This document shows, in pieces, positions 1 through 64,000 of a DNA stretch of 64,000 bases (positions are counted from its first letter, which is position 1; every line of letters starts with the position of its first letter). The stretch lies in the IMG/VR virus record IMGVR_UViG_3300046534_001898; one strand, given 5' to 3'. The notes under the pieces are model-generated. The model saw only the letters and a list, made by a program, of their open reading frames with translations, ran no database searches and was not told the DNA's origin. The translations under genes and the position numbers were made by a program. Source of the DNA: an uncultured virus (IMG/VR IMGVR_UViG_3300046534_001898). Its lineage: Duplodnaviria; Heunggongvirae; Uroviricota; Caudoviricetes.

Positions 1-8
1 ATAAAATT

Positions 9-1412
9 ATGGAGTCTCAAATTGAGACAGGAGTTCCTTACATGCTTTATAAGGATGCTGCGAATAAAAAATCAAACCAAAAGAACTTAGGTACGATCAA
101 ATCTTCTAACCTTTGTACTGAGATTATGCAGTATACAGACCCTCATAAAGAGATTGCTGTATGTAACCTTGCATCTATTGCGTTACCAAAGTTTCTAAAG
201 CAAACTAATAGGGCAAAAAACGTCTTAAACAAAGTTTGGGAGTATGACTATGAAAGATTGCATGAAGTGACTAAGATCATCGTTAAAAACCTTAACAAGG
301 TAATTGATCATAACTTCTACCCAGTAGAAGCTGCTAGGACTTCAAACTTGAAGCACAGACCGATAGCTTTGGGTGTTCAAGGGCTTGCTGATGTGTATGC
401 TAAAATGCATATCGCTTTTGATTCTGATGAAGCAAAGCAAATCAATAAGAACATTTTTGAAACGATTTATCATGCTGCGGTAGAATCTTCTGCTGATGCT
501 GCTAAAATTGAAGGTGCATATGAAACTTTTAAAGGTTCTGACATGTCTAAGGGTGTTTTTCAATTTGATCTTTGGGATCAAGCTGACAAGACAAAAGATG
601 GTTGGGAGTACTCTCCTATTAAGCTTTCTGAAGAGCTTTCTTATGATTGGGATTCATTGAAGGAAACAGTAAAGTCTACTGGAGTTAGAAACTCATTGTT
701 GGTAGGGCCGATGCCTACTGCTTCAACTTCTCAGATATTAGGAAACAACGAATGTTTTGAACCTTTCACTGCTAATATTTATAAGAGAAATCTTATATCG
801 GGAGAGTTTATTGTGATGAATAAGCATTTGATTGAAAGATTGGTAGCATTAGGGATGTGGAGTGATGAAGTTAAGCAGATTTTAATTGCTGCTAAAGGAT
901 CAGTTCAAAACATTGAAGGTATTCCAGAAGATGTTAAAGAAGTGTTTAAGACAGTTTGGGAAATCAAACAAAGTCATATCTTGGATATGGCAGCAGATCG
1001 TGGAGCATTCATTGATCAATCACAGTCAATGAACATATTTATGACTGGAGCTAATTTCAAAAAACTATCTTCTGCTCATATGTATGCATGGAAGAAGGGT
1101 CTTAAAACTGGAATGTATTACTTGAGAACTCAAGCCGCAACTGATGCGTCACAGTTCACAATTGATAAAAAATATAGAGACGCACAAAAAGTTGTGAAAG
1201 AGCCAACAGTGGTTCTTTCGGAAGCTTATAGAGCGCCTATGCCAAAAGAGGAATCTATTGAAGAAGAGGTTGTTCAATTGGTAGAAAATAGTGAAGTTCA
1301 ACCACCTCAAGCGATAACTGATAATGAGTTTGAGCAGAAGGTTTATGGTATTGATGAACTTCCTCCTAAGCCCACTGATTCGCAGTTTGACTGCATCGGA
1401 TGTGGTTCTTAA
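9..1412 (+). CDS. nrdA: Ribonucleotide reductase class Ia alpha subunit, C-terminal part (gene starts before the window)
   Basis: [40 protein letters not shown] motifs and a C-terminal CIGC. Confidence 0.97.
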
Positions 1413-1434
1413 TTTTTATTTTGTTGTTTAGCAT

Positions 1435-1458
1435 AAGAGGGGCATTAGTCCCTCTTTT
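1435..1458 (+). terminator. Intrinsic terminator after nrdA
   Basis: aagaggg/cctctt stem followed by a T-rich tract. Confidence 0.7.
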
Positions 1459-1484
1459 GTTTTTCTGACCATTTTTCTATATCT

Positions 1485-1982
1485 TTGTACAAAATTAGAA
1501 ACATGGCAAAGAGAAAATTCGACCACTTAGCATATAATGAATTTGATGGCAAAGCCAAAAGAGCATTAAAAAAATACTTAGAGAGACATAATTATACTCT
1601 AGTAGATGACGGTGAACATAAAGCTAAAGTAGATGCAATTTATCTTGATCCAGAAGGGAAAACTGTCGTGTTTGAAAATGAAGTTAGAATTTCAAAAACA
1701 TTCGATGCCATTATTAAAAGATTCCCAACTATTCATATTCCAAGTAGAAAGTATGTAAGTGAGTTTGATTATTACATGGTATGGAAAGGAGATTTCACTT
1801 CATTCATTTCTATTGATAAAGAGACTTTTCAAAGACATAGAGATACGCAGGTGGGAGTTACTTGTAAAGCCTCGGAAGTAAACCCTGTAGTTACTGAGCA
1901 GTTTATTGATATACCTAAGGGTGATTGTAAACTTTTTACTCTCAACGACAAAAAGATATTCAAAGCAGACTCTTTCAAATAA
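1485..1982 (+). CDS. Hypothetical protein, possible PD-(D/E)XK-like fold (real start probably the ATG at 1503)
   Basis: VDAIY...VFENEVR spacing resembles restriction-endonuclease-like motifs. Confidence 0.35.
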   Translation: MYKIRNMAKRKFDHLAYNEFDGKAKRALKKYLERHNYTLVDDGEHKAKVDAIYLDPEGKTVVFENEVRISKTFDAIIKRFPTIHIPSRKYVSEFDYYMVWKGDFTSFISIDKETFQRHRDTQVGVTCKASEVNPVVTEQFIDIPKGDCKLFTLNDKKIFKADSFK

Positions 1983-2677
1983 TCTTCTATATTTATAACA
2001 AAGACTTTTGTTATGAATAAGAAAGAAAGAAGGCTACAAGAAATACAAGAAAGAAAACATCAAATTTTAAACGAGATAGGTGAAAAGAAGAAACGATATA
2101 CTTTCGTGATGGATATGTATATCTACGCTAATGATGACCAACACGCTATCCAAACAGCTGAAAATATAGCTCAGAAGGAACGAAATGAGTGGGATAATCA
2201 AGCAAGAGTAAAGGAAGTTCATAGCACTCCTTTTGCGTCATCCGCAATCGATCAAATTTTTCCATAATTTTATTTGATATTCTCATTTATATTTTCTAAA
2301 TTTTATCACAAAACGATAAAGCAAGAAAATATGAAAAAGCCAGCATCAGGAAAAAAGAAGCAAGTTAAGCACAGAAATGCACGGAAGAGATTCGTCTCTA
2401 AAGCTCAAAAAGCTATTAGATTGAATAGGTATAGAGTTAAACTTGTTGAAAAAGCCAATATAGAAAAGAAAAGAAATGGAGAACTAAAGGAACTTATTTC
2501 AGAATACAATGATGCGTTGCAAGAAGCACAGAATCAGGCTGAAAAAAATGAAACCCAAGAACAAACTAACGAAGCCTTGTTTGACAATGAAGAGCCAAAA
2601 GAAGATTAATCTTTAAGGTTCTTCGTTTTGTTTTTGAGAAATACTCCTTCGGGGGTATTTTTTTTGTCTTTTATTCA

Positions 2678-2692
2678 CTATTTATAGGAAAT
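2678..2692 (+). promoter_or_regulatory. Example of the recurrent (C)TATTTA(T/C) putative late promoter motif
   Basis: Found in sense orientation shortly upstream of many starts on both strands (2703, 9301, 12242, 27276, 35990, 40661; minus strand 18003, 20134, 20912, 51904). Confidence 0.7.
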
Positions 2693-2702
2693 ATCATTCG
2701 CC

Positions 2703-3032
2703 ATGAGTAAATCTTTAGATAAAATTATTAATACCATTACAGAACAAGCGCAAGCTTTAGCTTCAACTATAGCTCCTCAGACTGCTCCTATAGCACCTAC
2801 TGTTGCTCCTGCACCACAGGCAACTGTAGTTTTGTTTGATAAAGGACAAGATGGCGAGTTTAAGGTAAAATTCTCCGAGAGAGGATTTTTAATCGATGGT
2901 ACTAGATTAAGTTTTGAATCTGTAGAGGATGCAATTTCTAAAAATTACAATATCCACTTGAATGGCGGTCAAGGTATTGTTCTGGATGCAGTTCGTATGC
3001 AGAAAATTCTTAAATATAAAGGTAGAGTATAA
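2703..3032 (+). CDS. Hypothetical protein, putative late gene
   Basis: Open ORF preceded by the CTATTTAT motif. Confidence 0.6.
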   Translation: MSKSLDKIINTITEQAQALASTIAPQTAPIAPTVAPAPQATVVLFDKGQDGEFKVKFSERGFLIDGTRLSFESVEDAISKNYNIHLNGGQGIVLDAVRMQKILKYKGRV

Positions 3033-3709
3033 TGTTGAGAAGAGAAATTAGAAATATGATTTTTGAAGCTTTGGCGACAGCTCATTATGAACAGGAGAAA
3101 AATGGTTATAGATTGAAAGATTTATATCGATCTGGTCAAATGTCTAAAGAGGCTTATGTGGATATACTTGGTAAGTTGAATTATTTAGAGGGCATAGAAT
3201 TTCCGATAGCTGATATCGCTCTTAAAGTATTCTCATCCCCAACCACCTACACCACAAGTGAGCCTAATAACAAAAGTTACGCTGGAAATGAATTTTGGAT
3301 CGTTCTAGATAACAACAAAATCCTATCGTTAATGAATCGCCCGTTAAAGAAACGCCCTATGAATGCGGATTATTACTTAACTTTTGAATACATTAGTAAA
3401 TTAGATAAAAAAGAATTAACTTTGCATGATCTTAATCCAGCTAATAAGGAAAAAAAGGTTGGAGCAAGATTTCTTAGGCAGTTAGAAAAGCTACCTAAGT
3501 TAAATATAGGCTCTCGTGATTGGTTCATAGACTCCGATAAAGAACTTGCTTACCCGCAAAAAGATGTAAGCAAACGCATTTCTTTCGACAGACTTTTAGA
3601 TTTAGCAACTTCAGATTCTGACTTTGCAAAGTTAGAACCGTTAATACAGGAAAGAAATGAAAGACGAAATGAAAGACTCGACAAAAGAGACGCAAGAACA
3701 CATCTCTAA
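3032..3709 (+). CDS. Hypothetical protein
   Basis: 225-aa ORF coupled to the previous gene (TAATG overlap). Confidence 0.6.
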   Translation: MLRREIRNMIFEALATAHYEQEKNGYRLKDLYRSGQMSKEAYVDILGKLNYLEGIEFPIADIALKVFSSPTTYTTSEPNNKSYAGNEFWIVLDNNKILSLMNRPLKKRPMNADYYLTFEYISKLDKKELTLHDLNPANKEKKVGARFLRQLEKLPKLNIGSRDWFIDSDKELAYPQKDVSKRISFDRLLDLATSDSDFAKLEPLIQERNERRNERLDKRDARTHL

Positions 3710-4121
3710 AGTAGCAAAGCATCTTGCTGGAGCTTCAATAGAGCTTCTTAATAGAGCTAGAGTACACGATGACTCAAAACTGCAAACTCCTGAGAAAGAA
3801 TTATTTGATAAGTACACTCATGTACTAGATAAGGTTAAGTACGATTCTCCAGAGTATCATGAATGTTTAAAAGGTCTTAAACCCGCTTTAGATCACCACT
3901 ACGCAAATAACACTCACCACCCACAATACTATGAAAATGGAATTGATGGAATGGATTTGTTTGATGTTATGGAAATGTTCTGGGACTGGTGCGCAGCTAC
4001 CGAAAGAACTAAAGACGGAGACATTAGAAAGTCTATAGAAATAAACAAGGGCAGATTTGAAATGTCTGATCAACTTGCTTCTATTTTTATGAATACTGTA
4101 GATCGTTACTATAAGAAGTAA
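3657..4121 (+). CDS. HD-like phage protein (DUF5662-like)
   Basis: H...HDDSK...HHYANNTHHP...DW pattern. Confidence 0.7.
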   Translation: MKDEMKDSTKETQEHISKVAKHLAGASIELLNRARVHDDSKLQTPEKELFDKYTHVLDKVKYDSPEYHECLKGLKPALDHHYANNTHHPQYYENGIDGMDLFDVMEMFWDWCAATERTKDGDIRKSIEINKGRFEMSDQLASIFMNTVDRYYKK

Positions 4122-4152
4122 CATTCCCTCATTTTTTACGTTGTAAGACTAC

Positions 4153-4959
4153 ATGACACAAGAAGGTCACATATTTGATATGGATGATACTTTATTGGTA
4201 TCTCCTTATGTTACAGATTTTGTAAAATTTGATAACAAAGGAATACTAGTGTCTGATCCTAAATTTAGAGAGAAGACTATCGAATACAATATTCACAGGT
4301 TTTGTCGAAAAGTTGTATTGATGGTTTCTGATCTATTCTCTTTAGAAGTCTTTCTAAAAAAACAAAAGGATTACATCATAGTTTGTGATAAAGCAACGGG
4401 AGAGCCTTGTTCTGATCAGTTGATTGATAGCATTCAGAAATTGATAGAAGTAACCGATTTCATGAAGCCTTCTGAAGTAAAGGAGGATTTTTCTTTTGAT
4501 AAGTTTGAGATCAAAGAGATGGATGGGTGGTTTGATGTTGAAGATTCTTTTGTTATTCTTAATGAACCTAGAGGTTTCTACTCATACCAAGATACTATTG
4601 GTATGGAGGGCAATGAGCCTGTGCTTGATATTTACCATAATGTCAAGAATAAAGCCATTCTTACGGGTAGAAACATAAGTCTTCATGGGGACATTGTTAG
4701 AAAATTATTGTATATGGGTATGGATTTACCTAATTATGCTCTATATTGTTTCGATGGTCGTTATAATAAAAATATAAAGCAGTTTAAAGCTGAAGTTGTA
4801 AATATGTTGATTGACCAAAATAATTGGAATGTCGTTCATATGTACGAGGATAAGCTTAATTGGCTTGATTTTATTGAAGCGGCAGTAAAAGAGAAAAACC
4901 CAGAAGTTGAATTTATTGGACACTATATTAGAAACGTTAAAGATAGGAGGGTTATATAG
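4153..4959 (+). CDS. HAD-superfamily phosphatase, similar to the RNA-repair-associated Swiss-army-knife HAD domain
   Basis: FDMDDTL, LTGR, K and YED motifs. Confidence 0.65.
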   Translation: MTQEGHIFDMDDTLLVSPYVTDFVKFDNKGILVSDPKFREKTIEYNIHRFCRKVVLMVSDLFSLEVFLKKQKDYIIVCDKATGEPCSDQLIDSIQKLIEVTDFMKPSEVKEDFSFDKFEIKEMDGWFDVEDSFVILNEPRGFYSYQDTIGMEGNEPVLDIYHNVKNKAILTGRNISLHGDIVRKLLYMGMDLPNYALYCFDGRYNKNIKQFKAEVVNMLIDQNNWNVVHMYEDKLNWLDFIEAAVKEKNPEVEFIGHYIRNVKDRRVI

Positions 4960-5029
4960 CCCTCTAATTTGGTTTTTAATTAAAAGTTTACTATCTTTGT
5001 TTAAATTAAAAACAAAAGGTAAGAACAAG

Positions 5030-5617
5030 ATGTCAGTAAATCAAACCCCTCCTCCACCACCGCCAACGGCTAGAAAGCCTTTGAAACAAAGTGTGCAGGA
5101 AATTAGAGAAGGTAGCGCACCACAATCTCCGACTAATATTGTAGCGGTAAATGCTCCTGCGGTAAATGTAGTGGCACAACCATCTGCTCCAGTTACCGAC
5201 TTTTCTAAAATTAAGAAGATAAGTAGTATTGTTCCTCCAATTAATAGAGTGGAAGAGACTGTGGTTCAACAACCACAAGTTGCTGCTCCTCAGCCCCCTA
5301 CGCAAAACCCTGCTCCAGTTTCACCTCAACAAGTGAGTCAGGATCAGGGTTTTTATACTCCACCTACTTATTACGAGGGAGGAAGTGAAACTAGTGGATA
5401 TATTGAGTTCGATCTTCAATCTTATAGACAAAGAGGTGTTGAGGAAAGATTTCTAAACATTTCCCTAGTAGGGTTATTGGAAGAATTGGGTGTAGATGAT
5501 CAAGATATCGCTAGTGCAGCGGTAGGTAATGTTGCCAGAAATACCATGCGTATTTCTGATAGAGCGCAATTTGACGCTCTTAAAACTTTCTTCAACTCTT
5601 TGGAGTGGGAGGATTAA
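5030..5617 (+). CDS. Pro/Gln-rich hypothetical protein
   Basis: ATG at 5030 (MSVNQTPPPP) downstream of a TATCTTTG box. Confidence 0.6.
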   Translation: MSVNQTPPPPPPTARKPLKQSVQEIREGSAPQSPTNIVAVNAPAVNVVAQPSAPVTDFSKIKKISSIVPPINRVEETVVQQPQVAAPQPPTQNPAPVSPQQVSQDQGFYTPPTYYEGGSETSGYIEFDLQSYRQRGVEERFLNISLVGLLEELGVDDQDIASAAVGNVARNTMRISDRAQFDALKTFFNSLEWED

Positions 5618-5648
5618 TCAAATAGACTAAAACTAAAACAAGGCAAAA

Positions 5649-6554
5649 ATGAAGAGTGGAAAGGATAACTACTACAAGGATAGTGATGTGATGAAAATGT
5701 TCTATAAGGACATTAAGAAAACCGAAGTACTAAGTGCAGAGGAACAAATTGAACTCGCTGTTAAAGCGAAAGCGGGAGATACAAGTGCAATGCACAAATT
5801 ATGTGAAACGAACCTTAGGTTCGTTGTATCAATAGCTAAAGAATACCTAGCAACTGGAATTGCTCTCGAAGACTTAGTAAACGAAGGAAATATTGGACTG
5901 ATTAGTGCGATAGATAGATTTGATGAAACTAGAGGAATTAGATTTATTTCCTATGCCGTATGGTGGGTTCGACAATCAATCACAAAAATGATATACGAAC
6001 AAGGATCAAATGTTCGTTTACCAATCAATAAGATCAACGCAATCAATAAAATTACAAAAGCTAAAGAAAGGCTTTACCAACAACTTGGTAGAGAGCCATC
6101 TTCTAAGGAGATTGTAAGTTTTATCAACAAAGACATATCTCTAGAAGATATGAAATCAATTTCTACTAAACCTTTTACAGAAAACGATATTCGTTCCGTA
6201 GAAAGAAATGGGAATTTTGAAGTTTCTATTGATGATAAAATTGATGAGGAATCAGGAGCTTCCGTTGGCGACATGATTGCTGGAGATGCTTTCGAAGTAA
6301 TGGAATATGACCTCAATGTTCAATCTTTAAAGTCTGAGATTTCAGACGTGCTTGAAGGGCTGGATGAAAGAAGTTCAAAAATCATTTGCATGTATTATGG
6401 AATCAATGGCGAAACCCCAATGACACTGAATGAAATCGGTGAAACTTTAGGGTTGACCAATGAAAGAGTTAGACAAATCAAGGAAGCATCTTTAAGTCAA
6501 TTGCGTACTTTCGATAACTCTGAAAAACTAAGAGACTTTATTACTGTTGGATAA
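5649..6554 (+). CDS. RNA polymerase sigma70 factor, RpoD/SigA family, lacking region 1.1
   Basis: NLRFVVSIAK, DLVNEGNIGL, FISYAVWWVRQ, TLNEIG...ERVRQI. Confidence 0.95.
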   Translation: MKSGKDNYYKDSDVMKMFYKDIKKTEVLSAEEQIELAVKAKAGDTSAMHKLCETNLRFVVSIAKEYLATGIALEDLVNEGNIGLISAIDRFDETRGIRFISYAVWWVRQSITKMIYEQGSNVRLPINKINAINKITKAKERLYQQLGREPSSKEIVSFINKDISLEDMKSISTKPFTENDIRSVERNGNFEVSIDDKIDEESGASVGDMIAGDAFEVMEYDLNVQSLKSEISDVLEGLDERSSKIICMYYGINGETPMTLNEIGETLGLTNERVRQIKEASLSQLRTFDNSEKLRDFITVG

Positions 6555-6835
6555 TGGAAGAGGTTTATAAGTTAAAAGAAGACTTATTCACTAAAGACAA
6601 CAATTACATTCCTTCTGGAACTCTTTTTTGCCTTCATAAAGAGGGTGAGGGGAAGAATTGTTATGTCTCAGTGTTTGATTCTGAAACAAAGATTGTTTGG
6701 ATAAGTTCTGATGATTTAGAAAGTCAGGGTAAACAAGAGATTGAAACTGATCCTTTTTTGAAAAAAATCTTATTTTTATTAGACAATTAGAAAAAAGTTG
6801 TATATTCGCACTCAGCAAACTCATAATATACAGAC

Positions 6836-7672
6836 ATGAATATTCAAATTGAAAAGCCTGTAGTTGTACTTAAAGTGCATACTACGGGAAGAAACACAGA
6901 CAAGGACAGAATTGTACAACTTTCTGTTACTAAGTATGTTAACGGTCAAGACCCTGTTAGTAATACTAGATTAATCAACCCAGAAATGCCAATTCCAGAA
7001 GATGCTAGTGAGTATCACGGTATTACTGATGAACAAGTAGCTGGGGCAAAAACATTTGCTCAGGTAGCTTCTAAGTTGTCTCAGTTTATTGGAGACTCAG
7101 ATATTTTAGGATTTGGAATTACTTTTGATGTATCTATTCTATCGGAAGAGATGAATAGAGCAAATGTTCCCTTTCCTTTAAAGGAAAGAAGAATTGTAAA
7201 TCTTTCTGAAATTTACAACAAATTAAAGCCTAGAGATATCTACGCAGCAATCGAAGAGTTTACTGGTAAGCCTGTAAGTGCTGATAGAACATTTTCAGCA
7301 GAAGAATACAATAGAGCATCTATCGCTATTGTAGATGGAATGATGTCTCAGTATAATGGGAAGACGTTTACTGACCGTTCAGGAGTTGAACATCAAGTGG
7401 AGAACACTGTAGATAGTCTTCATGAGATTTTCTCAGGATCAAAATCTAAAGTGGACTTCAAGGGAAATATTATCCTTAACAAGCAGAAGAGACCAGTTTT
7501 CAGAGCAGGTAAATATAAAGATCAAGTTGTTACTGAAGTGTTTTCTACCAAAGAAGGAAAAGGTTATTATGATTGGATCATAAACAAGAGTGAATACCCT
7601 CAAGACACTAAAGAGGTATTTATGCAATTGTTTAATTCAACATTAAATTCTCAAGAGGAAGTAACTCAATAA
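6836..7672 (+). CDS. DnaQ/DEDDh exonuclease-like protein with a degenerate active site
   Basis: TTG...DRIVQLS...INPEMPIP...HGITDE...F...FD scaffold; ExoI acidic residues replaced. Confidence 0.8.
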   Translation: MNIQIEKPVVVLKVHTTGRNTDKDRIVQLSVTKYVNGQDPVSNTRLINPEMPIPEDASEYHGITDEQVAGAKTFAQVASKLSQFIGDSDILGFGITFDVSILSEEMNRANVPFPLKERRIVNLSEIYNKLKPRDIYAAIEEFTGKPVSADRTFSAEEYNRASIAIVDGMMSQYNGKTFTDRSGVEHQVENTVDSLHEIFSGSKSKVDFKGNIILNKQKRPVFRAGKYKDQVVTEVFSTKEGKGYYDWIINKSEYPQDTKEVFMQLFNSTLNSQEEVTQ

Positions 7673-7677
7673 TTAGT

Positions 7678-9183
7678 ATGGCTAAGAGCAAGAAAAACTC
7701 TGCCCCAAAAGAGCAGATGAGCTTGTTGGATGAAATCGAGAAAGTCGAGTATCCTTTAACAGGTGAACAAGATACGTTTATTAATTACAAAGGCAGGGAT
7801 TCAGTTCTTTGTCTAGCAAGTGCGGGGTCTGGAAAGACCTTCTCTTGTGTAAAGAGGCTACAAGGCTTATTGGCTCGTGGTGTTGATCCGAAGAAGATCA
7901 TGTTTGTGTCGTTCACTAAAGCTGCAACGGAAGAGTTGAAGCAGCGTATAGGTAGAGATGATATTCGAATCACCACTGTACACGCATATTGTGTGCATGT
8001 ACTTGCTTCTGCTCAGAAGTTTAAAACTTTGACAAACTTCTTTAGCTTCATACGTTGGTATGAAAAAGAACATAAACCACCTGCAAGAGCTACTGAAGGT
8101 GATCGCATCGAATTCCGTGAGAACATTAGCTTAATGTATGATGAATGGGAATTGATTTCTTCTAAGATATCTGCTTTCAAACTCCAAAAGGCAGAGGACA
8201 ATATCACCATGCTTCCTTCTCCATATCATAATGAATATGAAAAGTATCAAAGGAAGAGTGGTACTAGAGATTTTTCTGACATGTTGATTGAGGTGCATGA
8301 GTTATTCAAAAAGAATAATTGGTTGAAGCGTTTTAAGGACAAATACGACTATATTTTTATTGATGAGTTCCAAGATACCTCTGCCATCCAAATGCGCATC
8401 ATGTTGGCTCTAAACGCCAAATACTACTATATGATTGGTGATCTCTATCAATCTCTATATGGTTACTCTGGATCAGACTGTCAATACAATATTAATTTAG
8501 TTAAGAAAAGGAGAAAAGTTATTGAGATGACTTTAACCAAAAACTTCCGTAGTGGAGTTGATATCGTTAATAATTCTAACAACTTTTCTGAATTGAATGC
8601 TACCCCATCTAAAGTGGAAAATGGTGAAATCGATCCTGAAATTAAGCTTGACATGGAAGACTTAGTTGAGATATTAGATAGAGAAGGAGAAGTTGCCGTG
8701 TTAGTGAGAACAAATGATATTATCAAAAAGATGGAATATATTCTTCTTAAGAAGAAATATCCAATGAGGTACTTTAACTACTTTACTCAGGATGACGTAA
8801 AGCTAATTCGAGAGAAAGATTTAGATAAAGAGGATGGAAATAGAGTTTTAAAGAGGAAGTGGAAATCTGTAGAAGACGTGTTCGGAACTCCGCTTCAGTT
8901 AATGAATTTCTTGGAATCTAATAGAAAATCTAAAAAGTTCATCACAACTATCCATAAAAGCAAAGGTAGAGAATATGACGCTGTAGTGGTAGTTAATTCT
9001 ATTTCTCCAGAATTATTGTATGAAAACCGACATAGAGTAGCCAATATTAATAGTAAGAAGTATTTAAAGAAGGTATCGTTCACCTACGGTGATTTAAACA
9101 GAGAAGCCCAAAACATTCATTATGTTGCGGTGACGAGACCAAAAGAAAAACTTTATTACATGTTATATGGCAAGGGTATTTGA
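7678..9183 (+). CDS. UvrD/Rep-family SF1 helicase
   Basis: ASAGSGKT, DEFQD, GDLYQSLY, NFRS, TIHKSKGREY, YVAVTR. Confidence 0.95.
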   Translation: MAKSKKNSAPKEQMSLLDEIEKVEYPLTGEQDTFINYKGRDSVLCLASAGSGKTFSCVKRLQGLLARGVDPKKIMFVSFTKAATEELKQRIGRDDIRITTVHAYCVHVLASAQKFKTLTNFFSFIRWYEKEHKPPARATEGDRIEFRENISLMYDEWELISSKISAFKLQKAEDNITMLPSPYHNEYEKYQRKSGTRDFSDMLIEVHELFKKNNWLKRFKDKYDYIFIDEFQDTSAIQMRIMLALNAKYYYMIGDLYQSLYGYSGSDCQYNINLVKKRRKVIEMTLTKNFRSGVDIVNNSNNFSELNATPSKVENGEIDPEIKLDMEDLVEILDREGEVAVLVRTNDIIKKMEYILLKKKYPMRYFNYFTQDDVKLIREKDLDKEDGNRVLKRKWKSVEDVFGTPLQLMNFLESNRKSKKFITTIHKSKGREYDAVVVVNSISPELLYENRHRVANINSKKYLKKVSFTYGDLNREAQNIHYVAVTRPKEKLYYMLYGKGI

Positions 9184-9300
9184 TATTATCGTATCGATCT
9201 TATGGTTGATAATTATTTCTCCATTCCTTATTATTGGACTCTTCTTTTTTCTAATTCTCCTTGTATTGGATAATTAAGAAAAAGAGTCTATTTATAAGAA

Positions 9301-9738
9301 ATGATTAGTCAGAAAATAATAGCAGCAGGTGTATTACCGATCTGTCCAGACACTGGGCGTGTTCTTCTAAATCTTAGGGGAGCAAATCAACCTGAACCAT
9401 TAACTTGGTCTTGTTGGGGAGGTAAGTTTGAAAAAGGAGTCGATAACACTCCTAAGGATTGTGCCAAAAGAGAGTTTTGGGAAGAGAGTAGATGTGATCG
9501 ACTTTACACAATTAGTGAAAAAGAGTTTTATTTTTATGATAGTAACCATGTTCAATTCTGGACATACATCGGAGTCTTCCGAGAAGAGTTTATTCCAAAT
9601 ATCGAAATAGAAAAAGAAGCCCAGAGTTATGGGTGGTTTGAATTAGACCATTTACCTCGACCTCTACTAGGTGGTTTCGAGCAAATGCTAGATGAAAGAA
9701 TGGGAGATTTAAAGGAAATAGCAAGAAGGTTAAGATAA
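9301..9738 (+). CDS. NUDIX hydrolase
   Basis: GGKFE...CAKREFWEES Nudix box. Confidence 0.9.
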   Translation: MISQKIIAAGVLPICPDTGRVLLNLRGANQPEPLTWSCWGGKFEKGVDNTPKDCAKREFWEESRCDRLYTISEKEFYFYDSNHVQFWTYIGVFREEFIPNIEIEKEAQSYGWFELDHLPRPLLGGFEQMLDERMGDLKEIARRLR

Positions 9739-10027
9739 TATTTCTTATATTTGCTTTAAAATTAGAATAAATGAGCGAAATAGCAGAAGTATTACCTAAC
9801 GGAACATATCATACAGAGATAGGCTTAATCTTTGAATCTTATCTTAAGAAAGATGCCGAAGCAGCAATTGCAGTTATAAATACAGAAAATGACAATAAGA
9901 TCATTTTAGACATGAACTACGATAAAGTAGTTTTTGGACACGACATGAAAATCTATAAGATTGGTCAAGACGGAACTTTAACGCCAATTGATAATCCAAA
10001 ATTCAAAGCTGTTCCTATTAAGAAGAT

Positions 10028-11503
10028 TTAAAGCTCAAAAGCAAGAAACTCTTTTACTAAAGATTCTGCGATAAGATTAGAAATTCTTCTTACGACTCTT
10101 TCTTGAAGCATTCCCGCAAGCTCGTCATCTGAGATGTCATCAAACCCTACAGTCTCTGGTTCATTTCCACTTTCTTCATCACCGTATCCTTTTGGCATTT
10201 TACCTGTTGCGAAGTAAGCGTCCATGTCATCCTTAGACCATTTGTCCGCTGACATTTTTTCACCAGTATCAGCCTTATTTGGAGTTGCAGCTTTGTTGAT
10301 GTTAAAGGAAAGTCCTTTCATATCCATACCATCTACATTGATGTGTGGAAGATGTTTTTGGATCGTTGACTTCATTACGGCAGGGAATTTACCAGCCTTC
10401 AAAGCTCCAAGCAATTTAGTTGGATAGTCAAAGTGAGATTTTCCTTGAGTTGAAAGTCTAGCCATGTTATCAGAAGTTAAAGCAGGGTAGTTAGGGTTGT
10501 CAACCATTTCAGCAGTTTTCAATCCATCAACAAATCCAGCTTTGAAAATTTGAGAATCAATTTCTCCTTCGTTTCTATTAAGCTTTAACCATTCAGTTAA
10601 TTCTTTAAAAGCAGAATCTAAATTAGTTCTGATTTCAGTTTCTTCTTCCGAACCGTCAGCTGTTGCAGCTAGTTGGTCGGCAAAAGTTGTACCGTCATCA
10701 CCAATTTGATCATCTAAACTAAGGTCTCCAGAAAGACCACCTCTTTGCTTAAGAGCATGATCGGGATCGCTAGTTCTAGTTTTAGCTTTCATTCTCCTAA
10801 GTGCATCGAAATATCTCTTAGAAGCAAGGATCATATATAAAGAACTAAATGATCCTTGCCTACCTTGACCAATATAGTAGTCAAGTTGCTTTTTGATTGT
10901 TGCTTCGTTAGAAATCATGTTTCTAACCAAAACAACTAAGTCGTTAAATTGCTCCCAGTCAATTTGACCGCTTTTCTTTCTTGGAAGAGTTGGCTTAAGG
11001 CTTCCAAATCTAGAAGAGTTTTTTCCTCCGATCAAAAAAGCTCTAAATACACCTTTTCTGTCAATAACATCGTAAGTCTTTGTAAGTCCTTTAACGATAT
11101 TTGTTTTCATTTGTGGAGTCACAGGGAAACCGTAAGATGTCATTTCTCCGTCAGGAAGAGCATAAATCTCAGCTAGTTTCTCTGTAATGTAATCCAATGT
11201 GTTTGTTTTGGGAGTATCCTGACCCTGTTGCAGTCTGTTCTGAATGATAGAGATTTGCTTATCAGAATCAGCAATTTCCTCTTCCGTAGGATTTGGAGAG
11301 ATAGTTCTGTTGATTGCGTCAATCGATTTTTGAGCTGTTGCTTGATCAACATTCTTTACATCGTCAATATAGCTGTAATCGAGCGCTCCTGCTGCTCCTT
11401 TGGTTAAAATGTTTTTTACAACTTCATCACCTTTCAGTTTCAAAACTGAAGGGATTCTGTCCATGAACGTTTGAACGTCCTCCTGCATTAAGTGGTTATT
11501 CAT
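10028..11503 (-). CDS. Large protein with a possible divergent sigma70-like segment
   Basis: FSSLYMILASKRYFDALRR (region 2-like), SLDDQIGDD (region 3.2-like), GLKTAEM (region 4 HTH-like). Confidence 0.4.
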   Translation of the reverse strand: MNNHLMQEDVQTFMDRIPSVLKLKGDEVVKNILTKGAAGALDYSYIDDVKNVDQATAQKSIDAINRTISPNPTEEEIADSDKQISIIQNRLQQGQDTPKTNTLDYITEKLAEIYALPDGEMTSYGFPVTPQMKTNIVKGLTKTYDVIDRKGVFRAFLIGGKNSSRFGSLKPTLPRKKSGQIDWEQFNDLVVLVRNMISNEATIKKQLDYYIGQGRQGSFSSLYMILASKRYFDALRRMKAKTRTSDPDHALKQRGGLSGDLSLDDQIGDDGTTFADQLAATADGSEEETEIRTNLDSAFKELTEWLKLNRNEGEIDSQIFKAGFVDGLKTAEMVDNPNYPALTSDNMARLSTQGKSHFDYPTKLLGALKAGKFPAVMKSTIQKHLPHINVDGMDMKGLSFNINKAATPNKADTGEKMSADKWSKDDMDAYFATGKMPKGYGDEESGNEPETVGFDDISDDELAGMLQERVVRRISNLIAESLVKEFLAFEL

Positions 11504-11638
11504 AGTGAAATTTGTTTAGATATCCTTTCTATTAAATAGAAAAGAAAAAGAAAAAGTTTTTTCTATTTTCATTTCGGTTTTTAGAAAAAGTTTATTATAT
11601 TTGTACTCAGGAAAAAATAACTAAAATACATTTAAAAA

Positions 11639-12157
11639 ATGGAAGGATTAAATTTACACATGTTGAACGCAACAATCGGATCAGATGTTGAGTACAGAAA
11701 TTTTAATGACTCTGACAGAGCGGTAGCGAGTTTCTCAGTAGCAACTAACAGAACCTATAAGAATAGGGATGGTGAGAAGCAAACAGAGACACAATGGCAC
11801 AGAATTGAGTGTTGGAACAAGTTGGCAAAGTTTGCTAGCGAACACTTGAAGAAAGGGACTAACATCCATATTCAAGGAGAGGTTAGAACTGACAAGAGTG
11901 AAAAAGACGGGGTTACTCGTTACTTCACTAAGACGTTGGCTAACAGAATCACCTTTTTACCGGGTGGAGCTAACTCTCAAAACGCTTCTGCTAGTGAAGC
12001 TAAAGAGCAAGTAGACACCTTGAAGAACGATAGCGCTCCTCAAGGACAGGCACAGGCTCAGCCACAGGCACAGGCTCAGCCACAAAACTCTGGTCAGGCT
12101 GTGACGGCTAACCAGAATGCTTTTAACGGTGATGCAGACGAGGATTTACCATTCTAA
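11639..12157 (+). CDS. ssb: Single-stranded DNA-binding protein
   Basis: FSVATN...ETQWHRI OB fold, Q/A/P linker and a DEDLPF tail. Confidence 0.95.
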   Translation: MEGLNLHMLNATIGSDVEYRNFNDSDRAVASFSVATNRTYKNRDGEKQTETQWHRIECWNKLAKFASEHLKKGTNIHIQGEVRTDKSEKDGVTRYFTKTLANRITFLPGGANSQNASASEAKEQVDTLKNDSAPQGQAQAQPQAQAQPQNSGQAVTANQNAFNGDADEDLPF

Positions 12158-12241
12158 GTCAAAGCCAAAGCAAATTAAAGAAGAGGGGTGCATTAAGCGC
12201 TCCTTTTTTTTTTGCTATTTATAGGAAATAATAATCTATAA

Positions 12242-12688
12242 ATGTTCTCAGATTTAGAAAAAAATAGAAACCGCAAACTGCTTGGACTTAAATTGATCAC
12301 CGAAAACACGGAGATTAATGAGGAAAGGATCACCAATAAGGAAGCTTCTGGCTATATCAATAGTAGGGAGAATTTTGTTGGATCGCACACATATGGAGAA
12401 GACTTGGGTGGAAAGGGGCAGATGTATGTCGCTTACTCTTACGGTGAACAACACCCTCTTTATATGTGGAGTGCAGATGATAATAGATGGTACTACAATA
12501 CTGATGATTACATTACCGAAGAAGGAAAACCCAATGTTTGGACTAGAAAGCACTTAAGAGACTTGAAGCCAAACAATGAAATTCAAGGAATACCTAAGAG
12601 CTTAATGCTTAAGAAGGTGTCGAATTTTAAACAACAAAACAATATTGGGGATAATGTCCATACCGACCTTGAACCGGGCGAGAAATAA
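12242..12688 (+). CDS. Hypothetical protein, putative late gene
   Basis: ORF preceded by CTATTTATAGGAAAT. Confidence 0.6.
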   Translation: MFSDLEKNRNRKLLGLKLITENTEINEERITNKEASGYINSRENFVGSHTYGEDLGGKGQMYVAYSYGEQHPLYMWSADDNRWYYNTDDYITEEGKPNVWTRKHLRDLKPNNEIQGIPKSLMLKKVSNFKQQNNIGDNVHTDLEPGEK

Positions 12689-12751
12689 CCTTGATTTATT
12701 ACTTTATTTTCTCCCAAAATTTTACTATATTAGATAATAAACATTATCAGG

Positions 12752-14476
12752 ATGGCAAGAAAAAACAAAAACAAGAGACCTAGTTTGCTCCTACCAATAT
12801 TGGTTGGGCTATCGTCTTTAGCATTAGCTTCAATAGCTGCATATATTTCTGTTACAGGGCTTAGTAAAATATTTCCAGTAGCAGCTTCAATATTTTTGTT
12901 CGGTGCATTAGAGATTTCTAAACTTGTTACAGCCTCTCTGCTCCACAATCATTGGAAGAGACTTAATAAAGCATTAAAAACTTACTTAACCATTGCAGTC
13001 GTCTTTTTGATTGTAATCACATCCGCTGGTCTTTATAGTTTCCTATCGTCTGCTTACTCAAAAACGGCTACTAAGATTGAGGTTGCTCAAAAAGAAAATT
13101 CATTAGATGACCTTAATAAGAAGAATTTAGAAGATAAGGTGGTTAATTATCAAGATTTAATAAACTCAAAAAATAAACGTATAGATATTTTGGCTGACCA
13201 AAGAAGTCAACAAGAAACACGTTTGGATTCGCTTTATGCAAGAAGAGCTTATAATTCCGCTAAAAGAACTGAAACTTTAATTAAAGATGCTAATAGCGAT
13301 ATTTCTCAATTAACATCTGAAGTTGATTCTCTTAACACTCTAATCACCACTGCTCAATCGGGAGTTTATGATCTAGAGATTGGAAAGATTGACAGAGAAG
13401 TTGAACAAGCAGAAAGTGATGTGCTTACATTTATTTACATTTCAGAACTTACAGGTCTTCCGATTGGTAAGGTAATAAATTGGTTAGTGATTTTGTTGGT
13501 GTTTATCTTTGATCCACTAGCGGTATTATTACTAGTGTCGTTTAATTCATTACTTCAACATAGAAGAGAGTTTGATGAAAATGAAGAAAATATTGAATTT
13601 GAAGAAGAAAATATTGAATTTGAAGAAGAAAATTCGGATATTGGTGTTGTACCTCCTAAAGAAGAGGAAGTAGTTACTAGTGACATTAGGTTTCAAGAAG
13701 AAGTTCCAGAAGAGCCAATTTTTGATGAACCATCTCCATATGAAGGAGAGTTAATATTTGAAAACACCATGAAAACAGAAGAAAAACCTGAAAAGGAGAT
13801 AAAAGAAGATTTTGAAATATATCATGCAGATGAAAGTGGAAAGTTTAATCCGTTAGACTTTCTTTCTCCCGAAGAAAAGGAGAGGGTTCTAAAAGCAATG
13901 CAAGAGAAACAGGAACAGCAAGACAAGGAGAAGGCTGAAAAAGAAGAAGCTGCAAGATTGATTATTCAAGAAGCAGAGGAGAGAAGATTAGCTATTATAG
14001 AAAAAGAACGTCATGAGAAAGCGATGGAGCTTGTAAGAATAGAAGAGGCTAAAGAGAGTGAGAGATTAAAAAAAGAAGAAGAGGCTAAATTTAGAAGAGA
14101 AGAAATTGAAAGAATTCAGAAAGAGAAAGAAGAGATTGATAAGGCAATTCTAGTTGAGGAAGAAAGGAAAGAGAATGAAGAGATGCAAATTCTATCTAAC
14201 CTAGAAGAGAACAGAGGTCTTTTTCTCCATATGATTGATGTTTTATACGATAATGGTAACCGAACCAAAGGAAGTTCTTTTGAGCCTTACAGCATGCTTA
14301 AAACAAGTATGAAGAATGCTGGGGTTGAAATTATAGATAGGGAGTATGATGATTTTTTAACCGTCTGCGCTTTACTTCGAATCATTCAAGTGCAAACTTC
14401 TGGAGATGATCAGAATAGGAAGCTACTAAAAGACTATAAACGAGCTAAGGTGATACTGTCTGCTTTAGGGAGTTAA
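12752..14476 (+). CDS. Membrane protein with coiled-coil and acidic regions
   Basis: Three N-terminal hydrophobic segments, a coiled coil, a VFIFDPLAV transmembrane segment and an E/K-rich tail. Confidence 0.7.
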   Translation: MARKNKNKRPSLLLPILVGLSSLALASIAAYISVTGLSKIFPVAASIFLFGALEISKLVTASLLHNHWKRLNKALKTYLTIAVVFLIVITSAGLYSFLSSAYSKTATKIEVAQKENSLDDLNKKNLEDKVVNYQDLINSKNKRIDILADQRSQQETRLDSLYARRAYNSAKRTETLIKDANSDISQLTSEVDSLNTLITTAQSGVYDLEIGKIDREVEQAESDVLTFIYISELTGLPIGKVINWLVILLVFIFDPLAVLLLVSFNSLLQHRREFDENEENIEFEEENIEFEEENSDIGVVPPKEEEVVTSDIRFQEEVPEEPIFDEPSPYEGELIFENTMKTEEKPEKEIKEDFEIYHADESGKFNPLDFLSPEEKERVLKAMQEKQEQQDKEKAEKEEAARLIIQEAEERRLAIIEKERHEKAMELVRIEEAKESERLKKEEEAKFRREEIERIQKEKEEIDKAILVEEERKENEEMQILSNLEENRGLFLHMIDVLYDNGNRTKGSSFEPYSMLKTSMKNAGVEIIDREYDDFLTVCALLRIIQVQTSGDDQNRKLLKDYKRAKVILSALGS

Positions 14477-15141
14477 AATTAGAGATTAATAGAAAAAGGC
14501 AGCGGTGAGCTGCCTTTTTTGGTTATTTACTATTACTATGAAACAATTACGACAGTTAATAAAGGATATCATTCAAGACCATTACGCAAGAGGTAATGGT
14601 GCTGCTGTGTATCCTGCATCTGGCGGAAAATTCCCTTATGAAGTAGAAGGTGGATTTGTCCCGACTCCAGAAGAAATTGAGCCAATCAAGAACTATGTAA
14701 AAGATTTTCAGGCTTTTTCAGATAATGACGAAGTATTTGAGTTCCCAAAAGAAGACTTTTATTTAGGTTTAAGGATAGAGAGAGATAAATTACCGAACGA
14801 CCCAATTTTGGTAGTGGCGGAAAAAGTTATCGATCACTTAAAAGCAGACCCTCAGTTTTATAGCAAGTTAAAATAAGTCTTATGAATATTATTACGGAAA
14901 CAGTCACTAAGGTTGTTCTCGAAACAACTCAGAAAGAAATCCAAGAAATGGGGTTTGATGAATTGTGGGAAGAAGTGAGAGAGCAATTTCCTAGAAATCA
15001 ATACAGAGTATTCAGTATTGATAGAAAACCAAGTGATGACGAGCTTATCTATATTGAGCTGACACCCTTTGATTTAGAAGAATAATTTTCTATTTTTTTG
15101 TTTTTGTCGCAGTTTATTCGTACTTTTGGTTATCAAAATTA

Positions 15142-17268
15142 ATGTATATAAACAACGAAGAAATGGAAGAGAGATTTGATTTGCCTAAAAATGCTGGGTT
15201 CGAAGACGATGGCGGAATTTATCCTGAAGATGAAGGAACAGGCGGAACAGAAGGTGGAAGTGGTCGTAGTCGGAAGAAAGGTGGGAAATCCAAAACTCCC
15301 GCACTAGACAGTTTTAGTCGAGATTTGACTGAATTTGCTAGGCTTGATAAACTTGATCCTGTTATAGGTAGAGATGTTGAGTTGGATATGATTATCCAAA
15401 TCCTGAATAAGAGGAAGAAGAATAATCCAATTATCATCGGAGAGCCGGGTATCGGTAAAACTGCCATTGCAGAAGCTCTTGCTATTAGAATTTCAAAAAA
15501 AGACACCGACCCTTGGTTGCATGATAAAAGAATTGTAGAACTCAATATTACTGATATCGTTTCAGGCACAAAATATAGAGGTCAGTTCGAAGAGAGAATG
15601 AAAGCCATCATTGAAGAATTGAAAAAGAATCCTGATATCATTGTATTCATTGATGAGATTCACATGGTTCTTGGTGCTGGTTCAGCTTCAGGCTCTATGG
15701 ATGCGGCAAACATTTTGAAGCCAATTCTGGCTAGAGGTGAAATGACTGTTATTGGTGCGACAACTTTAAACGACTACAAAAAATCAATTGAGAATGATAC
15801 GGCTTTAGCTAGAAGATTTCAGAAAGTTGTTTTACAAGCTCCGACAGAAGAGGAAACTTTTCAAATCCTTAAGCAAATCAGATACAAATATGAAGATCAC
15901 CACAGAGTAACCTATTCTGATGAGGTGATCGAAGAAATTATCAACTTAACAGATCGTTATATCAACTACAGAAATTTTCCCGACAAAGGAATTGATGTAA
16001 TGGATGAAGCGGGTTCTGTAGCCAAGCTTGCGATTGAACTTCCAGATCATATCATTGATATGCAAGATAAGTTGAGAGCAGCAATTGGTAAGAAGGAGAA
16101 GGCATCTGATGCCCAAAACTACGAAGAGGCTGCTGTGTTCAGGGATGAGCAGAAAGAGATTGAGGCAGCACTTAAACTTTCTACTGAAAAGTGGGAAGAA
16201 GAGTTTAACCAACATAGAAAACCAGTTACGGTTGCCGATGTTGCTCAAGTGATATCTTCTCATACAGGAATTCCTTTAAATAAACTCACTGACTCTGAAA
16301 CAGATAGAATGTCTAAGATTACAGAAGTTCTTTCGGAACAGGTTGTTGGTCAAGCCGCAGCTGTAGAGAAAGTAGCTCTAGCAATTCAGAGATCAAGGTT
16401 GGGGATTCAAAACCCTAATAAACCAGCATCATTTTTGTTTTTAGGGCCGACTGGTGTAGGTAAAACTCACTTGGCAAAAACGCTTTCGAAGTATTTGTTT
16501 GATCGTGATGATGCTTACATTAGATTTGACATGTCGGAGTACATGGAGAAATTTTCTGCTACGAGATTGATTGGAGCGCCTCCCGGGTTTATTGGATATG
16601 ATGAAAAAGGTGAATTGACTGAAAAAGTTAAAAACCAACCATACTCAATCCTTTTGTTTGATGAGATTGAGAAAGCTCATAAAGATGTGTTCAACCTATT
16701 CCTCTCCATTTTGGATGATGGACATATAACTGATTCTTCAGGAAGTAAAGTTAACTTCAAAAACTGCATTATCATTATGACCTCAAACATCGGAACTGCT
16801 AAGATAGCATCGGGTGGAGCAGGTGGTCTTGGTTTCTCAACAGAGACTGAAAAATCTAAAGTGAAGAATGTGGAGTCACTTGTTTTTAAGGAACTTGAAA
16901 AAGAATTTACTCCAGAGTTTATAAACAGAATTGATGAAAAGATTGTGTTTAATGTTTTGGATGAAGACAATGCTTTGGATATTGTGAATATAGAAATTGA
17001 CTCTATGATTAATAGATTGTTGAAAGATCAAAAGATCAACATAACAATTGACAAGTCAGTTAGATTGTTAGTTGCAGAGAAAGGTTTTGATGAAAAGTAC
17101 GGAGCCAGACCTCTTAAGAGAGCAATTACTCAGTATATTGAGAATGAAATATCAAATGCTTTAATTAGCGGAGGTGTCTCTCGTACTGAGAAAATCAAAG
17201 TTTCTTATGATAAGAAGAAAGAAAAAATAAACGTCAGTGGTACAGATACGAAGACAAGGAAAGATTAA
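15142..17268 (+). CDS. ClpC-like Hsp100 AAA+ ATPase lacking the N-terminal Clp repeat domain
   Basis: LDPVIGR, GEPGIGKT, FIDEIH, UVR-like YEEAAVFRD, GPTGVGKT, DMSEYME, GARPL. Confidence 0.95.
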   Translation: MYINNEEMEERFDLPKNAGFEDDGGIYPEDEGTGGTEGGSGRSRKKGGKSKTPALDSFSRDLTEFARLDKLDPVIGRDVELDMIIQILNKRKKNNPIIIGEPGIGKTAIAEALAIRISKKDTDPWLHDKRIVELNITDIVSGTKYRGQFEERMKAIIEELKKNPDIIVFIDEIHMVLGAGSASGSMDAANILKPILARGEMTVIGATTLNDYKKSIENDTALARRFQKVVLQAPTEEETFQILKQIRYKYEDHHRVTYSDEVIEEIINLTDRYINYRNFPDKGIDVMDEAGSVAKLAIELPDHIIDMQDKLRAAIGKKEKASDAQNYEEAAVFRDEQKEIEAALKLSTEKWEEEFNQHRKPVTVADVAQVISSHTGIPLNKLTDSETDRMSKITEVLSEQVVGQAAAVEKVALAIQRSRLGIQNPNKPASFLFLGPTGVGKTHLAKTLSKYLFDRDDAYIRFDMSEYMEKFSATRLIGAPPGFIGYDEKGELTEKVKNQPYSILLFDEIEKAHKDVFNLFLSILDDGHITDSSGSKVNFKNCIIIMTSNIGTAKIASGGAGGLGFSTETEKSKVKNVESLVFKELEKEFTPEFINRIDEKIVFNVLDEDNALDIVNIEIDSMINRLLKDQKINITIDKSVRLLVAEKGFDEKYGARPLKRAITQYIENEISNALISGGVSRTEKIKVSYDKKKEKINVSGTDTKTRKD

Positions 17269-18075
17269 TTTTGAAGGCAGAGAGCTTGAAATTCCTCACC
17301 ATCAGTTGGGGGATTTCTTGCTCACCTCTGTTTCGGAACAAATCGAATTAGAAAAAGGCGTTACTCTTAGTGAGTTAATGAATACTTTTTTTCATTTGAA
17401 GGGTTTCATACGAGATTACTTCATAGAAGAATATGATGCTTTAAATGCAATTATATCATCTGGGACAGTAATTGACCCAATATCAGAAGTGATTGTGTAT
17501 AAAGAAATGGTTGTGTCTTCCGAAGGAGACTTAATGATCGTTCCTAAAATTAGAACAACTAAATCAACTAGTTTATCTGAAGGATATCAGAATGTAACTA
17601 TTCGTATTGACAATAAAGTTGTTGTGCATGATGAGAGCGGTTTTACTAATAAGGGTAAGAATGTTGTCTCTCACATAACTCTTCTAGAGCTTTTAGGGGC
17701 TGTTTTCGAGGACTTTCAGGATTATATAACACGAAGTGCGGGAACTCACTGATGCTTGCTTAATTTGGCTAAGAATGCTTTTTTAACAGCTTCATCTACA
17801 GCTTCATCTACAAAATCTTCTTTTGAATCTTTTTTCCACTCTTCTCCTTCCCCTAAAGGCTCGTCTTTTGCATAGTAATAATCCATAACTAATCCGATTA
17901 GATATGAGAAGTCAGCCATATCGTTTGATATATAGCCACGAGCTTGTTGATTTTGACCCTCTCCTTGATTATTGTTGATGTTTGGTTGTTGATTCTCAGA
18001 CATAGCTTTCTTTTTAAATAAATAGTCTTTTTTATCGGGTATTGATAATATAGTTTCTAATTCCTATATTATCAA

Positions 18076-18396
18076 ATGGAATGTATATATTTGATTGGGT
18101 CTCATGAAACTTCCTTATACAAAATAGGTGTAACAGAAGAGAAGGAAATCAACACAAGGCTTCGTAACATTCAAGTTGGGTGTCCGTATAAGATAGAGGT
18201 TATTGATCATTTTCCTACGCTTTATGCTTACAAAGTGGAAAAAATAGTTCACAGAAGTTTGTCTTGTGAGAAAACTGACGGCAATGGTGTACCTCTTCAT
18301 GGAGAGTGGTTTTACTTGGGTTTAGAAAATGTTTATAAGTTTCAAGAAAAATGCACTCTAAGTGAATCTAACTACAAACTTATTCAAGACCTGTGA
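18076..18396 (+). CDS. GIY-YIG-like protein (T5orf172/MUG113 type)
   Basis: IYLI...YKIG...RL..IQ.GCP...E..H...GEWF. Confidence 0.85.
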   Translation: MECIYLIGSHETSLYKIGVTEEKEINTRLRNIQVGCPYKIEVIDHFPTLYAYKVEKIVHRSLSCEKTDGNGVPLHGEWFYLGLENVYKFQEKCTLSESNYKLIQDL

Positions 18397-19219
18397 CGCT
18401 TATTAAAGTATACTTCTCATCTCGAAAAATCTTGTGACTTGATATTTTACCAGAAAATGTAATTTCTTCTCCAACCTGAATATCTTTTCCCCAAAACTCT
18501 TTTGTAACTCCAATAATATTATTGACTTTAACTTTACCCGCCAACATATGCTGCTTGTATCTTTGGTCAAAAGCTTTCCTCTCAATTGTCATAACAATTC
18601 TAACCTTATCTCCAATTTTACCCATGTGTTCTGAGAACCCTACTGATCTTCTAGGGGTTGTTTTTAGAATATGTTTAGCGGTATAGTATAATCTATATTT
18701 GTCGTTTAGAAAGAACGTGTCGGGAGACTGAATTAGAGCTTGTTTTGCATCCGGTGTAGATTTAACAAAATATTTTTTTATCCAGTTCTCAAGGTAATCG
18801 TGTGGAATTTTACTAGCAAGCTCCCCTTGGAATTCCCCAAAGTGCATTTCTAGTTTGTCATTAACTTTATCAAGATTGTTTAAAACAGCATCAGCCGCAG
18901 CTTCTGTTTCTTTAGAAAGAGTTCTATTTCTTTTGTCGATAAAGACATTGAAAAATAAAGCTAGCTCCTCTTTTGTGAAGTTAGCGTAGTTGGAAGTTGT
19001 AATATTTGGAACATCTTTTCTTTTGATTAATTCCTGCTTAATCAAAGCCACCCTTTTTTGGTGAACAAATTCATGACCATGCTTTCCCAGCCAAGGAATT
19101 AAGATGTTACTTGGAACTTCAGAAACAGCAAGACCAGCATACTCTTTAAAATGAGGGAATGCTTCTGGGCTAATAGCAGCAATTGCCGCTTCTTGAATTA
19201 TTTTTCTGATTCTTTCCAT
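18380..19219 (-). CDS. Hypothetical protein with a possible C-terminal OB-like fold
   Basis: 279-aa ORF coupled to the PAS genes. Confidence 0.5.
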   Translation of the reverse strand: MERIRKIIQEAAIAAISPEAFPHFKEYAGLAVSEVPSNILIPWLGKHGHEFVHQKRVALIKQELIKRKDVPNITTSNYANFTKEELALFFNVFIDKRNRTLSKETEAAADAVLNNLDKVNDKLEMHFGEFQGELASKIPHDYLENWIKKYFVKSTPDAKQALIQSPDTFFLNDKYRLYYTAKHILKTTPRRSVGFSEHMGKIGDKVRIVMTIERKAFDQRYKQHMLAGKVKVNNIIGVTKEFWGKDIQVGEEITFSGKISSHKIFRDEKYTLISVTGLE

Positions 19220-19677
19220 TTGAATGGTTTATAATCTTCGTTGTAAACATTTATTCCTTGATGTCCGATAGGGATTTCAAAGGCAGTAAACAACCAAAGT
19301 TTAAGTTCTTTTGAATAAATAGACTCAAACCATTGAATCATTGCATATTCACCATTTCTTTTTCGATATCTATTGGCGAACATTTTAATTGCTGGCTTTC
19401 CTTTTACTGAAAAGAATTTGTATGCATCCATAGATTCAGCAATATCATCTGGATGCAAGAAGACAGAAAAGGGAACAGCTTTAAATTCTTCTTCCGAAAA
19501 ACCTAAACACGCACTCCACGATTTACTCATGTATTTGAATTTACCAGAATAATCTAGTGCAGCATATAACATTTGATCATTATCAAATATTTTATTTCTA
19601 ATCTCTTGTTTTTCAAAGATATCATCTACGAGTTTATCAAACTCTGGAATGCTTTCTATTTTATTTTTTTCCTCCAT
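19198..19677 (-). CDS. Stand-alone PAS-domain protein
   Basis: LDYSGKF..MS..W...LGFSEEE......FLHPDD...NRYRKRNGEY..IQW. Confidence 0.88.
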   Translation of the reverse strand: MEEKNKIESIPEFDKLVDDIFEKQEIRNKIFDNDQMLYAALDYSGKFKYMSKSWSACLGFSEEEFKAVPFSVFLHPDDIAESMDAYKFFSVKGKPAIKMFANRYRKRNGEYAMIQWFESIYSKELKLWLFTAFEIPIGHQGINVYNEDYKPFKWKESEK

Positions 19678-20134
19678 TTAAAAAGTTTTGATAATTATCT
19701 GTTAACACTGAAACTCCTTTACTCTCAAGAGGTATTTGGTAAGCATATATCAACCAAAATCCCTCTTCTTCTAAAAAAATAGGCTGTAAACACTGAACTT
19801 GAATTAATGTCCCATCTATCTTTTTGTATTTTGTTGGATGCATGAAGAAAGCAGGTTCGTTATGTTGAACCATGAATTTGTATATAGGTAGATTCTCGCC
19901 ATCATCTCTAGGGTCGGACATCTCAATTAAACTCATCCCTGCCATTTCTTCGGGAGTATATCCCAGAGATGCTGCCATTGATTTACTAACTTTAACCATA
20001 TCCATATTATTGTCTATAAACCCAAACATTAATTGGTCATGATTAAAAAAAGCATGCCTTAGATTTCTATCTTCTAAGACTTGATCTATTCCTGATGCTT
20101 TTTTATTTGAATTTATTTTTAAATCACTCCTCAT
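19661..20134 (-). CDS. Stand-alone PAS-domain protein (paralogue of the adjacent gene)
   Basis: VSKS....LGYTPEEMAG......DPRD...YKKIDGT. Confidence 0.85.
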   Translation of the reverse strand: MRSDLKINSNKKASGIDQVLEDRNLRHAFFNHDQLMFGFIDNNMDMVKVSKSMAASLGYTPEEMAGMSLIEMSDPRDDGENLPIYKFMVQHNEPAFFMHPTKYKKIDGTLIQVQCLQPIFLEEEGFWLIYAYQIPLESKGVSVLTDNYQNFLNGGKK

Positions 20135-20175
20135 TTTTTGTATTAAATTATGGCTCTCCTTATAAATAGGAAAGA

Positions 20176-20667
20176 TTAATTGACCTCCTCTTCGTCAGCC
20201 CCAAATGACCCTCCACTTTGTTTATCTGAATCATTGTAGCCATCGTAATCATTGTTATAGTCATCATTATCTACATCACTTGATGGAGAAGCTCCTCCGT
20301 ATGAATCCGTACCAAAGTCTGAATAAGGATTGCTTATATGACCTCCGTAAGGGTTGTTGTGATGACCACCACCCTCTCTTTCGTGATTGTAGTTGTTGGA
20401 TATTCCTGTATCTCTATCACGGAATGCACCAATACCCTTACCACCTAAAACATATAAGGAGAATGACCCTAATGCCCACTTTAAGTTGGAACTCACCAAC
20501 TCTAAAGACTCTTTGTCTTCAAGAGGAATTCCTTTAAAGGCACATACAGCTAAGAGAACATTTAGGGCAATAAAAGCCACAAAGGAAATAAAGAGATACA
20601 TTCTACCTTGAGAAAATCTCCTACCTCCCTGAGTTGGTTCTTTTAATATGTCGCCAAAAAAGCTCAT
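20176..20667 (-). CDS. Two-TM membrane protein with an acidic tail, possibly holin-like
   Basis: FSQGR followed by two hydrophobic helices. Confidence 0.45.
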   Translation of the reverse strand: MSFFGDILKEPTQGGRRFSQGRMYLFISFVAFIALNVLLAVCAFKGIPLEDKESLELVSSNLKWALGSFSLYVLGGKGIGAFRDRDTGISNNYNHEREGGGHHNNPYGGHISNPYSDFGTDSYGGASPSSDVDNDDYNNDYDGYNDSDKQSGGSFGADEEEVN

Positions 20668-20912
20668 CTAACTCTTCCGTTTTTTAAATCATTGTATTTT
20701 TGGTATAGTCCTTTATAGCCTATAACTCCTAGCATAGTTAAGCCTAATAGTCCTGAAAACCAATATCCCCAATCTGGGTATCCAAACCCTACAGGGTCTA
20801 AAGCTCCCCAAATTACAACCGCTAGAGTTGCAATGAATAACCATAAGTATGGATTTGATATAGCCACTATTTGAAACCAGCTCTTACCTTCTGTTAAATC
20901 TCTTTTCTTCAT
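20664..20912 (-). CDS. Small two-TM membrane protein
   Basis: Two hydrophobic segments and a basic C-terminus. Confidence 0.55.
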   Translation of the reverse strand: MKKRDLTEGKSWFQIVAISNPYLWLFIATLAVVIWGALDPVGFGYPDWGYWFSGLLGLTMLGVIGYKGLYQKYNDLKNGRVR

Positions 20913-20995
20913 AACGTAGTATTTTACTGTAAATAGTTTCTGGAATTTAAAACCCGATTCTTTACTTTGCGCAATTAATTACGTATCTTTGTGGT

Positions 20996-21451
20996 ATGAA
21001 AAGAAAGAGAGTTTATATCGACATGGACGGAGTAATGTGTGACTTTATGAAAATGAAGTCTCTAAAACTAGATCAAAACCCAAACATGCCTTTCCCTCAA
21101 TCTCAAATTGAATTTTGGATTGATCTAGAGCCTATTGATGGAGCTATTTGGGCTTACAAGAGGTTGGAGAAGAATTTTGAGGTACACATTTTAACCGCAC
21201 CTTCTATATATAACCCTGCATCATACTCTGGAAAGAGAATATGGGTGGAAAAACATTTAGGAATGGATGCTGTTCATAATATGATTCTTTCTTACGATAA
21301 AAGTTTATTGATAGGTGACTACCTTGTTGACGATTCAGATTGGAATGGACAAAGAGATTTCGAAGGAGAATGGATTCAATATCACCAAGCTAAAATGGGT
21401 ACACAACAATGGGAAGAAGTTGTTGCTAAAATAGAAAAAGAAAATGTCTAA
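20996..21451 (+). CDS. 5'(3')-deoxyribonucleotidase (NT5C, HAD family)
   Basis: DMDGV, LTAP, K..WV..H, GDYLVDD. Confidence 0.9.
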   Translation: MKRKRVYIDMDGVMCDFMKMKSLKLDQNPNMPFPQSQIEFWIDLEPIDGAIWAYKRLEKNFEVHILTAPSIYNPASYSGKRIWVEKHLGMDAVHNMILSYDKSLLIGDYLVDDSDWNGQRDFEGEWIQYHQAKMGTQQWEEVVAKIEKENV

Positions 21452-21917
21452 GATAATTTACAAGCAAGGTAATTTGCTTGATCAAACAGAAACACTTGAC
21501 CTCATAGGTCATGGGTGCAATTGCTTTCTAAGTATGGGAGCAGGTATTGCAAAAGAGGTTAAACAAAGATTCAATGAAGCTCACTTAGCTGATCTTGGAA
21601 CTAAATACGGAGATAGAAATAAGTTAGGAGATTACACCTTGGCTGAATACGATGGGTTTAAAATTTTAAACCTATACACTCAATATAAGTATACAAGACA
21701 TGAGGTTGATGTTGACTATGATGCTATAACAAATGTGTTTGCTAAAATAAATGAGGAATATGAAGGTCAGTCTTTAGGGATACCTGTTATTGGAGCAGGT
21801 CTTGCGGGAGGTAATTGGGCAGAAATCGCTGAGATAATTGAGGCTGAAACCCCTGATTTAGATGTTTATGTTTACATCCTTCCGAGAGATAATAATTGGC
21901 ATTATCTTTTGAGTTGA
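21444..21917 (+). CDS. Macro domain protein (ADP-ribose processing)
   Basis: GNLL, HGCNC...MGAGIA, IGAGLAGG. Confidence 0.92.
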   Translation: MSKIIYKQGNLLDQTETLDLIGHGCNCFLSMGAGIAKEVKQRFNEAHLADLGTKYGDRNKLGDYTLAEYDGFKILNLYTQYKYTRHEVDVDYDAITNVFAKINEEYEGQSLGIPVIGAGLAGGNWAEIAEIIEAETPDLDVYVYILPRDNNWHYLLS

Positions 21918-21943
21918 TGTAACATTTTGGTTTATTTTACGTT
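21918..21943 (+). promoter_or_regulatory. Example of the recurrent TGWAAC-N16/17-CGTT (ECF-type) promoter motif
   Basis: Exact or 1-mismatch copies at about 4117, 22270, 28057, 30457, 31409, 43282, 45324, 50940, 54467 and 58729. Confidence 0.75.
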
Positions 21944-22369
21944 ATTGATATATGGATACACCAGAATTAGTTTTAGAATTGCTTCGTCAATTACAAGATC
22001 GAGAGATCGATGAGTTTAAATTTGTTCGAGATGAATCAAGTCCTATGAAGGCGGAGATTTGGGTGAATGGAGAAGTGTATGTTGACCGTAGGATAATTGA
22101 TTCTAATGTGTTAAATGTTATTGGAACCAAAGAGGAAGATAAAGAGTGGAGTAAAAATAAAACAAAAGAACTTCAAGAAAAGAGGATGCAAAGAGCAGAT
22201 AGAAATAGGCTCTTATACCCCCATTAAATCTAGGTTCTTGAAATTAAATTGAAAAAAGATTTGCAAAGTTGTAACATTTTACTTTACTTTGCGTTTTAAT
22301 AAAAGAAGCCAATTCATTTTGGATTTTAAAAAAGTTTTATATATTTGTAATAACAAAAAACAATTAGTT

Positions 22370-23356
22370 ATGAGTAACATGTAGATTAATTCAAAGTTAA
22401 CAGTAGTAACACGACACGATTTTTCGTTCGGTTACCAAATTGCCCAAAGTAATCATGCAACAGCTGATTTCGGGCAGGAATTTCCAGAAGTTAGTAACCA
22501 ATGGAAAGAGGAGTCAAACTCCATCATTGTTCTCACAGTCAAAAATGAGGACGAGCTTATCAAACTCTATGAGAAGCTCAATAAAAATCACAACGTTTCA
22601 TTATTTTTCGAACCTGATATTGATCAGTATACAAGCCTGAGCTTTTATGCCGATGAAAATGCTAGGAAGAAGCTAAGACACCTACCACTTGCTGGTAAGA
22701 AGTCTGGGAAAGTAGATTGTCTAATTTTAGACATGAAGAAGACTCCTCAGACCGATACACAGTCAGTATGGGATCATGGTGTAGCTGTATCAGAAAAATA
22801 CAAGGAACTTGTTTCTTATCTCCGAGGAGAATCAAAATTAACATCTGAATGGAAAATGCCTGATTGGGTAGAAGATAACAAGAAATTCATTCTTGACAAT
22901 CTTTACTCAGACGATATCATGCGACAATATCACGTATACCACGATTGCGGTAAGCCCTACTGCATCGAGTATGATGATGAAGGTCGTAAGCATTTTCCAA
23001 ACCATTCTCAAGTATCATATGACACCTATTTAGATGTTTTTGGTTCTGACGGAAGTAATCAAGCTATTGCCGATTTGATCAAGCACGATATGGATGTGCA
23101 TATGATGAAGGCAGCAGGTGTTGAAGACTTCTGTAATGAAATGGGAGCAAAAAAAGCAATCAGCTTATTAATCACTGCTTTGTGTGAGATTCACGCTAAC
23201 GCAGATATGTTCGGAGGAATTAATTCCACTAGTTTTAAAATAAAATTCAAACAAATCAATAAAAGAGGTAAAGCAATTATTAACTTTTTAAAAGAAAAAA
23301 ACAATGACGATCAAAGAGAAAATCAAAGAGATGGTGAAGTTGCAGAAGCAATATAA
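22370..23356 (+). CDS. Pth2-like peptidyl-tRNA hydrolase fused to an HD domain, with an in-frame TAG at codon 5 (22382-22384)
   Basis: Manual translation MSNM*INSKLTVVTRHDFSFGYQIAQSNHA...IIVLTVKNEDEL...FEPD...LRHLPL is in frame with the 22733 ORF (H...HDCGK...H...HD). Confidence 0.8.
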
Positions 23357-23660
23357 GAACCACAGAAAGACAGTAAACTTTACAGGCGAGAGAATGAAAA
23401 TCAAAAACTGGAGAGGAGAAACTGTAGACCTAATGCCTTCAAGTGCAAACGACAAGGTAAGAGTTACAAAAGAATCTTTAAGACATCACTACATTGCACA
23501 CAAAGTCTTAAGATCAAGATTAACTCTAGAAGAGTTCAAGCAAAACAACATGCTTGATCTAATGGAGCAAAAAAGGAAAGAGGAACCTTCTTGGTCACAG
23601 ATTGAGAAAATTGTTGAAAAGTATCAGAAAGATTTTGTGTGGATTGAAGAAGCAGCATAA
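23304..23660 (+). CDS. Hypothetical basic protein
   Basis: 118-aa ORF directly before the tRNA cluster. Confidence 0.6.
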   Translation: MTIKEKIKEMVKLQKQYKNHRKTVNFTGERMKIKNWRGETVDLMPSSANDKVRVTKESLRHHYIAHKVLRSRLTLEEFKQNNMLDLMEQKRKEEPSWSQIEKIVEKYQKDFVWIEEAA

Positions 23661-23685
23661 TTTTTGAGGGTGAAACTCCCTTTCT

Positions 23686-23740
23686 GTCCCGATGAGAGAT
23701 TGGTCTCATTTACTACGTTCGAATCGTGGTCGGGACACCA
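23686..23740 (+). ncRNA. Anticodon-less mini-tRNA with encoded CCA
   Basis: gtcccga/tcgggac acceptor, one hairpin (loop gattgg), T arm with ttcgaat, ACCA end. Confidence 0.7.
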
Positions 23741-23741
23741 A

Positions 23742-23814
23742 CCCCTTGAAGCTCTATTGGTTGAGCAGCGGTCTCTAAAACCGTAGTGTGCGAGTTCAAG
23801 TCTCGTCAAGGGGG
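23742..23814 (+). tRNA. Amber suppressor tRNA (CUA) with a Trp-like body
   Basis: Full cloverleaf, anticodon arm gcggt-ctCTAaa-accgt, G73, short variable loop. Confidence 0.88.
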
Positions 23815-23819
23815 CAAAT

Positions 23820-23872
23820 GGTGAGGCATCTAGTTGGAGATGTTCGTGAAGGTTCGATCCCTTCTCTCACCA
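23820..23872 (+). ncRNA. Anticodon-less mini-tRNA
   Basis: ggtgagg/tctcacc acceptor, catct-agttgg-agatg hairpin, gaagg-ttcgatc-ccttc T arm. Confidence 0.7.
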
Positions 23873-23876
23873 CAAA

Positions 23877-23927
23877 TGCTGGGATGCTTAGTTGGAAGCA
23901 CATGGGAGTTCGACTCTTCTCTTGGCA
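23877..23927 (+). ncRNA. Anticodon-less mini-tRNA
   Basis: GU-rich acceptor, tgctt-agttgg-aagca hairpin, T loop ttcgact. Confidence 0.65.
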
Positions 23928-23932
23928 CAAAC

Positions 23933-23987
23933 GGAGGGCGCTAAATTGGTAGTGGTAAGTCTTGAGGTTCGAACCCTCTTCCCTCCA
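23933..23987 (+). ncRNA. Anticodon-less mini-tRNA
   Basis: ggaggg/ccctcc acceptor, cgcta-aattgg-tagtg hairpin, gagg-ttcgaac-cctc T arm. Confidence 0.65.
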
Positions 23988-23991
23988 CTAT

Positions 23992-24065
23992 GATCATGTA
24001 GCATTAAGTGGATTATGCAGTCATCTTCGGATGAAAGATTGGAGGTTCGATTCCTTCTATGATCA
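23992..24065 (+). ncRNA. tRNA-like RNA with the anticodon loop replaced by a cUUCGg tetraloop
   Basis: Acceptor, D and T arms present; middle arm is tcatc-ttcg-gatga. Confidence 0.7.
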
Positions 24066-24070
24066 CAAAT

Positions 24071-24121
24071 ACCGAGAACTCAGATGGGAGTTTCGGGGAG
24101 GTTCGAATCCTTCTCTTGGTA
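24071..24121 (+). ncRNA. Anticodon-less mini-tRNA
   Basis: accgaga/tcttggt acceptor, actc-agatgg-gagt hairpin, ggagg-ttcgaat-ccttc T arm. Confidence 0.7.
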
Positions 24122-24126
24122 CAAAT

Positions 24127-24198
24127 GTCCCAATAGCTCAGCGGCAGAGCAATGGTCTCTAAAACCATAGGTCGCAGGTTCGAACCCTGCTTGGGACT
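24127..24198 (+). tRNA. Second amber suppressor tRNA (CUA)
   Basis: Canonical cloverleaf, atggt-ctCTAaa-accat, perfect gtcccaa/ttgggac acceptor, U73. Confidence 0.9.
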
Positions 24199-24517
24199 CT
24201 AATGATGGCAGTAGATAAATATGGTAACAGTATAAATTTAGAAAAGGTTTGGGGAATTGAACACGGCTTTAGTGAAGGTCGATTTGATTCCTCAATTTTT
24301 TCTTGGACTATTTCGAACAAATATAAATCTCAAAGAGCTATGAATCAAGCTTTAAATGATCTCAGAAAACATAATCCAGCAACCGTAAGAACAAGGTCTG
24401 GAAAAGGAGAGTGGACACAGCTTTATAGCCATTATCGACCTGTTCATGTAAATTATAGTTTCTAAATTTGTCTAAACAAATAGAAATTACTATATTTGTA
24501 TTATAAAATCGATACAA

Positions 24518-26689
24518 ATGATAACAGAAGAGAGTAAGAAAGAGATTATTGTTAGAAAGAAAGAGCTTGAAAAAGCCAGAAAACAACTCAAAAAAGAATT
24601 TGTAGGTCTTGATAGTATCATCGATGAAATCATCGAACAAGTTAGGTCTTGGTATATTTTTCCTGACGGTCAAGTTCGACCATCAATCGTAAATCTTTGG
24701 GGTATGACAGGTGTTGGGAAGACTTCTTTAGTTAGAAGGCTGTTTGACATTCTTGATATGTCTGAGAATTTTTTCAAGTTCGATATGGGTGAATACACTT
24801 CTGGGGATTTGAAAATAAAAGATGACTTTTCTGATAAGGTAAAAAATCTTGAAGATCAGCCAGTGATTATTGTTTTCGATGAGTTCCAGATTGGAAGAAC
24901 TATCGATGAGATGGGAATGGAAATCGATAGAAAAAATCTAAGAGTTATTTGGGATTTACTTGATACTGGAAAGTTTGATGTACTGAATTCTTCTTGGTAC
25001 GGAAAAGAGGTTTATCTATTGTACTTTAAAATCTTAAAATTTATTCATGAGGATAATATCAAAGTAAAAAACGGAATCATTACTGAGAGTGGAGAAGAGC
25101 ATGCTAAAATGTTTTTTGAGATAGGAACAAAATTCCTTACTTACGATGAAGCTATGTTAAAGGTGACGGGAAAATCGAAAGTAGTTACTCCTGAGCCAGA
25201 AGTAGTTGAAGAATCAACTTCTGATACCACCAAGAAGAAAAAGAAGAAAAAGAATAAAGAAAAAGCGGTTGACGAGGATAAAAAAATTCAATATCTTATC
25301 CCCACAAACCTTCACTGGGTAATCAAGTCTTTTTGGGAAGACAGGTTCATTAGCAATTATGAGTTTTTGAACTTCATTCGATCTTTAGATGCCGAAGGAA
25401 CTGTTCAGTTTTTATCAGACACTTGCGATAGAGCAATGAAGCCAAAGCTTTATGATTTTTCTAATTCAATTATCTTTGTAATTGGAAACCTTGATAGCGT
25501 TTATTCAATGTCCCGTGAGTCAAACCCAGATGTTGACGCTGATTCGTTCCACGAAAATTCTCTTGATATCACTCAGACCGAAATAAAACAAGCTCTTCAA
25601 GGAAGGTTTAGAATTGAACAGATTGCTAGACTAGGAAATAACCATATTATATACCCAGCCTTCTCTTCTAAAATTTATCAAGATTTGATTGTGCTAGAGT
25701 TAGGGAAGTTAAATGATAAAATTCAAAAGAAGTTCGATCTTACTTTTGATTTTGATCCTTCGGTAAATGAAATCATCTATAAAGAAGGAGTGTTTCCAAC
25801 TCAAGGAGTAAGACCTGTGTTTACAACAATCAGCTCAATCATTGAGTCTTATATCGGAAAGTTCATTTCTCTTTTAATTGAGAAGAACATGATCGATAAT
25901 GTTGATTCAATTAAATGGAGCTACAAGGAGAATGAGCATATTCTGGAATTTTACGATGATAATATCGACTTATTGCTTCGCCAAACCTACCCAGTTAATT
26001 TGAAGGTAGAATCTCTGAGAGAATCAACTGATGATGACAACCAAGCTTTTACCGCAGTTCATGAAGCAGGGCATGCAGTTGCTATGATGGTAGCAATGAA
26101 GATTGTTCCGAAAATGATTCGCAGTAAGACGGCAAACACCTCTGAGGGCTTCTGTGCATCGCAAATGCCAGAGATTCATTCGAAAGTAGTACTGGAGGAT
26201 AGAATTGCTATTTCAGTAGCCGGTCGAGTGGCTGAGCAAGTGATATTTGGTGAAGATAGAATTTCAACAGGAGCTTCTGGAGATATAGCAACAGCTACCG
26301 AAACAGCGATGAAAATGTTGAAGTTTTTAGGAATGAATGCATCGGGAGATATGATCATTTATTCTAGAACAGAAAACAATAACGATAGAGTTGCAAATTC
26401 AAGTACAGAGAAAGTAAATCAAGAGGCAATAACTTTGATTACTAGACAAAAGAATAGAGTGGTAGAGATTTTGAATAGGGAAAAAGTTCTCTTATTGAAG
26501 ATGGCAGAGTATTTAACTTCTCATTCTTTTATTGATGAAGAGAAAGCAATTGAGTTTTATAAGTTGTATGGATCAGATTCAGAACTTGAATTTCTGGATC
26601 AAAAACATTACTATCCTTATAAGAATATTATGTTACAAGAACTTAAGAAGATAGAAGCTGTAAGCAAACTAGACTTAAGTTACAAGTAA
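24518..26689 (+). CDS. Soluble AAA+ ATPase fused to a peptidase M41 (FtsH-type) domain
   Basis: GMTGVGKT, FDEFQ, HEAGH, AGRVAE, GASGD; no transmembrane segment seen. Confidence 0.85.
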   Translation: MITEESKKEIIVRKKELEKARKQLKKEFVGLDSIIDEIIEQVRSWYIFPDGQVRPSIVNLWGMTGVGKTSLVRRLFDILDMSENFFKFDMGEYTSGDLKIKDDFSDKVKNLEDQPVIIVFDEFQIGRTIDEMGMEIDRKNLRVIWDLLDTGKFDVLNSSWYGKEVYLLYFKILKFIHEDNIKVKNGIITESGEEHAKMFFEIGTKFLTYDEAMLKVTGKSKVVTPEPEVVEESTSDTTKKKKKKKNKEKAVDEDKKIQYLIPTNLHWVIKSFWEDRFISNYEFLNFIRSLDAEGTVQFLSDTCDRAMKPKLYDFSNSIIFVIGNLDSVYSMSRESNPDVDADSFHENSLDITQTEIKQALQGRFRIEQIARLGNNHIIYPAFSSKIYQDLIVLELGKLNDKIQKKFDLTFDFDPSVNEIIYKEGVFPTQGVRPVFTTISSIIESYIGKFISLLIEKNMIDNVDSIKWSYKENEHILEFYDDNIDLLLRQTYPVNLKVESLRESTDDDNQAFTAVHEAGHAVAMMVAMKIVPKMIRSKTANTSEGFCASQMPEIHSKVVLEDRIAISVAGRVAEQVIFGEDRISTGASGDIATATETAMKMLKFLGMNASGDMIIYSRTENNNDRVANSSTEKVNQEAITLITRQKNRVVEILNREKVLLLKMAEYLTSHSFIDEEKAIEFYKLYGSDSELEFLDQKHYYPYKNIMLQELKKIEAVSKLDLSYK

Positions 26690-28102
26690 AATGGGAAACC
26701 AAAAACAGTTAAGAGAAAAACAAATTTAGCAACAAAGTAAACATGAGAACAACAGAGAGAACATGGAGTGATATTTTGCAATCACTTGTAAAAATTGCAA
26801 AAGAAAATGGATTTGAATGTGACGATAAGAAAGTTTTGTCAGGCTCTATGGTTATGGACTATAACTATTATGTGTTAATCTTCAGGCATGATTTTGCTAA
26901 AGCTCTTTGGGGAGAAGAGGAGGCATACCAGAAAATGGTGGCTAGTTATAAGAAGATGGAAGAGGAAGGGATGACTGTTGATTATTCGTTACTTCCTCCT
27001 CCAGCGTGGAAGAGAAATCTTGAAGCCTTAGTTTTGGTTGAAGATAAGTATCTATTTTTAGAAAGACATCTCAATCATATTGAGAATGGATCGATAGATG
27101 CTAAACCAAATCAAGATGAGGTGGATGCGAGAAGAGAGGCTTTAGTTAATTCTCTCGGAGATAGATTCAAGAAAAAATAAGAGTAAAATAGTCAAAAAAA
27201 ATTATAAACCATTCTTTTTCGAAAGAGTTAACAACTCCAGTCTCTACCACTATTTATGGTTAAAGAAATATAATTATGAGACTTTCCAAATTTGGAAAAT
27301 ATAAAAGAGAAGAGGTAACAGAATTTGACAGGTTCTTATACGTTCAGTTACACAAACTAATTCAAGAAAAAAGCACTAGAATCGCTTCACGATTGCCAGA
27401 ATTTATTGTTTATGAATCTCTAATTTATTTCTTAGAAAACGAGAAATTTGAAGAATATAATATCATTAAAGGATATCTTATCCTAAATACCAAGAAGGTA
27501 GTCCAAATGAGCCGCAAAGATTGGCTCGACTATGGATGGAGAGGAATACTTAAAGGAAAGATAGACGACACACAGAAAGATGAAGAAACGATTTAATGAA
27601 AATTTAAGCCCAACTTACAAGAGGAGAAATAACACTCTCCTCTCTTTGTTTGAAAAAGCTGGAATGAAGGTCTCACTTCTTGGTGACCTTAGAAAACCAA
27701 ATATGATTTATGAAGATACTGACGGAAATGTATTTCAGTTAGCTATCTATGTCAAAAACTTTGATCTCTATATCAAGGAAAATCTTTATGACCAAGATCA
27801 TTTTGCAATATTCTCTTTAGATGATGCTGAAGAAAAATTATCTGAATTCATTCAGTTAATGGAATCATCCAATCAAGAGAAAGTCTTCCGTATCATTTAT
27901 GGAGACCTATATTATGCTGGATCAAAGAGAGATTCTAATTCAGGAGAAAGCTATCCAGTGTTCTCAAAACAATTTCCAAAAATCTATTATACTACCGATA
28001 AAGCTATCGAAGAATCCTACTCTTTAAGGGTGTTGGGGTACGAAACTGAGTTTGAGTGAAACATTTTGGATTATTTTGCGTTTAATAAACAAAAGATAAG
28101 AT

Positions 28103-28639
28103 ATGGGTTCATTTTGGATATTAATAATTGCAGGGATTTTAATCGGAGCATACTTAGGTTTTAAAATCCTTAGTTTTAACGCTGCTCTTTGGGAAAAGAT
28201 AGGAATGGTTTTAATCTGTTCTTTCATTGGTCTTATTATTGGGGGCTTTGTCACAGTTTTTGTAGGAGCGATTTATACAAGCGGGGCTACAGATTGTGAG
28301 TGGAAAAGGATCGAGGTTTCTGGTTATGATCTTTCATCATTAGATGATGGAGTTTCTGCTTCGGGAGAATTCTTTCTTGGGTGTGGAACCATCGAAGGGA
28401 AACTCAATTATTTCGGGTATCGAGAATTGCATGAAGGCGTTTTTGAGAATGTAAGCATCTCATCAGATAATACTTACATCTATCAGTCAGATACGGTTAC
28501 AATCCCTAGAGTAGAAGTTTGGAGAGCCGACAAGGTTCTTGATGATACTTGGTTTCTGTCACTATATGGGAATAACTTCACAAAAATATATGTCCCAACA
28601 GGAACTATCAAAACAACTTATTCTTTAGACTCAAAATAA
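28103..28639 (+). CDS. Membrane protein
   Basis: Two N-terminal TM helices and a GEFFLGCG motif. Confidence 0.6.
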   Translation: MGSFWILIIAGILIGAYLGFKILSFNAALWEKIGMVLICSFIGLIIGGFVTVFVGAIYTSGATDCEWKRIEVSGYDLSSLDDGVSASGEFFLGCGTIEGKLNYFGYRELHEGVFENVSISSDNTYIYQSDTVTIPRVEVWRADKVLDDTWFLSLYGNNFTKIYVPTGTIKTTYSLDSK

Positions 28640-29605
28640 TGGCTATGAAAAGAATCAAAGATATGACCCGTGACGAGTTTGATCGTCACGACCTGATCAT
28701 GAAAGACTTGATGGATTTCATCCTAAAGACTTGGAGTGTTCAAGCTGAACCATTAGGTTATCAGGAGTTTATGAAAGACTATCAAGAATTCAAAGGAATT
28801 GGTGAGGATAAATATGACATCTCTGAATTGTTTGAAGGGTTCATGGATACTCACAAAATGGCGCAGCCTATTTGTTATTCAACCAACTTACCTAATGTAG
28901 GATACAGTGACAGAAATCACGGTAGGAGACCTATGGAGACTCTTTTTAGCTGCTTAATCCAGTATGGAGTAGCCTTGGGAAGAGAGCGTGTTAGAAGAGA
29001 GACTATTCAGTTAGTGAGTGAGATGAAAATGTACAAAAGAACTCACGAAGATTTAATCAATAAACTTATATCATAATGTCAGCAGTAAGAACAAAAGACC
29101 TTATTAAGCTTCTTCAGGAAGCTGATCCTACGGGAGAACAAGAAATTGTAGTAATGACCAATGATGGTTATGCCTACAATTTATCACCCTCTGCTGAACT
29201 CGTTAATTGTAGCGAAGGTCAAGTGGATGAAGATAATGAAAACGTTAATTGTCTAATGCTAGATGCGGCAAATTAATGAGTGAAGAAAAAGAATACATAT
29301 TATGTGCTGCAATAGACTATGATGGCGTAATTGTTTCAGGGCATAGACACGGAGATTGCTACGAAGTTTTAGAAGCTTTAATTGGCAAAATAGAAGTAAG
29401 TAAATTGCCAGATAGAAATAAGCAAGGTTTTTTAACTTCACAAAATAGATATGTCGGAAGAGAGGAGGCTTGGGTAATAGCTAAAGAAAACAATCAAATT
29501 AGGTTTGGGCTAAACGCAAGCGATCATGATAACGACATATTGCTCGAAGGTTTGGAGATTAATGAAAAACCTAAATCAATGTTAATATCTGAAAATCTTT
29601 ACTAA

Positions 29606-30070
29606 ATGAGCAGAAAAAAGAAAGTAGAAAAAAAGAGAAAAGAAGGTCTGAATATTGTATCCATTGTTGGTCAGGTTTCAGAAATATCATCTGAACATCT
29701 AGAGAATCTTCTAGTGTGTAAATTTGTTCTTGTTGTTCATAGAAGTTATATGAACAAGAAGCGTGAAATTCAAATAGATACTCAGAATATTAAAGTGGAG
29801 TGTTACAATAAGATGGCTGGGTTTGCTGATGAACATATTAAGAACGGAAACTTCGTAAATGTTCATGGGTCGATGGTAATTAAAGACGGAGCTTATATAG
29901 TTCAATCAAGACGTATTTCTTTTGTCCCTGAACCTGTTGATTTAAGCGATACTTCTTGGGAATATGATCTACAGGAAGAAGTTAGATGGGGAACCGATGA
30001 TCAGATAGATGATATTTGTTTTTTCATCAAAAACAACTTAAACAGAATTAACAAAGAGGAAACAATTTAA
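29606..30070 (+). CDS. Second, divergent SSB-like OB-fold protein
   Basis: LNIVSIVG...DTQNIKVECYNKMA...KNG..V.V.G parallels the SSB at 11639. Confidence 0.7.
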   Translation: MSRKKKVEKKRKEGLNIVSIVGQVSEISSEHLENLLVCKFVLVVHRSYMNKKREIQIDTQNIKVECYNKMAGFADEHIKNGNFVNVHGSMVIKDGAYIVQSRRISFVPEPVDLSDTSWEYDLQEEVRWGTDDQIDDICFFIKNNLNRINKEETI

Positions 30071-30501
30071 TATGAGTGATTTCAATAAAGTAAGTGAGCG
30101 TTTTGATGATGCAGATTTTAATCAGATTTTTTTGATTAGAGATCGAGTTAAACCTCAATGTTTCAAAATAAATTATGTTCAATACATAATCAAAAGACAC
30201 ATGGAGAAATCTGATATCTCTAAAGACGCAATCCAAGCACTTGAGGAGATAAGAGCTTCAATTGAAGAGATTCGATACCAAAAAGGTCTATTAGAAATTT
30301 TTATTCAAAACTCTTTGGATGAAAAAAACCAATACACAAAAAGGTTTTTAGACTCAAACTTTGAAGAAATTAATTCAAATAAATAACAACATTTTTACTA
30401 TCTTTACTAAATGAGCAGAAAAAGAAAGTGCAATAATATAAATATTTTGGATAACGTGTAACAATTTGTATATTTGTTCCGTTAGACTAATACCAAACGT
30501 T

Positions 30502-30649
30502 TGCAACGTAGATTCTGTTGGAGAGTTATATGGGGTTAGATTTTCATCGAAGAGGGGTATACACCAATTCGGGAGTTTGACTAACCTATCTACTCAAGAA
30601 TCACCGCCTTACTGGGCGGAGGACGTAGGTTCGATTCCTGTCGTTGCCA
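30502..30649 (+). ncRNA. tRNA-Val-like RNA with an insertion of about 80 nt in the D loop
   Basis: gcaacg/cgttgc acceptor, gattc/gaatc D stem around the insert, ccgcc-ttactg-ggcgg arm, T arm. Confidence 0.55.
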
Positions 30650-30784
30650 CTAAGATTTTTTTTGACTGCGAAACGCCCAATGTGATGATAACTCTAGGGT
30701 AGTCTCAGAAATGACGCAGTAATGAGTTCGGATACAGTGACCGATGAAAGTAATGGCACGATAGCTATGCGCTCCAAATAAAAT

Positions 30785-30892
30785 GTTCCTATAGCTCAGT
30801 TGGTAGAGCAGATTGTGGATTAAATGGTTTTGAAAACCGCCCTTGAAAAAGGGGAGCCAGTCAGGTCGCAAGTTCAAGTCTTGCTGGGATCA
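30785..30892 (+). ncRNA. tRNA-like RNA with a structured anticodon loop of about 40 nt
   Basis: Canonical D (gctc-agttggta-gagc) and T arms; gattg/cagtc stem encloses two small hairpins. Confidence 0.65.
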
Positions 30893-31076
30893 CGAAATTC
30901 TTGATTGCCATTAAGTAATCAAGTGAGGTAAGAACAAATACCTATCAACAAAAATGGCGTTTAAAGTCAAGCACTATAGCTGGCGAAACATGAGGTGAAT
31001 CAATAGACTGATAGCTGGTCGTTGTTCTGAGATTTAATAATGTTTCGCTTTTTTTCCTCCCTTAAATATTTAAGTA

Positions 31077-31391
31077 ATGCCATATAAATCAGAAAAAATT
31101 AAAATAGCAGGAGGTAAATATGACAGAAGGGTTAAGCTTACTTCCGAACAAAAAAAAGAAATCCACGCTAATGAATTAGGTTTGTCTCAAAGAAAATTAG
31201 CTGTTAATTATGGAGTGTCAAGGAGAACTATTCAATTTATACTTGATCCTGAAAAATTAAAAGAGAATCTTAAAAGAAGGAAAGAAAGAGGCGGTTCAAA
31301 GCAGTACTACAACAAAGAAGAGTGGGTTAAAACAATGAAGGAACATAGAGAGTACAAACAAGATTTAAAGTTAAAAGGAAAAATAAATTGA
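31077..31391 (+). CDS. HTH DNA-binding protein
   Basis: LSQRKLAVNYGVSRRTIQFI. Confidence 0.75.
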   Translation: MPYKSEKIKIAGGKYDRRVKLTSEQKKEIHANELGLSQRKLAVNYGVSRRTIQFILDPEKLKENLKRRKERGGSKQYYNKEEWVKTMKEHREYKQDLKLKGKIN

Positions 31392-31475
31392 AATTTTTTT
31401 GGTTTCTATGAAACTTTTACTATCTTTGTTGCGTTATAAAGAAACAGAAAATAAATTTTTGCTATATTTAAAAAC

Positions 31476-31568
31476 ATGAACACAATTAACAACATATCTA
31501 CATGGTCATCTTCAAGATGGAGTTCGAGACAGTCTCGAAGCGATCAAGGTATGTCAAATTTTTTGTGA
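31476..31568 (+). CDS. Putative attenuator leader peptide, Ser/Trp/Arg-rich (30 aa)
   Basis: MNTINNISTWSSSRWSSRQSRSDQGMSNFL, lying between a promoter motif and a terminator. Confidence 0.85.
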   Translation: MNTINNISTWSSSRWSSRQSRSDQGMSNFL

Positions 31569-31592
31569 TGATAGCATAAAATTAAACGATAT

Positions 31593-31627
31593 AAAAAAGC
31601 CTTGGTCATTACGACTGAGGCTTTTTT
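31593..31627 (+). terminator. Attenuator terminator upstream of the Ser/Arg/Trp tRNA operon
   Basis: aaaaaagccttggtc/gactgaggctttttt; the 5' arm can also pair with leader segment gatcaaggt (31542-31550). Confidence 0.85.
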
Positions 31628-31643
31628 GCGTTTAAGATAATTT

Positions 31644-31727
31644 GGAGATGTGACAGAGCGGAAATGTGCCTGTTTTGAAAATAGAGACTTGTATATTGCA
31701 ACGGGGGTTCGATTCCCTCCATCTCCG
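31644..31727 (+). tRNA. tRNA-Ser(UGA)
   Basis: Cloverleaf with long variable arm, loop ttTGAaa. Confidence 0.85.
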
Positions 31728-31800
31728 CAAATGGAATAAAAAGTTATTCCAATTGCGATAGTTTTAGATATTACCGCATATTTATGTAGAAATATATAAT

Positions 31801-32199
31801 ATGAAAGAATGTCTAAGTTGCAAAAGTGAATTAAAAAAGGATACGCAGAAATACTGCTCTTATCAATGTCAGAATGATTATCAAAGAATGAAAAAAGTAA
31901 ATCTTTGGTTAGAGGGAAGGCATGATGGTATGAGAGGTAAAACCGCAACAGCCATGTGGATAAAGTGGTATCTTATTAAACAAAATGGAGAAAAGTGCAT
32001 GGAGTGCAATTGGTGTGAAAGAAATGAACACACTGGAAATATTCCTATAGAACTTGAACATGTTGATGGAGATTTCACTAATAATAAAATTGAAAACTTA
32101 AAATTGTTATGCCCAAATTGTCACTCTCTTACTGGGACTTATAAAGGGGCTAATAAGAAGAAAGGAAGACCACGATCTAAATATTATCGTGGCACTTAA
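31801..32199 (+). CDS. HNH endonuclease inside the tRNA array
   Basis: C..C...ELEHVDG...NN..ENL.LLCPNCHS. Confidence 0.92.
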   Translation: MKECLSCKSELKKDTQKYCSYQCQNDYQRMKKVNLWLEGRHDGMRGKTATAMWIKWYLIKQNGEKCMECNWCERNEHTGNIPIELEHVDGDFTNNKIENLKLLCPNCHSLTGTYKGANKKKGRPRSKYYRGT

Positions 32200-32202
32200 C
32201 AA

Positions 32203-32292
32203 GGAGGGGTTATCCGAAAGATTCTGGGTAGCGGAGCTGGCTTTGAACCCCAGTTGTCTTACGACTTGAGGGTTCGAATCCCTTCCCCTCCT
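32203..32292 (+). tRNA. Atypical tRNA with an ambiguous anticodon (Ser UGA or Gln UUG)
   Basis: ggagggg/cccctcc acceptor, 9-nt loop ctttgaacc, long variable arm. Confidence 0.55.
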
Positions 32293-32350
32293 CTTTTATA
32301 AGCCAGAGGGCTTATATATTGACATTATAAGTCTGGTGGCTTATAAATTT

Positions 32351-32433
32351 GGAAGATTGACAGAGCGGAAATGTGCCTGTTTCGAAAACAGAGGCTTGCT
32401 ACTGCAACGGGGGTTCGATTCCCTCATCTTCTA
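32351..32433 (+). tRNA. tRNA-Ser(CGA)
   Basis: Loop ttCGAaa, long variable arm. Confidence 0.85.
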
Positions 32434-32504
32434 CCGATATAACCTAATGAGGTTATAATTGAATAATATGCATTGATAAGAGCATAATTGAAGTATTGAA
32501 TTAT

Positions 32505-32592
32505 AGAGGTATGGCAGAGTGGTAATGTACTTGCTTGCTAAGCAATGGTCTGTCTAACGGCAGCGGGGGTTCGATTCCCTCTACCTCTACCA
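32505..32592 (+). tRNA. tRNA-Ser(GCU)
   Basis: Loop ttGCTaa, long variable arm, encoded CCA. Confidence 0.88.
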
Positions 32593-32593
32593 T

Positions 32594-32677
32594 AGTAGAT
32601 TGACAGAGCGGTAATGTGCTTGCTTGGAAAGCAACGGCTTGTATTTTGCAACACTGGTTCGATTCCAGTATCTACTA
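32594..32677 (+). tRNA. tRNA-Ser(GGA)
   Basis: Loop ttGGAaa, long variable arm. Confidence 0.85.
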
Positions 32678-32684
32678 CTAAATT

Positions 32685-32758
32685 GGTCTCATAGCTTAAC
32701 TGGACAAAGCATCAGATTTCTAATCTGAGGAGTCGGGGTTCGAGTCCCTGTGGGATCA
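32685..32758 (+). tRNA. tRNA-Arg(UCU)
   Basis: tcaga-ttTCTaa-tctga. Confidence 0.9.
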
Positions 32759-32858
32759 CTAATATCTGAGAAGGTTGTTATTTTTAACACTTTTCTCAGA
32801 TGGAATAATGAAGATAGATAATCGGACGCTTTCCGATTATCTATTAAAAAATTGACAT

Positions 32859-32938
32859 GGGGGTGTAACCGAGGTATTTTTCTAAATTGCTATCCGTAAT
32901 TGAAGTTGAAAATGGGGGTTTGAATCCCTCCGCCCCTT
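32859..32938 (+). ncRNA. Degenerate tRNA-like element
   Basis: gggggtg/cgcccct acceptor and a T arm; no canonical D or anticodon arm. Confidence 0.45.
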
Positions 32939-32968
32939 CTAAAGCTCTCTAAAAGTAGAGAGCAACAC

Positions 32969-33052
32969 ACTGCGGCTACTCATTGGTGAGATAGAAGGTC
33001 TCCAAAACCTTTGCCCGTAAGGGATGTGTCGGTTCGACCCCGACTCGCAGTG
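32969..33052 (+). tRNA. tRNA-Trp(CCA) with a long variable arm
   Basis: aaggt-ctCCAaa-acctt, ccc-gtaa-ggg variable stem, G73. Confidence 0.78.
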
Positions 33053-33058
33053 CAAAAC

Positions 33059-33129
33059 ACAGGTGTAGTTCAATGGTAGAATAGCGGTCTCCAAAACCGT
33101 TGATGGGGATTCGAATTCCTCCACTTGTG
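33059..33129 (+). tRNA. tRNA-Trp(CCA)
   Basis: gcggt-ctCCAaa-accgt, G73. Confidence 0.92.
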
Positions 33130-33148
33130 CAAATTTAGGGTCAGATTT

Positions 33149-33188
33149 TGAGTAAACCCTAAAATAACGTTATTTTAGGGTTTACTCA
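33149..33188. repeat. Perfect 40-bp palindrome between tRNA genes
   Basis: tgagtaaaccctaaaataacgttattttagggtttactca equals its own reverse complement. Confidence 0.95.
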
Positions 33189-33204
33189 GTTTTTGACATT
33201 AAAA

Positions 33205-33291
33205 GGTCTCATGGTAGAACTGGATATTGCACCACCCTCCTAAGGTGGCGACCCGAAAGGGCAACTGGGGGTTCGAATCCCTCTGAGATCA
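33205..33291 (+). tRNA. tRNA-Arg(CCU) with a long variable arm
   Basis: ccacc-ctCCTaa-ggtgg, ccc-gaaa-ggg variable stem. Confidence 0.78.
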
Positions 33292-33334
33292 CAAAAGTTT
33301 TTTGTACATTTGCATTTGGAAAAAAAGTTAGAAG

Positions 33335-34672
33335 ATGGCATATTTAATATTAGAAGGTGAAGGTGAAAATACGTTGGTGCATGAGGATGATTTAAAGTCT
33401 TTCGTGGCTAAAGGTCGTCTTGTATTTAGCATTAATACTGAAAACTTTGATGAGGCAAAAAAAGTGTATAACAATTACCTAGACACTTACTCTGAAAAGA
33501 TTGATATTTCAAAAATTAAAACAACACCTCCAAATATGGAATTTGGTTTTTGTGTCTACGGAGAGCCTTCTCAGGAGATTATAAATTGGGCAGGTGTTCA
33601 TGACTTTAAATTAGAGCCATCAGGCAAGTTTACCAATATTCTGATACCAGAAGACTTTAATCTATTTGAGTGTCTCCAGAAGCCTTCATTTCCCTTCTAT
33701 TTAGATGGTTTCTCTCCCAACCTAAACAAGGAATTACACTTTGGTCATTTTACCAATTTTATTGTGGCTAAAGCGATTCATTGTTTAACCTCAATGAAAC
33801 CCATTGCCATTCTTGGTGATTCCTTAGGGACTCCAGAACAGCATCAAGAAAACCTTAAGCTTGTAAAACAATACTATCAAAAATACGATTATAATCCTGA
33901 GTTATTTTTTGCTTCTGAAATGAAGCTTAAAGATACTTCTATTCTAAAAGAGGGTGAAGGAAAATATGAAGGAACAAAGGTTTTTGATCTAGGTGAAGAA
34001 AAGCAGGTTGGAGTAAAGTCTAACGGCTCTACTTCTTATTTCTATCAAGATATTGCATTTGCTCAGGAGCTTGATAACCCTACTTTGGTTATGACGGGAA
34101 CCGAGCAGAAAGAACACTTCCAGAAAGTATCTCAAATCAACCCTAATGTATCTTATAAAGGTCTGGGTTTGGTTAAACTCAAAACTCAAGATGGAGTTGA
34201 GAAGATGAGTTCTCGTTTAGGTAATACCATCTTCATGAAAGAGGTTATTAAAAACCTAGAGACTGAGTTTGTTGACCCGAAACTTTCGTACAATATTGTG
34301 GCGGGAAAAATCCTTAACTATAAAGTTGTTTCGGAAAAGATTGTAGTTGAAGAAGAGCTTTCTCAACACGATAAGTCTGAGGGTCTTTATATTAGTTATA
34401 CCTGCGCTCGTTTGAAGTCAGCTGGCTGTGAGGTGGTTGATGTTGAGCTACAGGATCACAAGTTAGTTCATGCGTTGATTATGGCTCAGAAACAAATAGA
34501 ACCACATACTTTCTTAAGGGCTGTTTTAGTTTATTGTAAGGAGATCAATAATTTGTATCAAAATCATATAATCAAAGATAATCCAAAGAATAAAGAAATG
34601 TTTACTCAGAAGCTTGCTCAATTAGAGAAGGCTATTCAGTATCTAGGTCTTTATAGTGTTGATCGAGTTTAA
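33335..34672 (+). CDS. argS: Arginyl-tRNA synthetase (compact)
   Basis: FSPNLNKELHFGH (HIGH motif), KSNGSTSYFYQD, KMSSRLG, YISYTCAR. Confidence 0.88.
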   Translation: MAYLILEGEGENTLVHEDDLKSFVAKGRLVFSINTENFDEAKKVYNNYLDTYSEKIDISKIKTTPPNMEFGFCVYGEPSQEIINWAGVHDFKLEPSGKFTNILIPEDFNLFECLQKPSFPFYLDGFSPNLNKELHFGHFTNFIVAKAIHCLTSMKPIAILGDSLGTPEQHQENLKLVKQYYQKYDYNPELFFASEMKLKDTSILKEGEGKYEGTKVFDLGEEKQVGVKSNGSTSYFYQDIAFAQELDNPTLVMTGTEQKEHFQKVSQINPNVSYKGLGLVKLKTQDGVEKMSSRLGNTIFMKEVIKNLETEFVDPKLSYNIVAGKILNYKVVSEKIVVEEELSQHDKSEGLYISYTCARLKSAGCEVVDVELQDHKLVHALIMAQKQIEPHTFLRAVLVYCKEINNLYQNHIIKDNPKNKEMFTQKLAQLEKAIQYLGLYSVDRV

Positions 34673-35289
34673 GATTCAGAAGAGTGATTTATTCCACCTC
34701 TTTGGCAAATCACTCCAAAGTAATCGTTGTAAAAAACATCTTGTTGATGTCCGTTTTTGAATTTGATAACAAAAGATGATTCACGGCTTGGTGTCCAGAT
34801 ATCTTCAATGTCTTCGGAACCATTGTTGATCATGTCAACAACTACTTCAATAGGCAAGTCTTTACTAAGTTCTTCAGGCATATCTGAACCCATTGTCTCT
34901 TTGATTGACCTGCTACTATCGTAGTACATGTTTAGTTCGTATTTTCCACTATCCATTCTGTAAATCTGAACATGAAGTAAATTTTTTGCTGGCTCACCAT
35001 TTCTGTTTAGTTCAAAAGAATTTCTTTTAGTTTGACCGTATGTAATTCCCCCAACACCAAACTGAAACAATTGTTCATCATTAATCTCGTATCCTTTTTT
35101 TGACAAAAATTCTTCCACTTCACTTAATGCTTCCGATAGTGTGTTATGGTATATCTCAAAATCACTTGATGAAACATTAGATTCTTTTATAATCTCTTTA
35201 TACTGATTATGAGAGATTACACCAGCAAGCATTTTTGATCTTGCTGCTTCTTTGATTAAGGAATTGTTGCTCATGACATTGTTTTTCAA
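34669..35289 (-). CDS. Hypothetical protein, putative late gene
   Basis: ORF preceded by CTATTTAT on the minus strand. Confidence 0.6.
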   Translation of the reverse strand: MKNNVMSNNSLIKEAARSKMLAGVISHNQYKEIIKESNVSSSDFEIYHNTLSEALSEVEEFLSKKGYEINDEQLFQFGVGGITYGQTKRNSFELNRNGEPAKNLLHVQIYRMDSGKYELNMYYDSSRSIKETMGSDMPEELSKDLPIEVVVDMINNGSEDIEDIWTPSRESSFVIKFKNGHQQDVFYNDYFGVICQRGGINHSSES

Positions 35290-35989
35290 TAAATAGGGTA
35301 TAATTTATGATTCATAAAACACAATACTTTTTGACTTAGATAAAGCCTCAAAATATGTGCTGTACCCAATGTCTGAATACGTATTGTCGGAAAAATAGAT
35401 ACTGACATGGCTATTATAAGAGTCAGAGCCAATAGCTTCTATCCTTTTGTCTGATGAATTAATCATTTCTATAATCTCTTCCGTAGAGAATTTATCTCTT
35501 ATGTATTTTCTAATTTCTTCCATTACCAATCACATTTGAAGGATTTAATATTTGCTTTCATGAGTATGCTCCCATATTCAATGAATTCTTTAATGTATTC
35601 TTCTCGTTCTTCTTTTGGGTAATTCTCTTCTCCCCACTTAGGGTCTTCAAGAATCATATAAACATCTTCAAAAGAGTAGTGAAGTATATCATATGTATCA
35701 TATCGATCCATATGATCACCGTCTATCCATTCTCTATATTCAGGAGCTTTTTCTCTTAATTCGAATAAATCATCAGCATGAGCTTTTTCGCCATTCTTAA
35801 ACCATCGGAGTATCTTTTGTTCTTCAGGCATATCGAATTTTAAGATTTGCTTATTAATCTTTCTTTTCTCTTTCTCTAACCCTCTGATTTGCTTATCAAT
35901 ACCAGAGATTTTGTCTTCTAGTTCTTTTATTTCTTTCATACAACAAATATAGCAAACTTTTTATCTATTTACAAGAAAGCTTTTATACT

Positions 35990-37120
35990 ATGAACCTTAA
36001 GGAATCAATCAAAAACCTTGTTCACAATAAGGTTGTGAATGAAATTGATTGGGATGGGGATTTTCAGGATGTTAAAAAATCCTGTATTCCACCCGCTCAA
36101 TTGAAACAACAGTTACAAGGAGTACTTGACCGTCTGGCTCTACCTGCCAATAAGAGAGGGGAGTTGCCATTGAATAGACCAATCATCGGAAAGAAATACA
36201 TTCACCAAGATGAAGAGGGTGAAATTGATGTGCAAGCTTTTATTGAAGAGATTACAGCTATTCCTACTAAGTTGATTTCACAGAATGGAAAGATGGAAAA
36301 AACATCGCAAGGAGATGTCTGGGCTGTCAATACAGGGATTCCTGCATTGAACGGAATTGTATATGATATTTCTGGTAAGGAATTTTATCAAGTCAACACC
36401 TGCCCCGGTGCTGGATCATGTGCTGCTGTTTGTTACGCCAGAAAAGGATCGTTCGTTCGTTTTGATGCCGTATCAAGACAGTTGACTCAAAGGCTTAATT
36501 TTATGTTAAATGATCCTCAGTCATTTGAGGCTATCATATATCTGGAATTAAAAAGACTTTGTATTGTAAAAAATTCAAAAGGTATTAAACTTCTCATGCG
36601 TTGGAATGATGCAGGAGACTTCTTCACCAAAAAATATTGGGATATTGCCCACAACGTGACTAAGAGGCTTTTGTCGGAAGGTCACGATTTTTTTTCTTAT
36701 GCTTACACTAAAATGGGTGACTATGCTGGTGATATCTCTAAAGATATTCTAGTAAACTTTTCTCGTGACGCAAACAAGAGAGAGAAGGATAAGGTTGACA
36801 TTGATAAAGTAAAGGCATCTACTATTGAAACAAAAGATGTATTTCAGGATTTATTTGTTAAAGGTAAGGGTGCGCATTTCCAAAAAGATGATCAAGGGAA
36901 GCCAATGTTTGTTGAACCTCAAGGTCAAGCAAAGCAGGAGTTGAAGAATCGTTTAGCTAAAAAACATGATCTTCCAGTAGATTCTATTGTTTATCAGGAT
37001 GAGCTTCCTCAAGAGGAGCAAGGAAAAAATCAGTTTAACCTTATCGTTCTTCCATCGGGAGAATCAGATTTAGGTGCGCATCGTGAAGATGTTCAAGTGT
37101 CATTCTTATTGATTCATTAA
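35990..37120 (+). CDS. GP88-like Cys-cluster protein
   Basis: TCPGAGSCAAVCYA, RWNDAGDF, YAYTK. Confidence 0.7.
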   Translation: MNLKESIKNLVHNKVVNEIDWDGDFQDVKKSCIPPAQLKQQLQGVLDRLALPANKRGELPLNRPIIGKKYIHQDEEGEIDVQAFIEEITAIPTKLISQNGKMEKTSQGDVWAVNTGIPALNGIVYDISGKEFYQVNTCPGAGSCAAVCYARKGSFVRFDAVSRQLTQRLNFMLNDPQSFEAIIYLELKRLCIVKNSKGIKLLMRWNDAGDFFTKKYWDIAHNVTKRLLSEGHDFFSYAYTKMGDYAGDISKDILVNFSRDANKREKDKVDIDKVKASTIETKDVFQDLFVKGKGAHFQKDDQGKPMFVEPQGQAKQELKNRLAKKHDLPVDSIVYQDELPQEEQGKNQFNLIVLPSGESDLGAHREDVQVSFLLIH

Positions 37121-37121
37121 T

Positions 37122-39779
37122 ATGAGAAGTTTAATTGAAAATAGAATTTCAGCTTTATTAGAAGGTCAAGATCAAGTTTACTATCACGGAACTAGAGCTT
37201 TGTTTCCTTTTAATGAATTCACACCTAGACTTATTGGTACTGGAACGTCTTCGTCTGGTCAAAAGTTTGGTGGATTCTTTTTCACTTCGGAACAAGAAAA
37301 CGCAGAATTTTATGCGGAGGACTTTGTTGCAAAGATCAAAATCAAAGATATTAAACCAGCTCCAGAAGGTGAAACACATTCCCCAACTGTTTTGAGGATG
37401 GCAATTGAATCCAGTCAGAACCTAAAATTAGAAGACGTGCTTGATGGTTCTATGTATTCAGATATTGTTGTAGTCCCTACGAGTAATGTTGATGATATTG
37501 AAATTATTGAATGGATTTTTGTTGGAGATAAAGAGTTTTATTTTGATCAGTTAGATAAGTTATTTTTTAACTTGGATGATTACGATCCAGAAGATGAGGA
37601 TAATATTGATGATGATGGAAATGTTATGCCTCCGTATATTGATACCTATCAAATAGATTCTTTATTAGGTCAGATGGAATTGAATGTTAAGAGCATGATG
37701 AGTGTTCCTATTTTTAATGAATACTATAACACTGTGGAAGAGAGATTGAGTAAAGAATATGGTTTGATGCAAGAAATTATTAATAATAGAATCTCAACTT
37801 TATTTGAGAACCCTCAAAAGGCAGATAAGGAGTTTTTTAATTCCAAAGAGTATTTAACTCCTGCGGATAAAGAAATTGTATTGTCTATTACTGGTGGAGA
37901 TATTTTCACGTATAAGATAGCTGAGTTATTAGATCAATTTCTTGCTTACGAAAGAGAACAAAACCCTGATAGTGATGCTTCCATTTATAAGCCTTCATTG
38001 CAAGATTTTTATAATGGTTTAAAATCTTATAATGCAAGTGTTTTTCCTTTAAAAGGATTTCTGGTTGACCAACCTTCTAAAGATGCTTATGAGGTTGCAG
38101 AGTTTATGAAGCATAGAGCTGCTGCTGTTGATAAACTAAAACAACTTCCAAAGATTGTTGTTCGTAATTTAAGACATATTACTCAACCAGAACGTGAATA
38201 TAACTATCAAATCAAAGAGTTTAATCAAGGGTTGAAATCTATTGTAAGCATGTTGCAACATATTTCTGATACGCTGGACGAAGAGGGTTACTCAAGGGTT
38301 ATTAAGAAAGCTTTTCATAGCAAGGATTTATATTATAATTTCGAACATTATTTTGAGAAACTACAGGGTCTTTTGGATATTGAAACTTTTGATACTCGAA
38401 ACATAGATAAGGAAGAAGTTAAACAAGATGCGGTAAATATTGGGGCTGAGATATTACAAGAAGGGGAAGATTTTCTTTTAATGGCGGTTACTGAAGCTCA
38501 TCAACTTCGTGAAATCAGCTGTAATGTTCATTGGTGTGTAACGGGAGAGGGTTATTTTGATACTCATACAACTGTTATTCCAGAAATGTATATTCTTCTT
38601 CAGTTGGATTCAAGGATAAATAATGAAGATAGACTCCTTTTGTACACTGAATCTGATGGTATGGATTATGAAGATACCTCTATAGTAAGAGAGTATGGAA
38701 TGCCAGAAATGGAATGGTATAATGCTCATAATGAGAATACGTATCCAATGGCAGAAATTGACGATGAAGAACTAAAACAAAGAGTGAAAGAGTTAACTAA
38801 AGAATATGCTCAGGATTATTTTGATCGATTTGAAGAAGAAGAGGAAGAGGAAGAATTATCGATGGTAGCTGAGTTTGTTAGGATGGCGGTTGGTGAATAT
38901 ATTAAAGGAGGAGAGGCTGACAGTAAGTCTGTTGAAGATATTGCTCAAAAGCATGATGTTCCAGTTTTCTTTATTAAACACGAACTTAGTATTGGGAGTA
39001 AAATTGAAATAGAACATGTCGATGATAATGTATTAGCTAGAGAGATTGCTATGGATCATCTTTGGGAATTTCCAGATTACTATACTCGTTTAGAGAAAAT
39101 GGAGAAGGATGCTGATCTAGATGAAGCTAACCCTTTAATTGCAGTAGACGACATTCCGAAAGGACATGATGCTAGGGTGGTGGATGAAGAGTGGGATTAC
39201 GATGAAGACCAAATGAATTATACAACCACTTCTGTTTCGGGAGAATTCTATCATGGAACATCTATCGATGAAGGGGAAGTTTACAGAGAGCTTGATCCTA
39301 ACTATTCAGATTGGGAAGCTATTTGGTTTGCTAATGATGAGAACATTTCTCAAGAATTTGGAGAGAATCGCACAAATGACGGAGACACCCAAGTAGTTTA
39401 TACTGTAGAGATTAATAGTGATAAGATTGTCTATCTAGGTCAACAAGATTTCGAAGACATTAAAGAACATTACCATCTTGAAGATTTGAGAGAAGCTATT
39501 CCTATTTTAAGACAGGCTGGATTTGATGGCTGGCAGACACTTGGTTCTATCGGATGGAACCAATACGATGATTTTGCTATTTGGAATATGGATGTGGTTA
39601 CGATTAAATCTATAATGCTGATGGATGCCGAAGGTGAGTGGAGTGAAAAAATGAGTTTAGATCAAGCTCAAGAGATCGTCTCTTCTAAAGAAGGTATTGA
39701 TGAGGCTAATCCAATCATTCCTATAGATGATATCCCTAAAGGTCATTTCGCAAGAAACGTTGGAATTGTTTCTTGGTAA
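37122..39779 (+). CDS. Large acidic mosaic protein with two ADP-ribosyltransferase-like segments and a DUF5661-like motif
   Basis: YYHGT...GFFFTS and FYHGT...IWFAN; EIEH...EIAMDHL.E.PDYYTRL; duplicated DEANP...DDIPKGH. Confidence 0.55.
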   Translation: MRSLIENRISALLEGQDQVYYHGTRALFPFNEFTPRLIGTGTSSSGQKFGGFFFTSEQENAEFYAEDFVAKIKIKDIKPAPEGETHSPTVLRMAIESSQNLKLEDVLDGSMYSDIVVVPTSNVDDIEIIEWIFVGDKEFYFDQLDKLFFNLDDYDPEDEDNIDDDGNVMPPYIDTYQIDSLLGQMELNVKSMMSVPIFNEYYNTVEERLSKEYGLMQEIINNRISTLFENPQKADKEFFNSKEYLTPADKEIVLSITGGDIFTYKIAELLDQFLAYEREQNPDSDASIYKPSLQDFYNGLKSYNASVFPLKGFLVDQPSKDAYEVAEFMKHRAAAVDKLKQLPKIVVRNLRHITQPEREYNYQIKEFNQGLKSIVSMLQHISDTLDEEGYSRVIKKAFHSKDLYYNFEHYFEKLQGLLDIETFDTRNIDKEEVKQDAVNIGAEILQEGEDFLLMAVTEAHQLREISCNVHWCVTGEGYFDTHTTVIPEMYILLQLDSRINNEDRLLLYTESDGMDYEDTSIVREYGMPEMEWYNAHNENTYPMAEIDDEELKQRVKELTKEYAQDYFDRFEEEEEEEELSMVAEFVRMAVGEYIKGGEADSKSVEDIAQKHDVPVFFIKHELSIGSKIEIEHVDDNVLAREIAMDHLWEFPDYYTRLEKMEKDADLDEANPLIAVDDIPKGHDARVVDEEWDYDEDQMNYTTTSVSGEFYHGTSIDEGEVYRELDPNYSDWEAIWFANDENISQEFGENRTNDGDTQVVYTVEINSDKIVYLGQQDFEDIKEHYHLEDLREAIPILRQAGFDGWQTLGSIGWNQYDDFAIWNMDVVTIKSIMLMDAEGEWSEKMSLDQAQEIVSSKEGIDEANPIIPIDDIPKGHFARNVGIVSW

Positions 39780-39799
39780 TAATTAGAGACCAATACAAC

Positions 39800-40609
39800 T
39801 CATAACTTAAACTCGTTTTCAAGGTCTGGATGATACCAGAATGTTCTACCCTGCTTATCTTTGATGTGGCACATGCCTTCTTTCCTATAACATTGAAGCC
39901 ATTCTTTAAATTTATCTTTTGATCCTACTCCTTCTGGGTTTTCCCAACTCATAAACTCACCTCCACCAACTTTATAAGACTCCTTACATATATCTCTTGT
40001 TAATTGACATAAATAAGACACTTCTGACTTGGTTAGCTCTGAGAAAGTTGAATGGGGTTTGATTTGACGGTCTACGAAGGCTCTGTAGAGAATTTCTGCT
40101 CTTAAGTAGTTGCCAACGCCATTGAAATACTTTTGGTTCATCAGAGAGCTGTATAATGGCTTGTCAGATAAATAGGTCTCATGACGATCTAAAATATACT
40201 TCTTAAATTCTGAATACTCAGTAGTAGGGTCAGACCCTCTAGTTTCTGACCATTTGTTTTGTTGTTTCCAATGACCAAATCTTCTAGGGTCAATAAAGCA
40301 TAAGTATAGGTTGTCGTAGGTTTCTTTGAGCCAAAGATGGCAGTGATCTGGAATAAGTTCCGATACAACCCAATGCCCAGTCATTCCCATTGACATAAAT
40401 AAATGAACAGGTGTGCATTGTTTTTCGGACTCTATAATCAGTTTCATTTCTTTTCCTCGACTCTCAGCTGATATGGTGAATTGATCAAAATCCACAACAG
40501 GTCTTAGATTCTTTGTAACTGTTGATATTCCTATTTTATTGAAGGTCTTTCCTTTGCAAGCTTGTTTTACAAACTTCGCCATGTATTTAACCTCTGATAT
40601 TTCAGGCAT
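39800..40609 (-). CDS. Fpg/Nei DNA glycosylase, NEIL1-like with a zincless finger
   Basis: N-terminal PE, RGKE, MGMTG, DPRRFG, FNGVGNYLRAEIL, WLQCY...GRTFW. Confidence 0.92.
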   Translation of the reverse strand: MPEISEVKYMAKFVKQACKGKTFNKIGISTVTKNLRPVVDFDQFTISAESRGKEMKLIIESEKQCTPVHLFMSMGMTGHWVVSELIPDHCHLWLKETYDNLYLCFIDPRRFGHWKQQNKWSETRGSDPTTEYSEFKKYILDRHETYLSDKPLYSSLMNQKYFNGVGNYLRAEILYRAFVDRQIKPHSTFSELTKSEVSYLCQLTRDICKESYKVGGGEFMSWENPEGVGSKDKFKEWLQCYRKEGMCHIKDKQGRTFWYHPDLENEFKL

Positions 40610-40660
40610 ATTTTTGTATTTGAAAACAAATGTAAGTCTTTTTTTTGGTTATTTATCAAT

Positions 40661-41938
40661 ATGGCTAATAGATTGACATACAACCAAGGGGAATCAGACC
40701 TCAATCCATTGCAGAATTTCATCTCTCAAGTCTTTGAGGAAAGCGATCAAATCGTTGCCGCATCTACTTGGAGATTTAAAGGAAAAATGAATGAGCTGTT
40801 TTACTACAAGAACTCAATTACTCGAAAGGGTTTGTTAGTGAATGAGCATGGTGAGCCTTATGAGTTTATAAATGAACCTGCTAAGATATCTCTTCAAGAA
40901 GCTTATGATAGGAACTTCAATAGATACTCTAAAATATCAGATCATAGAAAAGGTTTGTCTTGGTTCAAAAAATACGAACTAAGAGAGTCTGTTGCGGGAG
41001 AGGTTAAAAAATTATTAGGAGAATCTACAGTGGCGAATGCTCCGTTACCAAAACGATTTGACCACCTTAAGTGGGAGTTGGAAGATTATCAGATTCATGA
41101 ACTTGATCGTTTTGTGAAAGCTCCTTTAGATGCTATCTCTGAAAGGGATATGAAAAATATTTCTAAAATTATAGGGATTCCAGAAAAGAACTTACTATCG
41201 ATTCACAACACTTATTCTCCCGAAACTCCAGAAATAAGCCCATCTGAAATGGATTTCAGATATCCTAGTCTAGAAAAAGGAGCTACAATGGCTGATTTGG
41301 GAATGAATGTACACAATTCAAATAAACAACCATCTTTAAATAAGTCCTTAAACAAAATGGCTGAGTATAAGACTCCAGCTCAAAAACAAACTGAGACTAG
41401 AATGCAGAAATGGAAAATTGAACCCAATCAAGGAATTCAATTGATGGAGAATCCTAGATTGGATGAATTCCTTATGATGTATTTGGAGGTTGACTTTAAG
41501 CCAAATGAAATTGACATCTCTCCAACTAAAAAGATTATCATGTCTATGAACCGTGAGGAGTCAGGAGATGAGTTTTACCAGAGTCTCGGTGAATCGCTAG
41601 AGCAGTTCAATGATATTTATGGTACAGGATACATTTTAACAGGATCATATATAAAGGACGGAGATAACAAGTGTATTATAGGTGTTGATTGGAAAATGAG
41701 AGATCATGTCAATGAGTGGGGTTTAGATGAGTTGGTAAATAAATATGGCGCTCAAAAGGGTTCTGAGATTTTTGAAATCAGACAGGAGAAGAAGAAAAGG
41801 AAACAAAGTATTATCGATGGATTAGAGAAGTCTCATTATGACCGAGCTTACCATAGAGAACACTGGGATTCAGATAAGAATAAAATTATGAGAGACTTCC
41901 ATTCTGGGGAGTTAGGATATGCAGACCCTTGGTTTTAA
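40661..41938 (+). CDS. Hypothetical protein, putative late gene
   Basis: 425-aa ORF after TATTTAT. Confidence 0.6.
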   Translation: MANRLTYNQGESDLNPLQNFISQVFEESDQIVAASTWRFKGKMNELFYYKNSITRKGLLVNEHGEPYEFINEPAKISLQEAYDRNFNRYSKISDHRKGLSWFKKYELRESVAGEVKKLLGESTVANAPLPKRFDHLKWELEDYQIHELDRFVKAPLDAISERDMKNISKIIGIPEKNLLSIHNTYSPETPEISPSEMDFRYPSLEKGATMADLGMNVHNSNKQPSLNKSLNKMAEYKTPAQKQTETRMQKWKIEPNQGIQLMENPRLDEFLMMYLEVDFKPNEIDISPTKKIIMSMNREESGDEFYQSLGESLEQFNDIYGTGYILTGSYIKDGDNKCIIGVDWKMRDHVNEWGLDELVNKYGAQKGSEIFEIRQEKKKRKQSIIDGLEKSHYDRAYHREHWDSDKNKIMRDFHSGELGYADPWF

Positions 41939-42459
41939 TGAATGAGAGATTAAACATATTGAGTGAAAGGTTCAATTCTTTTTTGAATTATGAGAACAAA
42001 TCTGTACTTTTGCCGTTAAAGGAAGAAGTGGAAGAACAAGACCCAGCACTATTAAGTTATACTGCCGTTTTCATTGAAGACCCAGCAGAGATAAAAAAGC
42101 TTGAAGCAATTGCAAATCAAGCTATCGATACTGTTGTGCCTAAAAATGCTATAGATAATACAATCTGGCACTTCCCTCCTGATTACCATATGACTGTGAA
42201 GTTAGGTAAGCTTGCGTTATCAAGGCGAATGAATGCTGATCCCGATTTAGGTTCTGAAGTTACTTTAGAAGTTATTGGTGTTGGGGTGAACAACGATGCT
42301 ATTGCTTTGTTAGTTACAGGGTATATGAGCAAGAATGTAAAGCAGCATATTACTCTTGCTTTCAAAACAACCCCTTCCGCTTCAAACTCAATACCGAACA
42401 GGAATTGGTACAAATTAAAAAAGAGTTTTCCTTTAAAAGGTGTGATTAGAGAAGTTTAA
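41929..42459 (+). CDS. 2H phosphoesterase (cyclic phosphodiesterase-like)
   Basis: HMTV and HITL motifs, and SN near the C-terminus. Confidence 0.8.
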   Translation: MVLMNERLNILSERFNSFLNYENKSVLLPLKEEVEEQDPALLSYTAVFIEDPAEIKKLEAIANQAIDTVVPKNAIDNTIWHFPPDYHMTVKLGKLALSRRMNADPDLGSEVTLEVIGVGVNNDAIALLVTGYMSKNVKQHITLAFKTTPSASNSIPNRNWYKLKKSFPLKGVIREV

Positions 42460-42719
42460 GGTTATTTACATAAAGTATAAACCTTTTAAAACTAAACATT
42501 ATGCACGAAGGAATCATTATCGGAGCGATTGGAGTAATCGTAATTATCGCTGTCGTACTTACTATTAAGGTAAGAAAAAGAAATAAGTAATTTGTTTACA
42601 ATTACTTATTATTGATTCTGAAATATCTTTCTATTTTTAGATAATGAAATCAGAGAAAAATATCAGAATCGATTTGAGCAAAGTAGTGTATATCACTCTT
42701 ATGCTTGTAGTGTTGGCAA

Positions 42720-43289
42720 TTAGTTTTCTTTGGTGATCAATTCATGATCCCAGCCTTCGAAAACTATAGTAAAGTCTTCACTTTTATGAATGTCTTCTGG
42801 AGTGGTCATGTACCATTCTGAGAAGACATTTTTATATAACCACGCTACGTACTCGGAGCAATAGAATTTCTTCTCTGCTTTTCTAGCCTTGGTGTGTCCA
42901 TACCACTTCCCAGTTATTTGATACAGTATTTGAAAAAAGATCAAACTCAATATGTCATATTTTGTAGTAGACACTTTTGAAAGAGCCTTCTTTGACATAT
43001 CTCTTTTGTCGATCTCAAAATTAGGTCTAACTACAGATACTTTCATTTTATCAGGAAACTCTTTAATCGGTCTAATAATAATACCGCTAGTATAGGCTTC
43101 GCAAATAAACATACTCCCCCAACATTCTAAAGCAATTGCTGCATGAGTGTATTTGTATTTCGTAAAGAATCGAATCATGGGAGCCATATAAGTCACTGGT
43201 CTCTTCCATTCGAATGGAGTATAAGTGATGATGATATCTCCAGTCTGAAGTGTAAATTTAGTTTCCATACTAATAAGTAGTTGTAACAA
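42720..43289 (-). CDS. Permuted papain-like (YiiX/NlpC-P60) protein
   Basis: GDII...YTHAAI...YD...FYCSEYVA...TPEDI. Confidence 0.85.
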   Translation of the reverse strand: MLQLLISMETKFTLQTGDIIITYTPFEWKRPVTYMAPMIRFFTKYKYTHAAIALECWGSMFICEAYTSGIIIRPIKEFPDKMKVSVVRPNFEIDKRDMSKKALSKVSTTKYDILSLIFFQILYQITGKWYGHTKARKAEKKFYCSEYVAWLYKNVFSEWYMTTPEDIHKSEDFTIVFEGWDHELITKEN

Positions 43290-43853
43290 ATCTTAATTTT
43301 TTCCGTTACAGAGTTGAGTTAAATTTAATAGAAACATACATATGTCATTTTTTAAGAAGTTTTTCGGTGATTCGAAAAGCAATACAAACGAACCCGACTC
43401 TAAACCTACTGAAGTAAAAGAGCCAGCACAAAAGAAGCCAAGAGTTATTCTTTTAAAGGATAGGGAAAAAATCCAAGTACTTCAGACAGTTTCTGAAAAG
43501 AATTACAAAATTGTCAGGAATGAAGGTGCTACGGGAGATCAAATTGATCATTATCAGTATTATGATGATGACGGCAAAGGAGTGACAGGTTTCACTCAAG
43601 TACTTTGGTTGTTTGATAATATGGTGAAGTCAAATCTTGCAAATGTTAAAGATCACATATAAGCGACAAAAATGATAGACAAGTTAAAGAAGTGGTGGTT
43701 TAAAGTTACTCATGTAAAGTGTGACTATTGTAAAGAGCCTTGCGATGTTTGGTATGAAGCTTACTTATTTCCAGTTAAAGAATATAAAGGAATGAAAATT
43801 TGCACCAAATGTATTGACGAACTTCCTAGTCAAGAAAACATAATCCGAGTATA

Positions 43854-44765
43854 ATGCTTTTAAACACAAGACCTCCATTTAATTTTTTATTCAGTAAAGT
43901 AAAGAACGAATTCATTTTCGTTACGATCTACTCTATAATTTTAGGAGTAGCCCACAACTATTTTGGATTAGCAATTACCATCCCATTAGCCATCCCTTCC
44001 ATTCTAGGAACTGCCATCTCTTTGATTTTGGCTTTTAGAACCAAACAGTCTTATGATCGTTGGTGGGAAGCTAGAAAAATATGGGGAGCTATTGTCAATG
44101 ACTCCCGAACTCTCATTCGAGACATCATAACATTTACTCATCTTAAGAAAGAATCTCTCAAAGACAGTCAGGAAGACAATATCTTTGTGGAAAGGCAAGT
44201 TGCTTGGTGCTATAGTTTAGGTCAAAGTCTTCGTGGTATAAATCCTCTCATGGGTTTAAAAAAGATTCTTAAGACTGACCCTGCTGATTACGAATACATT
44301 AAAGATCACCACAACGTCCCCAACGCACTCTTAATGCTTCACAACTACGACATAAAGCAGTTGATGGAAGATGGGAAAATTGATTCTATTCAACAAGTAG
44401 CTTTAGCTGAAGTCACAGCTAGACTTTGTGATAGTATGGGTAAGTGTGAGAGAATCAAGAATACAGTATTCCCTAAGACTTACACAATGTTTGTTGAGTA
44501 TCTGTTGTATTTGTTTATTATCTTGCTTCCTTTCGGTGTAATGGATTTCTCGGCTTGGTTTCAAATTCCATTGACAATCTTTGTATCGATGGCTTTCTTT
44601 CTACTAGAGAGGACTGCGGTGCATATGCAAGACCCTTTTGAGAACAGACCAACAGATACACCCGTAACAACATTAGCTCAAACCATAGAACTTAATTTGC
44701 ATCAAATGATTGAGGAGGATATGGATAAGAAGCCTCCAGTTAATAAGGAATTTTATCAAATGTAA
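43854..44765 (+). CDS. Bestrophin-family ion channel
   Basis: FRT..SYDRWWEARKIWG, CERIKNTVFP, DPFE and TM helices. Confidence 0.92.
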   Translation: MLLNTRPPFNFLFSKVKNEFIFVTIYSIILGVAHNYFGLAITIPLAIPSILGTAISLILAFRTKQSYDRWWEARKIWGAIVNDSRTLIRDIITFTHLKKESLKDSQEDNIFVERQVAWCYSLGQSLRGINPLMGLKKILKTDPADYEYIKDHHNVPNALLMLHNYDIKQLMEDGKIDSIQQVALAEVTARLCDSMGKCERIKNTVFPKTYTMFVEYLLYLFIILLPFGVMDFSAWFQIPLTIFVSMAFFLLERTAVHMQDPFENRPTDTPVTTLAQTIELNLHQMIEEDMDKKPPVNKEFYQM

Positions 44766-45342
44766 TGAAAAAGGAATTAAAAAATAGACTAAAAGAGTTT
44801 AAGAATACTTTGAATGGATACATGCATTCGACCACAGAGTATTCTGTAAAAGTCTTAGCTACAATTGTAAGGTTGATCAGTAGATTGACTTACATAATTG
44901 GAAAGTATGCCGTCACGACCCTCTTAGGGAATAAATCCCAGCGAGTTACTTTTTTTGCTGATCTAGTAAGTCTGGCAGATGAAGTTCGGCTTTATAAAGG
45001 AAATTCTTTCGATGAAGAAGAGAAGAGTGTGTTTAAAAAAATACTTGATGAACTTAATGGGATTATAGATGATTATTTCCCAGAAGAACGTGCAGCTGGG
45101 TTTCAGCAGTTTAAGATTGAGTGTACCAAAGACCTTTATAAGAGAACCTATAAAGAGAATGCTTTTACAAAAGGTCAGACTTATTTGGTTTTAAAAGATT
45201 GGGAAGGGAATTATGATGTGGAAGATAATTTGGGACGTGCGTTTAACTTTAACCATGACGGAAGCTCCGTAACAATGTATAAATTTAACGAATATTTTAA
45301 TCATGACTTTATTTAATAAAGTCTGAAACATTTTAACTATCT

Positions 45343-46230
45343 TTGCGTTTAATAAGTATGTCACTCTCAAGAAAATATGGTCAAAACGGTAAGACGTATC
45401 ACGTTCCTTACTCAAAAGGTACTGATTCTACCGATAGGAAGAATTGGGACTACTGGGATAATATTATCAAAGGAGTAACACAAGGAGAACAGTCTTGGAC
45501 AACTTTGAATCTAGAAAGTGGTCAGATGGAACGAGTTGAGTCTCAAGCTCAATCTCCAATCAAAAACTTAATCTTTACAGAAAAGTTAGACGGTCAGGGA
45601 AATTGCTTTAACCAGTATGGTTTATTTGCACGTTCTCATGGCGCACCTTCGGAACTCCCTTGGGATAGAACTTTAAGAGAGAAGTGGGCGTTGATTAAAA
45701 ACGATCTAGCTTCTTATGATCTTGAATTGTTTGGGGAGAACATGTATGCTTGTCACTCAATTGAGTATCTTAGGGTAGAGCAAGACTATCATGTATTCGC
45801 TGCCAGAATTAAAGACAAATGGCTTTCATGGGAACAAGTGAAAGAGTTTGCTTTCCTTTTTGATTTCCCACATGCTCCAGAATTCTCTTTGAGACCATCT
45901 TCTGATTTTAAAAATCAAGGAGAACTTCAAGCTTATGTTGAGAGTTTAATGGGTCAGCAAAGTGTTTATGGATCAATTGATTTTCATTCGAAAGAGTTTG
46001 ATCAAATGGAGGGAGTTGTTTTTAGGAACACGGAAGAATATCACGTAAATAACTTTGTTCATAATGTCTTTAAGATTGTTCGACAATCACATGTTAAGAC
46101 AGATGAGCATTGGACAAAAAATTGGAGACCAGCATTTAAACTCTGGCAGCTTCATTTAGAGTTAGTTAAAGAAACCGCTACGGATGAAGAGTATAGACAA
46201 GCTATTATTAATTTAGAAAAGAAAAGGTGA
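45343..46230 (+). CDS. ATP-dependent RNA ligase (Rnl2-like family); real start probably the ATG at 45358
   Basis: KTYHVPYS, TEKLDG, FGEN, EGVV, KIVR..HV.TDEHW. Confidence 0.85.
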   Translation: MRLISMSLSRKYGQNGKTYHVPYSKGTDSTDRKNWDYWDNIIKGVTQGEQSWTTLNLESGQMERVESQAQSPIKNLIFTEKLDGQGNCFNQYGLFARSHGAPSELPWDRTLREKWALIKNDLASYDLELFGENMYACHSIEYLRVEQDYHVFAARIKDKWLSWEQVKEFAFLFDFPHAPEFSLRPSSDFKNQGELQAYVESLMGQQSVYGSIDFHSKEFDQMEGVVFRNTEEYHVNNFVHNVFKIVRQSHVKTDEHWTKNWRPAFKLWQLHLELVKETATDEEYRQAIINLEKKR

Positions 46231-46874
46231 TGGGAAAAATAGGAATGTTAAGGATCGCAGAAGATTGTGAAAGACTAGGAATTGAAACTCCTAGAGAGTT
46301 TTACAACAAGAGAATGATGCTTCTTAAAGGGACTCCAGATGCAGGTGTCTCTGAAGTTGCGTTCTGGCAGCGTAAAGTGAGAGAGGCTAGAGGTCTAGCA
46401 ACTTATCAGTTGCGCCATAAGCATTACGACAAGTATTCTTATATGTATCACGTAGATGAGGTTGCTCGTTATTGTAAGTTCTATACAGAGGGAACAATTA
46501 TCGAGCAGTTAATCGCTGAAATATGTGGTCTTTTACATGATGTAGAGGAAGATGGGGATTTAACTTTCAATGATTTTAAGAGTGAGTTTGGTGAATATAT
46601 TGCTGAAGTCACTATTCGTGTCTCTGATGAGAAGGGTAGAGATCGTCAAGAGAGAAAGCCTGATAGTCTTTATGAAGAAATGAAAGAAATTACTGGCGCT
46701 GTTTTTACAAAGCTTTGTGACCGTATGTCGAACCAGAAGAATGGTAAGATTAGAGCAGGGGGAATGAAAAAAACTTACATGCTAGAGCATGATGGTTTTA
46801 AATCAAAACTTCACACTGAAGGAATATTGGAAGATGTGTGGTTTTCACTAGAAACATTAATAGGATTAAGATGA
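46227..46874 (+). CDS. HD-domain protein, SpoT/Mesh1-like (p)ppGpp hydrolase
   Basis: YMYH...LLHDVEED...FG..IAE....VSD...KLCDRMSN. Confidence 0.8.
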   Translation: MMGKIGMLRIAEDCERLGIETPREFYNKRMMLLKGTPDAGVSEVAFWQRKVREARGLATYQLRHKHYDKYSYMYHVDEVARYCKFYTEGTIIEQLIAEICGLLHDVEEDGDLTFNDFKSEFGEYIAEVTIRVSDEKGRDRQERKPDSLYEEMKEITGAVFTKLCDRMSNQKNGKIRAGGMKKTYMLEHDGFKSKLHTEGILEDVWFSLETLIGLR

Positions 46875-47811
46875 AAAATACAGAAGAATTTATTAAAAGC
46901 CTCGTTAAGATCGATGAAATAGAGGATGGAATGTTTGGTCACTACCCTTTTTCAATGGTAATTGAAAAAGAGGATGGAGGACTTGAAATTGCAGCTCTTG
47001 CTTTGAATGGAGTTATCCCAGTTTACATGAGAGTGGCAGTTGAAAGAGTGAAAGGGTTTAAGAAGATTTTTCTGGCTGTTGATTTCCCAAAAGGAGGAGA
47101 CATGACCGAGGATTTTGTTGCTGTTTTCACTGTTGAGGCAGATAGCACCTCTCTTGTTGCAATTCCTTACAATCCTGATAACGGAGAAGTTTACGATCAA
47201 ATAACTGAATCGGAACAACTTACAATGGTTTTGAGTCAATTCAAATCTCTTTCGGGAGATGTTGAGCTAAAACAGGAGGGTTAAATAGCATTTAAAAACC
47301 CAAGTTTAGTTATCAACACTAGGTGGTTTTTGACCTTATAGAGGTATTTATAATCAAAGAAAACGTTCTTTATATTATACCATTTAAACTATAAGTCATG
47401 AAACAAAAAAAGTTTGAATTTCTCAAGCCAGTAGAGCTTGGATATCATAATGATGATACTTGGACAGATTACTATGTTCTATTATCGGAAATAAAAAAAG
47501 GTGATACATTTTATGAATGCGATCACGGCAGAAATGTCAAGTTAACAGCATTAACCAATCCTAAAAAAAGCAAGAATGGTTGGCTTTGCACAGTAAGAAG
47601 TGAAAACTATGGCGACAGGAGTGTGTTTGCCTCAGCAACAACAACTTACCTTAATGCAAATTTTTCAAAAGTGCCATTAATATTGTCAGAATACAATGGA
47701 TTTTTTGGATTCATTGTTGAATAAGATAAAAATATAAGTAGAAAAAGAGCCTTTCATTTTGTGAGAGGCTTTTTTTTTGTTATCTTTGTTGCTCAAACTA
47801 ACAATTGATAG

Positions 47812-48429
47812 ATGAAGATAGGAATGTCAAACTTTGCTTTAAGACATTTTAAGCAAGGAGCAGGGACAGTAGTGGGAAACTTAAGTCCAGAAGAATTTAT
47901 AACCTCAATAAATGATAAACTTGAAGAATGGGAAATTGAAGAGTTTATTGTTGAATTAGAAGATTCTATATATCCTTTCTGTAAGTATCTAATCATCGAG
48001 AATTTTACTGATGCAATTTCATCTACAGAGAAGATTACTCTGGAAAATTATCAGTATCTCCGCTCTGGTTATTCAGCTAGAAGGGATAGTGAACTCCCAT
48101 ATCTTTCCCGTTGGTTTGATTTTCCAGTAAAAAACACAGAACCATCCAAGAATTTGGTCTTAATTCTTTATTCAAGAGAACAGCTTCTTGAAGAACATAA
48201 TGGAGACCAAGCGCAATTCGAATCTCATGAGTTTGAGATTCCAGAGGATTGTGAGTACGGTATAGTGTCGATGCAAGCTCTTAATGAGGTTGTTGTTGAG
48301 CCTATGACACCTTATACAATGGTGCGTAACGCTTTAGGTATTAAGTGGGGAGGAAATGGAGAAGATATCAATGAAGACTATTTAAGGACTGCGGCTGAGT
48401 ACTGGAATACTCATGCCATTATAAAATAA
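47812..48429 (+). CDS. DUF3228-like protein
   Basis: LRSGYSARR.SELPYL.RWF, ILYSREQL, PMTP.TM.RNALG...GG.G. Confidence 0.8.
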   Translation: MKIGMSNFALRHFKQGAGTVVGNLSPEEFITSINDKLEEWEIEEFIVELEDSIYPFCKYLIIENFTDAISSTEKITLENYQYLRSGYSARRDSELPYLSRWFDFPVKNTEPSKNLVLILYSREQLLEEHNGDQAQFESHEFEIPEDCEYGIVSMQALNEVVVEPMTPYTMVRNALGIKWGGNGEDINEDYLRTAAEYWNTHAIIK

Positions 48430-48440
48430 TAAACTAAAAG

Positions 48441-49112
48441 ATGAATTACCTAACCTTAGAAGATGCGGAGCATAAAATTTTAGTCGGAGTCCTGCAAGTT
48501 GTTAAAAGTGACAACAAAGCTCCGATTGTACACGAAACAGTTGTTAAGGCTGTTGGTAGATATAAGCATCAGTTTGTTGATCAAGGCGTTGCTTACGGTG
48601 GGCTTGAACAGGAAGTTAAAGAAAGTCAAGAGAATGAGTATACAGGAAGTGGCGATCCTAAAGATATGCTAAATGATCTTTTTCAAGATCAAATACTAGA
48701 ATACGACCAAGTGGATGAAATAGTTCCGTTGGAAGAAGCTGCTTTTAGAGTTGTTGATATAGAGTATGATTCTGAAAGGAGAGAAATTCTTGGAAGAGTT
48801 CAAATACTTGACACTGAGCTTGGACTAGAAGCTCAGAGAAGAATAAATAATGGAATGAAACCCTTTATCTCTCAAGGAGGTATCGAAGGTGCAGTTGATC
48901 CAAATAATATAAAAATAGGAGATTTAAGACCAGTGTATAAAGTGGTTAAGATTCTCCCAAACTACAAACTAAGTTTCATCAAGGCTGATGAGACATTTAC
49001 GACTCTCAAATACACGGAATTGAATAACGATGATGTGGAGAATCCAGATGAAAAATTTAATGAAGAAATAAACACTAATTTAGATGACGATGCAAGAGAA
49101 ATTATCGGATAA
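48441..49112 (+). CDS. Hypothetical protein with a possible degenerate prohead-protease-like fold
   Basis: GRVQILDTELG resembles a T4 gp21 family segment; catalytic motif not evident. Confidence 0.3.
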   Translation: MNYLTLEDAEHKILVGVLQVVKSDNKAPIVHETVVKAVGRYKHQFVDQGVAYGGLEQEVKESQENEYTGSGDPKDMLNDLFQDQILEYDQVDEIVPLEEAAFRVVDIEYDSERREILGRVQILDTELGLEAQRRINNGMKPFISQGGIEGAVDPNNIKIGDLRPVYKVVKILPNYKLSFIKADETFTTLKYTELNNDDVENPDEKFNEEINTNLDDDAREIIG

Positions 49113-50553
49113 GACGGTTCATGGAAAATTGAGCGAGAATGCAAATTATGTATGTGAACTATATAATGCCGAACTAGAAAAGAGAAAAAAAGGACAATTG
49201 CCTGATGGTTTTGAAATCCCACAATTCTTTTTAGAAGGAGATGAAGAAGTTAAGCTTGAAAGGTTCTGGGGAATTTCTTTCTCAATTAATAAACTTACAG
49301 AAGCGCAAGCATATTGTGAAAAGAAGAAACTTAAGAAGTCAATCGGGATCATAAATATCGAAGAAGTATCAGATTCTTTAGCCTTTGATAAGTTCTACTT
49401 TGATTTAGAATATAATTCTTCAGATAAAAAGATTTCTGATTATGACTCTACTGGAGTTTTTAGAATCGACTTGAATGATGGAGACTTCCTTTATATTGCT
49501 CAATGGGCTGCGGGAGAAGGAAGAGAAACTGTTGCTGATGCGGTTGTTATCTCAACATTAGATGCTTACTCTAAATTAAGAGAAGCATTAAATAAGCAGG
49601 ACGTTGTTCGTTCGGTTATCAAGAAAGGCGTTTACAGATTGAGAGAGCATAAGGGCGTTCCTATCTACACGATAGTAAAGGATATGCAGCAAACACCTGT
49701 TATTCACCCTGAGAAGGATAGGGCTGTTAGTCTTATTAAGAACTTCTTTGACAACGTGGATCACTTTGCTAAAGATGGAAGATCGGGAACGAGAAAGGGT
49801 ATTTGGATCGGGCCTCCCGGTACTGGAAAAACTTCTCTTTCACGTCAAATTCTACGTGATTACGGAAAGAAGTTCAATGTCTGTATCACCACCGACCTCG
49901 GAGCTTGTTATCTTCATATGGTAAAAGCTGCCAAGTCAAAAAAATCAACAATCATTGTTTTGGAGGATGCTGAGAACTCTTTATCAAAAGCTAATTCAGA
50001 TGTCTTAAATGTATTGGATGGTATTGATTTACCAAGAAACCCAGCTGGAACGTACATTATTATGACTACCAACAAACCTCAGATGATTGAGAAGCGTATC
50101 CTCATGAGACCGGGTAGGATTGATGATTGGTGTTTCTTCGGAGCGCTTAAAGGAAACAACGCCTTACAATGTGCTAAATTTTATTTCTCTTCTACTCTAT
50201 ACAAAGGTCTCTTGACTGTTGAAGATAAAGAGGGACTAAAGACTGTGAAGACAGTTAAAGGGAAGGAAACTGAGGTAGAGGTTCTTGATAAAGGACTGCT
50301 TGAGATCGTTTCTAACGGCAATAGCGGAATGTCTGGAGCGCAAATCGCAGGTCTTGCTGACTCGATGATTTCTTTCTCTATCTCTAAAAACAAACCTGTT
50401 TCAGTTGAGTTAATCCATGAAGCTAAAAAAGAAATGGAAGGTTACCTTTCTAGTATCGACAAGTTGATTCAAGAAGAGGGTTTACTGAAAGATAATAAAC
50501 TTGGGTTTAATTTGGATGAAGACGATGGGAAATCAGGATTCAAATCATGGTAG
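49084..50553 (+). CDS. AAA+ ATPase
   Basis: GPPGTGKT, VLEDAE, LNVLDG, TTN, RPGRID. Confidence 0.92.
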   Translation: MTMQEKLSDKTVHGKLSENANYVCELYNAELEKRKKGQLPDGFEIPQFFLEGDEEVKLERFWGISFSINKLTEAQAYCEKKKLKKSIGIINIEEVSDSLAFDKFYFDLEYNSSDKKISDYDSTGVFRIDLNDGDFLYIAQWAAGEGRETVADAVVISTLDAYSKLREALNKQDVVRSVIKKGVYRLREHKGVPIYTIVKDMQQTPVIHPEKDRAVSLIKNFFDNVDHFAKDGRSGTRKGIWIGPPGTGKTSLSRQILRDYGKKFNVCITTDLGACYLHMVKAAKSKKSTIIVLEDAENSLSKANSDVLNVLDGIDLPRNPAGTYIIMTTNKPQMIEKRILMRPGRIDDWCFFGALKGNNALQCAKFYFSSTLYKGLLTVEDKEGLKTVKTVKGKETEVEVLDKGLLEIVSNGNSGMSGAQIAGLADSMISFSISKNKPVSVELIHEAKKEMEGYLSSIDKLIQEEGLLKDNKLGFNLDEDDGKSGFKSW

Positions 50554-51220
50554 TACCTGAGAGAATCATATCCCAAGAGGAACTAAAAGATAAGTGGGAA
50601 CATAATCTAACGGTTGGTGATCTTCTTGATTATATCGAGAAGAACAACCTTCCGAGAGATGCTAAAGTTCTTTCTCAAAGAATCGAAGATAGGTATTTTG
50701 AGACAGGAGGCTGGGGTGTTGTTGTGAAGGAGGGTCATTGGTTTGATTCAATGGTAGAGAGAAACAAGGATATTGATGCTGGTGAATATGATGACCCAGA
50801 AGAGTATCCTTTATTGGAGAGCAAAAGACCTGCAAAGTTTCCTGAAGATGATTTGGATCAATTAATGGAGCAGTATCACCCTGTGTGGTGCGGTGTTAAG
50901 TATAAAGATGATGATAATCTGTATTTAGATTTACATTATTGAAACAAAATGAATTTTATTGCGTTATAATGATAAGAATGAAAGTAGGAGACAGATTAAA
51001 ATTCAAAAACTATTGGGACTCAAGAGATAGCGGTACAGCTGTTGTTATTGATGTCGAAGATACGATTTTTCAACCTTTTGATGAGCAAGCGGAAGAAGAC
51101 TTAGCTTATACGATTAAGGATGAAGAGACAGGGAGAGAATTTGAAGTAGATGATGATGATTACTACGTAGAATTAATTTGAACTTTGGGAAGTGCTTCGG
51201 CACTGGTTAATAAATAAAAG

Positions 51221-51253
51221 AAAAAGGCTCTGGAAATTTCCAGAGCCTTTTTT
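51221..51253. terminator. Bidirectional intrinsic terminator between convergent genes
   Basis: aaaaaggctctggaa/ttccagagccttttt. Confidence 0.85.
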
Positions 51254-51271
51254 GATTGTATCAAGTTTTTT

Positions 51272-51904
51272 TTAATCTTCTTTTCGGTCTACCCAATCAA
51301 AAGCCTCGCACTCTGTGCAATTAGAGTTGGTTTCTTTAAAGCTAGCTTCCTTACCACAGCTTTCACAGTAGTATTCGGAGAGACCTGCAAATTCTCTTAA
51401 GCTAGATTGAAAAGATGGGAAAGGATATCCAGCATCCTGAGTCTCATCGTTAGAGTAGTTTCCAGCTTGTTCTGGATTCTTTTCAATTGTGTGATTGTAT
51501 ACGGAAGGGTCAATTTCTGCATCGACATCTCCAGTCATAGCATCCAAATCCAAATCTAACATCCCTTTATCCATTGCTGGCATATCGTTTAGTTGATCTA
51601 GTGGCATAGGTGCGATTTCATCATCAAAGTGATCGAGAGAGTTTTCCATCGGCATATCAGCAAAATCAGAGTCTTCTACTCTTTTAGAGGCAAATGTAAC
51701 TTCGTCTGCATTAACGTTTTTGCTTTCACCATCTGGATTGGAAATAAAGACTTCATCGCCAACTATATAGTCTACGTGCCACTCTCCTAAAGCAGGGTGT
51801 TTGTAGTGGACAAAATCTCCTTTGTTAATTTGTGAAACTGGAGATACAGCTTCTCTAAGAAGGTTCTCTACATCACTCACTATTTGATTAACTTTCCTTG
51901 TCAT
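51272..51904 (-). CDS. Acidic hypothetical protein with a C-terminal Zn-ribbon
   Basis: CESC...CTEC, preceded by TATTTAT. Confidence 0.55.
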   Translation of the reverse strand: MTRKVNQIVSDVENLLREAVSPVSQINKGDFVHYKHPALGEWHVDYIVGDEVFISNPDGESKNVNADEVTFASKRVEDSDFADMPMENSLDHFDDEIAPMPLDQLNDMPAMDKGMLDLDLDAMTGDVDAEIDPSVYNHTIEKNPEQAGNYSNDETQDAGYPFPSFQSSLREFAGLSEYYCESCGKEASFKETNSNCTECEAFDWVDRKED

Positions 51905-52735
51905 AATTTGGCGTTTCTAATAAATATGTAGATATTTGTATAAGATGAAAATTCATACACCAATTCCTAGTTACGCTAAATCATTGTTGGAAGCAAGTTC
52001 TTACAATAAAGACGATCATCATTTGATCTATTCTTATTTTAGAATGATAGATGCTCAAAAATATCCTTATAAGAATTTGAGAGAAATCAATTTTTTTAAT
52101 GAAGGAAAAGTAGCTTTAACATTCTCTTGCATGCAGGAGAGTAGTCTGTTTTCTATTTCTGAAATTCAGAAATTAATGGATTATTACATTTACACAATTA
52201 GAAATCTAGATATTGAGATACTTGAGTTGATTGAAGCGGAAGAGGTCGAGTTTGATGATGGAGATATTTCAATGCGCATGATACATTGCTTAGTATATTA
52301 TTTCAAGTTCTATGTCTGCAATAAAAAGAAGCCTTGGTCAAAAAGAGATGTTGCGAATGAAGTATTCGTTGAAAATAATTTAACAGCAAAAGAGTGGAAC
52401 ATAAACGAGACCCGAAATACGGGAAGATATTAAAGTGTGCATCGGAAGATTGTAAGAAAGAATCTTTTTATATTGAAGGATTTGAGTCTTGGACAGAGCA
52501 TAAAGGAGAATATTTTTGCTTTAAATGCTCTGTTGATAATGTGGATATTGATTGGAAAAATTGTTTTCTAACTTATAGGTCAGTAGAGCTAGAAAGAAGA
52601 AGAGAACTTGTTTCAAAACAGGTTAAAAAACAGTTAGTTTTAGATAGTTATTCCAAGTTAACTTAAACCCTTTATTATGGTTATTTTTAATTAAAAATAA
52701 CTTGATTTTCATGTATTAATTTACTACATTAATAC

Positions 52736-53953
52736 ATGAATGATAAGCTATATATCCCTGAGAGGATTAACGTAGGATACCAACTAAGAGAGGATACTTA
52801 CACAGGAAAATTAGCCTATGTTATCTATTGGGATAGCAAAGGTAAACTAAGAAAAGAAACAGGATGGAATAGTTGGAGGAATCGTCCAGAAGATGTTCAA
52901 TCAGGCGAATACGACTATAAAACAAGAACGTACTCAAACGAAACACTTTACGGAGATCAAGTAAAAGCTCAAGAGTTCGTCAACGAACCAACGGAAGGGT
53001 TTGTCCTTAACAAAGGAGTTGGTGGACAAAGACAATCGTGGGGATGGAATGCTAGAAATGAATACATTCGTGTTTATGATCCTAGAGACTTTGAATTTGA
53101 AATTAGTGTTGCAAATTTATTGTTCATTCTACAGGAATCAAACTCAATCAAAGGTAAAGGTTTAGAGGGTAAATTTGTTTACTCATGGGAAGGTAAAGAA
53201 TTAGTTTTACTTCCAGCTGAATCTTTCGAACACCAGACATCATCAAGACACACAAACCTTCAATCTAAGAAGGTCACTAGAAAAGATATGCTAGCTGGTT
53301 GCCAGTATGTTTCTAAAGATGGGTCAGAACTTGTTTACTTGGGAAGACACGATTATATGAGTCATGACAGGAACAGATACTCTTACTATAATTCTGGAGT
53401 TAATAAGGTTAAGGGTCATGTTTTCTATGATCTTGGAGCGGAAGAAGATGAGTGTCAATATCAGTTTCACAAAGGGTTTACAAAACTAGCTGAAAAAGTT
53501 ACTACTGAAGCTGCGGGAAACTATGCAGACATATTAGAGGAATTTTTGGAGTCAAAGTATGGTTGTCTTGTGAAAGATGTTCAGTACAAAAAAGTAGACT
53601 TGGATTGGAGTGAGTTGATGACAAAAAAAGATTCACATGGATGGAAAGAATACCCTGAAAAGGAACTTTTTATTGTTAATGGAGCCAAGGTAGCTTTATC
53701 AACGCTTAATTACAGCGATGCGAAGGATAGCTATTATCATAAGGCTAACTCAAGAACTAAAAACCCACACTTCGAGGTTAGTAGAAATTATGTGATCTCA
53801 TTTAAAGATGGGAGCATCGTTAAAAATTACGCTAACAGAGAGGATACTTATTATACCCCAGACGAAGCTTTCTCAGCTGTTGAGGCATATGATATGAACA
53901 TCATACTAGAGAGTGGGAAAGAAATAACATACAACGAATACTTTAACGATTAA
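52736..53953 (+). CDS. Phage hypothetical protein
   Basis: 405-aa ORF; no function recognised. Confidence 0.65.
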   Translation: MNDKLYIPERINVGYQLREDTYTGKLAYVIYWDSKGKLRKETGWNSWRNRPEDVQSGEYDYKTRTYSNETLYGDQVKAQEFVNEPTEGFVLNKGVGGQRQSWGWNARNEYIRVYDPRDFEFEISVANLLFILQESNSIKGKGLEGKFVYSWEGKELVLLPAESFEHQTSSRHTNLQSKKVTRKDMLAGCQYVSKDGSELVYLGRHDYMSHDRNRYSYYNSGVNKVKGHVFYDLGAEEDECQYQFHKGFTKLAEKVTTEAAGNYADILEEFLESKYGCLVKDVQYKKVDLDWSELMTKKDSHGWKEYPEKELFIVNGAKVALSTLNYSDAKDSYYHKANSRTKNPHFEVSRNYVISFKDGSIVKNYANREDTYYTPDEAFSAVEAYDMNIILESGKEITYNEYFND

Positions 53954-53957
53954 AATT

Positions 53958-54413
53958 ATGTCAACTAAACAAACAAACGACACAAAAGTACAAGCACTAC
54001 TAAAAGTGGTGGAAGGAAAGAAGGAAGAAGTAAAAAGATTATCCAAGAAACCATCTTGGAGAACTAACTGCGCTTTTACTTTCGATGACAAAACTGGAAT
54101 GAGCATGAAAATGCTTAATCTAAATACTGCTAATAAAGAGGAAGCAATCATTCAAGCTCTTTCTTGGTTAATACAAAAAGAGTCCGCTTATTCTCAAGCT
54201 AGAGAAGAATTAGGTTTGGACGAAAAAGAATTCCAATGGAATGGCTTTTTAGTGTCGGATTGGAGAGAGGATTTCAAGAGTAGATTGGAAAGAATTACTA
54301 TCGAGGACAAGAAAAAAGAACTTGAAACTCTTGATAAGAAGCTTTCAAAACTCCTTTCGGAAGAGGCTAGGACTAAGAACGAGCTTGAAGAGATAGAAAA
54401 TCTTCTAAAGTAA
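53958..54413 (+). CDS. Coiled-coil hypothetical protein
   Basis: 151-aa ORF 4 nt after the previous gene. Confidence 0.6.
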   Translation: MSTKQTNDTKVQALLKVVEGKKEEVKRLSKKPSWRTNCAFTFDDKTGMSMKMLNLNTANKEEAIIQALSWLIQKESAYSQAREELGLDEKEFQWNGFLVSDWREDFKSRLERITIEDKKKELETLDKKLSKLLSEEARTKNELEEIENLLK

Positions 54414-54539
54414 CTAACTGATAATCAGCAAGATATAAAAAAGTTTCAAAAATAGTTTGGTAATGAGGAAACTTTTTATATCTTTGTTGCGTTATTAAGA
54501 AAGAGAAATAAAAATTTACACATACTTAGAAACAAGAAA

Positions 54540-54644
54540 ATGAAAACAATGAACACAAATATCGCAATGACTTATGCCCCGATGGGGAATGGTTATGATG
54601 CTGCGCCCGATTATGGCGATAGTAGCGGTACAGGTGTGTTCTAA
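54540..54644 (+). CDS. Putative attenuator leader peptide, Tyr/Ala/Pro/Gly/Asp-rich (34 aa)
   Basis: MKTMNTNIAMTYAPMGNGYDAAPDYGDSSGTGVF, lying between a promoter motif and a terminator. Confidence 0.85.
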   Translation: MKTMNTNIAMTYAPMGNGYDAAPDYGDSSGTGVF

Positions 54645-54670
54645 GTTTTGAACATATAAATGACTTGAAG

Positions 54671-54707
54671 AAGTCCTGTACCAACTAAAAGGTACAGGAC
54701 TTTTTTT
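54671..54707 (+). terminator. Attenuator terminator upstream of the Tyr/Pro/Gly/Asp/Ala tRNA operon
   Basis: aagtcctgtacc/ggtacaggactt plus a T tract; leader segment ggtacagg (54627-54634) is perfectly complementary to the 5' arm. Confidence 0.9.
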
Positions 54708-54755
54708 ATGTCCAAAAATGAGATTGAAAAGTTGATCTCAATAAAAAAAATACAT

Positions 54756-54838
54756 TGTGAGGTGGCTGAGTGGTTAAAAGCGCCAGACTGTAAATCTGGT
54801 CTCTTCGGAGTTCGGGGGTTCGAATCCCTCCCGCACAA
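54756..54838 (+). tRNA. tRNA-Tyr(GUA)
   Basis: ccaga-ctGTAaa-tctgg, long variable arm. Confidence 0.9.
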
Positions 54839-54901
54839 CAGAAATGTTCTTTGACGTATTGGAGTGATTAAAATGGGAAGGTAACCATCCTTCCCAAAAA
54901 T

Positions 54902-54974
54902 CTGGATGTAGCTCAGTTGGCAGAGTGCTTGCTTTGGGAGCAAGAAGCCGCAGGTTCGAGTCCTGCTATCCAGA
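54902..54974 (+). tRNA. tRNA-Pro(UGG)
   Basis: cttgc-ttTGGga-gcaag, C1:G72, A73. Confidence 0.92.
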
Positions 54975-54980
54975 CTTAAT

Positions 54981-55064
54981 CGAGATGACAATTTGGGTAC
55001 GCCCATTATTGGCGGTACTAGGATTGATCATCTTAGTTTTCGGGTTCGAATCCCTACATTTCGA
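54981..55064 (+). ncRNA. Degenerate tRNA-like element
   Basis: cgagatg/catttcg acceptor, T loop ttcgaat, enlarged D region, loop ttgatca. Confidence 0.45.
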
Positions 55065-55068
55065 CAAT

Positions 55069-55213
55069 CAAAGTATAGCTTATTGGTAAAGCGCCCCTTG
55101 GAGAATGGTAGGTTCGATTCCTCCCAGCGTGACTAAAAAAAATATCATCACGTTGTAGTTTATTGGTAAAACAATGTTTAGGAGAATGGTAGGTTCGAAT
55201 CCTCCTGCTTTGA
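55069..55213 (+). ncRNA. Pair of tRNA-Pro-like units with reciprocally swapped acceptor strands
   Basis: caaagta pairs with tgctttg of unit 2; cagcgtg of unit 1 pairs with cacgttg of unit 2. Confidence 0.6.
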
Positions 55214-55224
55214 CAAATTAAAAT

Positions 55225-55309
55225 GGGGGTACGCCAGAGTTGGAGAGCTTGGAGCGGTCTGTAAAACCGTTGGCGAAAGCCTGAGTAGGTTCGAATCCTA
55301 TTACCCTCA
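55225..55309 (+). tRNA. tRNA-Tyr(GUA)
   Basis: gcggt-ctGTAaa-accgt, long variable arm. Confidence 0.85.
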
Positions 55310-55314
55310 CTTAT

Positions 55315-55388
55315 CTTGATGTAGCTCAGTTGCGTAGAGTACCTGCCTTGGAAGCAGGGAGTCGCTGGTTCGAGTCCAGCCATTGAGA
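55315..55388 (+). tRNA. tRNA-Pro(UGG)
   Basis: cctgc-ctTGGaa-gcagg. Confidence 0.9.
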
Positions 55389-55399
55389 CAAATAAAAAT

Positions 55400-55474
55400 C
55401 TAGTTGCGATACATTGGCGTGTTTACCTCACTTGGACTGAGGGTTGCTTGAAGGTTCGACTCCTTTCAACTAGA
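55400..55474 (+). tRNA. tRNA-Pro(UGG) with an atypical D arm
   Basis: cctca-ctTGGac-tgagg, ctagttg/caactag acceptor. Confidence 0.75.
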
Positions 55475-55479
55475 CAATT

Positions 55480-55553
55480 GCAGGAGACGCATAAATGGTG
55501 GTGCGCCAGCCTTCCAAGTTGGAATAGAGTCGGTTCGATCCCGTCCTTCTGCA
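55480..55553 (+). tRNA. tRNA-Gly(UCC)
   Basis: ccagc-ctTCCaa-gttgg. Confidence 0.8.
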
Positions 55554-55558
55554 CAAAT

Positions 55559-55631
55559 GCGGTATTCGTATATTGATTGATTACGTCTGGTTTCCATCCA
55601 GAAGAGGGCAGTTTGATTCTGTTATACCGCT
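55559..55631 (+). tRNA. tRNA-Gly(UCC)
   Basis: tctgg-ttTCCat-ccaga, U73. Confidence 0.8.
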
Positions 55632-55709
55632 CAATAAGTCACATTGTCTAGGCATGGCGCAATGTGAGGAAGGTTAGGGTGAAAACCCTATTTGTAAGAC
55701 TGTCTGCAT

Positions 55710-55781
55710 GCGGAAGTAGCTCAGAGGCAGAGCATTAGGTTTCCAACCTGAGGGTCGAGATTTCGAAATTCTTCTTCCGCT
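55710..55781 (+). tRNA. tRNA-Gly(UCC)
   Basis: ttagg-ttTCCaa-cctga, U73. Confidence 0.85.
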
Positions 55782-55822
55782 CAAATGTGTGCATATGGGG
55801 ACAGTCGCTCTGTCTCCGCCAT

Positions 55823-55895
55823 GCGGTATTCGTATATTGGTTGATTACACCACATTGCCAATGTGGAGAGGGCAGTTCGATTCTGCTATACCGCT
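55823..55895 (+). tRNA. tRNA-Gly(GCC)
   Basis: ccaca-ttGCCaa-tgtgg, U73; paralogue of the 55559 gene. Confidence 0.87.
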
Positions 55896-55928
55896 CAAAA
55901 AGTTATTAGTTCTTTAAAAACTAAAAAT

Positions 55929-56001
55929 AGTCCAGAGGTGTTAATGGTAACACGCCTCCCTGTCACGGAGGAAATTGCGGGTTCGATTCCCGTGTGGACT
56001 G
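55929..56001 (+). tRNA. tRNA-Asp(GUC)
   Basis: cctcc-ctGTCac-ggagg, G73. Confidence 0.9.
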
Positions 56002-56120
56002 CAATTAAAAGGTGTTCGGATTCGAACGTATGCAAAGAAGAAGCGATGATTGTACATATTAAATCGTGAAGTACCTTAGTGTTAGGGCGCAAGCCAAACA
56101 CAGCACCTTTTTCTTTATTC

Positions 56121-56197
56121 GGTTTTATATGCTGCTCTGGTGAGTGGATTTGCCCTGTCACGGCTCAAAAACGAGGGATCGTAACCCTCTAAGACCG
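56121..56197 (+). tRNA. Degenerate tRNA-Asp(GUC)
   Basis: gcc-ctGTCac-ggc, ggtttta/taagacc acceptor, atypical T loop. Confidence 0.55.
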
Positions 56198-56201
56198 CTA
56201 T

Positions 56202-56273
56202 AGTGTCGTAGTTTAAAAAATAGAATTCCTCCGTTAGAGGGGGCGGGTATAGGTGAGAGTCCTGTCGATACTA
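56202..56273 (+). ncRNA. Degenerate tRNA-like element
   Basis: agtgtcg/cgatact acceptor, 6-nt middle loop, T loop tgagagt. Confidence 0.45.
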
Positions 56274-56277
56274 CTAT

Positions 56278-56351
56278 AGTGATGCAGCATATTGGTGTAT
56301 GGCGCTACGTTGTCAGCGTAGAGATTGCGGGTTCGAATCCCGTCATTACTG
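56278..56351 (+). tRNA. tRNA-Asp(GUC)
   Basis: ctacg-ttGTCag-cgtag, G73. Confidence 0.87.
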
Positions 56352-57164
56352 CAAATTATTAACTTTATAAAATTAGAAAACATGGATGACTTGGGGGCGA
56401 TAAGCTGAATAAAATCGAAAACAGAAAAAAAACAATTGGATCACGAAACCATAGGAAGCTTAAGAAATATTCCGACAACTTTAATGAGATGTTTGATTTC
56501 TTTTTGAAATCATCTCATAGTGGATTACTGGAGTTTTGCGGCTCAGGTGTTAGTGTTGAATCCGACCCGAATTCTCCAGACGGCAAATTTTGCTTTAGGA
56601 AATATGAAAACGGTCATAATGATTGGCATGTCACTCGTCATCCTAATATTTTGTATCATGTGGTGAGGGGTAAAAAGAGTTTCGGACTTTGGGTAAAACA
56701 ATGGTCGGAAGGAATTGCAGAATGTTCTTTTACAAAAGAAGAAATCATTCAAGAATTCACAGATAGAGATTTAGTAATCCCTAAAGGATTGATGAAGAGT
56801 TTTGATGACTCAATTCGGAAGGAAAAACAAAAACGTTATGATAGAGATTTACGAGAATTGGAAAGAACTAAATGATATTGAAATTTGCAACAATGTTGTT
56901 GCCGACATTGAAGTTGGATTAGTTTTAATCGAAAAGAGAAGCAAAAGGAAATGTATTATAGATGGTAAATCTAAAAACACCATTTCCATTTGGGGAACAA
57001 AAACTTCAAAAGAAGGAATCAATTGCGCTCAGTGGACTCAGTTAGATGGGAAGCACGGAGCAGTTGCTAACTTCTTTAAGTCTGATGAAGTGATTGAAGA
57101 TGTTTTAGCTTGGAAAGATGCCAAAATTAGAAAAGTGGCGCAGAAGTATAGAAAATAATAAAAT

Positions 57165-57238
57165 GGGGACGCATGTGCCAAGGCTGGCGAGGATGCTTTG
57201 CAAGTAACCTGTGGTGAATTCGATTTTCACCGTCTCCA
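57165..57238 (+). tRNA. tRNA-Ala(UGC)
   Basis: G3:U70, loop ttTGCaa. Confidence 0.8.
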
Positions 57239-57398
57239 CTAAAACAAAAGATGATAGTTACCGCATTGGCTGACTGACGAGAGCTACGTCAATAGTTATA
57301 ACAAGGGTTGTGTAGCGTTTTGATTTTAAACCTTAGCGGGTTTAAGGGATTTGAATCATAAGAACGACTTGTATTGCTTTTTACTTTTGTTTTTATTT

Positions 57399-57455
57399 GG
57401 GGAGGTATAAGAGGTGTAAACGGTATACCCAAGGGTTCGACTCCCTTCCTCTCCA
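57399..57455 (+). ncRNA. Anticodon-less mini-tRNA with Ala identity elements (G3:U70, A73)
   Basis: ggggagg/cctctcc acceptor, aaggg-ttcgact-ccctt T arm, a single middle hairpin. Confidence 0.7.
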
Positions 57456-57485
57456 CTAATAGTAGAAATAATAATTTATAAACAC

Positions 57486-57558
57486 GGGGCTGTAGCTAAA
57501 CTGGCTTAGCACCTCCCTTGCACGGAGAAGCATGTGGGTTCGACTCCCATCAGCTCCA
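57486..57558 (+). tRNA. tRNA-Ala(UGC)
   Basis: ggggctg/cagctcc acceptor, ctcc-ctTGCac-ggag. Confidence 0.92.
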
Positions 57559-57571
57559 CAACATTTTAATT

Positions 57572-58645
57572 ATGAAACAAATTACGTTATTTCCTATGCA
57601 ATCTACAGATGACTTGCATAGAGTTAAATTGGGAATTGATCCCACAAGCGATAAGCTCCACTTGGGTCATTTGGCTCCTTTAAGAATTGCACGAAAGATG
57701 CAGGAACGAGGAAAGCACTTGACATTGGTTTTAGGTACGTTTACAGCTCAAATGGGCGATCCTTCGGGACGAGATAAAGCTAGACCTATTTTACCAGCGG
57801 AAGAGGTTAAGCAGAACGGAGAGAAGCTTTTAGAACAAGCTTCTAAAGTTTTGATCGAAGGTTTTGATGTTTTTAGAAATGGAGATGTTTTCGATAAGAT
57901 GACAGTTCCAGAATTAATGGCATTGGTTTCTAATTTTACATTGAAGAGAATTACATCGAGAGATGCTTTTCAGCTTAGAATTGAAAACAACCAGTCAATT
58001 TCTATTCAGGAATTGATTGTCCCAGTTCTTCAGGGTTTTGACAGTGTTTCCTTGAAGACTGAAATCGAGATTGGAGGTTCTGATCAGTTGTTCAACTTTC
58101 AATTGACCAGAGAATTGCAACAGATGCATGGTCTTGAACCAGAGGTTTGTGTTATGACTCCTATCTTGAGTGGGACTGACGGTAGGAAGATGTCAAAATC
58201 TTTAGGGAATTGCATCTTTTTGGATGAGACTCCTGAAAACATGTTTGGTCTTTGTATGAGTATTTCGGATGAAGTTATGGATGAGGAATTTATTCCAATA
58301 TTAACTGATCTAAAAGACTTGGAAGAAAGTCCAATAAAAAGAAAGATGCAAATGGCGTTTGATATCGTGGAACAGATTCACGGAATTAATGCGGCTAGAT
58401 TGGCTCAGAAGCATTTTGAATCTACAATTCAGAATAGACAGCTTCCGCAAGACATTAAAACAACCAATCACAAAGATATCATTGATATCATCAAAGAAGT
58501 TAGAAACTGTAGTGGTTCTGAAGCTATGAGGTTGATTAAAGGTGGTGGAATTAAGATTGATGGAAAGAAGGTCGAGGAGCGTTGTGAAGTCAATCAAGGT
58601 GTTGTTGTAAAGGTTGGTAAGAGAGACTTTGTAGAAGTCATCTGA
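57572..58645 (+). CDS. tyrS: Tyrosyl-tRNA synthetase
   Basis: GIDPTSDKLHLGH, GDPSGR, LQGFD, GGSDQ, KMSKS and a C-terminal S4 domain. Confidence 0.96.
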   Translation: MKQITLFPMQSTDDLHRVKLGIDPTSDKLHLGHLAPLRIARKMQERGKHLTLVLGTFTAQMGDPSGRDKARPILPAEEVKQNGEKLLEQASKVLIEGFDVFRNGDVFDKMTVPELMALVSNFTLKRITSRDAFQLRIENNQSISIQELIVPVLQGFDSVSLKTEIEIGGSDQLFNFQLTRELQQMHGLEPEVCVMTPILSGTDGRKMSKSLGNCIFLDETPENMFGLCMSISDEVMDEEFIPILTDLKDLEESPIKRKMQMAFDIVEQIHGINAARLAQKHFESTIQNRQLPQDIKTTNHKDIIDIIKEVRNCSGSEAMRLIKGGGIKIDGKKVEERCEVNQGVVVKVGKRDFVEVI

Positions 58646-58649
58646 TAAT

Positions 58650-58723
58650 GGGGGCGCATGTGCCAAGGCTGGCGAGGATGCTTTGCAAGCAACCTGTGGT
58701 GAATTCGATTTTCACCGTCTCCA
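58650..58723 (+). tRNA. tRNA-Ala(UGC), near-identical to the 57165 gene
   Basis: G3:U70, loop ttTGCaa. Confidence 0.8.
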
Positions 58724-59118
58724 CAAGATGTAACAAATCTTTAATTTTAGCGTTTAAGAATTATGGATTTACAAGAATTATGCAAGCATGATAATGGGAC
58801 AGAAATTGTAGGGGAATCAATTGAGTTAAAATATGGCATGAAACCATACTCAGGAGATTATTTAAGTTTTCAGTTTCCTAAGAATTATAAAACAAAACAT
58901 CATACAGTAATTGAATTTTGTTTTAAATCTCAGTCTTCTGATCTTTTTGATAAGTATTCAGAGTTGGGTGATGACAATCCAAATTGGATTGTAAAAACAA
59001 GAGTGTGTACAAGTCATATTTTTATGTCTCAACCCCATATTTTATTTAGTCTTATGGTGTCTATTCCAAACGAAGAGGCTAAAGATATTTTAAAAAATGC
59101 CTTTAAATAAAAGTAATA

Positions 59119-60261
59119 ATGAAACTGAATTCTGTAGAAGAAATAAGGGAGACAAGTATTGAGAGATTTGTTGCAAAATACAAATTGAAGCATAAAGATT
59201 ATGGACATAAGTTCAGTCTTAAATACGATCAGCTTGATACTCCTAAGAAACCAGCTGCAAATGAGTGTAGAGGGATTGTTCTTTCAAACAATTTAGAAGT
59301 TCTTTCTATGCCTTTTGCTAGGTTCTCAAATTACAATGAGACTTCTCGGAAGGATATAGATTGGGAAACTGCAACGTATTGGGAGAAGACTGATGGAACA
59401 ATGATTCAATATTACTATGATCATATTATTGATAAATGGTGTGTTGGAACTACTGGTACAGCGGAAGCTGTAGATAATGTTTCTAGTAGAGATAAGATCA
59501 AGCAAATTGAGAATCATTATGATTTCAACTTGACTGATTTGTTTTACAAGGTTTGTGAAGAAAACGGGATTGACTTAACACAATGCGAAAAAGAAAATTA
59601 CACTTTCATATTTGAGCTTGCTACTGAATGTAATATTGTCATCAATAGCTATGAAAAAAGGCGTATAGTCCTTTTGGGGATTAGAGACTTAGCTTCTTTA
59701 AAAGAATTGTCTCAAGATGATTTGGATAGATGGGCAGAGGCTTTGAGTTGCGAAAGACCAAGGCAATACTTTTTTGAGTCTGAAACAGAAATGATTTCTT
59801 CTCTAAAAAATGTAAAGCATGGTGATGTTAATTTTGAGGGGTATGTAGTTGTTGATCAGAATCATAACAGGGTAAAAGTTAAATCTAATACCTACATTAT
59901 ATTCTCTCAGTTCAATGGAGACATTGAATCCAGATGGAGGTTAGTGGATGTGGTTATTAGCAACGAAATAGATGAGGTAGGTTCTTACTTCCCAAATCTA
60001 TTGGAACCCATGAGAAGCATTGAAAAGAAGTATAAAGAATTAATCGCTCCGATACAAGAAAAATTTGAGTTCCTAAAGGAAAACATTGACTCACTTGAAA
60101 AGAAGGAATTCTTTATCGAGGCTCAAAAGGCAGTTAGCTTCGATAAGAAGAAGAAGATTCTTTTGGGTGTAATGAGCCAACTTCAAAGAGATCGTAATAT
60201 TGATTTCAATGATGCGGTAGATAAAATTGATAAAAGGAAATTGTATAAACTTTTGAAGTAA
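59119..60261 (+). CDS. T4 Rnl1-like RNA ligase
   Basis: ECRG...PF.RF.N, EKTDGT, TFIFE, EGYV, RVKVKS..Y. Confidence 0.9.
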   Translation: MKLNSVEEIRETSIERFVAKYKLKHKDYGHKFSLKYDQLDTPKKPAANECRGIVLSNNLEVLSMPFARFSNYNETSRKDIDWETATYWEKTDGTMIQYYYDHIIDKWCVGTTGTAEAVDNVSSRDKIKQIENHYDFNLTDLFYKVCEENGIDLTQCEKENYTFIFELATECNIVINSYEKRRIVLLGIRDLASLKELSQDDLDRWAEALSCERPRQYFFESETEMISSLKNVKHGDVNFEGYVVVDQNHNRVKVKSNTYIIFSQFNGDIESRWRLVDVVISNEIDEVGSYFPNLLEPMRSIEKKYKELIAPIQEKFEFLKENIDSLEKKEFFIEAQKAVSFDKKKKILLGVMSQLQRDRNIDFNDAVDKIDKRKLYKLLK

Positions 60262-60601
60262 TGGAAAAAATAGAAATAACCAAAGAAGATTTACAGACCT
60301 TTATGGATGATGTAAACAAGGGTGTAGGTTGGTCAGATACTTCTTATAGAATATGTGAATTTGTAGGTATTGACCCTACAGATGGGGTTTAAAACGACAG
60401 ATAAAATGGGTTGGAAAAGCACATTAGACTTAACTAGAGACGAAGCAGTTTCGCTAATTCAAAAAAGGATGGCGAATCTTGATGAGTTCTCTGATAGTGA
60501 ACTAGAAGAAATGATTGAGGGTCTCGGTTATGGAGAGAATACTGAGCTGCCACATTACGGTTGCAATTTTTCAATAGTGGATTAATATAAAATTAGAAAC
60601 A

Positions 60602-62098
60602 ATGGCTGGATTAAAAATTACAGGTAAGGACTTATTAGAGATTGGTTTCGAGAGTGGAAAAACTCTTGGGGTGACTCTTGATGTCGTTAGAAAAGGTTAC
60701 AAGCGTGATCACTGGGATGATGTAACTCCAGTCTTGAAGAAGATGTTGGCTGATCCAGAGGCTTTCTTGAATCACAATATTCTTGGGAGAGCTGCTGAGA
60801 CTTTAATCGTTAAGACAGAATTCGACCCAACCGTTGCTATCAATGACGAAAGTGTTCGTTACGATGTTTATGGTAAGGAAGGAATTGAGCAGGGAGCTTT
60901 CGATCAAATTGATTGGGCTACTAAGTTGCCAGTTGCTATTAGAGGAGCTTTAATGCCAGATGCTCACCAAGGATATGGTTTACCAATCGGAGGTGTACTT
61001 GCAACTGATAACGCTATTATTCCTTACGGAGTAGGTGTTGATATCGGTTGTAGAATGTGTTTGACAGTTTATGACACTAAAAGCGATTTCATTACTGGAA
61101 ACAGAAAGTTCTTAGCTGATATCTTGAGGAAGAATGCTTTCTTTGGAATCAACGGAAACGACATTACCCTTGAGCATGAGATTTTGGATAACATCAATGA
61201 GACTGATGTGGTCTTTGCTAGAAATTTAATTGATAAAGCGCAAGCTCAATTAGGAACTTCTGGTGGAGGAAATCATTTCATTGACTTTGGACATGTTGAT
61301 ATCACTGATGTTAATAACGAGTTTGGATTAGAAATAGGAAGGTACTTTGGTATCTTGTCACACTCAGGATCGAGAGGTTTTGGTGCTAAGATTTCTAATG
61401 AGTATACCGAAAGAGCGAGAGCTTCTTGTATGCTTCCATCACAAGTTAAAGACTTGGCTTGGTTAGATATGGATTCTCAGGATGGTCATGAGTATTGGGT
61501 CGCTATGAATTTAGCGGGAGATTATGCTTCGGCTTGTCACGAGAAGATGCATGAGAGAATATCGACTGCTCTTGGTATTGAAGAAGTCGGAAGAGTAGAG
61601 AATCACCACAACTTCGCATGGAAGGAAATGGTGAACGGCAAGGAGGCTATTGTTCACCGTAAGGGAGCGACTCCAGCTGGTGAGGGAGTTATGGGAATCA
61701 TACCGGGTTCGATGGTCTCAAAAGGATATATCGTTCGTGGTAAAGGGAATCCACACTCTTTATCTTCAGCTTCTCACGGAGCAGGAAGACTACACTCAAG
61801 AACAAAGTGTAAAGAGTTGTTCAACAAAGAAACAGTAGCTGCAACGTTGAGAAACGCTGAAGTAACACTTATTGGTGGAGGTCTCGATGAGGCTCCAGAT
61901 GCTTACAAAGATATTGACACAGTTATGTCTTACCAGAATAACTTGGTTGATATTGTAGGAAGTTTCACTCCACAAGTTGTTCGTATGGCTTCTAGTTCTG
62001 AAGAAGGTCTTTCTTGGAAGGAACGTAAAGATAAGAAGAAAAAAGACCAAGAACGTAAAATAAGACAAAGTAAAGAAAGAGAGCGTAAGATGCGTTAA
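60602..62098 (+). CDS. rtcB: RtcB 3'-phosphate/5'-OH RNA ligase
   Basis: MPDAH.GYG.PIG, GVDIGC, GGGNHF, HSGSRG, HHN, HRKGAT, HGAGR, DEAPDAYK. Confidence 0.97.
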   Translation: MAGLKITGKDLLEIGFESGKTLGVTLDVVRKGYKRDHWDDVTPVLKKMLADPEAFLNHNILGRAAETLIVKTEFDPTVAINDESVRYDVYGKEGIEQGAFDQIDWATKLPVAIRGALMPDAHQGYGLPIGGVLATDNAIIPYGVGVDIGCRMCLTVYDTKSDFITGNRKFLADILRKNAFFGINGNDITLEHEILDNINETDVVFARNLIDKAQAQLGTSGGGNHFIDFGHVDITDVNNEFGLEIGRYFGILSHSGSRGFGAKISNEYTERARASCMLPSQVKDLAWLDMDSQDGHEYWVAMNLAGDYASACHEKMHERISTALGIEEVGRVENHHNFAWKEMVNGKEAIVHRKGATPAGEGVMGIIPGSMVSKGYIVRGKGNPHSLSSASHGAGRLHSRTKCKELFNKETVAATLRNAEVTLIGGGLDEAPDAYKDIDTVMSYQNNLVDIVGSFTPQVVRMASSSEEGLSWKERKDKKKKDQERKIRQSKERERKMR

Positions 62099-62114
62099 GC
62101 GCTCTCTTTAATTT

Positions 62115-62202
62115 GGCAATATGGCAGAGTGGTCAATTGCGCTCGGCTCATATCCGAGTTTCCGAAAGGATACCGTTGGTTCAAATCCAACTATTGCCAC
62201 CA
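62115..62202 (+). tRNA. tRNA with a CAU anticodon (Met/Ile2) and a long variable arm
   Basis: ctcgg-ctCATat-ccgag, tcc-gaaa-gga variable stem, ACCA end. Confidence 0.8.
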
Positions 62203-62204
62203 AA

Positions 62205-62579
62205 TTAATTTTCTAATATACAGCTCTCAAATTTGAGAGCGATATTTATATCCATAATATCGGAGAAATAATTATCAAACGATGTTTGCTCTACATTGCA
62301 TTTTTTGAAATAAATTAATTCTCCATCCTGACAACCTAATGTATCAATTATTTCAATATGGAAGTCAAAGTCTTTCATTTTGGAAACTTCCTTCACAAAG
62401 ATTTCTATTTCATCTGAGGGGAGGTCATCTATAGGGGTAAACTTGAATAGCTCCCATTCTTCTTTTGTTGTATTGAATATGGGCATATAGTTAGACTGAA
62501 TAATCCAAGGACTAACTTTTGGGAGATGGGCAATGAAATGTCTTTTAATCATAGGTTCATCTTCTATTTTGATTGTCAT
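62205..62579 (-). CDS. Divergent tail-tube-like paralogue
   Basis: EP....F...P...W.....P and the C-terminal ESC match the upstream gene. Confidence 0.5.
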   Translation of the reverse strand: MTIKIEDEPMIKRHFIAHLPKVSPWIIQSNYMPIFNTTKEEWELFKFTPIDDLPSDEIEIFVKEVSKMKDFDFHIEIIDTLGCQDGELIYFKKCNVEQTSFDNYFSDIMDINIALKFESCILEN

Positions 62580-62594
62580 AAACTTGTTTTTAAT

Positions 62595-63167
62595 TTAAAA
62601 TTCAGCTTGTTTAAAGCTTTTAAAAACGCAGGATTCTGGCTTAATGCTAATGGTGACTTTGCTGAGATCATCATTACCGTAATCGCTATTACCATAATCG
62701 ACACTTTCTAGTTTGCAATTTGTTAGAGTCTATTTATCTAATGCTACTCCAGCGCAATCAAGGTCTGTAAACGTACAGTCAAAACCTTTGTTTTCAGATA
62801 ACATTTTCTGAATCCCATTAAGAGTAGAGTTGTTTGTTAGTTCCAGAATTTGAATACTCACTGGTAGCCATTCGCACCCTTTAACTGATTCGTTGATTTT
62901 TATTTTAGGTCTATCAGCTGTTTGAACTAGATAGGAATCAATACCGAATTTTTCTGGGAATCTGAATTCAAAACTGTTTTTGAGTTTTGGCTCATTTGCT
63001 AGAGGAGCTAAATTATATTCCTTAATTAACCTTTCTCTTCTTTGGGTTTCTTGGTTTTCTTTTAAGGATGATTTAACTTCCTCTCTAATTGTGTACATTA
63101 AATCTACTCGTTCACGTTGCTCAGGTGTCATGAGGTCTATTGGTATTGGGTTATAGTAATCTGGCAT
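62595..63167 (-). CDS. Tail-tube (gp19-like) protein with an in-frame TAG at 62730-62732
   Basis: Reading through gives DLDCAGVALDK*TLTNCKLESVDYGNSDYGNDDLSKVTISIKPESCVFKSFKQAEF and then TAA. Confidence 0.7.
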
Positions 63168-63329
63168 GTTTCTTTTTCTTTTAAATAAGAATTGAAAAAT
63201 TTTTCGTATCTTTGCGATATGGAATTAATAAAGAGTTACGAATTTCATTCAAGATGAAAGCTATGGTGAGCAAGGGTGGGCTTTCTTTTTGAATGATAAG
63301 AAAGTTGAGTTAAATGAAGAATAACATAA

Positions 63330-63785
63330 ATGATATTAATAGATAAGAATGGAACCACTGGTTGGTCTCATATGGTGGCATCCACAGTCTCGGAATTGCA
63401 TGATTTTGCAAAAAGGGTAGGTTGCACAAGATTTTCGAACAAGAGAGGTAAATACCAACCTCACTATGATGTTCGGGACGAAGAGTTTGATAAAGCAGTT
63501 GATCTAGGGGCAGTCCTAGTATCGAGTAAAGCGATTATACATTTTTTAAGATTACATTATGGTTCTGATATTTCTCAGGATCGTATCAATAAGTTGGTTA
63601 TGCTTTGGGAGGTGTTTCATTTTGCTCTTAATGAGGAAACATTAGAAACCTCTAGTGATTCCCATAAAGAGAAGTTAAAAAAAATGATGGAATCTGCCGA
63701 GAAGAGATATGATGAATATTCAGAATTTGGATCGGAAGTGGCGGAGTATTTGGCGATGTTTGAATTAATTTCAAAAGTTTTTTAA
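63330..63785 (+). CDS. DUF4031-like protein
   Basis: WSHMVA....ELH.FA..VG......HYD........A...GA. Confidence 0.75.
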   Translation: MILIDKNGTTGWSHMVASTVSELHDFAKRVGCTRFSNKRGKYQPHYDVRDEEFDKAVDLGAVLVSSKAIIHFLRLHYGSDISQDRINKLVMLWEVFHFALNEETLETSSDSHKEKLKKMMESAEKRYDEYSEFGSEVAEYLAMFELISKVF

Positions 63786-63860
63786 AAAAAGTTTGCCAAT
63801 TAGAAAAACATTCATATATTTGCATCCGCATTAGGGGAAACGTTCCTTAATAAATACCTG

Positions 63861-63989
63861 TCCGATGTAGCTCAGTGGTAGAGCGCCTAATATCTCATTT
63901 AGAGATTATGAAATTTTTAGGTTTTGACATTATAAATGATACTACGCATTCCAAGCGGGAGGTCGGGGGTTCGATTCCCTCCATCGGCA
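63861..63989 (+). ncRNA. tRNA-like RNA with an insertion of about 55 nt in the anticodon arm
   Basis: ccgatg/catcgg acceptor, canonical D and T arms, cgc-atTCCaa-gcg after the insert. Confidence 0.65.
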
Positions 63990-64000
63990 CTAAAATTAGA

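Follow-up and report, generated by a model that had tools for sequence, protein, structure and literature searches.

Why should an array of phage tRNA genes stand behind a short open reading frame (ORF) that is enriched in codons for the very amino acids those tRNAs carry, and that is itself followed by what has the form of an intrinsic terminator? Phage tRNA genes are usually discussed as helpers in codon usage, or as making good the tRNAs that are destroyed in infected cells; to our knowledge, little has been established on the control of their expression. The locus considered here lies within a 64,000-nucleotide stretch of DNA from an uncultured virus (the whole of this 64-kb stretch is referred to as 'the window' in what follows), which is part of a large uncultured phage. 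Taking its sequence together with RNA-folding models, we propose that positions 54456-54707 very probably constitute a ribosome-mediated transcription attenuator, one that would regulate the phage's own tRNA genes. The elements of the unit, and the array behind it, are as follows.

54456-54486, + strand: Bacteroidota-type promoter (-33 element 54456-54459, -7 box 54479-54486, spacing 19 nt)
54540-54644, + strand: leader ORF, 34 codons plus stop codon (54642-54644)
54551-54565, + strand: region 1, which pairs with region 2 in the full-length MFE fold; candidate anti-antiterminator
54573-54620, + strand: putative regulatory codon block, codons 12-27, of which 14 of 16 are for Tyr, Ala, Pro, Gly or Asp
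54625-54641, + strand: region 2, antiterminator strand, whose core (54627-54634) repeats the opening of the terminator 3' arm
54667-54682, + strand: region 3, terminator 5' arm, with a core (54675-54682) complementary to region 2
54691-54707, + strand: region 4, terminator 3' arm plus seven T, from sequence and RNA folding
54756-57559, + strand: tRNA array, 12 genes with default ARAGORN settings (Tyr x2, Pro x3, Gly x4, Asp x2, Ala x1)
56489-57158: two small ORFs inside the tRNA array
57572-58645, + strand: tyrosyl-tRNA synthetase (TyrRS) gene, Pfam PF00579 (tRNA-synt_1b), E 1.9e-50, directly 3' of the last tRNA

The leader ORF begins 54 nt past the -7 box and ends 111 nt ahead of the first tRNA. 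A preliminary description, made from the letters of the sequence, had picked out 54540-54707 for its leader peptide and codon usage, and both the 34-residue peptide and its codons are as it had quoted them: Ala is written with four different codons, Gly with three and Pro with two, and there are three identical Tyr and three identical Asp codons. The amino acids served by the array make up 17 of 33 leader residues, against 25% expected (binomial P 0.001). Under strict wobble rules, the tRNAs of the array decode 14 of the 33 codons, and the leader also holds Met, Asn and Thr codons for which the array has no matching tRNA. That the leader is GC-rich for this genome, as had also been remarked, is borne out by a GC fraction of 0.46 in 54550-54649 versus 0.23-0.25 immediately upstream.

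The alternative pairings are readily seen. The 8-nt segment 54627-54634 is the same as 54691-54698, with which the terminator 3' arm opens, and can form a perfect 8-bp pairing with 54675-54682 that would exclude the terminator; the segment ends 7 nt before the stop codon, and on all of these points the preliminary description was correct. The terminator itself (54667-54707) has 11 strong base pairs, extendable to 16, that close a loop of 8 nt and lead into seven T; its hairpin has a predicted stability of -24 to -27 kcal/mol. A simple consensus terminator scanner missed this hairpin because the stem continues into the T run, but it is recovered by RNA folding. Folded as a whole, the leader region reaches -64.7 kcal/mol (z -6.16), with none of 200 shuffles equally stable. 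A single near-identical variant of the leader, found on contigs from four DNA runs, differs by four substitutions and one insertion, none of which falls inside the antiterminator or the terminator core; the variant adds no covariation and does not contradict the model.

Behind the terminator, and separated from it by 48 nt, comes the first gene of the array. Rfam agrees with ARAGORN on the tRNAs of 54756-57559, and relaxed settings add further Asp and Ala genes along with one odd tRNA. With Pfam identifying the synthetase, the three programs uphold the earlier statement that the clearly canonical tRNAs behind the leader are only those for Tyr, Pro, Gly, Asp and Ala, with TyrRS in addition. The TyrRS gene is possibly co-transcribed with the array; its relatives (58% identity) have no tRNAs close by. 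Just downstream, and near the arrays of the window, lie genes for RtcB and an Rnl1-like ligase; a search for relatives of the former returned one distant one only.

We suggest the following course of events. Host RNA polymerase would initiate at the Bacteroidota-type promoter and transcribe the 34-codon leader, with a ribosome occupying the leader while polymerase proceeds to the terminator. Should aminoacyl-tRNA for Tyr, Ala, Pro, Gly or Asp be scarce, the ribosome would be expected to stall within codons 12-26, leaving 54627-54634 free to pair with the emerging terminator 5' arm, such that the terminator hairpin is blocked and polymerase can read through into the twelve tRNA genes, and perhaps into TyrRS. 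With fast decoding, the ribosome would come to rest at the last codons or the stop codon and cover 54627-54634; the terminator could then form, and polymerase would stop at the T run. As one leader holds mixed codons, stalling within any one of several codon families would be enough, and it is in this sense that we infer the 'five-input OR gate' for tRNA shortage of the preliminary description. Since the products would be the same tRNAs that the leader tests, the arrangement would provide negative feedback on tRNA supply, with one loop per array. The scheme supposes that the leader is translated, that the hairpin functions as a terminator, that stalling acts as the switch, and that the physiological signal is one of tRNA loss, mismatched codon usage or amino-acid starvation.

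A second unit of the same kind, heading a different array, is present in the window.

31398-31627, + strand: putative paralogous attenuator (promoter 31398-31428; leader ORF 31476-31568; antiterminator 31542-31550; terminator 31593-31627)
31644-33292, + strand: tRNA array of the second unit, by ARAGORN (Ser x4, Arg x2, Trp x2)

Here the 30-codon leader ORF holds 9 Ser, 3 Arg and 2 Trp among 29 codons, with five different Ser codons, so that a leader rich in Ser, Arg and Trp stands ahead of a Ser/Arg/Trp array and the tracking of tRNA content extends to the paralogue (14 of 29 residues, versus 12% expected; P 1.4e-6). Its 9-nt antiterminator segment, 31542-31550, is complementary to the 5' arm of its own terminator, and only 3-4 of 1000 shuffles do as well. 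The 17-nt promoter core at 54479-54495 recurs identically at the second leader; these are the two exact sites in 64 kb, where 0.28 would be expected. The two units (at 54456 and 31398) align from the promoter through the first leader codons and diverge afterwards, which suggests that the leader varies with the array whilst the frame of the device stays constant. On a marine contig that is about 85% identical over several segments, the Ser/Arg/Trp leader is still in frame despite a 12-nt deletion. Behind the second array lies an ORF (33335-34672) that resembles a diverged class-I synthetase, with a sub-threshold match to ArgRS, and for which no relatives were found.

Beyond the window, relatives were approached through a neighbouring protein of 405 residues, which has relatives on viral contigs of 140-572 kb. 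One of these, a complete viral record of 362 kb (G001), encodes a protein 51% identical to it and has 61 tRNA matches gathered in few arrays. Three of its arrays are large, and each is preceded by a leader of 29-30 codons, set between a promoter common to all three and a terminator; a search of all viral_contigs for the 21-mer of this promoter gave three sites, at these three leaders only. The leaders are rich in Thr/Tyr/Gln/Pro/Lys/Gly, in Val/Leu/Cys and in Met/His/Ile/Ser/Asn/Trp/Arg, respectively, these being the amino acids of their own arrays, and five kinds of Leu codon are found in the leader that precedes five tRNA-Leu anticodons. A 501-kb record (G010) contributes four more leaders, bringing the set to nine: in one, five Gln codons in a row precede three tRNA-Gln genes; in another, nine Leu codons precede six tRNA-Leu genes; and the other two are rich in Lys/Phe/Ser/Trp/His and in Asn/Cys/Ile/Asp/Glu/Met/Tyr. 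Across the units, leader ORFs run from 17 to 38 codons and share a similar N-terminus, that of the leader at 54540 included.

For the preliminary description, the proposal would fall if homologous leaders did not track tRNA content. All pairings of the nine leaders with the nine arrays were scored, by the share of leader residues that belong to the amino-acid set of the array, standardised to background. The leaders do track their arrays: a leader's own array ranks first in eight of nine cases and second in the remaining one, and none of 200,000 random pairings of leaders with arrays reached the observed total fit. Taken singly, the leaders give binomial P values from 0.25 down to 2.7e-7. The weakest (G1b, P 0.25) was scored with our first definition of its array, which was too wide, in that another leader, standing before its Phe/Glu/Gln/Asp/Ala part, divides the array. 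Synonymous codons within the leaders also correspond to different isoacceptors of the array, with the leader at 31476-31568 carrying Ser codons of both boxes. Such a mixture fits a device that samples isoacceptors, and is unlike the tandem identical codons of the trp and his leaders.

The match between leader and array leaves room for a different signal, namely that the same architecture responds to amino-acid starvation or poor charging, with synthetase genes as useful an output as the tRNAs. To a stalled ribosome a missing tRNA and an uncharged one are indistinguishable, as established for attenuators of the trp and his type, and a synthetase gene (or what resembles one) does follow both arrays in the window, TyrRS in the one case and the diverged class-I synthetase-like ORF in the other. 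Set against this, most leaders of the relatives head arrays that have no synthetase in the DNA fetched, many of the leader amino acids have no synthetase present, and a starvation for amino acids is not relieved by making more tRNA. We regard starvation as the signal to be rather unlikely, and continue with tRNA supply as the preferred reading.

The wider survey drew on 80 loci gathered by alignment of the 405-residue protein, with tRNAs sought in 17 further viral records. Since leaders of this kind differ too much by design for a covariance model, we chose a finder anchored on the tRNAs, which collects ORFs of 12-45 codons that end no more than 70 nt before a terminator, this lying no more than 400 nt ahead of a tRNA cluster; it was run on 132 cluster starts in 20 loci, and on 104 in 19 sources. 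All nine known leaders were recovered. Acceptance of these small ORFs as leaders was partly by eye; accepted leaders score 1.1 to 6.1, against -1.5 to 1.2 for ORFs read there in other frames. Further matched leaders were found in G001 (a fourth), G010 (a fifth), G011 (one), G013 (two) and G017/G020 (three, with the same sequences in both), and one more, with a weak match, in G015. Leaders are thus present in 6 of the 16 tRNA-bearing viral records whose arrays were fetched, or in 7 of 16 if the weak case is counted. The parts fetched from G003, G006-G009, G012, G014, G016 and G019 yielded no credible leader; in the tRNA regions of G003, three terminators near tRNAs were inspected and no leader was found, and in the cultured Vibrio phage Va1 there is none ahead of the first tRNA, the one position considered. 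The leaders of G011, G013 and G015 are GC-richer, and that of G011 comes with a promoter of the sigma-70 type and a run of purines ahead of its start codon, which suggests that the design occurs in phages of other host phyla; the phages with such units include ones whose promoters and ribosome-binding regions point to different host phyla.

If these units are attenuators, then each leader should be able to pair with the 5' arm of its own terminator. We compared this pairing with that of 1000 dinucleotide shuffles of the ORF, for the nine leaders of the original set. The leader at 54540 forms a duplex of -16.3 kcal/mol with the 5' arm, a value reached by 4 of 1000 shuffles in one run and by 0 of 1000 in another. 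Seven of the nine leaders are at or below 13 in 1000, and the pairing sequences are all different: segment and terminator arm differ in step from one unit to the next, and this, at the level of sequence and short of a formal alignment, amounts in substance to covariation. In the G001 clade, the antiterminator segment holds a constant codon position (ORF nt 60-76). Two leaders fail, at 697 of 1000 and at 173-182 of 1000. For the former, two terminators stand in tandem and the score is that of the second, whereas the first pairs, as judged by eye, with a segment that starts at the stop codon; the latter has a pairing of only 6-7 bp. Among nine extra leaders from the survey, three pass this simple test, and several of the nine have additional hairpins past the stop codon, which the test ignores.

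The position of a ribosome was then modelled by folding each transcript to the end of the terminator 5' arm, with 27 nt around each A-site codon forced to be single-stranded. For the leader at 54540, the 5' arm is predicted to pair with the leader at a probability of 0.80-0.88 for an A site at codons 2-26, 0.32 at codon 27, and 0.05-0.08 at codons 28-34 and the stop codon. In all nine leaders, the modelled probability is high with the A site on the matched codons, and collapses over the last 8-10 codons. The block of matched codons ends, therefore, where masking of the antiterminator starts, which is the geometry required of an attenuator. Asp27 and the last two Gly codons of the 54540 leader fall inside the masked zone of the model, and so no signal would be expected from them. 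When the truncated transcript is folded with no ribosome upon it, the antiterminator (2:3) pairing has a probability of 0.67 for the 54540 leader and 0.10-0.99 for the others, such that the antiterminator is favoured in most leaders, although 1:2 pairing appears in the full-length MFE folds. The preliminary description had a terminating ribosome masking 54627-54634: the model agrees for this leader, with its 0.05-0.08 at the final codons, but the idea does not carry over to the family, as six of the nine leaders have 14-24 nt between antiterminator and stop codon, and a distance of 0-7 nt is seen only in the 54540 leader and two of those of G010. In those six, on the model, termination in the 'replete' state must rest on a ribosome that has not yet left the tail of the ORF by the time polymerase completes the terminator, or on re-pairing.

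These pairings also bear on whether translation of the leader might act by some other route, through access of Rho, through RNase processing of the tRNA precursor or through RNA stability, with a terminator that is constitutive and leaky. The anti-antiterminator, weak or ill-defined as judged from that 2:3 pairing of 0.67, and the six extra leaders of nine in which a simple antiterminator is not significant, would both sit comfortably with such a view. It does not, though, account for segments that in seven of nine leaders complement their own terminator 5' arm beyond what shuffles achieve, each with a different sequence, nor for matched codons that stop exactly at the modelled onset of masking; a Rho-dependent route would, moreover, give the opposite sign, since stalling uncouples the ribosome and favours termination. 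We consider these other routes improbable, and reject the Rho-dependent one on the strength of the antiterminators and of the sign.

A reading in which the GC-rich stretch is an untranslated, structured RNA (a small RNA, or a decayed tRNA-like element) with its own terminator, and in which the ORF is incidental, is more improbable again. The fold is indeed far more stable than that of shuffles, as given above, and is GC-rich in an AT-rich genome. The ORFs, on the other hand, recur at every leader with 17-38 codons and a similar N-terminus, the frame is kept across the 12-nt deletion of the marine relative, and the amino-acid content follows the arrays to a degree met in no permutation, which a non-coding RNA leaves unexplained; in addition, no Rfam family reaches threshold for the leader region. 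We reject it on the recurrence of ORFs matched to their arrays.

Returning to attenuation as the preferred reading, the promoter deserves comment, since it bears on the host. The window encodes ClpB-like, FtsH-like and UvrD-like proteins in addition to RtcB and the Rnl1-like ligase. A megablast of 53900-58700 against GenBank phages gave no match, and a tblastn search of the same phages with the 405-residue protein spread over those of Vibrio, Bacillus, Pseudomonas and Prevotella, and is taxonomically uninformative. The Bacteroidota promoter pattern, by comparison with 4.47 sites expected, occurs at 16 sites in the window, a number equalled in none of 100 shuffles, and most of these sites stand just ahead of ORFs. 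A consensus for the -7 box is described for Flavobacterium and Bacteroides in PMC7641319. The 17-nt promoter core has 10 matches in viral_contigs, all in unrelated contexts without tRNA arrays, and the promoter pattern has none in genome_contigs. Upstream of 47 long ORFs there is enrichment of A only, and no enrichment of G. The A-only enrichment fits initiation without a Shine-Dalgarno sequence, as in Bacteroidota. From the promoter pattern and this absence of G enrichment, the host is probably a member of the Bacteroidota. The DNA runs in which the stretch is found are labelled as ice, sediment, salt-lake and seawater metagenomes.

A second promoter may lie within the 48 nt between terminator and first tRNA, where 54724-54751 is a weak sigma-70-like match at 9 of 12 positions. 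That the adjacency arose by chance, with an ordinary terminator of a small gene or an upstream operon and a tRNA array driven by a promoter of its own, is scarcely credible, common as inter-operon terminators are, given that the promoter-leader-terminator unit heads both arrays of the window as well as arrays in several other phages, that the match of composition and the antiterminators are far beyond chance, and that the promoters of the window are of the Bacteroidota type, not sigma-70, with no Bacteroidota-type box between terminator and first tRNA.

The proposed attenuator has well-known counterparts. In the amino-acid operons of enterobacteria, the leader of ilvGMEDA carries Leu, Val and Ile codons, and that of thr carries Thr and Ile codons; these 'multivalent' attenuators likewise combine a short ORF of mixed codons with an intrinsic terminator and an antiterminator, such that a ribosome held up at any one codon family lets polymerase read through. 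They regulate bacterial biosynthetic enzymes, however, rather than phage tRNA genes, and tend to use long runs of codons, whereas the phage leaders cover up to seven or more amino acids with several synonymous codons for each; there is also no sequence relationship between the two. The Rfam family for the thr leader (RF00506, Thr_leader), the sole leader-type model to respond, gives a full-length match of 26.4 bits, below its gathering threshold of 55, carried by the terminator and by one long-range stem with a 64-nt insertion. With the trp attenuator of E. coli, the unit shares a four-region logic, in which region 2 either pairs with region 3 or is covered by the ribosome, and, in the case of the 54540 leader, a stop codon near region 2, as in trpL; it differs in having no tandem copies of one codon, in that 1:2 pairing is not clearly dominant, and in its target, tRNA genes.

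The pheST attenuator of E. coli comes closer in its output, being a case of leader-peptide attenuation that acts on a component of translation serving the tested codon, much as TyrRS stands behind the array here, but it senses one amino acid, controls a synthetase with no tRNA genes, and is not from a phage. T-box riboswitches also sense a shortage of charged tRNA, and switch between terminator and antiterminator ahead of translation-related genes; unlike the present units they bind uncharged tRNA directly and have no leader ORF, and no T-box match was returned by Rfam searches at E up to 1, 10 or 0.5. What we find at 54456-54707 is the set of parts that defines an attenuator (a short ORF, enriched codons, an intrinsic terminator and an antiterminator), together with a stall geometry that is seen in the model only.

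Within the openly accessible literature, as far as its listings and abstracts show, we found nothing that links leader peptides or attenuation to tRNA genes, tRNA arrays or phage tRNAs. The words 'leader peptide' and 'attenuator' are absent from the top-ranked papers on jumbo phages, and the accessible part of PMC12619734 has neither word stem. What would be new here, as supported by sequence and models, is the application of a known device, leader-peptide attenuation, to the tRNA arrays of large phages.

What might set the switch in nature? Candidate triggers are the gap in codon usage between an AT-rich phage and its host, the loss of tRNAs through host defences or shut-off, and amino-acid starvation. 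We would tentatively entertain, as a plausible idea and one on which we would not yet lean, that large phages keep their tRNA genes as self-regulating modules, in which the leader serves as the 'contents list' of its array and a block is switched on when its part of the decoding supply fails, mainly as an answer to tRNA loss. Under that same tentative idea, the loss could stem from anticodon nucleases of the host, from other defences that target tRNA, or from the phage's own shut-off of its host. The RtcB and Rnl1-like ligase genes beside the arrays hint at tRNA damage as a theme, and a further hint in this direction is that the layout is shared by phages whose hosts apparently belong to different phyla.

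As the units recur in several uncultured large phages, including ones that seem to point to different host phyla, this may be a general design as opposed to a curiosity of one genome. If the proposal is true, the arrays would be expressed on demand and autoregulated, and the sorting of phage tRNA genes into amino-acid blocks would find an explanation. A mechanism that textbooks describe for biosynthetic operons would be seen to act on the decoding machinery as well, and would provide a compact, natural, multi-input sensor of decoding capacity.

Beyond the main array, whose tRNA genes (Tyr, Pro, Gly, Asp and Ala) are followed by a gene for TyrRS, several features of the window touch on tRNA:

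23742-23815, tRNA that ARAGORN designates Pyl (anticodon CTA)
24127-24199, tRNA with anticodon CTA, likewise labelled Pyl by ARAGORN
31801-32199, HNH-endonuclease-like ORF, between the first and second tRNA-Ser genes of the Ser/Arg/Trp array
about 32200-32290, degenerate tRNA-like stretch, after the HNH-endonuclease-like ORF
33335-34672, ORF of 445 residues, directly 3' of the Ser/Arg/Trp array
59119-62098, Rnl1-like RNA ligase and RtcB, immediately downstream of the main array and TyrRS
62115, tRNA-Met, after the ligase and RtcB

The Rnl1-like ligase, identified by a weak Pfam match to the C-terminal domain of T4 Rnl1, and RtcB look like a tRNA repair module placed near the main array. At 57399-57543, adjoining tRNA-Ala, Rfam tmRNA models also match, but below their threshold of 47 bits (scores of 33.4 and 26.2 bits); these matches are probably no more than tRNA-like sequence. 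For the 445-residue ORF that trails the Ser/Arg/Trp array, the sole match was to the class-I arginyl-tRNA synthetase catalytic domain, again sub-threshold (E 4.5e-4), and a pattern scan of viral_contigs found no relatives of it.

The presence of two CTA-anticodon tRNAs within 23660-24200 suggests amber suppression, or recoding of TAG in part of the genome. Both sit within a crowded series of short tRNA-like fragments whose ends resemble T-arms; the stretch lies immediately 3' of an ORF and is without a leader. Among the leaders, several antiterminator and terminator arms bear a likeness to the conserved T-arm sequence of tRNA, which may be coincidental or may reflect an origin of terminators in the ends of tRNAs.

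A Bacteroidota-type promoter pattern is enriched in the window (16 sites, against 4.47 expected), with 13 of the sites on the + strand and many shortly upstream of ORFs, and no G enrichment was found ahead of the starts of 47 ORFs; each of these two observations points to a Bacteroidota host for the phage.

Leaders were also found in other viral records, two of the loci being in the 501-kb record G010:

L114, 903-1050, leader with five Gln codons in a row, ahead of three tRNA-Gln genes
L113, 710-1570, two serial leaders in one array

The Gln leader, separated from its tRNA genes by two tandem terminators, is the simplest member of the family and textbook-like. At L113, the first leader is followed by a small ORF and a pair of tRNA-Met genes, and the second lies immediately 3' of that pair, without an intervening promoter. 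Array-matched leaders of higher GC occur at four loci (L124, L125, L126 and L130) from records G011, G013 and G015; some carry extra hairpins past the stop codon, and that of G011 has a sigma-70-type promoter, with a purine run preceding its start codon. The leader design of the window is thus shared by phages whose hosts are probably not Bacteroidota.
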